The position numbers and the translations under genes are program-made. This document shows positions 1-39,563 of a stretch of DNA of 39,563 nucleotides, piece by piece. Location: the NCBI GenBank assembly GCA_018649245.1, contig JABIIH010000253.1, positions 1 to 39,563 of the forward strand, given 5' to 3'. Each line of letters starts with the position of its first letter. Position 1 is the first letter of the stretch. This DNA is from Rhodospirillaceae bacterium. Lineage in GTDB: Bacteria > Pseudomonadota > Alphaproteobacteria > Rhodospirillales > UBA2165. The notes below the pieces were generated by a model. It was not told where the DNA came from. It saw nothing but the letters and a program-made list of their open reading frames with translations, and did not search any database.

Positions 1-22
1 ACCAGGGATTAATGCTGGAAGA

Positions 23-655
23 TTAGCTGGCAGAAGACCCGAGAAAGGCAATTTTTTTATCGAGGGCCTCAATCAGTCCTGAAACTTTGCCGCCGCTATT
101 GCGGATAACGGAAACAAACTCGGAGCGCTGGGTTTGAATCCAGCTGACGCCTTCAACCACAATATCAATAATCTGATACCTCCCATCGGTAAATTTTACC
201 CGCCAGATAATGCGTATCGGCTTAGCGCTTGAGCGGTTGATGCGGGTTTTTACAAAGGCAGAACTTTTTCGGCTGGTTGTTTCGCTAATTTGTAAGTTAG
301 CATTGGTATAAGCTTTGAAGCGTTTGGTAAAAGTCGCGATGATAAATTCTTCGAATAAATTCAGATATTGCTGTTGTTCCTGACGGGAAGCGCGACGCCA
401 GTACCGGCCCAACACCCACTTGGCGACGCCATTAAGATCAAAGGTGTCTAGCATCAAGACGCGAAATCGATTTTGTCGTTCTTTGAGCGTTATATTTTCA
501 ATCAGTAGGGATTTTTGTGCTCGATCAGACAAGGTGCTAATAAATTTTTGGGCGCCATCGGTAAATTCATCAGCTTGGACCGGCGGGGTCTGCAGGGTAA
601 CGCCCACCCAGAGCCCAAAAACAGCGGCAATAAAACCGCGACGGCTGATGCTCAT
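23..655 (-). CDS. mlaC: MlaC/Ttg2D-family periplasmic phospholipid-binding protein
   Basis: 210 aa with N-terminal export signal (SRRGFI...VQA). Family motifs FDLNGVAKWVLGRYWR and IIDIVVEGVSWIQTQRSEF. Overlaps the mlaA stop by 4 nt. Confidence 0.88.
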   Translation of the reverse strand: MSISRRGFIAAVFGLWVGVTLQTPPVQADEFTDGAQKFISTLSDRAQKSLLIENITLKERQNRFRVLMLDTFDLNGVAKWVLGRYWRRASRQEQQQYLNLFEEFIIATFTKRFKAYTNANLQISETTSRKSSAFVKTRINRSSAKPIRIIWRVKFTDGRYQIIDIVVEGVSWIQTQRSEFVSVIRNSGGKVSGLIEALDKKIAFLGSSAS

Positions 656-1506
656 TTTTCAGTACCGGAATTTTTCCCAGAAATATTTTTAACACCACTG
701 TCGGCGGGCTGATCATTGGGATCATCCAACTCAAAATTATCAGAGAAATTCGGCGTCTCGTTATTTTTAGAACCGGCGCCATTTGAGATGTCTTCGTTTC
801 GGCGCTGACGATAAAGACTGCGAATTGCAGCATAGAAATCGATCGAAGATTTTTTGAGATCATCGAGGACGTCCCATAACTGGTCGCGAGTATCAATGCC
901 GCTGATGATCGTGCGGGTCAAAGGAACCCAATCATTGTCAGAATTCTCTGCCCACCAATTGATCGGATCGAGGAAAAAGTCAACGACTTTGCCAATGGCA
1001 TCCCGTGGATTGGACGGCCCAAACAGCGGCAGCATAATATAAGGGCCTTCACCGACACCCCAGACTGCCAGGGTTTGGCCAAAGTCTTCGTCATGTGGCT
1101 CCCATCCCCAATCGGCTGCTTGGTCACGGAAGCCGGCGATGCCGGCAGTCGAGTTGATGACAAACCTAATGATGGTATCACCGGCGCGTTCAGATTCACC
1201 CTGCAGAACATCATTGGCCAACACGACCGGTGTTTTTAAATTGTTGAGAAAATTGTGCACGCCAGTACGGACGACTTCCGGAAACAGTGCTCGATAAAGT
1301 GACGTTACCGGTTTGATGATGCCTTTATCAAGACCTTGGTTAAAACTAAAAATAAAGCGATTGGTCGGTTCTATTGGATCATTTATTTTATTGTATTCAG
1401 CCAGCGCTTCGGCATCGTCTCTTGGTGCTGAGGCGCAGCTTGCCAAGGTGACCATTGCTAATAAAAGCACTGAAATTTTCAAGAACGATTTTATCTTTCC
1501 GCGCAC
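652..1506 (-). CDS. mlaA: MlaA/VacJ outer-membrane lipoprotein
   Basis: Lipobox LASC; motifs DPIEPTNRFIFSFN, EDFGQTLAVWGVGEGPYIMLPLFGPSNPRD and DFYAAIRSLYRQRR. GTG start. Confidence 0.92.
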   Translation of the reverse strand: MRGKIKSFLKISVLLLAMVTLASCASAPRDDAEALAEYNKINDPIEPTNRFIFSFNQGLDKGIIKPVTSLYRALFPEVVRTGVHNFLNNLKTPVVLANDVLQGESERAGDTIIRFVINSTAGIAGFRDQAADWGWEPHDEDFGQTLAVWGVGEGPYIMLPLFGPSNPRDAIGKVVDFFLDPINWWAENSDNDWVPLTRTIISGIDTRDQLWDVLDDLKKSSIDFYAAIRSLYRQRRNEDISNGAGSKNNETPNFSDNFELDDPNDQPADSGVKNISGKNSGTEK

Positions 1507-1917
1507 CGATTTTTATCCTGTTTTTGTTGCCCAGTATAGGCGAGCTAACTTCAAACTTTTTTTAATTCACTAAGCCAATACACTAAACCTAGCGCAAAAA
1601 AAAACTAATACCCAACATATTGAGGAAACAATCTTAATAACGGATTACAACTTTCCACCCTATTTTGGCGTAATCTTAAACACTCTACACAGAAATTACA
1701 GCGCTCAAGTTAAAAAAACACTTCTAAAAACCCATATTTATCGAGTGTTAGTGATGTATGTTGTATTTAAGCAACACTCTCAGCCAATTTTCCGGTACTC
1801 GATTAGAAAGAAGTGTTTGAAGAAATAGGATCCTCGCCGTTTTCGATCATGCCTCTCGCGTTATTTTTGTCCTCATAAATAAATGGGAACGAACCACTCA
1901 TTTTTAAAGCTTGAATA

Positions 1918-1947
1918 TATATAAAGAAATACTTATATCTTTATATA
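1918..1947. promoter_or_regulatory. Palindromic operator upstream of sahR, probable SahR autoregulatory site
   Basis: TATATAAAGA-N10-TCTTTATATA is a perfect 10-bp dyad. It contains ATATAAAGAAATACTTATAT (1919-1938), which resembles the ~20-bp SahR box as I recall it. Ends 27 nt before the sahR start. Confidence 0.65.
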
Positions 1948-1974
1948 GTTTATTTAATTACGGCTGGCAAGATT

Positions 1975-2901
1975 TTGGACAATTTAATTACGACTTTGAA
2001 AGCAGTGGCAGAGCCAACGCGGCTGCGTTTATTGGCGCTTTGCTCCCAAGGCGAATTCACAGTCAGTGAGCTTGTGCAAATTCTTGGTCAATCCCAGCCT
2101 CGGGTGTCCCGCCATTTAAAGTTATTGTGTGATGCCGGCTTGCTGCAAAAACTGCGTGAAGGCAGTTGGATGTTTTATCGGTTTGCCCCGGATGAAAAGG
2201 CCGCATCGCTGGCCGATCAATTGTTGTCATTCATTCCCAAAGATGACGCCATGATAATTCTGGATCAAAAACGACTTAAAGAAGTTAAGGCTGAGCGAAG
2301 TAAAGCGGCAACCGACTATTTTCGTCAGAATGCCATGCATTGGGATAAAATTAGAGCCCTGCATGTCGATGCCGTGGAGGTTGAGCAGACCGTCAGTGAT
2401 ATTTTACTTGAGAAACCGGGCGAAAAATTTCTCGATATTGGTACCGGTACCGGTCGTATGTTGGAGCTGATCGCACCCCATTTCCAAGCAGCGGAGGGTA
2501 TCGATCAATCGCATGAAATGCTGGCCATTGCCCGCGACAATCTGGACCGGGCAAAGATCAGAAATTGTCAGTTGCGTCAGGGCGATATGTACCAATTGCC
2601 GTTTCCTGATCAAAGTTTCGATGCGGCATGCCTCCATATGGTTCTGCATTTTGCCGATGAACCAGCAAAAGTAATTGCCGATGCGGCACGTATTCTCAAA
2701 CCTGGCGGCAGATTGCTTGTCATTGATTTGGCGCCGCATAGTTTGGAAGAACTGAGAAAAAAATATCATCACCGCCGGCTCGGTTTCTCTGATGGAGAAA
2801 TTGTTCATTGGTATCAAAGAAATGGCCTGCAATTTAAATCACCGGTGCATCTGCCGGGTGGGCAGCTGACTGTTGCTTTGTGGCTCGGCATCAAGAATTA
2901 G
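1975..2901 (+). CDS. sahR: ArsR-family HTH fused to a SAM-dependent methyltransferase-like sensor domain (SahR-type regulator of methionine/SAM cycle genes)
   Basis: ArsR motifs LKAVAEPTRLRLL and SQPRVSRHLKLL; C-terminal motif I LDIGTGTG. First gene of the metF-metH run. TTG start. Confidence 0.85.
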   Translation: MDNLITTLKAVAEPTRLRLLALCSQGEFTVSELVQILGQSQPRVSRHLKLLCDAGLLQKLREGSWMFYRFAPDEKAASLADQLLSFIPKDDAMIILDQKRLKEVKAERSKAATDYFRQNAMHWDKIRALHVDAVEVEQTVSDILLEKPGEKFLDIGTGTGRMLELIAPHFQAAEGIDQSHEMLAIARDNLDRAKIRNCQLRQGDMYQLPFPDQSFDAACLHMVLHFADEPAKVIADAARILKPGGRLLVIDLAPHSLEELRKKYHHRRLGFSDGEIVHWYQRNGLQFKSPVHLPGGQLTVALWLGIKN

Positions 2902-7504
<4,603 letters not shown>

Positions 7505-7532
7505 ATTTTGACTTTTGAGCTTTGGGGTTGTC

Positions 7533-8387
7533 GTGACACCAGAATTTGTTTTGACCATGAGCTGCCCGGATAAAGCCGGGATCGTCGCCGCCACGACCGG
7601 CTGTCTGGCTGAGCTCGATTGCTTTATCACCAAGACCGCGCATTTTGCCGATAGCGAAACCGCGCGGTTTTTTGGCCGCATGGTGTTTCGGATAGATCAA
7701 CAGGGCTTGTCACCGGATGATGTGCGCAAGGCTTTTCAGGCTGTTGCTGATCGCTTCGAAATGGATTGGCAGATGCGCAACAAAGCAAATAATAAACGCG
7801 TGCTGATCATGGTGTCGAAGCCGGAGCATTGCCTCAACGATCTCCTCTACCGCTATCGCATCGGGGCGATGCCTATGGAGGTAACGGCGATTGTCTCCAA
7901 TCACCTGGATTTAAAGCCGCTCGCCGATTGGCATGACATTCCCTATCATCACCTGCCGGTCAGCAAAGATACCAAGCAGGATCAGGAAGCCGCTCTGTTG
8001 AAGATTATTGAGGATACCAACACAGATTTGATTGTGTTGGCGCGTTATATGCAAATTCTGACGCCTGAATTTATTACCAAGCTATACCCCCGCGTGATCA
8101 ATATTCATCATTCTTTCCTGCCGGGCTTCAAAGGTGCCAAGCCCTATCATCAAGCCCACGCCAGAGGTGTTAAAATCATTGGCGCGACGGCTCATTTTGT
8201 GACTGAAGATTTGGACGAAGGGCCGATTATCACTCAAGCAATCGAGCGGGTTGACCACACTCAAACGCCGGAAGATTTGGCGGCAGTCGGCCGTGATGTC
8301 GAGAGCCAAGTGCTGGCGCGGGGGATGCGGGCGGTGCTTGAAGACCGGGTACTGCTCAACGGCCATCGCACCATCGTATTCAGATAA
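7533..8387 (+). CDS. purU: Formyltetrahydrofolate deformylase
   Basis: N-terminal ACT domain (SCPDKAGIVAA), HCLNDLLYR, INIHHSFLPGFKGAKPYHQAHARGVKIIGATAH and LDEGPII. GTG start at 7533 inferred from an upstream GGGG; start uncertain. Confidence 0.95.
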   Translation: MTPEFVLTMSCPDKAGIVAATTGCLAELDCFITKTAHFADSETARFFGRMVFRIDQQGLSPDDVRKAFQAVADRFEMDWQMRNKANNKRVLIMVSKPEHCLNDLLYRYRIGAMPMEVTAIVSNHLDLKPLADWHDIPYHHLPVSKDTKQDQEAALLKIIEDTNTDLIVLARYMQILTPEFITKLYPRVINIHHSFLPGFKGAKPYHQAHARGVKIIGATAHFVTEDLDEGPIITQAIERVDHTQTPEDLAAVGRDVESQVLARGMRAVLEDRVLLNGHRTIVFR

Positions 8388-8410
8388 ATTTTTTGCGCAT
8401 TGGATTGGAT

Positions 8411-8878
8411 ATGACCGAAGCTAAAAACAGCGACCGTTATTTCGAAGATTACACGCCTGACGAGGTCGTTATTATCGGTGAAGTAGAAGTTGATGAAGAG
8501 GAAATGATCAGCTTCGCCCGAGCGTACGATCCTCAAAGTATTCATATTGATCGGGAAAAAGCGATCGATGGTCCGTTTAATGGTCTGATTGCCAGCGGTT
8601 GGCTCACCGGCAGCTTGATGATGCGATTTTTCGCCCAAAATTTTCTATCTGAAATTTCCAGTATTGCTTCGCCGGGATTGGATGAAGTGCGTTGGCTGGC
8701 GCCGGTTCGCCCTGGAGATGTTTTAACTTTTCGGGTTACGACTACAGAGACCCGACGCTCGCAAACCAAACCTGACCGCGGTATTGTCAAAACCTTTACT
8801 GAAATACTCAACCAGGATGAGGTTGTGGTCATGAGCACAAAAAACGTCAACGTCATCTATTGCCGCAATCCTGCATAA
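8411..8878 (+). CDS. MaoC-family hot-dog-fold dehydratase
   Basis: Motifs YFEDY, FARAYDPQSIHID, GLIASGW and VRWLAPVRPGD. ATG at 8411. Confidence 0.88.
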   Translation: MTEAKNSDRYFEDYTPDEVVIIGEVEVDEEEMISFARAYDPQSIHIDREKAIDGPFNGLIASGWLTGSLMMRFFAQNFLSEISSIASPGLDEVRWLAPVRPGDVLTFRVTTTETRRSQTKPDRGIVKTFTEILNQDEVVVMSTKNVNVIYCRNPA

Positions 8879-8908
8879 TAATTATCTGACAAAAAAATAG
8901 ATTTTTGG

Positions 8909-8959
8909 TTGATGTGCTTAAAGTCTTCTGTTATAAAATGGTCAAAATTAAATGACTAT
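8909..8959 (+). promoter_or_regulatory. Sigma70-type promoter plus dyad operator of the toxin-antitoxin operon
   Basis: TTGATG (8909-8914), 17-nt spacer, TATAAA (8932-8937) with an extended TGn. Followed by ATGGTCA-N8-TGACTAT (8938-8959, one mismatch), a typical position for antitoxin autorepression. Confidence 0.55.
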
Positions 8960-8970
8960 GGTAATAATAA

Positions 8971-9201
8971 ATGGACAATTTGGAGCGAGAACTTCCGGCC
9001 GGTGAGTTTAAGGCAACCTGTCTGAAGATTATGGATGAAGTCTCACAAGACCGGCGCAGCGTCACCGTCACCAAGCACGGCAAGCCGGTGGCGCGAATGG
9101 TGCCGGTTAAAGAGCAGCCGGGTTCACCCTTTGGCTGGCTTAAAGGCTCGGTGACCTTGGCCGGCGATATTGTCGGCGCGCCAAGAGAGGTGGCGAGTTA
9201 A
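8971..9201 (+). CDS. Phd/YefM-family antitoxin
   Basis: 76 aa; AGEFKATCLKIMDEV and VTVTKHGKPVARMVP. Immediately upstream of a PIN toxin. Confidence 0.9.
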   Translation: MDNLERELPAGEFKATCLKIMDEVSQDRRSVTVTKHGKPVARMVPVKEQPGSPFGWLKGSVTLAGDIVGAPREVAS

Positions 9202-9211
9202 ATACAAATGA

Positions 9212-9619
9212 ATGCTGGTATTGGATACACATGTCTGGGTTTGGCTGGTCAGCGGGATTGAAGCGATGGGCCAGCAAACACTCACAACAATTGAAGCAGC
9301 AGCCAAGGCGGGCGAAGTCACTATACCCGCCGCTTCGGTTTGGGAAATTGCAATGTGGGAAAAGCGGGGGCTGGTTGTGCTCGCTAAACCCTGTGCCCAT
9401 TGGGTGGCGGATGCAGTTTCGGCGCCTGGATTATCGGTCCAGCCGATGACGTCAGAAATCGCAGTTGAAGCCGTCAACCTGCCGGGATCGTTTAAAGGTG
9501 ATCAAGCGGATCGGATGATTGTGGCGACGGCGCGGCTGTGCGGAGGCCAAGTGGTCACAGCGGATCAACGCATTATGGATTACGGTCAGGCCGGGTATGT
9601 TGGGGTTCTGGCGGCTTGA
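9212..9619 (+). CDS. vapC: PIN-domain (VapC) ribonuclease toxin
   Basis: LDTHVWVW, SVWEIAM, DQADRMIVATA and VVTADQRI retain the acidic PIN residues. Confidence 0.9.
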   Translation: MLVLDTHVWVWLVSGIEAMGQQTLTTIEAAAKAGEVTIPAASVWEIAMWEKRGLVVLAKPCAHWVADAVSAPGLSVQPMTSEIAVEAVNLPGSFKGDQADRMIVATARLCGGQVVTADQRIMDYGQAGYVGVLAA

Positions 9620-9630
9620 GGTTGGATTAA

Positions 9631-10170
9631 TTAATCTGCCAAAAGCCGTCGGCCCCAACGAACTGCACTTTCAAAATCTTCTGAAATCGGAATTTTTGCT
9701 GCCTGCATCGCTCCGGTTACCAAGGCACCTTCACTCAAACCGAAATTTTCGACCACCAAGCCGTCCGGTGCCTGGAGATCACCACTCGTTTCGTTGAGCG
9801 GTAGCTCGAACACATCGTGTAATTTCATTAATCGTGCAGCGTAATCCTCTTTATCCAAACTATAGCCAAGTACCGGCTTGCCGAGGCCCAGCATAAGACC
9901 CATTTCAAGCGCCGTACCAGCTTCGAGACTAGGTCCCCGAAACGGCGACATATTGGCGATCAGCAAATCACAATTCGTGATCAGCTCACGGCATTGATCG
10001 AAAATCTCTCCGGCCATCTTAGCATCACCGTTAAACAGTCGGTCTCCGGCCATATCCAGTTGCGAAACTCCGGCCATGCCATAGCGTTCACAAATAGCTT
10101 TTTTATTATTATCTATGTCTTTGCTATTGGGCAGAAAAATATCCGGACCTGATAAATATACGCGAAACAT
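9631..10170 (-). CDS. Nucleoside 2-deoxyribosyltransferase / N-glycosidase family protein
   Basis: VYLSGPDIF and DLLIANMSPFRGPSLEAGTALEMGLMLGLGKPV, with the catalytic Glu retained. Start moved to ATG 10170. Confidence 0.8.
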   Translation of the reverse strand: MFRVYLSGPDIFLPNSKDIDNNKKAICERYGMAGVSQLDMAGDRLFNGDAKMAGEIFDQCRELITNCDLLIANMSPFRGPSLEAGTALEMGLMLGLGKPVLGYSLDKEDYAARLMKLHDVFELPLNETSGDLQAPDGLVVENFGLSEGALVTGAMQAAKIPISEDFESAVRWGRRLLAD

Positions 10171-10225
10171 CTCATTTCTTTCACTTGTTAAGGATAATCT
10201 CTCTATGGCAGTACCAGAGGTGATT

Positions 10226-11086
10226 TTATCCCATCCACTCAATACATTTTACTAACGATTTTTGCATCTCCGCTGCCGGTAGGTTAATGCGCCGGCCATG
10301 ACCCGGTAAAACCCACTCGAATTTATAGTCCAGTAATGTTTTCATTGAGGTTGTCTGGATGCTCCAATCATACCAGCAGGCGGTGCGAAAGGCGCGGAGA
10401 TTTTGCGCCTCAATGTTCCAAGCCAGGTGATCGCCGGTAAATAAAAAACTCTCTTGGTATAACAGGCAAGCTGAACCCTTGGTGTGGCCTGACACCGGAA
10501 GGATGACCAATTCGTCATCAATTTCAAACGGCTCACTACCGGTAATTTTATGCTCCACCTCGCCGGCACTTGAGACCGCATCATCGATATGGATGAAACG
10601 CTGGCAGCCAAAATGATCGGCATATTTTTGGTGATCAGCGATATCGTCACGATGGGTGAGAAACATTATGTCGAGGCCACCCATTCGCTCGATTTCTTTT
10701 ACCAAAGCGCCGGCAAAGCGGGGAGAATCCACCAAAATATTACCGGCCTGGCGTTGAATAAAATAACTGGTAGCGCCAAAACTGCTTTCAGCATGATAAC
10801 CACAGTGAAACACATTATCGGCTATCAGATCAGGAAATCTGAGCTGCGCATCAATGGCGGTTTTTTGTTCGGTGCCAATCGCACCAACGGGACAGGAAAT
10901 CAGCGCTTTTTGGGCCTGGCGGATGGATTTGGCGCTATCGGGTTGATTGTGGACAAAGGAATTGCTCGCTGCCCCTTTAAAACTTTCCGGCGCGAGCCAA
11001 TTGCAGGTCGAACAGTCAATGCAGCTTTGATCAACATAAAAATTTCCAGCAATATTTTCCGCTAGCCGCAAAGAGGATTTAGCCAC
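10226..11086 (-). CDS. Metallo-beta-lactamase-fold hydrolase with an N-terminal ferredoxin-like Fe-S domain
   Basis: FYVDQSCIDCSTC...CPVGAI, then LTHRDDIADH, GHTKGS, FTGDHL and LPGHG. GTG start at 11086 overlaps the upstream gene's stop. Confidence 0.85.
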   Translation of the reverse strand: MAKSSLRLAENIAGNFYVDQSCIDCSTCNWLAPESFKGAASNSFVHNQPDSAKSIRQAQKALISCPVGAIGTEQKTAIDAQLRFPDLIADNVFHCGYHAESSFGATSYFIQRQAGNILVDSPRFAGALVKEIERMGGLDIMFLTHRDDIADHQKYADHFGCQRFIHIDDAVSSAGEVEHKITGSEPFEIDDELVILPVSGHTKGSACLLYQESFLFTGDHLAWNIEAQNLRAFRTACWYDWSIQTTSMKTLLDYKFEWVLPGHGRRINLPAAEMQKSLVKCIEWMG

Positions 11087-12740
11087 CACACTTGGCTCGG
11101 GCAACCATTGGAAATTGTTTGGCGCGACGGGTAAAGTAACAGGTATTCTGACCTGACCGGCGGCCGTCGATGGCCCGGCAAATGGTTTCATTGTCAGCTT
11201 CATTGAGCGTGACGCCGGCGATCTTGCCTTTGGTATTAAAGGCAAATTCAAGCTGCCACAATTCGGTTGAGGAATCGAGTTGAGCTAAAGTGGCGCGGTG
11301 GCGACCTTTCAGACCATCGCCGCGGCTAAAGCAGCCAAAATGTGAGACTGGTAACGTGAGCAATTGCTCGGTGGCTGTTGCTGGGTCTGTGGATTCGAGT
11401 ATTCGACCACTTTCATTTTGCTTAACATTATCACCAAACAACCAGAATCCAGCGCGATCAAGCAAGCTCAATTTTTCAGCAAGCAAGGAATTCAATTTTA
11501 CTTTTGCAGTTTCGGCTTCACCACGACGCACCATATTTACGAGCCTCGCCACAGTTCTATTCATCGCTGCATTTTTAGGCGTCGCCTGTCTTGTATTGGC
11601 CTTGGTTGGCAATTTCAGTCCTAGTTTTTTGAGCGCTGCTGACTGAGCTTCATTCAAGCAGTCAGTTTGATAGTCAATATCTTTGGCGAACCACGCGTGT
11701 CGATGGATCAGTGCCCACATTAATAAAGCTGTATCCGTCACGCTCAACCCGGCATCATCGGCCAAGGCTGAACTGAGATCACGGCAAGTATCGATAAAGC
11801 CCTCACCTTCGTTGAGCCAGAAATTTACCTGCAATTGTTCTGATCTGGCACCGAGCACCTGCAAAAATTTGTCAATTTCACCGGTTTTTACGGTGATGGA
11901 ATTGTCCGAAGTTTGATTGGCAAAACGGGCTGATTGTAACGCCGGCATGAGTTCAATATTGGCAGTTGGGTCATTCTTTAAGGCTAGATTGCGACCGAAC
12001 AGCTGATCTCGTTCCGGCCCGATATGGAGCTGCATTAAATTATCGTAAAATTTGGCGCGGTGATTTTTAAAAAGCGCTGCCATTTTATCGCTATCGGCAG
12101 CCATTTTTGCTGCCAGCTCACTTGACCACACGGCAGTAATATTTGACCAGCTTTTCGTGGTGTTGAGAATAAATTGAACGTCCTGTTCGGATATTTTTTG
12201 ATCCAAATAATGTATGTCGAGGGCGATGTCAGTGGCCCCGCCAGAAGTGGATTTAACGTGCGGCAGGATTTGGCCGTTGGCGCCGTATAGTTGATCGAAG
12301 GCGCTGCCTTTCGTATCGGTTGATTTTAATATGAGAATGGGTGCCGCCGGCATGGTGTTCTGGGCGGCAACATTTTGGGCTGTTACAATAATCAACGATA
12401 TTGGCTGATCGTAGAATTGCCGGAAAAGTTTGCCAATATTTATGCCGTTTGAAACTTGAACGGCAAGAGCGGAGTAGTCGACCGACTTCAGCGGAGGCTG
12501 AGAAGTTTTGCTAATGGTCAGCTTAGCCAACGCGCTCTGGCCAGCTTGCCGAGGTGTCAAATCAATAAAAACGGGTGGCTTTTCTTGTTGTATTTTTACC
12601 AGAGCCGCCCGTTTGCTTTCTTGGGCTTCGTCGGCTTGCTGTTTAACCAGGAAAAAGGCTACGCCACCCAGCAATATGACCAATCCAACAAGTACGCCAA
12701 TAAGCCGCCTATTCACGTTTATCTCCCGACTGCCGGTCAT
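11079..12740 (-). CDS. Hypothetical membrane-anchored exported protein (553 aa)
   Basis: Long ORF with a single N-terminal hydrophobic segment (LIGVLVGLVILLGGVAFFLV) and six Cys in the C-terminal half. No family recognised. Confidence 0.7.
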   Translation of the reverse strand: MTGSREINVNRRLIGVLVGLVILLGGVAFFLVKQQADEAQESKRAALVKIQQEKPPVFIDLTPRQAGQSALAKLTISKTSQPPLKSVDYSALAVQVSNGINIGKLFRQFYDQPISLIIVTAQNVAAQNTMPAAPILILKSTDTKGSAFDQLYGANGQILPHVKSTSGGATDIALDIHYLDQKISEQDVQFILNTTKSWSNITAVWSSELAAKMAADSDKMAALFKNHRAKFYDNLMQLHIGPERDQLFGRNLALKNDPTANIELMPALQSARFANQTSDNSITVKTGEIDKFLQVLGARSEQLQVNFWLNEGEGFIDTCRDLSSALADDAGLSVTDTALLMWALIHRHAWFAKDIDYQTDCLNEAQSAALKKLGLKLPTKANTRQATPKNAAMNRTVARLVNMVRRGEAETAKVKLNSLLAEKLSLLDRAGFWLFGDNVKQNESGRILESTDPATATEQLLTLPVSHFGCFSRGDGLKGRHRATLAQLDSSTELWQLEFAFNTKGKIAGVTLNEADNETICRAIDGRRSGQNTCYFTRRAKQFPMVARAKCGG

Positions 12741-12985
12741 TCACCAATATTTTAGTCAACCGCATTCAATCTACGCTAGCAGGACTAAGTTAAAGGTTCA
12801 ATCGTCACTAATAATTTCTGATTCTAGCAGCTTGAAACCAAATCTATGTAGATAACAAGTTTGTGCTCTTGGAACGGCCCGAATTTAAAAAAAGTACTTG
12901 GCCTTATTTAATGGATGGTTATGCTCACACTACTAACGGCAATAATAAAGTAGTGATCAGGCAACCGGAGTAGCAGGAGAAGAAG

Positions 12986-14044
12986 TTGGCACCATCCAAC
13001 GAATTTAATGCAGTAACTGTCATCGCCCAAGATGCAATCAAAAAAATGATTGAGCTAGGCGTGCCAGCCAGTCCAGCTAACTACATGGTCTGGTATCATT
13101 ATTATGCCAATTCCCATCCTGATTTAAAACGCACCATTGACGTCCTTTTGGACAACAATCAGGATTTTGACGATGCTCAATGTGCCAAAATCTATGAACA
13201 ATATTTTACCCTTGATGTTGAAAGTGGACTGCTTGATTCAGCATCGGGTAGCTTTGAAAAAATTATCGATCGGGCGGTTCAATATTTGGATGAAGCAGGA
13301 ACCGATGCGGCAGAGTTTGGTGAGACTTTGGCGGACGCTTCGGGCGGTCTAGCGGGGCAATCCAGCCCCGATGAGGCGCGGGATATAATCAGTGGTGTCG
13401 TTAATGCCACCCAAGAAATGGAGAATCGAGCTAAAGTTTTAGAGGAACGACTGGCAGCAGCTTCATCTGAAGTCGCCGATCTCCGGCAGGAGGTTGAAAT
13501 TACCCGCCGGGAAGCGGCAACGGATGGACTTACCGGCCTCGTCAACCGCAAACGCTTCGATATCACGTTACGCGAAACCGCCGCCGAAATGATGGAAGCT
13601 GGCGAAGACATGTGCTTGCTTATGCTGGATATCGATTTCTTTAAGAAATTTAACGATAATTATGGCCATCAAACGGGGGACCAGGTTCTCAAACTTTTGG
13701 CAATGACCTTAAATGAATGTATTAAAGGGCAAGACACGGCGGCGCGTTACGGCGGTGAAGAATTTGCTGTCATCTTGCCAAATACTTTACTCAACCCTGC
13801 TATTCTTCTGGCAGAAAATATTCGCGAACGCGTGTCGCGGAAAAGTATTATCAATAAATCATCCGGCGATCAGCTTGGCGCAATTACGCTTTCGATTGGC
13901 GTGGCTAAATATGATTTTGGCGAACCTCTGAGCGAGCTTATCTCGCGGGCAGATACCGCCCTCTACGCGGCAAAAAACCAGGGCCGCAATAGGGTTTTGT
14001 CCGAAAATGATTTGGTTTCGCCATCAGCTTCAGCGCAAAATTAA
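12986..14044 (+). CDS. Diguanylate cyclase (helical N-terminus, coiled coil, GGDEF domain)
   Basis: DGLTGLVNRKRF, DIDFFKKFNDNYGHQTGD, RYGGEEF and ADTALYAAKNQGRN. TTG start after AGGAG. Confidence 0.93.
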   Translation: MAPSNEFNAVTVIAQDAIKKMIELGVPASPANYMVWYHYYANSHPDLKRTIDVLLDNNQDFDDAQCAKIYEQYFTLDVESGLLDSASGSFEKIIDRAVQYLDEAGTDAAEFGETLADASGGLAGQSSPDEARDIISGVVNATQEMENRAKVLEERLAAASSEVADLRQEVEITRREAATDGLTGLVNRKRFDITLRETAAEMMEAGEDMCLLMLDIDFFKKFNDNYGHQTGDQVLKLLAMTLNECIKGQDTAARYGGEEFAVILPNTLLNPAILLAENIRERVSRKSIINKSSGDQLGAITLSIGVAKYDFGEPLSELISRADTALYAAKNQGRNRVLSENDLVSPSASAQN

Positions 14045-14203
14045 ACGCTTTGGCAAACGTGGCCCACCCTTCGCCAGCCCTTCATCACGCTTTGAATTGA
14101 AGCAAAAAATATTAATTACCAACGTGACTTCCCCCTAGCGCAAATTGCAAAAAGGGTTTATTTCTTAAGGTGTTATAACTTTTCTTAAGCTAGTGAATAG
14201 GTA

Positions 14204-15976
14204 ATGGCTAGGCGTCGTGGTTTAAAGCCGAGCCGTATTTTAATGCGGTTGCGGCGGATCATTCGGAACGATCAACTTATCTTGTCAATTCTTGCTGTCT
14301 TTGTAGGCGCAGTGGCAGGTGGTGGCGTCATTTTGATCCGTGAAGGCATTGATCTTGTCCAAGGCGTGTTTCTCGGCGGCACCTCAGAAAATTTAATTGT
14401 CCATGTTAAATCGCTGCCTTGGTGGCAGATACTTTTTGCGCCGGCGGTGGGCGGCTTGCTGATCGGGATTTTTATTTATTATGTCATTCCAGGACGTAAA
14501 CCACGTGGTATCGCCCAGGTAATTGAAGCCAGTGCATTGCGAGGCGGGCGGATGAATTTACGCGCCGGCATTGGTGCCGCGATTGCCAGCGCTGCCTCAA
14601 TCGGTGTTGGTGGTGCGGTTGGCCGTGAGGGCCCTGCCGTCCATCTCGGTGCGACCTTCGGCGCCTGGTTCGCCCAAAGACTTCATCTCACGCGCTCTTT
14701 GTCGCGCGCCCTTTTAGGCTGCGGTGCCGCCGCAGCAGTGGCCGCGTCATTTAATGCGCCCATTGCCGGCGCCCTTTTTGCCCATGAGGTCGTGGTTGGT
14801 CATTTTGCCATGAGCGCCTTTGCTCCAATTGTGATCGCCAGCGTTGTTGGTACCATCGTGTCGCGGGTCTATTTCGGCGACTTTCCGGCTTTCAGTATTT
14901 CGGAGCATTCCTTGAACTCTTTTCTCGAGTTCCCAGCGGTGATTGGGCTGGGTATAGCCAGCGGTGTTATCGCCATTTTGTTTATGCGCTCGGCGATGCT
15001 CACCGAGGACCTCATGCAAAAAGTGCCAGGACCACAATGGGCAAAACCTGCTTTTGGCGGGTTTTTACTTGGCGCTATTGCCCTGGTTTTTCCGCAGGTG
15101 CTGGGTGTCGGTTACGATGCTACAGATCTAGCGCTCAACTTGGAATTATCGATTTCTCTGTTGATTGCGCTGGTCGCTATGAAAATATTAGCGACGTCGA
15201 TTTGTATTGGCAGTGGCTGGGGTGGTGGCGTTTTCACGCCGGCCTTGATGATCGGCGCCATGCTCGGCGGAGCCTACGGCATAATTGTAACCGATATATC
15301 ACCTGAACTATCTTCCGGTCCTGGTGCCTATACAATCATCGGCATGGGCGCTGTAGCTGCAGCGGTCCTTGGTGCACCGATCTCAACCACCTTAATTGTG
15401 TTTGAGTTGACCGACGATTACCCGTTAACCATCGCGGTGATGCTGGCGGTCGTGATTTCCAATGTTGTCTCCCAGCAATTTCTCGGTAAATCCTTTTTTA
15501 ATTGGCAATTGGAGCGCGCCGGGCTTGATCTCAAAGGCGGTTTTGAAACTGCCTTGTTGCGCAGTATCAGAGTCCATAAGCTGGTAAATCGTGACAGTGA
15601 AACAGTTGGGGTCGGCGCATTGCTTCAAGAACTCCGCTCAAAACTCCAAGCCTCTGAAACCGGTGAGTTGTTTGTGCTCAAAGAAAATGGCGAACTTTTC
15701 GGCACCATTACTTTGGCCGATCTCAGCGATGCCGCCTTTGACCATGAGGTTGATAATCTCATTAATGCCGGTGATGTGGCGCGCGTTCATCCGCCAATTC
15801 TTGATCTGTTTGATGATCTGGAGACCGCCAACAAAGTCATTCGCGATAGCGGTGAGCATTACATTGCCGTAGTTGAAAATCATGAGACGATGAAATTTAT
15901 CGGCACGCTGCACGAGACCGAAGTGATGTCAGCTTATAATAAAGCACTTGTTGCTGCCCGCCACGAGGAGCATTAA
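14204..15976 (+). CDS. ClC-family chloride channel/transporter with C-terminal CBS pair
   Basis: GREGP, AASFNAPIAG, GGVFTP and GAPISTTLIVFELT; many transmembrane segments and a soluble C-terminus. Confidence 0.92.
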   Translation: MARRRGLKPSRILMRLRRIIRNDQLILSILAVFVGAVAGGGVILIREGIDLVQGVFLGGTSENLIVHVKSLPWWQILFAPAVGGLLIGIFIYYVIPGRKPRGIAQVIEASALRGGRMNLRAGIGAAIASAASIGVGGAVGREGPAVHLGATFGAWFAQRLHLTRSLSRALLGCGAAAAVAASFNAPIAGALFAHEVVVGHFAMSAFAPIVIASVVGTIVSRVYFGDFPAFSISEHSLNSFLEFPAVIGLGIASGVIAILFMRSAMLTEDLMQKVPGPQWAKPAFGGFLLGAIALVFPQVLGVGYDATDLALNLELSISLLIALVAMKILATSICIGSGWGGGVFTPALMIGAMLGGAYGIIVTDISPELSSGPGAYTIIGMGAVAAAVLGAPISTTLIVFELTDDYPLTIAVMLAVVISNVVSQQFLGKSFFNWQLERAGLDLKGGFETALLRSIRVHKLVNRDSETVGVGALLQELRSKLQASETGELFVLKENGELFGTITLADLSDAAFDHEVDNLINAGDVARVHPPILDLFDDLETANKVIRDSGEHYIAVVENHETMKFIGTLHETEVMSAYNKALVAARHEEH

Positions 15977-15997
15977 GACGCCCCTTAATTTACCTTA

Positions 15998-16996
15998 TCA
16001 GAGCGTGGGTTTTTTATTGAACCATTCAAGGCGGTTCATCGATTTAATCGAAAATTCTTTGATCACCGGCTCGGCTGTCAATCTGGGCAGAATATTGAGC
16101 TTGATCACATCACCCGCTTTACGGTCGGCCCAAAGAGTACGGTAGAAATTCTCCTGACTACGGACGGTTTTACCATTTACCCCGACGATTAGATCACCCG
16201 GCCCGAGCCCGGCCTTCGATGCCGGTCCATCCTTAGAAACGCGATTAATGAATACCCGGTCACGCATCTCGATGGTGTTGGCGCCAATCCACGGTTTCGC
16301 CGCCGCCTGGCGTTTGCCATGTTCTAACAAATCCGCCAGCACCGGCTTTATCTCGTTGACCGGCACAAACATATTGCCGGGTGAGCGCACGTTTGGAGCG
16401 ACAGCGTTGCCGACAATTAACGAGCCGATGCCCAGCAGTTTACCGTCTTTACCGATCAGAGCAGCGCCACTGTGAAAGCTGTGGGGCGGGGTGGTGAAGA
16501 TGGCATTTTCCAGCAGATACTCCCAGCCGCCGGTAAATACGCGCCGGGAGACAACCCGCGCCGGAATGATAGGTTGTGGACCAACACGACTGGCAATGAG
16601 GACTTGATCCTGGATCGAGAGCTTGGTCGAATTGCCCAATCGCATTGGTTTAATCGACAGCGACTTGCGCATGCGCAAAAGACCAAAGCCACTTTCATGA
16701 TCATAAGCGATTATCTTGGCTGGTGATTGTTTGCCGCTGGGACCGGTAATGATGGCGCCTTCGGCTTCGAGAATCAAATAGCCGATGGTCAGCACCAATC
16801 CTTCATTATCGATGATGACCCCACTGCCTTGCCGGTTGGTGCCTAAAAATCGCGCTGTCCGCCTGTCTTGGGGTATAGTTGTCTCAACGCTGACAACCGC
16901 TTGCAGGATATCTTTTTCAGCGGCCTTAGCCGGAGCCATTGGCACGCTCAAAAAGAATATAGAAAGGGCAATAATTCGAATGGATGATTGACGCAC
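15998..16996 (-). CDS. S1C/HtrA-like trypsin-fold protein with PDZ domain, catalytic triad degenerate
   Basis: Signal peptide, GSGVIID, LVLTIGYLI, HSGAALIGKDGKLLGI and PDZ motif GPASKAGLGPGDLIVGVNG. GTG 16996 preceded by GGAGG. Confidence 0.8.
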   Translation of the reverse strand: MRQSSIRIIALSIFFLSVPMAPAKAAEKDILQAVVSVETTIPQDRRTARFLGTNRQGSGVIIDNEGLVLTIGYLILEAEGAIITGPSGKQSPAKIIAYDHESGFGLLRMRKSLSIKPMRLGNSTKLSIQDQVLIASRVGPQPIIPARVVSRRVFTGGWEYLLENAIFTTPPHSFHSGAALIGKDGKLLGIGSLIVGNAVAPNVRSPGNMFVPVNEIKPVLADLLEHGKRQAAAKPWIGANTIEMRDRVFINRVSKDGPASKAGLGPGDLIVGVNGKTVRSQENFYRTLWADRKAGDVIKLNILPRLTAEPVIKEFSIKSMNRLEWFNKKPTL

Positions 16997-17069
16997 GTCA
17001 CTTACCTCCGACACTAAACTGCATTAAAATGCTCTCTCTATTGGGTTAAAATGTCAAAGTGATTATTTA

Positions 17070-17091
17070 CGCTACACGACATTGTGTAGCG
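17070..17091. promoter_or_regulatory. Perfect dyad in the divergent promoter region, putative operator
   Basis: CGCTACAC-GACATT-GTGTAGCG (8-bp arms) between the divergent PDZ-protease and DUF1800 starts. Confidence 0.45.
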
Positions 17092-17160
17092 ACGGAATTT
17101 TTAAAATCTAACGTTTCTGTAGTTAGAGAATTTACTTCAGTCAGATTTGGTTGTGAAAAT

Positions 17161-18570
17161 ATGATTAGATTTTTGGTTGTTTTAATTGGCTTAGTTATAG
17201 CAATCCCTCAAGCCTCGGCGATTTCTTTCGATGAAGCGCGGCATTTATTGGCCCGTACCGGCTTTGGCTCACCCAGACCTGCCGAGATCGATAAAATCCT
17301 GCCGCTTGGTTATGAAGCAGCGGTCGATCAAATTTTAAATGGCGTACCTGGAAAAGCGGCCACACCAATTCCGGAATTTAAAACAGAGCCCGCTGATCGC
17401 CGGAAAATAAAAAATATGGATAAAGCCGCCCGCCAGGATTATCAGCGGCGCAATCAAGCTGATCGCAAAGAAGCTAGATATTGGTGGATTCGGGAGATGC
17501 TGGAGACACCGTCACCTTTTACCGAGCGCATGGTGCTGTTCTGGCACAATCATTTCGTCTCGGAAATCAACAAGGTTCAATTCGGGCAATGGGCACTTGA
17601 GCAAAATGCTTCTTTTCGCAAATACGCCATTGGTGATTTTCGCAAACTTTTAATCGAGGTATCAATTGGACCGGCGATGATGATCTATCTTGATGCCAGC
17701 AAAAATAAGAAAAACAAACCGAATGAAAATTTCGCCCGTGAAATTATGGAACTGTTCACGCTGGGTGAAGGGCAGGGCTATACGGAAGAAGATATTCGCG
17801 AATCTGCCCGCGCCTATACCGGCTGGCGAATTAATTTTGACACCGCCAAGTTTGAATTTAATCTTTGGTCGCATGACAACACCGATAAGACCGTGCTTGG
17901 CAAAACCGGTAATTTTGATGGCATAGATGTGATGGAGATTATTCTCGAACAACCTCGTGTGGCTGATTTCCTGGCCGAAAAGCTATGGCGTGAGTTTGTT
18001 TCGTTGCAGCCAAATCCTTCCGAAACCAAGCGCCTCGCTAAAATTATTCGGGCTCACAAATACAATCTAAAACCCATGATTAAGGCGATGTTTATGTCAC
18101 CTGTTTTCCGTGATCCGGACAATCGGGGCACGCTGATTAAATCACCGGTCGAACTGACCATCGGCACGCTCCGACTGTTGGGTCAAAAGCCGCCGGAAAT
18201 AAGAAAGGTTTGGGGTAACCAAAAAGCTATGGGTCAAAATTTATTTGATCCGCCGGATGTCAAAGGCTGGCGCGGTGGTATGGCATGGATGACATCCACG
18301 ACGACTTTACGCCGTTCTCAATTCTTGAAGGCCGCGTTTAACGGCGTAAAGAAATTCAATAAAAAAAGAGAATTGACAGCGATGGAGATGCGTAAACTTC
18401 CGTTTGGCGTTGCCAACCCGTGGCCGTTGCAAGCACGGGAAGTGGCGAAACCGGGATATCTTAAAAAATTGATGTTGGCGATTGATCCGGTAATGCAGAG
18501 AAAATTCACTGGCAAGCAGCGCAAGGTCATTCGCAATTTACTGCTCGATCCGGCTTACCAGGTGAAATGA
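17161..18570 (+). CDS. DUF1800-family protein
   Basis: ARHLLARTGFG, ERMVLFWHNHF, PAMMIYLD, PNENFAREIMELFTLG and PPDVKGW. Sec-type signal from ATG 17161. Confidence 0.9.
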   Translation: MIRFLVVLIGLVIAIPQASAISFDEARHLLARTGFGSPRPAEIDKILPLGYEAAVDQILNGVPGKAATPIPEFKTEPADRRKIKNMDKAARQDYQRRNQADRKEARYWWIREMLETPSPFTERMVLFWHNHFVSEINKVQFGQWALEQNASFRKYAIGDFRKLLIEVSIGPAMMIYLDASKNKKNKPNENFAREIMELFTLGEGQGYTEEDIRESARAYTGWRINFDTAKFEFNLWSHDNTDKTVLGKTGNFDGIDVMEIILEQPRVADFLAEKLWREFVSLQPNPSETKRLAKIIRAHKYNLKPMIKAMFMSPVFRDPDNRGTLIKSPVELTIGTLRLLGQKPPEIRKVWGNQKAMGQNLFDPPDVKGWRGGMAWMTSTTTLRRSQFLKAAFNGVKKFNKKRELTAMEMRKLPFGVANPWPLQAREVAKPGYLKKLMLAIDPVMQRKFTGKQRKVIRNLLLDPAYQVK

Positions 18571-18577
18571 GGATATC

Positions 18578-19753
18578 ATGATGAAACGCAGAGATTTTTT
18601 GAAATACTCACTGGTCTTGCCGACAGTTGCAGGAACGGGCCTTGAACTCCTCAGCTTGCCGACTCATGCAGCCACTGGAAGGTGGGATCGCACCGTTGTT
18701 TTAGTCGAACTCAAAGGTGGCAATGATGGTCTCAATACAATTGTGCCCTATACAGATCAAAAATATTACGACATCCGCCCGACCCTAGCTATTCCGCGAG
18801 ATAAAGTTTTAAAGCAAACCGATAAGCTCGGCTTTAACCCGGCTTTTGCGCCGTTGATGCCTCTTTGGGAAGCTAAGCAAATGGCAGTGGTTTTGGGCGT
18901 CGGCTACCCCAATCCAAACCTTTCTCATTTCCGTGGCATTAATATCTGGAATTCCGCTTCCGATGCCGAGACTTTTGTCGATAATGGTTGGATTACGCAA
19001 TTATTCGATGAATCAAAACCCAGCCGGAATTTTGCCGCCGATGGGATTAATTTAGCCAACAACCCGGCGGGTGCAGTCGAAGGCGGTAAATCCCGCGTCA
19101 TTACGTTAGAGAAAAAGCCGGATAAGCTGCTTAGGCAGGCCGGTCGCATTCAGCCGGGCAGCGACCCGATGAGCAATAACGTGATGTCGCACATCCTCAA
19201 GCAGCGGCGTGATTTACGAGGTGCGGCTGACAATATAATTGCCAAGCAGATCGAAAACGTAAATTTAGGTGGTAAATTTTCCGCCTCTAAATTAGGTGTG
19301 CAGTTTGAGACCGCGGCCCGGCTTTTGGTGGCTGGTGTCAAAGTGCCGGTGATTAAACTGACCATCGGCAAGTTTGATACCCATGCTGGCCAGGAACCGC
19401 TCCATGCTAATTTGCTGGGCGACGTTGCGGCCAATGTTTCCGCCTTTGCCGAATTGATGAAGGCCAAAAGCTTGTGGGATAATGTGACGGTAATGAGCTA
19501 TTCTGAATTTGGTCGCCGTCCTTTCGAGAACAACAGCTCCGGCACCGATCACGGCACCGTTGCACCGCATTTTCTCTTTGGCGGCAAAGTCAAAGGCGGT
19601 TTTTACGGTGAGCAATCGCCGCTCGATGATCTCGATAACCAGAACCTTAAATACCGGGTTCATTTCCGGGAAATTTATGCTTCGGTCGCTCGCGAATGGT
19701 GGGGCTTGAACGCCGGCTTTTTCAAAGAGAAGCCACTCGGATTGTTTTCATAG
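18578..19753 (+). CDS. DUF1501-family protein, Tat-exported
   Basis: Twin-arginine KRRDFLK; GGNDGLNTIVPY, YPNPNLSHF, FDTHAGQ and SEFGRR...GTDHG. Canonical partner of DUF1800. Confidence 0.9.
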   Translation: MMKRRDFLKYSLVLPTVAGTGLELLSLPTHAATGRWDRTVVLVELKGGNDGLNTIVPYTDQKYYDIRPTLAIPRDKVLKQTDKLGFNPAFAPLMPLWEAKQMAVVLGVGYPNPNLSHFRGINIWNSASDAETFVDNGWITQLFDESKPSRNFAADGINLANNPAGAVEGGKSRVITLEKKPDKLLRQAGRIQPGSDPMSNNVMSHILKQRRDLRGAADNIIAKQIENVNLGGKFSASKLGVQFETAARLLVAGVKVPVIKLTIGKFDTHAGQEPLHANLLGDVAANVSAFAELMKAKSLWDNVTVMSYSEFGRRPFENNSSGTDHGTVAPHFLFGGKVKGGFYGEQSPLDDLDNQNLKYRVHFREIYASVAREWWGLNAGFFKEKPLGLFS

Positions 19754-19804
19754 AATCCCTTTTGATTTGCTGGTCGGAATTGCATGGCGTGATATACTCG
19801 CGTC

Positions 19805-22099
19805 ATGCCAGACCCGTTTGAACTTTCAGAAGAACCTGTTGAGGCTCCCGCTTCATCCACTGCTTTAACGCCGCCACCCTATATGGATGGCCTTAATGAC
19901 GCCCAGCAACGTGCCGTCGAAGCGATTGATGGCCCGGTCTTGGTATTAGCCGGGGCGGGCACCGGCAAGACTCGCGTGCTGACGACGCGATTGGCGCATA
20001 TTCTGGTTCATGGCAAAGCCCGGCCCTGGGAGATTGTTGCAGTTACTTTCACTAATAAAGCGGCGCGGGAAATGCAAAATCGGGGCGCTACCATCACCGG
20101 GCGGCCTGTTGAAGGTTGGTGGCTCGGCACCTTCCACGCCTTGGGTGCGCGCATCTTGCGCCGACATGCTGAACTGGTCGGGCTCAAAAGTAATTTCACC
20201 ATTCTCGATGCCGATGATCAGGTGCGCCTCCTCAAGCAACTGATGGAAGGCCATCAGATCGACGATAAGAAATGGCCGGCCCGCGTCTTGATGGGAGTGA
20301 TTCAGCGCTGGAAAGATCGCGGCTTGACGCCGGATAAAGTTTCAAAAGACGAAAGCTCTGAATTCGCTGAAGGGATTTTGGTTGGTCTCTACCGGGAATA
20401 TCAGGAGCGGCTCAAAGTGCTCAATGCGGCGGATTTTGGTGATTTGTTACTATTGTGCCTGACGTTGTTTACAGAAAATGCCGATATCCTGCACGAATAT
20501 CAGATGAAGTTCCGCTATCTCCTGGTCGACGAATATCAGGACACCAACGTCGCGCAATATCTCTGGCTGCGCCTACTGGCCCAGGAACACAAAAACATTT
20601 GCTGCGTTGGCGACGATGATCAATCGATCTATTCCTGGCGGGGCGCTGAGGTCGGCAATATCCTTAAATTTGAGAAAGATTTCCCGGGCGCAGAAGTTAT
20701 CCGGCTAGAGCAGAACTACCGCTCGACGCCGCATATCCTGGCCGCTGCCTCCGGCCTGATTGCGCATAATGAAGGGCGGCTGGGCAAAACGCTCTGGACC
20801 GGTATGGCAGCAGGTGACCAGGTCAAGGTGCGTGCGGTCTGGGACGGTGAAGAAGAAGCCCGCTTGATTGGCGACGAGATCGAAGCCCGCCAAAGTAAAA
20901 GCCAAAGCCTTGAAGAGATGGCGATATTGGTGCGGGCCGGCTTTCAAATGCGGGAATTTGAAGAACGCTTAATTACGCTCGGTGTGCCCTATCGGGTGAT
21001 CGGCGGTCCGCGCTTTTATGAGCGCCAGGAAACCCGGGATGCCATCGCCTATCTACGGGTCGTAAACAGCGCCGATGATGATCTGGCCTTTGAGCGTATT
21101 GTTAATGTGCCGAAACGGGGGCTGGGCCAGGCGACCGTGCAAGCGATTCATCAATTGGCCCGAGCCCAAGGCATGCCGATGTATGAAGCGGCGCGGCTGA
21201 TTGTTGAAACGGATGAGATCAAACCCAAGGCACGGACGTCGTTGAAAAATTTGATCCAGGATTTTGAACGCTGGCGCAGTAATCTGGACTCGCTGCCGCA
21301 TCCGGAATTGGCGGCGATTATTTTGGATGAGTCCGGCTACACCGAAATGTGGATGCGCGACAAATCCCCCGAAGCGCCGGGGCGTTTGGAGAACTTAAAA
21401 GAGCTCGTCGCCGGGCTGGAAGATTTTGAAAATATGCAGGGCTTTCTCGAGCATGTCAGTCTGGTGATGGAAAACGAGGAAAACAAAACCGAAGATAAAG
21501 TCAGCCTGATGACGCTGCATGCCGCCAAAGGCTTGGAGTTCGACACAATCTTTTTACCTGGCTGGGAAGAGGGCTTGTTCCCCCATCAGCGCGCCCTCGA
21601 TGAAGAAGGCTTGAAAGGGCTCGAAGAGGAACGCCGCCTGGCCTATGTCGGCATTACCCGGGCCAAAAAAGAGGCACTGATTTTCCATGCAGCCAATCGT
21701 CGCATCTACAACCAGTGGCAAAACTCTCTGCCGTCGCGCTTTGTTGACGAATTGCCAGCTGACAATATTGAGCAAATGGCGGAGCAGGGGCTTTATGGCG
21801 GCATCGGTGCTCAAGCCGGCTTGCGTTCCAGTGGTTCCAGTTTGCGTGAAAGCTCAAATTCGTTTTCCTTTGAAACTCCTAGAAAACGCGGTCATGCCAG
21901 TGATGGCACAGTGATTGAAGGTGAGGCCTGGCTGGTGCCGTCTGGCTCAGACAGCGGTAAGTTTGATATCGGTGCCCGGGTGTTTCACCAAAAATTTGGC
22001 TACGGCAAAGTGTTGTCTTCGGATGGCAATAAGCTGGAAGTCGCGTTTGAAAAAGCCGGCACTAAGAAAGTCATCGATAGCTTTGTCGATCCGGCCTGA
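19805..22099 (+). CDS. uvrD: UvrD/PcrA superfamily-1 DNA helicase
   Basis: LAGAGTGKT, VTFTNKAA, LVDEYQDTN, VGDDDQSIY, LEQNYRST, MTLHAAKGLEF, EERRLAYVGITRA and C-terminal Tudor-like RVFHQKFGYG. Confidence 0.97.
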   Translation: MPDPFELSEEPVEAPASSTALTPPPYMDGLNDAQQRAVEAIDGPVLVLAGAGTGKTRVLTTRLAHILVHGKARPWEIVAVTFTNKAAREMQNRGATITGRPVEGWWLGTFHALGARILRRHAELVGLKSNFTILDADDQVRLLKQLMEGHQIDDKKWPARVLMGVIQRWKDRGLTPDKVSKDESSEFAEGILVGLYREYQERLKVLNAADFGDLLLLCLTLFTENADILHEYQMKFRYLLVDEYQDTNVAQYLWLRLLAQEHKNICCVGDDDQSIYSWRGAEVGNILKFEKDFPGAEVIRLEQNYRSTPHILAAASGLIAHNEGRLGKTLWTGMAAGDQVKVRAVWDGEEEARLIGDEIEARQSKSQSLEEMAILVRAGFQMREFEERLITLGVPYRVIGGPRFYERQETRDAIAYLRVVNSADDDLAFERIVNVPKRGLGQATVQAIHQLARAQGMPMYEAARLIVETDEIKPKARTSLKNLIQDFERWRSNLDSLPHPELAAIILDESGYTEMWMRDKSPEAPGRLENLKELVAGLEDFENMQGFLEHVSLVMENEENKTEDKVSLMTLHAAKGLEFDTIFLPGWEEGLFPHQRALDEEGLKGLEEERRLAYVGITRAKKEALIFHAANRRIYNQWQNSLPSRFVDELPADNIEQMAEQGLYGGIGAQAGLRSSGSSLRESSNSFSFETPRKRGHASDGTVIEGEAWLVPSGSDSGKFDIGARVFHQKFGYGKVLSSDGNKLEVAFEKAGTKKVIDSFVDPA

Positions 22100-22977
22100 T
22101 GAGCGGTACTGATACGCTCTTTCGGGTGACCATTGTGGTGGCGCGGGAATTTGGAAATGCGTTCGCTGAAGCCTTGGAGCCGCACGTCTCGTCCGTTTCT
22201 TGGTCGGTTGATGAAGACATTGCGGAAGCCCAAATTACTGGCTTTGCTGATGTTTTGCCTGATGAGACTGCGATCCGGTTAGCCATCAAATATACCGCCG
22301 AAGCCCTGGAGATAGCAGCGCCGGATATTGAAATTGCCCAAATTCCGATGCGCAATTGGGTGCTTGATAATATTAAACAATTTCCGCCGATTTCCGCCGG
22401 GCGCTTTTTTGTTCATGGCGCCGAATACGAGGACGCTGTTCCGAACAGCCAAATTGGTCTCCGGGTTCCCGCCGGGGCTGCGTTTGGTTCCGGTGATCAC
22501 GGTTCAACCAAAGGCTGCCTACTGGCTTTAGATAAGATGGATCACTTGCCGGTGCGCCGTGCTCTCGATATGGGGTGCGGCTCGGGTATCCTGGCAATCG
22601 CTATGGCTAAGCGTTGGCGTATCCCCGTTGTGGCTTCTGATATTGATCCGGTCTCGACTGCGGTGACCCGGGAAAATGCCGAGATAAACGGCGTCGCGCG
22701 CTATGTCCGCTGTCTCCACGCCAGCGGCTATGATCATCCAGTAGTTCAAGCTGGCAGATATGATCTCATTGTCAGTAATATATTGGCCCGTCCGCTTTGC
22801 ATTCTGGCGAGAGATTTAGGCCGTCACTTAAATCCAGGAGGTTGGGCGGTGTTGTCAGGCTTGTTGTTAGGTGACGCCAATCGGATTATTTCCGCTCATC
22901 ATCAGCAGGACTTGCGGCTTCACAGTCGCGTTGAGCTTGGCGAGTGGATCACTATTGTGATGAGAAAATCTATCTGA
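22099..22977 (+). CDS. prmA: Ribosomal protein L11 methyltransferase
   Basis: AFGSGDHGSTKGCL, LDMGCGSGILAIA, DIDP and NILARPL. TGATG coupling with uvrD. Confidence 0.92.
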   Translation: MSGTDTLFRVTIVVAREFGNAFAEALEPHVSSVSWSVDEDIAEAQITGFADVLPDETAIRLAIKYTAEALEIAAPDIEIAQIPMRNWVLDNIKQFPPISAGRFFVHGAEYEDAVPNSQIGLRVPAGAAFGSGDHGSTKGCLLALDKMDHLPVRRALDMGCGSGILAIAMAKRWRIPVVASDIDPVSTAVTRENAEINGVARYVRCLHASGYDHPVVQAGRYDLIVSNILARPLCILARDLGRHLNPGGWAVLSGLLLGDANRIISAHHQQDLRLHSRVELGEWITIVMRKSI

Positions 22978-23299
22978 AAAAGACGATAGTGGCGCCAAGC
23001 CCGAGCAGCGTGCCGGCAATTGATACGGCCCAGCGGTATTCCATTGGCATAACAACGCGACCGCAATAGTTCGTGCCGGTGCCAATGGCCATAGCGAGCA
23101 ACGGCCACCACCAGGCGCCGAAGAAAAATCCCGCGACCAGCATCGCCAATGTCGCCATGCCGCCAAGCCAGGCTGCCGCATCAAACAAGACCGGCGTCAG
23201 GCCAAAACTTGGATAGGGGACACCGGCAGTTAAAACCGTCCGGTGTTGATCAAAACCAAGCGCAAAGCCGATCACCGCAAGGACATACCATTCAAGCAT
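22970..23299 (-). CDS. Small hypothetical membrane protein (about 4 hydrophobic segments)
   Basis: 109-aa hydrophobic ORF starting 9 nt downstream of the reductase stop on the same strand. Confidence 0.6.
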   Translation of the reverse strand: MLEWYVLAVIGFALGFDQHRTVLTAGVPYPSFGLTPVLFDAAAWLGGMATLAMLVAGFFFGAWWWPLLAMAIGTGTNYCGRVVMPMEYRWAVSIAGTLLGLGATIVFFR

Positions 23300-23308
23300 C
23301 GTTTTAGA

Positions 23309-24616
23309 TTAGTCGAGCGCGGCCAGCATGTCATCAATGCGGGTGAATTTTTCCCACGGATGTCCATTCACGGCGTTGGCAACTTCAGCTGCTCTAATCG
23401 TCATGACATCTTCACGCGTTACCACGCGGACATTCCTTGATGACAGCAAATTGTCAATCGCGCTGCCACCCGGCTTGCCAAGCTCAAGGGTGCCGTTTTT
23501 AACATCTTCAGTTAGCAGTTCAACGACACTGCGCGAATCCGGCCCGTTGGTGGGAATGGTGCCGCTGGAGCCGCGCTTGGCCCAACCGACAACATAAATA
23601 TTATCGCGCACCCGGCCATAAACATTATCGATGGTGGCGCCACTGAGCGGTAGTCCTTCCGGCGGATCGGCATAATAGCCAATCGCTGTAACGACTGAAC
23701 AGCATGGCACATCAAAAGTTTCGCCGGTGGCGACTGCTTTACCATCGACAACTTCGGTGCGTTCCAGGCGAATGCCTTCAACCCGGTCGGTGCCAAGGAT
23801 TTCAAGCGGTGAGGCATAAAACTGAAAATGCATTTTGACCGGCTTTTCAGGTTTATCCTGCGCTGCCAGTTCCCGTAGCGTTGCGAGATTTTTCTCTTTG
23901 ACGCCTTTTTCCCGTCCTTCGAATTCACCAGTTACTTCAGCTGGGATTTGATTTGGATCGACAATGGCAGCACAGCGTTCTAAGTCACGCACTTCGCCAA
24001 GTTCTTTTGGCGTGAAACCGGCTTCAACCGGACCGCGCCGGCCAAACATATGAACCTCTTCAATTGGCATTTTCTCGATTGCCTCAAGTGCATGGGCGGC
24101 AATGTCAGTGTCCTGCATCTCCGCGCGGGTCTTTACCAAGACACGGCAGACATCAACGGCGACATTGCCAATACCGATAACCGCAACATTGCTGCCATCC
24201 AGCAGCGGATCGATATCGCGGTAATCCGGATGGGCATTATACCAGCCAACAAAGGCGCAAGCCCCATAGACGCCGGGCAAGTCCTCGCCTGGGATTCCGA
24301 GCAGCCGGTCGTTATAGGCACCGATGGCATAGAAGACGGCATCGTAACTGTCTTTGAGTTCCTCGACTGAAAGGTCACGGCCAATTTCGACATTGCCCAA
24401 ATAGCGCACTTGATCGAGGTCGAGGGTGCGGGAAAATTGCCGGGCGGTGTTTTTGGTTTTGAAATGATCCGGGGCAACGCCATAGCGGATAAGGCCGAAC
24501 GGCATTGGTATTTTATCGAATATATCGATGTTACAATCTGGGAAGTTTTTTAACAAAGCATCGGCGGCGTACATTCCCGAGGGCCCGGAACCGACGATGG
24601 CAAATGACGCACTCAT
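23309..24616 (-). CDS. FprA/adrenodoxin-reductase-type ferredoxin-NADP(+) reductase
   Basis: IVGSGPSGMYAA, PFGLIRYGVAPDH, FVGWYNAHPD, VIGIGNVAVD, GRRGP and GWAKRGSSGTI. Confidence 0.9.
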   Translation of the reverse strand: MSASFAIVGSGPSGMYAADALLKNFPDCNIDIFDKIPMPFGLIRYGVAPDHFKTKNTARQFSRTLDLDQVRYLGNVEIGRDLSVEELKDSYDAVFYAIGAYNDRLLGIPGEDLPGVYGACAFVGWYNAHPDYRDIDPLLDGSNVAVIGIGNVAVDVCRVLVKTRAEMQDTDIAAHALEAIEKMPIEEVHMFGRRGPVEAGFTPKELGEVRDLERCAAIVDPNQIPAEVTGEFEGREKGVKEKNLATLRELAAQDKPEKPVKMHFQFYASPLEILGTDRVEGIRLERTEVVDGKAVATGETFDVPCCSVVTAIGYYADPPEGLPLSGATIDNVYGRVRDNIYVVGWAKRGSSGTIPTNGPDSRSVVELLTEDVKNGTLELGKPGGSAIDNLLSSRNVRVVTREDVMTIRAAEVANAVNGHPWEKFTRIDDMLAALD

Positions 24617-24821
24617 TATTAATTATTTCCCCGTAGTCTTTGTTGCATTTCTCGACCATTGATCCGGCGAAGATTTGGCTTAGCCGAATTTTAAGTTCTC
24701 TAAATGCACGCTGAAATTGTTGGTATACCTAGCAATTTTTAAACTTTACTCATTTATAGTGGGGGAAGATGTGACAAAACCTCTGTTAGGTCAAGCGCCG
24801 GTTTAGGCTATTTTTAAAGGT

Positions 24822-25778
24822 TCAGCAGACTTGATTGATCAGGGCTTCCTGGTTGCGAAAAGCGAGTAAATTTTTGTGCGCGAGTTGGTTGCGATTTTGC
24901 CACGATTCCTCTGTATTCCCTGATAAATGCGGCGACATCACGACGTTATCCATATCACAAAGTGGTGCTCGTTCCGGGGCCTCCCCACCAATCACATCAA
25001 GCCCAGCATTTTTGATCACGCTATTTTGAAGAGCGTAGACAAGTGCCTTGGTGTCAACGATTGAACCCCGCGCAACATTTACCAACGTACCTTCGGGACC
25101 AAGTGCTTCGAGCACTTCTGCATTAACGATGTGTCGCGTGGCTTCACCGCCGGGACAGGAAACCGCTAATATTTGAACTTCGTGCGCCAGTTCCAAAAGC
25201 GAAGAGCAGTAAGTGTAGGAAACATCTTCACGTTTGGAGCGATTGTGATAGAACACCTCCATATCAAAAGCCGTGGCCCGTTTGGCAATCTCTGAGCCAA
25301 TCGCGCCCAGACCAAGAATGCCAATTTTCCGGCCGTAAATGGTTGTTGAGTGAAATTTGGGACATTCTTCATAGGCTTGATGTTCCCGCATCGACCGGTC
25401 ATTGGCGAGAATATGGCGGGAAACACAAAGCAACAGAGCAAAGGCATGATCCGCACAGCTTGGCGCGTTAGTGCCGAGCGCATTGGTAATTTGGATATTA
25501 CGCGCCTTGGCGGCCTCGATGTCTAAATGGTCGAGACCAACCGACATCATACAGATCAGACCTAAATTTGGCAGTTGATCCATCAAAGGCGCATCGACAT
25601 GGCGGGGGCCATCTGAAATTAAAATTTGAATGTCGCTACCGACATCGGCGAGCAGTGCGTCCCGGTTCGGTACTTCCTCGGCAAAATACAAATTGAAATG
25701 TTTGGCAAGTTCCCGGCGATTGTCCTTACTGATCGGACAATTCGCCAATACCCCTAGTTTTTGGCCACTATCGGCCAT
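24822..25778 (-). CDS. D-isomer-specific 2-hydroxyacid dehydrogenase (hydroxyphenylpyruvate/glyoxylate reductase-like)
   Basis: GILGLGAIG, VNVARGS, LDVIGGE and SPHLSG give the Arg-Glu-His triad. Confidence 0.9.
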   Translation of the reverse strand: MADSGQKLGVLANCPISKDNRRELAKHFNLYFAEEVPNRDALLADVGSDIQILISDGPRHVDAPLMDQLPNLGLICMMSVGLDHLDIEAAKARNIQITNALGTNAPSCADHAFALLLCVSRHILANDRSMREHQAYEECPKFHSTTIYGRKIGILGLGAIGSEIAKRATAFDMEVFYHNRSKREDVSYTYCSSLLELAHEVQILAVSCPGGEATRHIVNAEVLEALGPEGTLVNVARGSIVDTKALVYALQNSVIKNAGLDVIGGEAPERAPLCDMDNVVMSPHLSGNTEESWQNRNQLAHKNLLAFRNQEALINQVC

Positions 25779-25799
25779 GCAGATTCCCCGATGCTTATA

Positions 25800-27005
25800 T
25801 TAGACCTTTTCGATGATTATAGAGGAACCTTGACCGACGCCAACACACATTGTGCAAAGGGCGCGGCTGCCACCATTGCGTTGTAACTGATACATCGCGG
25901 TGGTGACCAATCGTGCGCCACTGGCGCCAAGTGGATGACCCAATGCTATAGCACCACCTTGCGGATTGACGCGCTCGTCGTCATCGGCGACACCAAGCTC
26001 ACGCAATACGGCCAGTCCTTGCGCCGCGAAGGCTTCGTTCAACTCGATGATATCCATATCAGCCATGGTCAGGCCCAGCCGGGCGAGCAGTTTTTGGGTC
26101 GACGGCACCGGCCCGATGCCCATAACCCGGGGCGGCACGCCGCCAGCGGCCAAGCCTAAAATACGCGCTTTCGGGGTTAGCCCATGTTCTTTGGCAGCCT
26201 CTTCGGAAGCAATGATCGTGGCGCAGGAGCCATCATTGATGCCTGATGAATTACCCGCAGTCACCGAGCCACCTTCGCGGAAAGCCGGGCGCAGTTTTTG
26301 CAAGCCTTCGATGGTTGAGCCGGCCCGCGGGTGTTCATCTTTATCAACAATTAAATCGTCCCCTTTGCGCTGTGGGATGGTGACGGGCATAATTTCCTCG
26401 GCCAGCCTGCCATCAGCTTGCGCTGCTTCAGTTTTCAATTGGCTCCGGAGTGCCATGGCGTCCTGGTCTTCGCGGGAAATTTGATATTCTTCGGCGACGT
26501 TCTCGGCCGTTTCGCCCATTTCATCGGTGCCGTAGAGCTCTTTCATCTTTGGATTGACGAACCGCCAGCCAATCGTGGTGTCATAGATCTCGGCATTGCG
26601 GGAAAAGGCTGTCGTTGCTTTGGCCATCGCGAAGGGTGAACGCGACATGCTTTCGACGCCACCGGCGATGTAGAAATCAGCGTCACCGGCTTTAATGGCG
26701 CGTGCCGCACTGCCGACCGCATGCATACCGGAAGCACATAGCCGGTTGACAGTGACACCCGGCACAGCTTCCGGAAGTCCTGCCAGCAGTAAAGCCATAC
26801 GGCCAACGTTGCGGCAATCTTCGCCCGCTTGATTGACGCAGCCGTAAATTACATCGTCAATTTTCTCCCAATCAACGGATGTATTGCGTTCTTTTAAAGC
26901 CGTGATTGGTAAGGCTGCCAGATCATCAGTACGAATGGATGAAAGGCCCCCGCCGTAACGGCCGATGGGGGTGCGGATGGCGTCACAAATAAAAGCTTCG
27001 GTCAT
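25800..27005 (-). CDS. pcaF: 3-oxoadipyl-CoA thiolase (PcaF/PaaJ type)
   Basis: RTPIGRYGG, NQAGED, NRLCASG, DTTIGWRFVNP, NEAFAAQ, GHPLGASG and CVGVGQG. Confidence 0.9.
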   Translation of the reverse strand: MTEAFICDAIRTPIGRYGGGLSSIRTDDLAALPITALKERNTSVDWEKIDDVIYGCVNQAGEDCRNVGRMALLLAGLPEAVPGVTVNRLCASGMHAVGSAARAIKAGDADFYIAGGVESMSRSPFAMAKATTAFSRNAEIYDTTIGWRFVNPKMKELYGTDEMGETAENVAEEYQISREDQDAMALRSQLKTEAAQADGRLAEEIMPVTIPQRKGDDLIVDKDEHPRAGSTIEGLQKLRPAFREGGSVTAGNSSGINDGSCATIIASEEAAKEHGLTPKARILGLAAGGVPPRVMGIGPVPSTQKLLARLGLTMADMDIIELNEAFAAQGLAVLRELGVADDDERVNPQGGAIALGHPLGASGARLVTTAMYQLQRNGGSRALCTMCVGVGQGSSIIIEKV

Positions 27006-27161
27006 AATAATATGCAGGTTCTGAAGAACCTTCCCTAGTTGGTAAATTTGGGCGTAGTTTAAGGGACCAAATGCCTTGGTGCAATTGACCTATGTTAATT
27101 GTTGATATTTGTCGCGATTCATTATGCTAATGTGGTCATTTGAAATTTGAAGGAGAAACCT

Positions 27162-27500
27162 GTGCCCAGTGATTTAACGGCTAAAGTTTGTGTGCCCTGT
27201 CAGGGAGGCATTCCGCCACTAACTTTGGCAGAAGCAGAGGCTTATTTGGTTGATACGCCAGGCTGGGAATTGTCGGAGAGTGCGACACGTCTGCGCGGTG
27301 CGTTTAAGTTCGAGGATTTTCAAACCGCCATGGATTTCGTCCAGAAAATTGGCGCAGTTGCCGAGCAGGAAGGCCATCACCCGGATATCGAGTTTGGCTG
27401 GGGTTATGCTAATATTTTAATTTACACTCATAAGATCAACGGCTTGCATGAGAACGATTTTATCCTGGCAGCAAAAATTAATGACATTGAGGGTGCTTAG
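27162..27500 (+). CDS. phhB: Pterin-4a-carbinolamine dehydratase
   Basis: CVPCQGGIPPL, EQEGHHPDI and THKINGLHENDFILAAKI. GTG 27162 follows AGGAG. Confidence 0.92.
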   Translation: MPSDLTAKVCVPCQGGIPPLTLAEAEAYLVDTPGWELSESATRLRGAFKFEDFQTAMDFVQKIGAVAEQEGHHPDIEFGWGYANILIYTHKINGLHENDFILAAKINDIEGA

Positions 27501-27976
27501 TCTTTACCCAACACATTCATCGGCTCAAGCTTGTCTATTTCGGGCGCATAGTCATTGAGTTCCAGAATAACGCCATTGGGATCACGGACAAAAACCTGAT
27601 AGAGCGGACGGTCGGCGAGTAATCGATCCCAGTAAGCAATGGAGTTTTCTCTCATATATTGAACCAAATCGGCTGATTTCTTGACCGACAAGGCAATATG
27701 GTCATCCATGCCGGTTTCGACCAAATTCTCGGTTTTCGCCTTTTCCCATTCCTTGGGTTTTTCCTTGCCCGTTTCGTATGCTGCGTCTTCAAGATCGTTG
27801 GAGTCTTTTTCGACCAGATGGATAATGGCATCGTCACCGGCATAGAGCCAATAGCCTACCGATTTAAGCGCTGGTCGTTTGCCGACTTTCAGACCTAGTA
27901 AATCGCAGAAAAAAGCGCGGGTTTCCTCCAAGCGGTCCGTGCCAATGGACACATGATCTAGTTTGTTAATTTTCAT
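27497..27976 (-). CDS. VOC (glyoxalase/bleomycin-resistance/dioxygenase) superfamily protein
   Basis: LDHVSI, IHLVE, DHIAL and FVRDPNGVILEL give a His/His/His/Glu metal-ligand pattern. Confidence 0.85.
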   Translation of the reverse strand: MKINKLDHVSIGTDRLEETRAFFCDLLGLKVGKRPALKSVGYWLYAGDDAIIHLVEKDSNDLEDAAYETGKEKPKEWEKAKTENLVETGMDDHIALSVKKSADLVQYMRENSIAYWDRLLADRPLYQVFVRDPNGVILELNDYAPEIDKLEPMNVLGKD

Positions 27977-28018
27977 GTTTCCCCTCAGTTTTTAATTTTT
28001 TTGGTCTAACTAAAATTC

Positions 28019-28042
28019 TGACAGCTATGTCTTAGCTGTCAA
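28019..28042. promoter_or_regulatory. Perfect dyad operator overlapping a minus-strand TTGACA in the VOC/deiodinase divergent promoter region
   Basis: TGACAGCTA-TGTCT-TAGCTGTCA (28019-28041). The minus strand reads TTGACA at 28042-28037, and a plus-strand TTGACA lies at 28083-28088. Confidence 0.55.
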
Positions 28043-28141
28043 CCAGATAACCAGAATTTAATCCTGGTGCCAATTTGGTTTCTTGACACTGGTAGAACCA
28101 TTTTGCACATTTCTGCTAACTTTTAATAGCGGGGTATTTTT

Positions 28142-28831
28142 ATGTCGATTGAGGTAACAGGGGAGCTTGACGTATCAGGCGTACCCGATATGAAGCCCGG
28201 TATGACGCCGGCGGATCGCAAAGTAATTTGGCTGCAGGTTGCAGATATGACCGAGCCGGAATTTGACGCCATGATGGCGGCAAATAAGGCGCGTCAAGTC
28301 AAGGTGCCTGAGCAGGGCAGCGAGGCACCGGATTTTAATCTGGATGTGCTGGACCGGGAAAAAGGACGGACCGGCGAAAAAATCAGCCTTTCAAGTTTTC
28401 GGGGTAAACCGGTCGGGCTGATCTTCGGCTCTTACACCTGACCGCCTTATCGTGATTGGGCCGTGCGCCTAAACGAAATTTACAACAGCTACAAAGATCA
28501 GGTTGAATTTCTCAGCATATATATTCGTGAAGCCCATCCGGATGACGGCTGGCGGTCCAAGAAAAACATCTTGGATGGCATTCGCTATATCGAGCCCCGG
28601 ACCGATGATGAGCGGACTGAGGTTGCTACCGTCTGCCAGCAGATGATGGAATTGCAAATGCCTATGCTGATCGATTCCATCGATAATGATGCCGAAAGCA
28701 AATATATCTCGATACCGATGCGGCTTTATCTGGCCGATGCTGACGGTAATTTAGCTTATGTCGGCGGCGAAGGGCCGTTTAACTTTAAGCCTGATGAATT
28801 TGAAGCGGCGATAAAAGAGCTAACTGCCTAA
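28142..28831 (+). CDS. Iodothyronine-deiodinase-like thioredoxin-fold selenoprotein (229 aa, Sec100 encoded by TGA 28439-28441)
   Basis: The two ORFs are in the same frame and separated only by the TGA. Read-through gives KPVGLIFGSYT-U-PPYRDWAVRLNEIY...FLSIYIREAHPDDGW...DSIDN...MRLY...YVGGEGPF, matching deiodinase motifs FGS[CA]TUPPF, YIxEAHxxDGW, ERLY and GGxGP. A SECIS-like hairpin follows. Confidence 0.9.
28450..28476 (+). promoter_or_regulatory. Putative bacterial SECIS element
   Basis: UCGU/ACGA lower stem, GA bulge, UUGGGC/GCCUAA upper stem and apical loop CGUGC (28462-28466) with GU. The loop starts 21 nt after the UGA. Confidence 0.7.
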
Positions 28832-29595
28832 TAGAGTATCCCGCCGCCATCGACCACTAAGGTTTGACCGGTCATGTGGTCACTGTCGCTGGAAGCGAGG
28901 TAGATCAGCGTGCCGGTGAGATCTTCCGCCCTGACGTGCTGACGCAAAGCCCGGGCTTCAAGCATTTTCTGACCGCGCTCGGTCGTGTTCAACTCCTCCT
29001 CATTGAGCCGACTGGTCACCAAACCATAAGCCACATTGTTGACGCGAATACCATCCGGGCCTAGCTCGGTAGCGAGGCTGCGGGTCATGGCCAAGATGCC
29101 GCCTTTCGCGGTGGTGTAATGGAGCCGGTTGGTCAGCCCGCTCATCATCGTGGTTGAGCCGATATTAATGATCTTGCCATAGTTTTGTTTCTGCATAATT
29201 GGTGTCACCGCTTTGACGCACAGAAAGGGCCCGCGGAGATTGACCGCCATCAGCTCATCCCAGGTCTCAACCGTCATTTCGGTGACCGGGACCGGCGGGA
29301 TGTTAGAGCCGATGGCCGCATTGTTGACGAGTATGTCGATGCGGCCAAACTCTTCCTTGGTAACTTCGACCATATCCCTAATTTGAGCTTCGTCCCGGAC
29401 ATCTGTCATTGTTGCCAGCGCCTTGCCGCCGGCGTCTTTGATATCTGCTACTAGATCTGAACAATCATTGAGGTCGGCACACACAACGGCAGCGCCTTCC
29501 TGGGCCAGGGCTTTGGCGTATTCGGCGCCGAGAGCCGCGCGCTCACCGTAAGCCGCACCGGTAACAATGGCGACCCGACCTTCAAGTTTTGTCAT
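28828..29595 (-). CDS. Short-chain dehydrogenase/reductase (last gene of the liv-type operon)
   Basis: LVNNAAIG, NIGS, YTTAK catalytic motif and MTGQTLVVDGG. The glycine-rich loop is atypical (TGAAYGERAALG). Confidence 0.9.
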   Translation of the reverse strand: MTKLEGRVAIVTGAAYGERAALGAEYAKALAQEGAAVVCADLNDCSDLVADIKDAGGKALATMTDVRDEAQIRDMVEVTKEEFGRIDILVNNAAIGSNIPPVPVTEMTVETWDELMAVNLRGPFLCVKAVTPIMQKQNYGKIINIGSTTMMSGLTNRLHYTTAKGGILAMTRSLATELGPDGIRVNNVAYGLVTSRLNEEELNTTERGQKMLEARALRQHVRAEDLTGTLIYLASSDSDHMTGQTLVVDGGGILY

Positions 29596-29607
29596 TATCT
29601 TCGTCCC

Positions 29608-30311
<704 letters not shown>

Positions 30312-30312
<1 letters not shown>

Positions 30313-31040
30313 CAGACGTCTTCCTCTTCACCGAGATAACAGTCCAGAACCGCTGGGTCCTGGGAGATATGTTCAGGCGTGCCTTCGCTTATTTTTTCGC
30401 CGTGATGAAGTACCGCCACATGATGCGACAGAGACATCACTGCCCGCATGACATGCTCGATCAATAATATTGTAATGCCGGTTTCCTGGTTGAGCGATTT
30501 AAACACCGCGACCATTTCATCGGTCTCAGTCGGCCTTAATCCGGCCATTACTTCATCGAGCAAAAGCAGTTTTGGCCGGGTTGCCAATGCCCGGGCAACT
30601 TCTAATCGCTTGCGGTCGGGCAGGGTCAGGCTGTGGGCTGGTTGATAAATTTTGTCAGCCAAGTCCAATAGTTCAATATTTTTGCGGGCTGCCTCTCTCG
30701 CTTCGCCGATATCGTGGGTGCCATGTAAGGCGCCGACAGTAACGTTTTCCAACACCGTCATGTCGGGGAAAGGCTTGACCAATTGAAAAGTCCGGCCAAT
30801 ACCGGCGTCGCATATCTGATCCGGTCTCAGCCCCAAAATATCATTACCGGCCAGGATGATGCGCCCTTCATCTGCGGGGAACACGCCGGCGATAAGATTG
30901 AACAGCGTCGTCTTACCAGCGCCGTTCGGACCTATTAGCGCTACCAGGCCGCCTTCTTCAACGCTCAAAGATACGTTGGCAACAGCCCTCAATCCCTTGA
31001 AGCTTTTACTGACATTTTCAATTTTAAGCAGGGCGGCCAT
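30312..31040 (-). CDS. livG: HAAT-type ABC ATPase
   Basis: GPNGAGKTT, GIGRTFQ, LLDEVMAGL and IEHVM. Confidence 0.92.
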
Positions 31041-32081
31041 TTAGTCGCTCTCCTTTCGGCAAAAGCCGAGCTTGTCATTTAGCCACGGCCAGATACCTCG
31101 CGGCTTGAACAATACAATCAAGGCAACCACCAATCCCCAAATCAACAGTTTAAGACCATTGAGTTTCGATTTTGGGTCGATGATGCCAGAGCTTTTTAGA
31201 AAATCGATCAATTCCGTCAGCCCTTCGCCCAAGGGCGTTAGAATAAAAGCACCGAGCACCGGCCCAAATAAACTGCCGACGCCACCGACGATAGGTCCTA
31301 AGGAAACCTCGATGGAGCGCTCAATGCCGAAGACAGATTCAGGAAATAAACTGTTTTGATAAAAAGCGTAAAAAACACCAGCGACCCCGGCAATGCCCGA
31401 GGAATAAATCACCGCATACATTTTATAGCGAAAGACATTGATGCCGAGAGCCTGGGCTGCATCCTGGTCGTCCCGGATGGCCTGCCAGTAGTAGCCGAGC
31501 TTGCTTTTGAGTAAAGAGCGGCAACCGGCGAGGGTTAAAAAGGCCAACACCATGGCAAGATAATAAAACATCCACGGATGACCCCTGAGATTAATCAGAT
31601 CGACGCCCTTCCGGTCACCTTCAGAAACCTGCAGGAACAAGCCCTCTGTGCCGCCGATGACAGCCATATGATCAACTGAAATCCGCACCAATTCAGCAAA
31701 GGCGATGGTCAGGAGCGCAAAATAAACGCCACCGATTGAGAAGCGGAAACCGAGATAGCCGATCAGCATACCCATTAAGATTGCCAGCAGAACTGCCGGA
31801 AAAATTCCGATCACCGGCGGCAGTCCGAGCACGGAAAAAAGATAGGCGGCCAAATAGGCACTGACGCCAACGAACAAGGCATGGCCCAAGGATAGCAAGC
31901 CGGCAAAGCCCAGCATCAAGTTCCATGACTGCCCCAAGATCGCCAAATAAAGCGTGATGGTGGCGACGGAAATAATATAGGAGCTGGACCAAAAGGGCAG
32001 CGAGATCAGGATGGCTAAAAATAGCAGCAATCCGATCCTGCCCTTATTTGTAAGGTCGGCCAGCATATTGAACCCCATCAT
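31041..32081 (-). CDS. livM: HAAT-type ABC permease (LivM-like)
   Basis: GLLSLGHALF, GVYFALLTIAF and AIRDDQDAAQALGIN. Start is 32081 (ATGA overlap) or 32066. Confidence 0.88.
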   Translation of the reverse strand: MMGFNMLADLTNKGRIGLLLFLAILISLPFWSSSYIISVATITLYLAILGQSWNLMLGFAGLLSLGHALFVGVSAYLAAYLFSVLGLPPVIGIFPAVLLAILMGMLIGYLGFRFSIGGVYFALLTIAFAELVRISVDHMAVIGGTEGLFLQVSEGDRKGVDLINLRGHPWMFYYLAMVLAFLTLAGCRSLLKSKLGYYWQAIRDDQDAAQALGINVFRYKMYAVIYSSGIAGVAGVFYAFYQNSLFPESVFGIERSIEVSLGPIVGGVGSLFGPVLGAFILTPLGEGLTELIDFLKSSGIIDPKSKLNGLKLLIWGLVVALIVLFKPRGIWPWLNDKLGFCRKESD

Positions 32082-32953
32082 TTAATCGATTTTCCCATCA
32101 GTCCTTGCGGCCTGAGCAACAATACCAAGATGAGCAGACCAAAGCTGAAGGCTGATTTCATCGATGGTTGAAAAACGATAGCTGCCAAGGCTTCGGACAT
32201 GCCGATCAGGATGCCACCCACCAAAGCCCCGGTCATGCTGCCAAGGCCGCCAATGATGACGATGACAAAAGCCAATAAGGTATAACCGGGGGCCAAATAG
32301 GGATGCACTTCTATCAACAACAGAAGAACGCATCCCGCGGCACCCAGACAGGCTGCGCCGATGCCAAAGGTCAGCGCGTATAGATGATCGACTTTCAGGC
32401 CCACCACCTGAGCACCCAAATAATTATCGGCGCAGGCGCGGATCGCTTTGCCGGTACGGGAATATTTGAAAAAGCCCAATAACAGACCCGATATAGCAAC
32501 CGCAGCAATCGCCGCATAAGCCCTAGACTTATCAATAATCAAATCTTCGCCGATATCGAAGGAATCAAAGGAGTAGGAAATATTGATGGCCTGGGGGTCA
32601 GGGCCGAATATCAACAACGACCCGTTAACGATCATCACGGCGATGGCCGCCAATAGCAAAAATTGCATATGGTCGGGCAAATGGGCAACCCGGCTGATCA
32701 CTGTACTTTGCAGGGCGTAACCGAAGACAAACAAAATTGCGGCGGCGAGAGGAATGCTGAGCAGGGGGTCGAGACCGAGCCAGCGAAACATGATCAGCGC
32801 AAAAAACATTCCCATCACCATAATCTCACCATGAGCGAAATTAACGATGCGAATAACGCCGAAAATAACCGAAAGGCCGAGTGCAGAGAGCCCGTAGACA
32901 AGTCCCGTCAGCAGGCCGGTTGCAAGCGCATTGGCCAGCGTCCAAAAGTCCAC
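32078..32953 (-). CDS. livH: HAAT-type ABC permease (LivH-like)
   Basis: GLSVIFGVIRIVNFAHGE, GKAIRA, IIGGLGS and RPQGLMG. Confidence 0.9.
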   Translation of the reverse strand: MDFWTLANALATGLLTGLVYGLSALGLSVIFGVIRIVNFAHGEIMVMGMFFALIMFRWLGLDPLLSIPLAAAILFVFGYALQSTVISRVAHLPDHMQFLLLAAIAVMIVNGSLLIFGPDPQAINISYSFDSFDIGEDLIIDKSRAYAAIAAVAISGLLLGFFKYSRTGKAIRACADNYLGAQVVGLKVDHLYALTFGIGAACLGAAGCVLLLLIEVHPYLAPGYTLLAFVIVIIGGLGSMTGALVGGILIGMSEALAAIVFQPSMKSAFSFGLLILVLLLRPQGLMGKSIK

Positions 32954-32989
32954 GGCTGCTCTCCTGTTCTTCTTATTTAAGTAACAATA

Positions 32990-34258
32990 CTAACCGCGTT
33001 TCTTCCAACCACGCATTGGCCAGATTGGTTTAGCCACCGCCGCGCTTTGCGGCAAGATAACCAAATTCTTGCCACCACGGTTCTGCACCGCAGAATTTTT
33101 CACATACTTATTTTGGCCATTTGGTTCGAAAGCAATGCGCTCCGCCGTCGTCACGTTATTGGTGATGTTGGTGGTTCTCAATGCGGCCTGCAGTGTTTTT
33201 GCATTGGTGGATCCCGCCCTCTTATAGGCATCCGCAGCGATCATGATGCCTTCGAAGGTATAGGTGTGATTCGGATTAACCTGGCGATCCGGGTGATGCT
33301 TGGCAAAATAGGCTTCCAAGGTCTTTGAAAGCGGTTTGTTGGAATCATGCCATGGCACCAGACTGACAACGTCGTCGCCGAATTTGCCGGTGGCTTTCAT
33401 ATATTCCTGATCGTACCAGCCCGGTCCGGTACTCATGATACCCATCGGCTCGAAGCGCTGCTTGACCATTTCTTTGGTCATCATAATTGCATCATTTAGG
33501 CGGCTAACCACCCAAAGGGCCTCGCCGCCACTGGCTTTTGCTTTTCTGACTTCAGCAGATAAATCACGGCCATACGGATCATAGGAAATCTTTTCGACGA
33601 TCTTGTAAGGCATTTTAAATTTCGGGGCCAATTTGAACAGCGCGCCGGCAAGACTAGAGCCGAAGGTGTCATTGACGTGCATCAGTGTAACTGTCTTGGG
33701 TGTATGACCTGTCATTTTAAAAAGAGCCTTCTGATTGATAAAGGCGTCTTTGACGATCATCGGACCATGGGGGAAGTTACGGAAAACCCACTGTAGGCCC
33801 ATGCCTGTTAGTTTCGGCACGGCGGCAATGTTGACGACCAAGGGAATATTTCTCTGTTCGCATACTTGGGCGGCTGCCATGGTCGCGCCAGAATCAAAAG
33901 CGCCGACAATAATTTGCGCTCCTTCATCAATTAGCTTGGCGGTTTGAGTGCGCGCGACATCGACTTTGGTTTCAAAATCGGCGAGCATGAACTTTAGTTC
34001 CGGATAGCCGAGATCTTTCAAAATAGGTAAAGCTGCATCAGCGCCACGCTGGCAATCAATACCGATTTGCGCTTGGCCACCCGAACGAGGCAACAACACA
34101 CCGACTTTTAGCGGATTGGCGGCGCGGGCATTTTTGATATACCACGGCCCGACCGATGCGGCTGCGCCAACAGCGGCAACACCTGCCGTAAACTGGCGGC
34201 GGCTAATGGATGATTTGACTATCTTGGTAGATTTAGTCTTTTTTGCTTTGTCTGTCAT
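32990..34258 (-). CDS. HAAT-type periplasmic binding protein with Tat-like signal
   Basis: SRRQF...ARAA signal, LKVGVLLPRSG and IVGAFDSG. ATG 34258 follows GAGGAGG. Confidence 0.88.
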   Translation of the reverse strand: MTDKAKKTKSTKIVKSSISRRQFTAGVAAVGAAASVGPWYIKNARAANPLKVGVLLPRSGGQAQIGIDCQRGADAALPILKDLGYPELKFMLADFETKVDVARTQTAKLIDEGAQIIVGAFDSGATMAAAQVCEQRNIPLVVNIAAVPKLTGMGLQWVFRNFPHGPMIVKDAFINQKALFKMTGHTPKTVTLMHVNDTFGSSLAGALFKLAPKFKMPYKIVEKISYDPYGRDLSAEVRKAKASGGEALWVVSRLNDAIMMTKEMVKQRFEPMGIMSTGPGWYDQEYMKATGKFGDDVVSLVPWHDSNKPLSKTLEAYFAKHHPDRQVNPNHTYTFEGIMIAADAYKRAGSTNAKTLQAALRTTNITNNVTTAERIAFEPNGQNKYVKNSAVQNRGGKNLVILPQSAAVAKPIWPMRGWKKRG

Positions 34259-34459
34259 AACGTCCTCCTCTGGATTTATATTGTTGCCAAAGATAGTAAG
34301 CATGTCTTTTTGAAAACGGAAGGGCTAAGTTTATTTTGCAAGTCGTTATCAAAAGCCAACTAACACTCATCTTCTATTAGTTTTCTTGCTGCCTTTGCTG
34401 GCTTTGATTATGGTCGGCAAAACGCCAATCGCCAAATACTATTCTGTTGGGAGCTACAA

Positions 34460-35110
34460 ATGATTACGCTTTATGACTATTTCCGCTCGAGCGCCGCCTA
34501 CCGGGTGCGCATTGCGCTAAATTTAAAAGCGCTCGATTGCGAGCATATATCAGTCAACTTAACCAAGGATGGCGGGCAACAGTTCAAATCAGATTATGCT
34601 GAACTTAATCCGCAGAATTTGGTGCCGACATTAATCGACGGTGATATCAAGATGTCCCAATCGATGGCGATTATGGAATATCTCGACGAAGTCTATCCGG
34701 AGCCGAGTTTGTTGCCGGGAGATGCAGTCGATAAGGCGTCTATTCGGGCACTGGCTAACATTATCGCCTGCGATATTCATCCGCTTAATAATTTGCGCAT
34801 ACGGCTCTATCTCGAGAAAGAACTGGATGTTGATGAAGAAAAACGAAGAGCTTGGATGGGCGGCTGGGTGCGCAAAGGATTTTATGCTTTCGAGAAACTT
34901 TACGAAGAAGGACCACGCGGCAAATTTAGTTATGGGGATCAGCCAACGATCGCTGACATATGTTTAATCCCGCAAATCGCCAACGCGCGGCGGCCTGACC
35001 ATGGCGTCGATATGGCCGAATTTCCAATACTGCTGAAAATTGAGGAAGCCTGCCAAGCTTTGCCCGCTTTCGAAAAAGCACTGCCGGAAAATCAAGCCGA
35101 CGCGGAATAG
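34460..35110 (+). CDS. maiA: Maleylacetoacetate/maleylpyruvate isomerase (zeta-class GST)
   Basis: LYDYFRSSAAYRVRIALNLK, NPQNLVP, QSMAIMEYL, CDIHPLNNLR and ADICLIPQ. Confidence 0.93.
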   Translation: MITLYDYFRSSAAYRVRIALNLKALDCEHISVNLTKDGGQQFKSDYAELNPQNLVPTLIDGDIKMSQSMAIMEYLDEVYPEPSLLPGDAVDKASIRALANIIACDIHPLNNLRIRLYLEKELDVDEEKRRAWMGGWVRKGFYAFEKLYEEGPRGKFSYGDQPTIADICLIPQIANARRPDHGVDMAEFPILLKIEEACQALPAFEKALPENQADAE

Positions 35111-35171
35111 TTAATTCACGACTGTCGTGAAATTCACACAAATTCATAACTTCGTTAATTCACGACTGTCG
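35110..35171. repeat. 18-bp perfect direct repeat with internal palindrome between convergent genes
   Basis: GTTAATTCACGACTGTCG at 35110-35127 and 35154-35171; TTCACGAC-T-GTCGTGAA dyad at 35115-35131; AATTCA occurs four times. Confidence 0.85.
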
Positions 35172-35180
35172 GTTAATTAT

Positions 35181-36086
35181 TTAAGCTGAACTGGCTTTGA
35201 CGTCGGTGAATTGACGCATGCGGTCACCCATCAGGTTCAGCGCCAAAATGGTCATGAACATGAAGAAGGACGGGACCATCGAGATGAAGGCATCCTCCTC
35301 CAATTCCTCAACGCCATCGGAAATCATTTGCCCCCAGGTCGGATCGGGAGGCGGCAGGCCAACGCCCAGGAACGACAATGTGCCCTCCAGCGCAATGGTG
35401 AAGGACATGATCAGCAAGCTATAAGCGGCGACCGGCACAATCACGTTGGGCAGTAATTCGCGCAGCAGAATGCGGAGATGCGATGCGCCTTGAGCGCGGG
35501 CAGCGACAACGAATTCCCGCTGGGCATAGAGCATGGTATTGGCGCGTGAGATGCGGGTAAATTGCGGAATGGTGTAAAAGGCAATGACCATCACGAGATT
35601 AAAAATATTAGCGCCGGCATAAAACAGAATAGCGATGGCGAGCACGATATTAGGGAAGGCCAGTATCGAATCAATAAATATGCTTACTGCCGAATCCACC
35701 CGTCCCCGGAAATAGCCGGCGCTCAAGCCGAGACACAAACCGATCGCCATGCCGATAAAGGGTGAGGTGAAGGCAATTTTAAAAGACGTCGCGGCGCCGA
35801 AAACAATTCGCGAAAACATATCGCGCCCAAGATGATCAGTCCCCAGCAGGTGATCCATCGACCACGGCGCGCTGAGCGCATTGTAATCCTGGCTTAAGGG
35901 ATCCGGAAAAGTGATAAAATTGGTCGAGATAGTTGCCACCAGCATGATCGAAATCCATGATGCTGCCAGCCAGAAAATCACGCCGAATTTGCGTTTCTTT
36001 TTGATGCGCTCGCTGGCCGTTGAACCTCGCCGACCCAAAAACCAGAACATGCGGAGATTGCCGAGTAATTGTGAAGTATCAGCCAT
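35181..36086 (-). CDS. dppC: Peptide/nickel-type ABC permease (DppC-like)
   Basis: HLLGTDHLGRD, EFVVAARAQGAS and LSFLGVGLPPPDPTWG. Confidence 0.9.
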   Translation of the reverse strand: MADTSQLLGNLRMFWFLGRRGSTASERIKKKRKFGVIFWLAASWISIMLVATISTNFITFPDPLSQDYNALSAPWSMDHLLGTDHLGRDMFSRIVFGAATSFKIAFTSPFIGMAIGLCLGLSAGYFRGRVDSAVSIFIDSILAFPNIVLAIAILFYAGANIFNLVMVIAFYTIPQFTRISRANTMLYAQREFVVAARAQGASHLRILLRELLPNVIVPVAAYSLLIMSFTIALEGTLSFLGVGLPPPDPTWGQMISDGVEELEEDAFISMVPSFFMFMTILALNLMGDRMRQFTDVKASSA

Positions 36087-36095
36087 GAACTTCTC

Positions 36096-37052
36096 CTAGG
36101 TCCGCCGCGCGACGCGGGGATCAAGCACCGCATACATCAGATCTACCGCCAAATTAACGCCGACATAAACCAAGGCAACGAAAGTAATCACACCCTGCAC
36201 CATAATCTCGTCGCGATTATCGACCGAGTTGATCAGTAACTGTCCAACCCCCGGTATGCTGAACAGCGTCTCGACAACGATTGAGCCGGTAATCAAATTA
36301 CCGAGTTGCAGACCCAACAATGTGACATAGGAAAATGACGAGGGTCGTAACGCATGATGGAACAATATATACGACGTCGTCATGCCTTTGGATTTGGCCA
36401 AGGCGATAAAATCTTCCTGCAGCGTGGTAATAATATCGGTCCGCAGCACGCGCATCAGCACCGGCACTTCAACCAGCGCAATGGTAAAAGCTGGCAAAAT
36501 GAATTTTTCGAGGTTGCGCCAGACGCCTTCACTCATCGCTGTGTGGCCGGAGGACGGCAGCCAGCCCAGTATTATGGCGAAAATCCAAATCAACATGGTG
36601 CCGGCGATAAAGACCGGGATCGCCAGCATACCAAAAGCCCCGGCCGAGACTGATCGATCAAAGGCCGAGTTCGCTCGATAACCGGATATGATGCCGAGCG
36701 GCACTGATATCAGCACCGCCAATATCTGCGCCATCAGCATAAGCTCAAGCGAGATCGGAATGCGCTGGCCCAGTGCTTCGGTCACCGGCTGTGCGGTCAC
36801 ATAAGAGCGTCCGAGATCGCCGGTCAGCATGTTGCCGAGCCAAATCGCATAGCGCACGATCACCGGCTTATCGAGATTAAGCTCTTTAGCGAGTGCTTGG
36901 CGGTCTTCTTCGGTTGGTGGTGCCGATTCTTCATCTAGCAAGATTGCGTCGACCAAATCACCTGGCAGTAAATTGAGCACCATGAAGCTGGCAAAGGTAA
37001 CCAGGAAAAAGACCGGAACCAGATGTAAAAGTTTTAATCTGAAATATTGCAT
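36096..37052 (-). CDS. dppB: Peptide/nickel-type ABC permease (DppB-like)
   Basis: LLPGD, GDLGRS, AKSKGM, VVETLFSIPGVG and DLMYAVLDPR. Confidence 0.9.
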   Translation of the reverse strand: MQYFRLKLLHLVPVFFLVTFASFMVLNLLPGDLVDAILLDEESAPPTEEDRQALAKELNLDKPVIVRYAIWLGNMLTGDLGRSYVTAQPVTEALGQRIPISLELMLMAQILAVLISVPLGIISGYRANSAFDRSVSAGAFGMLAIPVFIAGTMLIWIFAIILGWLPSSGHTAMSEGVWRNLEKFILPAFTIALVEVPVLMRVLRTDIITTLQEDFIALAKSKGMTTSYILFHHALRPSSFSYVTLLGLQLGNLITGSIVVETLFSIPGVGQLLINSVDNRDEIMVQGVITFVALVYVGVNLAVDLMYAVLDPRVARRT

Positions 37053-37057
37053 GCAGT

Positions 37058-38020
37058 TTACTCTCCCAACAAAGGAAAGTGGCAGGCGACTTGGTGCCCG
37101 GGGTCAATATCTCGAAAAGCCGGTTCTTCGGCCGTGCATTTTTCCTGCGCCTGAGGGCAACGGGTTCTAAAGCGGCAACCACTTGGTGGATTAAGCGGCG
37201 ACGGTATTTCGCCCGCCAGAGCCGGCCCGCTATCAATGGCCTTATCACCAATTTCCGGAATTGTCGCCATCAGGCCTGCAGTATAGGGATGCGCCGGCGC
37301 TTCATAAATACGCTCCGAATCAGCTAATTCACAAAATTTACCGAGATACATCACGGCGACCCGGTCACTAATATTTTTAACCACAGCGAGATCATGACTG
37401 ATGAACAGCAGGGTAAGGCCGTAGCGTTCTTTCATATCTTCGAGCAGATTTAGAATTTGTGCTTGCACAGAAACGTCCAGCGCTGAAACCGGCTCGTCAC
37501 AGACGATGAGTTTCGGTTCCATTATCAAGGCCCGGGCAATGCAGATACGCTGACACTGACCACCTGAAAACTGGTGGGGCCGTCGATCAAGCGTAATGTC
37601 CGGGTCCATGCCGACGGCATTGAGCACTTCGCGGACCTTGCGGTCTATATCAGCTGCGTCCTTATTGCCGGCGATAATCAGTGGTTCGGCGACGATATCC
37701 TTGACCCGGCGCCGCGGGTTTAGCGAGGAGACAGGATCTTGAAAAATGATCTGCAGACGCTGACGAATTTGCCGCATCTCATTGTGAGTTAATCCGGTAA
37801 GCTCCTGGCCTTCAAATTTAACGTGCCCAGCAGTCGGTGTCGGCAATTGAATAATCGCCCGCCCAGTCGTTGATTTGCCGCAACCAGACTCACCAACCAG
37901 ACCGAGGGTTTCGCCCTCGGCAATATCCAAGGTGACATCGGATATCGCGGCAAAGCGCTGGCCTTGCGTAACATATTCGACTGTGATGTCGTTAACTTCG
38001 AGAAGTGTACCATTGTTCAT
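37058..38020 (-). CDS. dppF: Peptide ABC ATPase (DppF-like)
   Basis: GESGCGKST, FSGGQCQR, DEPVSALDVSVQAQ and C-terminal GCRFRTRC...C...VACH. Confidence 0.92.
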   Translation of the reverse strand: MNNGTLLEVNDITVEYVTQGQRFAAISDVTLDIAEGETLGLVGESGCGKSTTGRAIIQLPTPTAGHVKFEGQELTGLTHNEMRQIRQRLQIIFQDPVSSLNPRRRVKDIVAEPLIIAGNKDAADIDRKVREVLNAVGMDPDITLDRRPHQFSGGQCQRICIARALIMEPKLIVCDEPVSALDVSVQAQILNLLEDMKERYGLTLLFISHDLAVVKNISDRVAVMYLGKFCELADSERIYEAPAHPYTAGLMATIPEIGDKAIDSGPALAGEIPSPLNPPSGCRFRTRCPQAQEKCTAEEPAFRDIDPGHQVACHFPLLGE

Positions 38021-39054
38021 TATTGAATTCCCCCGCTGGCCACTTCATTGGCTTTGCCGTTTGCTAACGGGTGCCAGCAGGCGAAGGTATGAGCTGGATT
38101 GTCTTCGGCTAAAAGCTCCGGCATATCGGATTTACACTTGTCTTGGACATACGGGCAGCGAGCATGAAAACGGCAGCCCGGCGGCACGTTCAGCAGATTT
38201 GGCGGTAACCCTGGAATGGCGTTTAGGCGCGTATGCGGCGGATCGGACAAAGCCGGCGCGGAGTTCATCAAGGCTTCGGTATAAGGCATGCGCGGGTGAG
38301 CTATCAGCTCATCGGTCCCACAGCGCTCGGCAATTCTACCGGCATACATCACCGCGACATCATCCGTATAGCCTGACACAATGCCTAGATTGTGGGTGAT
38401 CAGAATGACCGACATGTCCCGCTCTCTTTGCTGTTCACGCAAGAGATCAAGAATTTGTGCCTGGATGGTGACGTCGAGGGCAGTGGTCGGCTCATCAGCA
38501 ATCAGTAGTTTAGGTTCGCACGCCATGGCGATGGCGATGGCGACGCGTTGTCGCATGCCTCCCGATAAATGCATGGGAAAGCGGGTGAGTTGCTGTTCGG
38601 CATCAGGAATGCCAACCGAATCGATGAGTTCAGCCGCGCGCAGCTTGGCCGCCTGCTTGGTCATGCCGAGCCGCTTGGTCAAAACTTCAGTAATTTGCTT
38701 ACCAATTTTCTTAACCGGGTTGAGCGATGACATCGGGTCTTGAAAAACCATGGCAATCTCGCGGCCACGGATTTCGCGCATTTCTTTTTCAGGCAATTGA
38801 CGTAGATCGCGGCCCTCAAACAGAATTTCACCCTCATGAAGAACTGAACCGTCTTTCGCCAGGATATCGATGATGGTGCGTGACAGCACACTTTTGCCAG
38901 AACCGGATTCACCAACGATGCCAAGCGTGCGCCCGCGCTCTAAGGTAAAGGAGACGCCATCAACCGCATGGGCAATACCGCGTGGTGTATCAAAATGAGT
39001 AAAGAGGTTGTTGACCTCTAAGAGAGGCGGTTCAATCGATTGATTATCCGCCAT
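38020..39054 (-). CDS. dppD: Peptide ABC ATPase (DppD-like)
   Basis: [30 protein letters not shown] and GCRFHARC. Confidence 0.92.
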
Positions 39055-39469
39055 GAATCCCCACCAAATAAAGTTCGGCTGACAATAATGTTGTCGCGGT
39101 CATAAATTAATGTTCCCCCCAGCATTACGCCGGTTATAAATCTTATTAACTTGTACCACATTGTCAAAATTATTACCGGATTATTCATTACTTTGATGAG
39201 GAACTCAGCAAAGCCCTGTCAGCAGTTTTAGCAGCTATTTTTTTATCCGAATTTTTATCCCGCTTTAAACGAAATATATTTGGATATGTCAAGCGAGGGA
39301 GAACGATCACACGCAAAAGAGAAGACACAAGAAAACGTGTTGAAAATCAAAATAGATTTAATTGACTTTAACATTAAGATTGTTAGGGTATTTAACAAAT
39401 AAGAGAGGCATCGGCTAATATGGCCGGTAAAATTTACGCAAAAAAATAAGCAGTTTTGGGAGAAGACTA

Positions 39470-39563
39470 ATGAAATCCATATCATCAATATTAATAGTTT
39501 CGACTGCCATGCTTGGTACAGGCTTGGCCGTGAGTGCTAACTTTACTTTACCGGCGCAAGCCG
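39470..39563 (+). CDS. 5' fragment of an exported protein that runs off the window, possibly the cognate substrate-binding protein
   Basis: Not in the ORF track. RBS GGGAGA at 39458-39463, then ATG 39470 reading MKSISSILIVSTAMLGTGLAVSANFTLPAQA, a Sec signal peptide with an A-x-A site. Frame is open to the window end. Confidence 0.65.
   Translation, partial: MKSISSILIVSTAMLGTGLAVSANFTLPAQA

Follow-up and report, generated by a model that had tools for sequence, protein, structure and literature searches.

What appears from its sequence to be a single real selenoprotein gene, split by gene callers, lies at 28142-28831 on the forward strand of the window, by which we mean the whole stretch of 39,563 nucleotides that was analysed. 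The host is a marine alphaproteobacterium, so far uncultured, and its named relatives are MAGs of the Rhodospirillales. The best explanation of the whole, which we hold to be very probably correct, is a soluble 229-aa deiodinase-like selenoprotein with selenocysteine at position 100 (Sec100), a SECIS element and a redox mechanism resolved by Cys165. We take the gene to be real, and its division to be the work of gene callers, because it forms a single frame, matches the PF00837 family, keeps its TGA among relatives, carries a covarying hairpin restricted to Sec-type copies and has selenocysteine machinery in part in its own genome and in full in congeners. Together with the cysteine found in homologues, these same lines of evidence bear out the preliminary description of this DNA, which had claimed one 229-aa deiodinase-like protein with Sec100.

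One reading frame across an in-frame TGA

The ORF map of this segment gives two ORFs in the same frame, 28142..28441 (99 aa, ATG start) and 28463..28831 (122 aa, GTG start). When the frame is translated, the TGA at 28439-28441 is the only stop codon before the closing TAA at 28829-28831, and the 21 nt separating the two ORFs encode PPYRDWA. The read-through product contains the motifs FGSYT-U-PPY, YIREAHPDDGW, MRLY and GGEGP. These motifs are exactly those given in the preliminary description, and an agreement of this kind goes well beyond what chance could produce. An extension of the ORF upstream of 28142 is not possible. The features of the locus are collected in Table 1.

Table 1. Features of the predicted selenoprotein locus, in window coordinates
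Feature	Position	Strand	Basis or remark
Predicted deiodinase-like selenoprotein, complete CDS	28142..28831	+	229 codons including Sec100, TAA at 28829-28831; PF00837 and Dio3/Dio2 matches
UGA codon predicted to be read as selenocysteine U100, in FGSYT-U-PPY	28439..28441	+	Aligns with the Sec-to-Cys position of Dio3/Dio2; conserved TGA
SECIS-like hairpin inside the CDS	28450..28476	+	Fold, covariation, missing from Cys-type homologues
Ser97-Tyr98-Thr99 codons	28430..28438	+	Ser and Thr equivalent to the proposed deiodinase proton-relay Ser/Thr (Dio2 Ser127, Thr129)
Y127-I-R-E130-A-H132 (YIREAH) codons	28520..28537	+	Equivalent to Dio2 Tyr157, Glu160 and His162 of the proposed proton relay
Cys165 codon, the protein's only Cys, candidate resolving cysteine	28634..28636	+	Conservation among homologues; resolving role putative
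Intergenic region common to the divergent glyoxalase/VOC gene	27977..28141	.	Presumably promoter; perfect inverted repeat 28019-28041

Conservation of the TGA and annotation of relatives

We then asked what stands at the Sec100 column in related sequences, as the preliminary description had recommended. TGA was found there in 50/50 strong matches, spread over 22 of the 25 genomes of the host's family, and Cys in 11 of the 12 full-length database homologues. Among 80 metagenome loci, 75 of which could be assessed at this codon, 74 had TGA, one had TGC and none had TGG. The same TGA column was present in 19 of 20 loci fetched from related genomes, the exception (L024) failing the pattern match. 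Moreover, both halves of the protein are conserved at 87-89% identity in congeners, and genomes of this lineage carry 1-7 Sec-type copies. Cys also occupies the column in the 80 Cys-type genome loci kept from 129 confirmed ones, a set that had been retrieved with a Cys-containing pattern.

Annotation of the relatives followed the course that had been predicted, namely that the gene would be split at its Sec codon: 41 of 54 database matches are C-terminal fragments of 125-146 aa beginning M/VRLN. A homologue with Trp or another non-Cys residue at this column had been named as a finding that would speak against selenocysteine. Only one such case came up, the database homologue P0002. It is recorded with Trp there, shares 69% identity with a gene that has TGA in its DNA, and retains the AVRLNE peptide. 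The Trp thus appears, by this comparison, to be a spurious annotation. Gene callers cut this deiodinase-like family at the Sec codon, and one relative carries a Trp that does not seem to belong to it.

A sequencing error at the codon had also been raised as a possible objection. Contigs from four sequencing runs show no alternative letter at 28439-28441, but these contigs are fragmentary: none spans it with 31 letters on each side, and every run leaves parts of the gene uncovered. Metatranscriptome libraries contain identical pieces of both gene halves.

A putative SECIS element downstream of the UGA

A hairpin at 28450-28476 begins 11 nt after the UGA, within the coding sequence. It folds into a lower stem (28450-28453/28473-28476) and an upper stem (28456-28461/28467-28472) closed by the apical loop CGUGC at 28462-28466, and the loop begins 20 nt after the UGA. 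In an alignment of 19 sequences, 86.3% of the hairpin cells were paired, versus at most 38.4% when the structure was slid along the alignment; with 68 distinct sequences the values were 80.0% and at most 41.5%. In the latter set, six standard pair types occurred at pair 19-33 and five at pair 22-30. The covariation falls on synonymous third positions of Leu/Arg codons, whose partners are the first positions of codons lying upstream.

The distribution of the hairpin follows the nature of the catalytic codon. The apical stem forms 4-5 of its 5 pairs in 19/19 TGA copies and 0-3 of 5 in 80/80 Cys homologues, the hairpin as a whole being missing from all 80, and the VRLNE peptide is near-fixed in Sec-type copies only. 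Folding energy does not set the element apart: it is no better than that of shuffled sequences (z -0.57 and -0.81), and the mean is alike in Sec-type and Cys-type segments (-9.6 versus -9.8 kcal/mol). A search of Rfam gave no SECIS family match to the hairpin, only a chance snoRNA at E 9.9. A bacterial SECIS may be defined, partly after PMC1088965, as a stem-loop directly downstream of the UGA with a G in a small apical loop, and the 28450-28476 hairpin with its CGUGC loop has this form. These observations support the view that the hairpin acts as a bacterial SECIS recruiting SelB with Sec-tRNA, that UGA100 is recoded as selenocysteine, and that the constraint on the SECIS RNA also fixes the encoded VRLNE peptide.

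The preliminary description had called for a search for selA, selB, selD and tRNA-Sec. The first two were found in the source genome, selA with 566 bits. The other two were not found in the source assembly, yet selD and tRNA-Sec are above their cut-offs in 5/5 congeners. We regard this absence as weak counter-evidence because the assembly is a draft, 68.8% complete and with about 20 tRNAs.

Could the TGA nevertheless be a true stop, leaving a pseudogene or two small genes, or else a TGC/TGT codon wrongly rendered in sequencing or assembly? Such a reading has in its favour that table 11 splits the frame into 99 + 122 codons, that gene callers split the homologues likewise and that contigs from other runs poorly bridge the codon. 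It would have to accommodate the same TGA in all strong matches from 22 genomes and in 74 of 80 metagenome loci, the high identity of both protein halves in congeners, a cut falling exactly on the catalytic residue of the motif, a covarying hairpin after the TGA in TGA-type copies only, and four runs that report no other letter. This reading is already strongly disfavoured, and we consider it highly improbable. We would give no more credit to the idea that a reassigned code or local read-through turns the TGA into Trp or some other standard amino acid, for which the Trp recorded in P0002 could be invoked. The resemblance of that entry to a TGA-bearing gene, with its retained AVRLNE, argues otherwise, as do the lack of TGG among assessable metagenome loci, the presence in homologues of Cys, the usual counterpart of Sec, and the occurrence of selA and selB in the genome. 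Furthermore, TGA is a normal stop in this genome, since it terminates 251 of 1268 long open frames in the genome and 7 of 25 in the window.

Family assignment and conserved residues

The read-through protein was compared with the Pfam T4_deiodinase model, as had been suggested, and the match was clear: 87.4 bits against a cut-off of 27 (PF00837, E 1.2e-24), with residues 40-224 on profile positions 57-233 of 237. The AhpC/TSA model (PF00578) scored 31.9 bits against a cut-off of 26 and overlaps the much stronger T4_deiodinase match, so that peroxiredoxin is not the best family for this protein. The best solved relatives are the catalytic cores of mouse Dio3 (4tr3, E 8.4e-17) and Dio2 (9h48, E 3.4e-14), with U100 on their Sec-to-Cys position. 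The fold was judged on a model of P0006, a natural Cys-type homologue 46% identical to the Sec100 protein (pLDDT 94.8). Its top matches were again Dio3 4tr3 and Dio2 9h48, at E 1.3e-14 and with a TM of 0.77-0.80 on the target, and ResA/TlpA and peroxiredoxins formed a second tier at E 1e-9 to 1e-8. In this homologue the thioredoxin fold, with the deiodinase-type insertion, comes closest to the Dio catalytic cores. By its profile match the Sec100 protein belongs to the prokaryotic deiodinase-like family (PF00837), which has a thioredoxin/peroxiredoxin-like fold.

Residue conservation was examined in 98 aligned homologues, 18 Sec-type and 80 Cys-type. Ser97, Thr99, Tyr127, Glu130 and His132 are each present in 98/98. 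Cys165 occurs in 86/98, that is, in 18/18 Sec-type and 68/80 Cys-type sequences. The protein shares with DIO1-3 the motifs F-G-S-x-T-U-P-P-[F/Y] and Y-I-x-E-A-H-P-x-D-G-W as well as five residues of the proposed proton relay (Ser, Thr, Tyr, Glu and His), and mouse Dio3 (4TR3/4TR4) and Dio2 (9H48) are its best match in sequence and that of the P0006 homologue model in fold. In contrast, four vertebrate-type features were looked for and not found: the second relay His, the Arg275 clamp, the distal Cys and the N-terminal anchor. Pro152, a Pro in 18/18 Sec-type copies, stands where Dio2 has its second relay His (His182), and Glu210 takes the place of the carboxylate clamp Arg275 of Dio3, at a position that varies among paralogues. 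Met173 occupies the site of the vertebrate distal Cys, 8 residues downstream of Cys165. No hydrophobic stretch occurs within residues 1-60, and the bacterial protein would therefore lack the N-terminal membrane anchor. A further difference from DIO1-3 is the location of the SECIS, here within the coding region rather than in the 3' UTR.

Gene neighbourhood

The order pterin-4a dehydratase, glyoxalase/VOC, selenoprotein gene, SDR is kept within the genus only (L010, L011 and L013); L012 retains it in eroded form, and it is missing around the 15 more distant copies. The neighbourhoods of the related loci thus contained no conserved operon partner hinting at a substrate. Upstream of the gene, the region 27977..28141 presumably holds a promoter; promoter and terminator scans of the locus gave nothing above shuffled sequences. 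At 28019-28041 lies a perfect inverted repeat that occurs nowhere else in the window and was matched by 0/100 shuffles. A search of the other 193 loci did not recover it, and we rejected it as a conserved operator because it is missing from the orthologous loci.

Discussion

A mechanism can be outlined from the conserved residues. Sec100 would act as the nucleophile and sit at the N-terminus of helix alpha-1, flanked by the Ser97, Thr99, Tyr127, Glu130 and His132 network, which may serve as a proton relay as in deiodinases. The selenolate would attack the electrophilic atom of the substrate to give Se-X or Se-OH, Cys165 would resolve this intermediate by forming a selenenyl-sulfide, and the enzyme would be recycled by a reductant of the thioredoxin or glutaredoxin type.

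What the substrate is can be stated with less assurance. One candidate activity, to which we give close to an even chance, is the reductive removal of halogen from some small halogenated aromatic other than a thyronine. The loss of two thyronine-related residues, together with Met173 at the site of the vertebrate distal Cys, counts, as far as the alignment can tell, against thyronine-type chemistry, and thyroid hormones are not expected in bacteria according to PMC1088965. A peroxide or other redox substrate is possible, and we put it forward tentatively. In that case the same selenoprotein would be a thiol peroxidase or a general thiol-disulfide redox enzyme of the peroxiredoxin/TlpA kind with no carbon-halogen chemistry, Sec100 reducing a hydroperoxide or disulfide and Cys165 resolving, a reading that we likewise find conceivable, at clearly less than even chance.

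The AhpC/TSA score is also above its cut-off, ResA/TlpA and peroxiredoxins come next after Dio3/Dio2 among the fold neighbours of the P0006 model, and His182 and Arg275 have become Pro and Glu; all three agree with general redox chemistry, as does the frequency of Cys-type homologues in soil Acidobacteriota and Planctomycetota. On the other side, the T4_deiodinase score far exceeds that of AhpC/TSA (87 versus 32 bits), and the Ser/Thr/Tyr/Glu/His relay, with which deiodinases protonate the leaving carbon, is invariant among the homologues. The motif S-x-T-U, with Thr directly before Sec, would also differ from the T-x-x-C spacing of peroxiredoxins. The 2005 paper on the family (PMC1088965) favoured a redox function distinct from that of animal deiodinases. 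Returning to dehalogenation, we also propose, as a speculation that is more probably wrong than right by a wide measure, that the 1-7 Sec-type U-P-P-[F/Y] proteins of each genome in this marine alphaproteobacterial family are diversified cytosolic, cofactor-free selenoenzyme reductive dehalogenases for marine bromo- and iodo-aromatics. The residue at the Arg275 position and a shortened loop would tune their substrates, and theirs would be the ancestral chemistry of the animal thyroid-hormone deiodinases. The questions at stake are the existence of selenium-based dehalogenation in bacteria and the origin of animal deiodinases. With its soluble 229-aa product, its clear SECIS and its several Sec-type paralogues per genome, this lineage is a convenient place to begin biochemical work.

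Similarity to peroxiredoxin/AhpC-TSA and TlpA/ResA proteins lies in the thioredoxin-like fold, with a nucleophile opening helix alpha-1, and in the second-tier fold matches. They differ in that they score far below the deiodinase model, and the present protein has no CxxC and places Thr directly before the nucleophile. Another profile, NCBIfam NF038285 (deiodinase_rel), aligns with the C-terminal 167 residues (profile positions 174-340 of 347) at 183.2 bits, below its cut-off of 250. Its first ~173 positions find nothing to align with in our protein, since no upstream extension of the ORF is possible.

As such, the gene adds an expected member to an already described family. Deiodinase-like selenoproteins in marine metagenomes, mentioned in the preliminary description, have indeed been in print since 2005, when prokaryotic Sec proteins of this kind were reported from the Sargasso Sea by Zhang, Fomenko and Gladyshev (PMC1088965). 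They also appear in the GOS study of 2008 (PMC2398784) and are listed in reviews of 2022 and 2026 (PMC9312934, PMC13188914), the later of which still calls their functions largely unknown. As far as the accessible parts of these sources go, our protein resembles the family in its PF00837 match, its marine origin, the coexistence of Sec-type and Cys-type homologues, the in-frame catalytic UGA with a SECIS directly downstream and a G in the apical loop, and the presumed redox role. Both reviews give the family motif as UxxC, whereas the present protein has U-P-P-Y, with no Cys at +3 and the conserved distal Cys165 instead. What would be new is a U-P-P-[F/Y] subtype in which the distal Cys165 is conserved, of which Figure 5 of PMC1088965 may already show a U-P-P-F example, together with the loss of the two thyronine-related residues and the multiple Sec copies per genome in this lineage. 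Our literature search found no paper on several Sec-type copies per genome within one alphaproteobacterial family. Another contig of the same genome, C207, encodes a U-P-Y-C protein.

Reading frame and catalytic codon

The ORFs 28142..28441 (99 codons) and 28463..28831 (122 codons) share one frame, in which TGA 28439-28441 is the sole intervening stop and the 21 nt between the ORFs translate as PPYRDWA. The read-through product has 229 residues and contains FGSYT-U-PPYRDWAVRLNE, YIREAHPDDGW, PMRLY and GGEGP, as the preliminary description had read from the sequence. No start codon occurs in this frame upstream of 28142. Five lines of evidence, namely TGA conservation, Cys counterparts, an RNA hairpin, the Sec machinery and the genetic code, concur in making the TGA a well-supported selenocysteine codon. 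The first four uphold the earlier proposal of one gene cut in two by standard annotation, and its status as a true selenoprotein gene is well supported.

The TGA is strongly conserved. In a six-frame search of 41 genomes (the host draft and 40 relatives), all 50 matches with E <= 3.1e-31 carry it in frame, one together with a second TGA and another with TAG and TAA besides. Within the host's family these matches are spread over 22 of 25 genomes, 1 to 7 each, and 22 of the 24 other genomes of the family match the window protein; no strong Cys-type match (Cys at the catalytic column, as opposed to TGA in Sec-type copies) was seen there by this search. FGSYT-TGA-PP[F/Y]R was present in 19 of 20 fetched loci, L024 being the locus outside the search pattern. 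A metagenome scan seeded from the C-terminal half only gave 80 loci, in which the column reads TGA in 74 and TGC in one, is disrupted upstream in one (L125), falls off the contig end in four and is never TGG at the DNA level. In contigs from four other runs no letter differs at 28439-28441, the lone identical contig across the codon having 6 bases upstream. Two possibly decayed copies were noted: L125 has no catalytic motif upstream of AVRLNE, and G004:C53:1028-1675, in a relative, contains TGA plus an extra TAG and TAA, with only a 96-codon frame readable.

Position 100, assigned to Sec in the preliminary description, is Cys in 11 of 12 full-length database homologues. Moreover, a genome scan for a pattern that includes the Cys gave 129 confirmed Cys-type relatives, of which 80 were kept, with names including Alphaproteobacteria, Acidobacteriota, Opitutia and Planctomycetota. 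Trp at this column would speak against selenocysteine, and a single homologue, P0002, has it. However, P0002 keeps AVRLNE and, from end to end, shares 69% identity with a gene that reads TGA there in its DNA, and its Trp is best read as a TGA translated by the gene caller under another code. In the host organism TGA is an ordinary stop, terminating 251 of the 1268 long open frames of the draft and 7 of the 25 found in the window.

Selenocysteine machinery

Of the machinery genes named in the preliminary description, selA (566 bits) lies on host contig C51 together with an 842-codon frame that contains a selB winged-helix domain. Neither selD nor tRNA-Sec was found in the host draft, which is 68.8% complete with about 20 tRNAs and in which the best tRNA-Sec model matches are ordinary tRNA-Ser genes. 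Both are present in five of five near-complete congeners (selD, 395-416 bits; tRNA-Sec, 77-80 bits, cut-off 47). The selD genes of these congeners (G001, G002, G007, G008 and G010) each contain one in-frame TGA, indicating that in this genus the selenophosphate synthetase is a selenoprotein too.

A SECIS-like hairpin downstream of the TGA

The predicted stem-loop (see table) is a well-documented candidate SECIS. In 19 related copies 86.3% of cells are paired, and sliding the 3' partner lowers this to 38.4% or less; in 68 distinct copies the figures are 80.0% and at most 41.5%. Because the structure was derived from the same sequences as those scored, and the shuffles take no account of relatedness, the contrast between Sec-type and Cys-type genes is the stronger control. 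All 19 TGA-type copies make 4-5 of the 5 base pairs of the apical stem; at the same offset, each of the 80 Cys-type genes makes only 0-3 of the 5. The hairpin encodes V108-R-L-N-E112, a peptide almost invariant among Sec-type proteins (17, 18, 18, 15 and 16 of 18) and variable in Cys-type proteins, consistent with a hairpin confined to TGA-type copies. Among the 68 copies, pair 19-33 is CG in 22, UG in 16, AU in 13, GC in 4, UA in 4 and GU in 1, and pair 22-30 is GC in 48, AU in 5, UA in 5, GU in 3 and UG in 1. The 3' partners, columns 33 and 30, fall on the synonymous third positions of a Leu and an Arg codon, and their 5' partners, 19 and 22, are the first bases of codons lying 14 and 8 nt upstream; selection on the protein does not explain this coupling. 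The free energy is no better than that of shuffled sequence (z -0.57 and -0.81), its mean is equal for Sec-type and Cys-type segments, and no Rfam family matches; the support for a SECIS therefore comes entirely from the comparative data.

Coordinates of the hairpin, the inverted repeat and the further deiodinase-superfamily genes of the host draft genome (C numbers are its contigs)
Feature	Location	Strand	Details
Stem-loop	window 28450-28476	+	starts 11 nt past UGA; apical loop CGUGC begins 20 nt past UGA (fold)
Inverted repeat	window 28019-28041		divergent intergenic region; perfect; TGACAGCT, 7 nt, AGCTGTCA
Second Sec-type U-P-P-F copy	C285:3901-4575	+	PF00837 96 bits
Sec-type U-P-Y-C protein	C207:3248-4051	-	PF00837 27.4 bits (cut-off 27); AhpC-TSA 29.9 bits
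Cys-type T-C-S-M-Y protein	C48:2811-3641	+	PF00837 within 45-49 bits
Cys-type T-C-S-M-Y protein	C101:4346-5089	+	PF00837 within 45-49 bits
Cys-type T-C-S-M-Y protein	C117:2277-3071	+	PF00837 within 45-49 bits

Fold, active site and proposed mechanism

The deiodinase assignment was borne out by the Pfam T4_deiodinase profile, which matches residues 40-224 of the read-through protein at 87.4 bits (cut-off 27, E 1.2e-24); an overlapping AhpC/TSA match is weaker (31.9 bits). NCBIfam NF038285, for deiodinase relatives, scores 183 bits, under its 250-bit cut-off, the protein covering only the C-terminal half of the 347 profile positions. Of the solved structures, the mouse Dio3 (4tr3, E 8.4e-17) and Dio2 (9h48, E 3.4e-14) catalytic cores match the sequence best, and U100 aligns with the Sec-to-Cys position of both. 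As a stand-in for the window protein, P0006, a natural Cys-type homologue 46% identical to it, was modelled from a 45-row alignment. The confident model (pLDDT 94.8, pTM 0.91) has a thioredoxin fold preceded by two N-terminal helices; its top fold matches are Dio3 and Dio2 (E 1.3e-14, TM 0.77-0.80 on target), followed by ResA/TlpA-type oxidoreductases and peroxiredoxins (E 1e-9 to 1e-8).

Residue equivalences were counted along printed alignments to the Dio structures, anchored on residues named in the Dio2 structure paper. Ser97, Thr99, Tyr127, Glu130 and His132 each occur in 98 of 98 homologues examined, and the proposed deiodinase proton relay is mostly retained. Three features tied to thyronine handling are lost: the second relay His182 of Dio2 is Pro152 (Pro in all 18 Sec-type copies), the Arg275 clamp of Dio3 is Glu210, and the distal Cys of vertebrate deiodinases is Met173. 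Among the 18 Sec-type paralogues the residue equivalent to Arg275 varies (E 7, R 4, Q 2, K 2, M 2). The only Cys of the window protein, Cys165, lies eight residues upstream of Met173, in the preceding helix, and is kept in all 18 Sec-type homologues and in 68 of the 80 Cys-type ones.

From the relay residues, Cys165 and the lack of a hydrophobic N-terminal segment in the window protein sequence, we infer that the enzyme is soluble and that its Sec100 selenolate would attack an electrophile, after which Cys165 would resolve the oxidised selenium and a thiol reductant would regenerate the enzyme. Sec100 as nucleophile is well supported; Cys165 as resolving residue and a thiol as reductant are our suggestions. 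The preliminary description had left haloaromatic dehalogenation and a peroxiredoxin-like reduction side by side. As the putative activity, dehalogenation of small haloaromatics seems to us slightly more likely than peroxide reduction, since the relay protonating the leaving carbon is retained, the deiodinase profile fits much better than the peroxiredoxin profile, the habitat is marine, and many paralogues differ at a substrate-facing position.

Comparison with the published family

The family is already described, and the window gene is a further member. A 2005 study of the Sargasso Sea reported bacterial deiodinase-like proteins, 4 with Sec and 6 with Cys, together with bacterial SECIS elements, and suggested for them a redox role unrelated to thyroid hormones (PMC1088965); the GOS survey counted 22 Sec and 21 Cys sequences (PMC2398784). 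An EF-hand domain fusion was noted in 2021. Reviews of 2022 and 2026 give the motif as UxxC and such functions as largely unknown (PMC9312934, PMC13188914); the window protein differs as a U-P-P-[F/Y] subtype with Cys165. In our literature search, no bacterial member turned out to have been studied biochemically, and the paralogue expansion was nowhere described; the text searched does not describe the subtype, which published figures or supplements may already show. The modest added value consists of a well-documented putative SECIS, the definition of a subtype and an expansion specific to this lineage, which would suit an experimental attack on the substrate question.

Paralogues, distribution and neighbourhood

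The host draft (69% complete) holds at least five more deiodinase-superfamily genes (see table), the three Cys-type proteins having 248-277 codons. Among relatives G001-G023, Sec-type copies number seven in G015 and four each in G008 and G016. Two Sec-type copies in G013:C8 lie 40 nt apart on opposite strands, at 76904-77503 (+) and 77544-78083 (-). Weaker thioredoxin-fold matches (E 1e-4 to 1e-6) with one in-frame TGA each, in G010:C68, G007:C8, G008:C27, G003:C39, G001:C73, G013:C69, G018:C2 and G037:C122, are probably other Trx/Prx-like selenoproteins. For many Cys-type homologues among loci L029-L108, a set that includes Acidobacteriota and Bryobacteraceae records, crude ORF extension gives open frames of 500-950 codons, not assigned to particular records; possible explanations are fusion with further domains and an artefact due to the long open frames of high-GC DNA. 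The database protein P0055 (229 aa, SurA_N-type Pfam domains) matched the query at E 4.3e-8, with 52% identity over 27% of the query, and looks unrelated to the family.

PF00837 exceeds its cut-off in 6 of 201 class-sample genomes, the host included, and in none of 14 control genomes. Runs containing the window stretch are labelled marine or seawater metagenomes (15 studies), and for the L11 methyltransferase encoded in the window the named relatives are MAGs of Rhodospirillales and other Alphaproteobacteria, with identities of up to 58%. Two metatranscriptome libraries hold identical pieces of the N-terminal (28143-28402) and C-terminal (28477-28672) halves, compatible with expression of the gene.

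The selenoprotein gene stands on its own, with a glyoxalase/VOC gene diverging from it on one side and an SDR gene converging on it from the other; the SDR stop overlaps the selenoprotein stop by 4 nt. This order is retained within the genus only and is lacking around more distant copies. At L012 (G005:C14), in one congener, the flanking VOC and SDR genes are eroded to remnants (41-aa SDR and 32-aa pterin dehydratase pieces), and the intact selenoprotein gene lies between livF and a thiolase gene. The inverted repeat is unique in the window, matched by 0 of 100 shuffles, and absent from the other 193 loci, orthologous ones included. Downstream, window 29608-34303 (-) appears from its translations to be a complete branched-chain amino-acid ABC transporter cluster, with two ATPases, two permeases and one binding protein.

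Follow-up and report, generated by a model that had tools for sequence, protein, structure and literature searches.

Outside E. coli, bacterial SECIS elements have for the most part been predicted from one sequence at a time. The loop in the SECIS of Moorella thermoacetica fdhA comprises 5 nt; its first and fourth bases, a G and a C, are paired around an exposed GU. This element, which is represented together with domains WHD3-4 of SelB by PDB 1WSU (cited in PMC4605307), has a stem of 6-8 bp and carries the G of its loop at a distance of some 20 nt from the UGA. In the E. coli fdhF SECIS (PMC8659212), the upper stem-loop is decisive and the lower part is lax, the loop GU is located about 20 nt past the UGA (G23, as counted from the U of UGA, corresponds to +20), and the upper stem contains a bulged U17. 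For the bacterial SECIS consensus (bSECIS), PMC13188914 specifies a loop of 3-9 nt, an upper stem of 4-16 bp, a distance between UGA and loop of 16-37 nt and an energy of at most -7.5 kcal/mol, with a G within the first two loop positions that is often followed by G or U; the common loop pairs bases 1 and 5. Bacterial deiodinase-like selenoproteins were described by Zhang, Fomenko and Gladyshev in 2005 (PMC1088965), with a SECIS predicted for a member (legend of their Fig. 7).

The hairpin that we analyzed is found at 28450-28476 of the window, which is the whole stretch of 39,563 nt under study. It is very likely an ordinary example of this known kind of element. It is part of the coding sequence just downstream of an in-frame UGA whose position is a conserved Sec/Cys site. 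The loop has 5 nt, with G as its second base and U as its third, the upper stem has 6 bp (5 bp conserved), and TGA and loop are separated by 20 nt. Stem length and the distance of the loop G from the UGA resemble those of the Moorella element; loop bases 1 and 4 are C and G here, in contrast to the G and C of Moorella. The bases at loop positions 1 and 5, which pair in the common bSECIS loop, are both C, and the 6-bp upper stem of the bSECIS comparison stands against only five pairs in the consensus of this family. With the E. coli element it shares the weight on the upper stem-loop, the lax lower part and the approximate position of the loop GU, which is located 2 nt further downstream (G+22, counted from the first nucleotide after the UGA). 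The bulged U is not present, the upper stem being continuous. The subregions of the hairpin, the gene and further candidates of the genome are listed in Table 1.

Table 1. Features of the deiodinase-like gene and its hairpin (coordinates refer to the window), and further likely selenoprotein genes of the genome (contig and position)
Feature	Position	Strand	Remarks
Deiodinase-like gene	28142-28831	+	229 aa with TGA read as Sec (U100, FGSYTUPPY)
TGA	28439-28441	+	In-frame, predicted Sec codon; aligns with the Sec/Cys position of Dio2/Dio3
Spacer CCGCCTTA	28442-28449	+	Directly 3' of TGA
Spacer region including TCGT arm and GA bulge	28442-28455	+	
TCGT, 5' arm of lower stem	28450-28453	+	Poorly conserved; unpaired in RNAalifold consensus
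GA bulge	28454-28455	+	Unpaired in RNAalifold consensus
TTGGGC, 5' arm of upper stem	28456-28461	+	Conserved 5-bp core is 28457-28461
Apical pentaloop CGUGC	28462-28466	+	G at loop position 2 is nt +22; predicted SelB contact
GCCTAA, 3' arm of upper stem	28467-28472	+	Arg/Leu wobble bases co-vary with 5' partners
ACGA, 3' arm of lower stem	28473-28476	+	Paired here, variable among homologues
Methyltransferase (UIAG), L101	C224:3198	+	Likely selenoprotein
GYU protein, L102	C195:4747	+	Likely selenoprotein; no Pfam match
Redoxin (UTTC), L103	C223:12240	-	Likely selenoprotein
CMD/AhpD protein (CAYU or CNYU), L104	C44:4641	+	Likely selenoprotein
CMD/AhpD protein (CAYU or CNYU), L105	C252:5756	-	Likely selenoprotein

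The deiodinase-like gene and its homologues

Translation table 11 splits the gene into two ORFs (28142-28441 and 28463-28831). When the TGA is read through, the protein matches PF00837 with 87.4 bits (cut-off 27) over residues 40-224, across the TGA. The mouse Dio3 structure 4TR3 is matched with E 8.4e-17 and a mouse Dio2 structure with E 3e-14, U100 being on the catalytic position. In the alignment, Dio3 residues Ser167, Thr169, Sec170, Tyr197, Glu200, and His202 (for their roles in the active site see PMC7506546) correspond to S97, T99, U100, Y127, E130, and H132, and the Dio3 motif AHxxDGW is matched by AHPDDGW; Cys168 is replaced by Tyr98, and His219 is without an aligned His. Model NF038285 (deiodinase_rel) scored 183.2 bits, below its cut-off of 250, and was covered only at positions 174-340 of 347, its C-terminal half. 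As in the bacterial deiodinase-like selenoproteins of PMC1088965, a member of PF00837 has UGA at the Sec site. The motif tabulated in PMC13188914 (2026) is UxxC and differs from UPPY, which is nearer to the animal SCTUPPF; we take UxxC to be the motif of a representative and not to define PF00837 selenoproteins. The protein is probably a selenoenzyme of the thioredoxin fold, with a putative role in redox reactions or reductive dehalogenation.

The nearest named relatives are from marine MAGs titled Rhodospirillaceae (87-89% identity). The gene was matched in 40 of 61 related genomes, including 34 of the 36 other members of the family. A TGA is inside all 75 matches listed with E <=1e-30, and it is at position 100 in each of the 72 close homologues that were fetched from these 75. 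A wider scan, in which 6 of 50 TGA loci come from genomes already in the family set, yielded 70 rows, 51 with TGA and 19 with a Cys codon at this position; TAA or TAG occurred in none.

The UGA-type gene has been multiplied in the family, with up to seven strong matches (G015) and four each in G008, G016, and G035. In the genome under study, a second UGA-type gene (C285:4183, + strand) is 57% identical and also has a CGUGC loop. A third one (C207:3814, - strand), at 28-33% identity, is distant; it has UPYC and its hairpin differs. Three distant Cys-type paralogues are encoded on C48, C101, and C117. In one database homologue (P0002), the Sec position is occupied by Trp (FGSFTWPPF); this is likely a UGA translated under a table with UGA=Trp and not a real variant.

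Within 27147-29595, the gene is the only one on the + strand, being located between genes for a glyoxalase-family protein and a short-chain dehydrogenase on the - strand; its stop codon overlaps that of the dehydrogenase gene (28828-28831). Among homologues, the closest orthologues alone share this arrangement. The neighborhood was considered as a clue to the substrate and discarded: genes for a pterin dehydratase, a glyoxalase, and a short-chain dehydrogenase are found again near no more than the four closest of 29 homologous loci. In metatranscriptome contigs from four of five runs, where DNA carry-over was uncontrolled, seven pieces cover parts of both gene halves and none bridges the TGA or the hairpin, which proves nothing.

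Fold and conservation of the hairpin

The initial annotation had described a hairpin of 10 pairs, one of them G-U, with a 2-nt bulge and a 5-nt loop carrying GU at positions 2-3, and both sequence and folding bear this out. Its start, given as 21 nt after the UGA, is correct for the loop (nt +21); the hairpin itself begins at +9. Upon folding of 28439-28500 with ViennaRNA, the hairpin was predicted as had been expected, with pair probabilities of 0.75-0.98. It was the MFE and centroid fold in five of six short folding windows, with energies (-8.8 to -9.6 kcal/mol) within the bSECIS limit; when 101 nt were folded, it was present together with a second, downstream hairpin. This energy is not beyond chance, with z-scores of -0.57, +0.19, -0.91, -1.49, -0.81, and +0.80 in the six windows and 23-162 of 200 shuffles being as stable as the native sequence. 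Shuffle means are from -5.6 to -10 kcal/mol, and the energy criterion is not discriminating. We thus discarded folding energy against shuffles as uninformative. Since the energy is at shuffle level, the single sequence alone is no proof of a SECIS. The hairpin had been taken to support recoding independently of the protein motif; it is the homologues that provide such independent support. A scan of the window at Rfam gathering thresholds gave no match.

The probability of the hairpin is 0.99 with up to 90 nt of downstream sequence. Once at least 119 nt downstream are folded, a 9-bp helix with 28552-28560 outcompetes it at equilibrium. The hairpin then has a pair probability of 0.05 in a fold extended to 28560 and, in the comparison with the family, a probability of 0.08-0.15; the family medians are 0.70 at 119 nt and 0.21 at 200 nt. 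All nine pairs of the competing helix form here, whereas the other 29 homologues listed can form 2-8 of them. As the helix is private to this sequence, we treat it as a chance occurrence; a regulatory switch was rejected for want of conservation.

For the homologues, 66 distinct 51-nt windows from 72 sequences were aligned without gaps. RNAalifold selects exactly five pairs (+16 to +20 with +26 to +30), with a consensus energy of -7.09 kcal/mol including covariation. These pairs are formed in 96.7% of 330 cells, and both sides are changed in 47 of them. None of 500 shuffles reached this level of pairing, and slid registers were paired to 21-55%. Two of five measures for the whole structure were at shuffle level (double-change pairs, 324 of 500; pair types, 119 of 500). 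Pair +16:+30 is realized as CG (23), GC (21), AU (12), UA (4), GU (3), and UG (1), with two unpaired cases; pair +19:+27 as GC (57), AU (6), GU (1), and UG (1), with one unpaired case. The other three of the five core pairs show little variation or one-sided changes only.

Because kinship inflates covariation counts, a tree of the 72 sequences was built from codons outside the hairpin. On this tree, +16 changes 9 times, +30 changes 11 times, and both change jointly 12 times; among 219 variable sites, it is +16 that co-changes best with +30. Positions +19 and +27 change 5 times each and 6 times jointly. The wobble positions of Ala+7, Val+8, and Arg+9 (codons counted from Sec) have entropies of 0.12, 0.00, and 0.64 bits compared to 1.08-1.94 bits at the other 44 four-fold columns, and they change 1, 0, and 5 times on the tree, where 43 columns beyond the hairpin change 16-33 times (median 25). 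The loop is CGUGC in 63 of the 66 homologues, CGGGC in two and UGUGC in one; G+22 is invariant (66/66), the next base being U (64) or G (2). Both traits ascribed to bacterial SECIS elements, a location directly 3' of the Sec codon and a G near the start of the loop, are thus present. The sixth upper pair is formed in 40 of the 66 homologues, the four lower-stem pairs in 41, 43, 65, and 30, and none of them shows coupling on the tree. The lower 4-bp stem with its GA bulge was therefore rejected as a conserved feature, being poorly paired in the homologues and unpaired in the RNAalifold consensus, and is likely dispensable. Of the structure as originally drawn, the upper stem of 5-6 bp and the loop have persisted. 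The covariation among UGA homologues that the initial annotation led one to expect is found as repeated compensatory changes in this upper stem. Judging from the homologous sequences, selection acts on the upper stem-loop at the RNA level; it is conservation and covariation, and not energy, by which the hairpin exceeds chance.

A loss of the hairpin in Cys homologues had also been anticipated, and it is mostly absent there: G+22 plus at least four of five pairs in register occur in 43 of 51 distinct TGA sequences compared to 2 of 18 distinct Cys sequences, which are distant (30-44% identity), come mostly from one clade of Planctomycetota and therefore do not provide a matched test of loss. A looser hairpin test gave 46/51 and 2/18. 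Val at +8 was found in none of the eight Cys-type database proteins aligned, which indicates that the residue follows the RNA and not the reverse.

CGUG loops in unrelated selenoprotein families

The genome was scanned for an open-frame TGA followed by a 5-bp stem with a loop of the type N-G-U-N'-N. This resulted in 12 matches for 11,010 TGA codons (8 with CGTG), 6 for 8,751 TAA (1 with CGTG) and 3 for 5,028 TAG (2 with CGTG). As the motif was derived from the hairpin under study, the matches to the gene in the window and to its paralogue are circular. Three further CGTG matches are in genes for a methyltransferase (UIAG), a CMD/AhpD protein (CAYU) and a redoxin (UTTC), families that are tabulated as selenoproteins with these motifs in PMC13188914; the remaining three are unsupported. 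The methyltransferase family has CGUGY in 15 of 15 distinct sequences (loop at +17, codon phase 2), the CMD family CGUG(A/C) in 22 of 23 sequences (at +25, phase 1), and the redoxin family CGUG(C/G) in 23 of 26 sequences, with CGGGC in two more (at +21, phase 3). The CGUGC loop of the deiodinase-like gene is in phase 3. The C-G-U-G-N loops of the three other families, which are unrelated, thus jointly cover all three reading phases.

CGUG is not universal, as three other candidates of the genome have C-GGC-G, C-GAU-G, and possibly CGAG loops. The GYU protein, which we take to resemble YHS-domain selenoproteins in view of the motif table of PMC13188914, is included in Table 1. SelD is itself a selenoprotein in the family (TGA within 29 of 32 family matches). 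The hairpin of Sec-type SelD, GCACC-GUC-GGUGC, is identical in all eight cases examined, its loop being C-GUC-G and not CGUG. The bare pattern TGA-gap-CGTG was useless (2,669 matches), and a scan by coding potential for additional UGA genes was noisy, TGA being no richer than TAA or TAG.

An intraloop pair C+21:G+24 was not accepted as a proven feature: there are no compensatory changes in 66 sequences (one has U-G), and a pair is also possible at these positions in 10 of 18 Cys sequences. With both bases frozen and no compensatory change, base-specific reading is equally possible. On balance we lean slightly towards a SECIS dialect of this lineage, consisting of a C-G-U-G-N pentaloop on a stem of at least 5 bp, which would have been reached independently in four unrelated families and in all three phases. 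The C and G at loop positions 1 and 4 would pair around an exposed GU that is read by the SelB of the lineage, with a strictness sufficient to fix Val or Gly at Sec+8. No CGUG-type bacterial loop was found among the literature titles searched, and we do not claim the loop as unpublished.

Selenocysteine machinery and competing explanations

In this genome, selA and selB are adjacent and both score above cut-off, with winged-helix domains in SelB; the contig carrying them ends shortly past selB. This assembly, which is 68.8% complete, yielded neither a tRNA-Sec above the cut-off of the covariance model nor selD. Of the 68 calls made by relaxed ARAGORN, mostly permissive, three were tRNA-SeC with low scores; these three were not counted because the covariance model had found none above cut-off. 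Of the 11 congeners, 10 each have tRNA-Sec, selA and selD, their tRNA-Sec being canonical (71-80 bits). Two genomes of genus g2 (100% and 90% complete) are devoid of the deiodinase-like gene, selA, tRNA-Sec, and selD. Among 44 outside genomes with the TGA gene, selA is present in 41, tRNA-Sec in 36 and either of them in 43; among genomes with the Cys gene, selA/tRNA-Sec was found in one of six, these being the ones tested of 18 available.

The selB gene of this assembly has no stop codon (L013:8899-11415; C51:10898-13416). A frame of 839 aa runs to the contig end, into an ORF with its own ATG. SelB ends at 641 aa in three congeners, in two of which the same downstream ORF is a separate gene. 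The cause may be an error of local assembly or an in-frame fusion of recent origin. The part downstream of SelB has no Pfam match. Presumably, it resembles a glycosyltransferase.

The hairpin might be a by-product of a conserved A-V-R-L peptide combined with codon bias, UGA being made Sec by another signal. The energy at shuffle level would fit this, as would the three core pairs with little or one-sided variation and the genome-wide preference for GCC among Ala codons (41%) and for CGC among Arg codons (45%). However, Val+8 is encoded by GTG in 70 of 70 cases, while GTG accounts for 26% of the Val codons in the genome. Moreover, variation is unrestrained at the other four-fold columns of these genes, the wobble base of Leu+10 follows the first base of codon +6 in all of four Watson-Crick combinations, and the eight Cys-type proteins do without the Val. 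This explanation, largely refuted by the co-changes on the tree, is very improbable.

Alternatively, the TGA could be a true stop, in a pseudogene or between two ORFs, the hairpin having a role in pausing, in RNA stability, or in a new start of translation from the GTG at 28463. Such a GTG start is indeed within the loop, and public databases contain many half-length proteins of 125-146 aa; the failure to find tRNA-Sec and selD in this assembly and to bridge the TGA by an RNA contig would also agree. However, the TGA coincides with the catalytic Sec/Cys site and is retained as TGA in each of the 72 close homologues. In the wider scan, it is present in 51 of 70 rows and replaced by Cys in the other 19, never by TAA or TAG, and the TGA gene tracks the Sec machinery. 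The same loop follows UGA in three unrelated families, in two of which the GUG is out of frame. We consider a true stop extremely improbable. We attach just as little weight to a SECIS that directs cysteine or another residue via a non-canonical pair of tRNA and SelB. Such systems in some bacteria are cited in PMC8124441, and tRNA-Sec is missing from the list of genes found in this assembly, yet selA is encoded in this genome and the congeners have the canonical tRNA-Sec along with selA and selD.

We thus consider it very likely (probability about 0.95, based on sequence comparison) that the hairpin at 28450-28476 is a functional bacterial SECIS, predicted to bind SelB, and that UGA 28439 is read as selenocysteine. 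This was the proposal of the initial annotation, and it is supported by covariation, frozen wobble sites, the loss with the Cys codon, and co-occurrence with SelA/tRNA-Sec. By analogy to E. coli and Moorella (PMC4605307, PMC8659212, PMC13188914), the stem-loop of 5-6 bp would be near the mRNA entrance when the A site holds the UGA, and the loop G (+22) and its neighbors would be contacted by SelB.GTP.Sec-tRNA(Sec) through its winged-helix domains. SelB would deliver Sec-tRNA, Sec would be inserted at residue 100, and the ribosome would then unwind the hairpin and translate R-D-W-A-V-R-L-N-E. PMC8124441, PMC1794560, and PMC10778597 leave the SECIS reading unchanged.

Neither this type of element nor the protein family is new, both dating back in the literature to 2005 or before, and the field is unchanged. 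The annotation is corrected to one selenoprotein gene instead of two short ORFs. In addition, the family provides an unusually clean, covariation-backed model of a bacterial SECIS outside E. coli, with five pairs, a five-base loop, and no bulged U. As the selected positions are mapped base by base, an experiment on SelB specificity is easy to design. If the dialect is real, it may allow a selenoprotein finder specific for this lineage and provide a compact, bulge-free SECIS for engineering.
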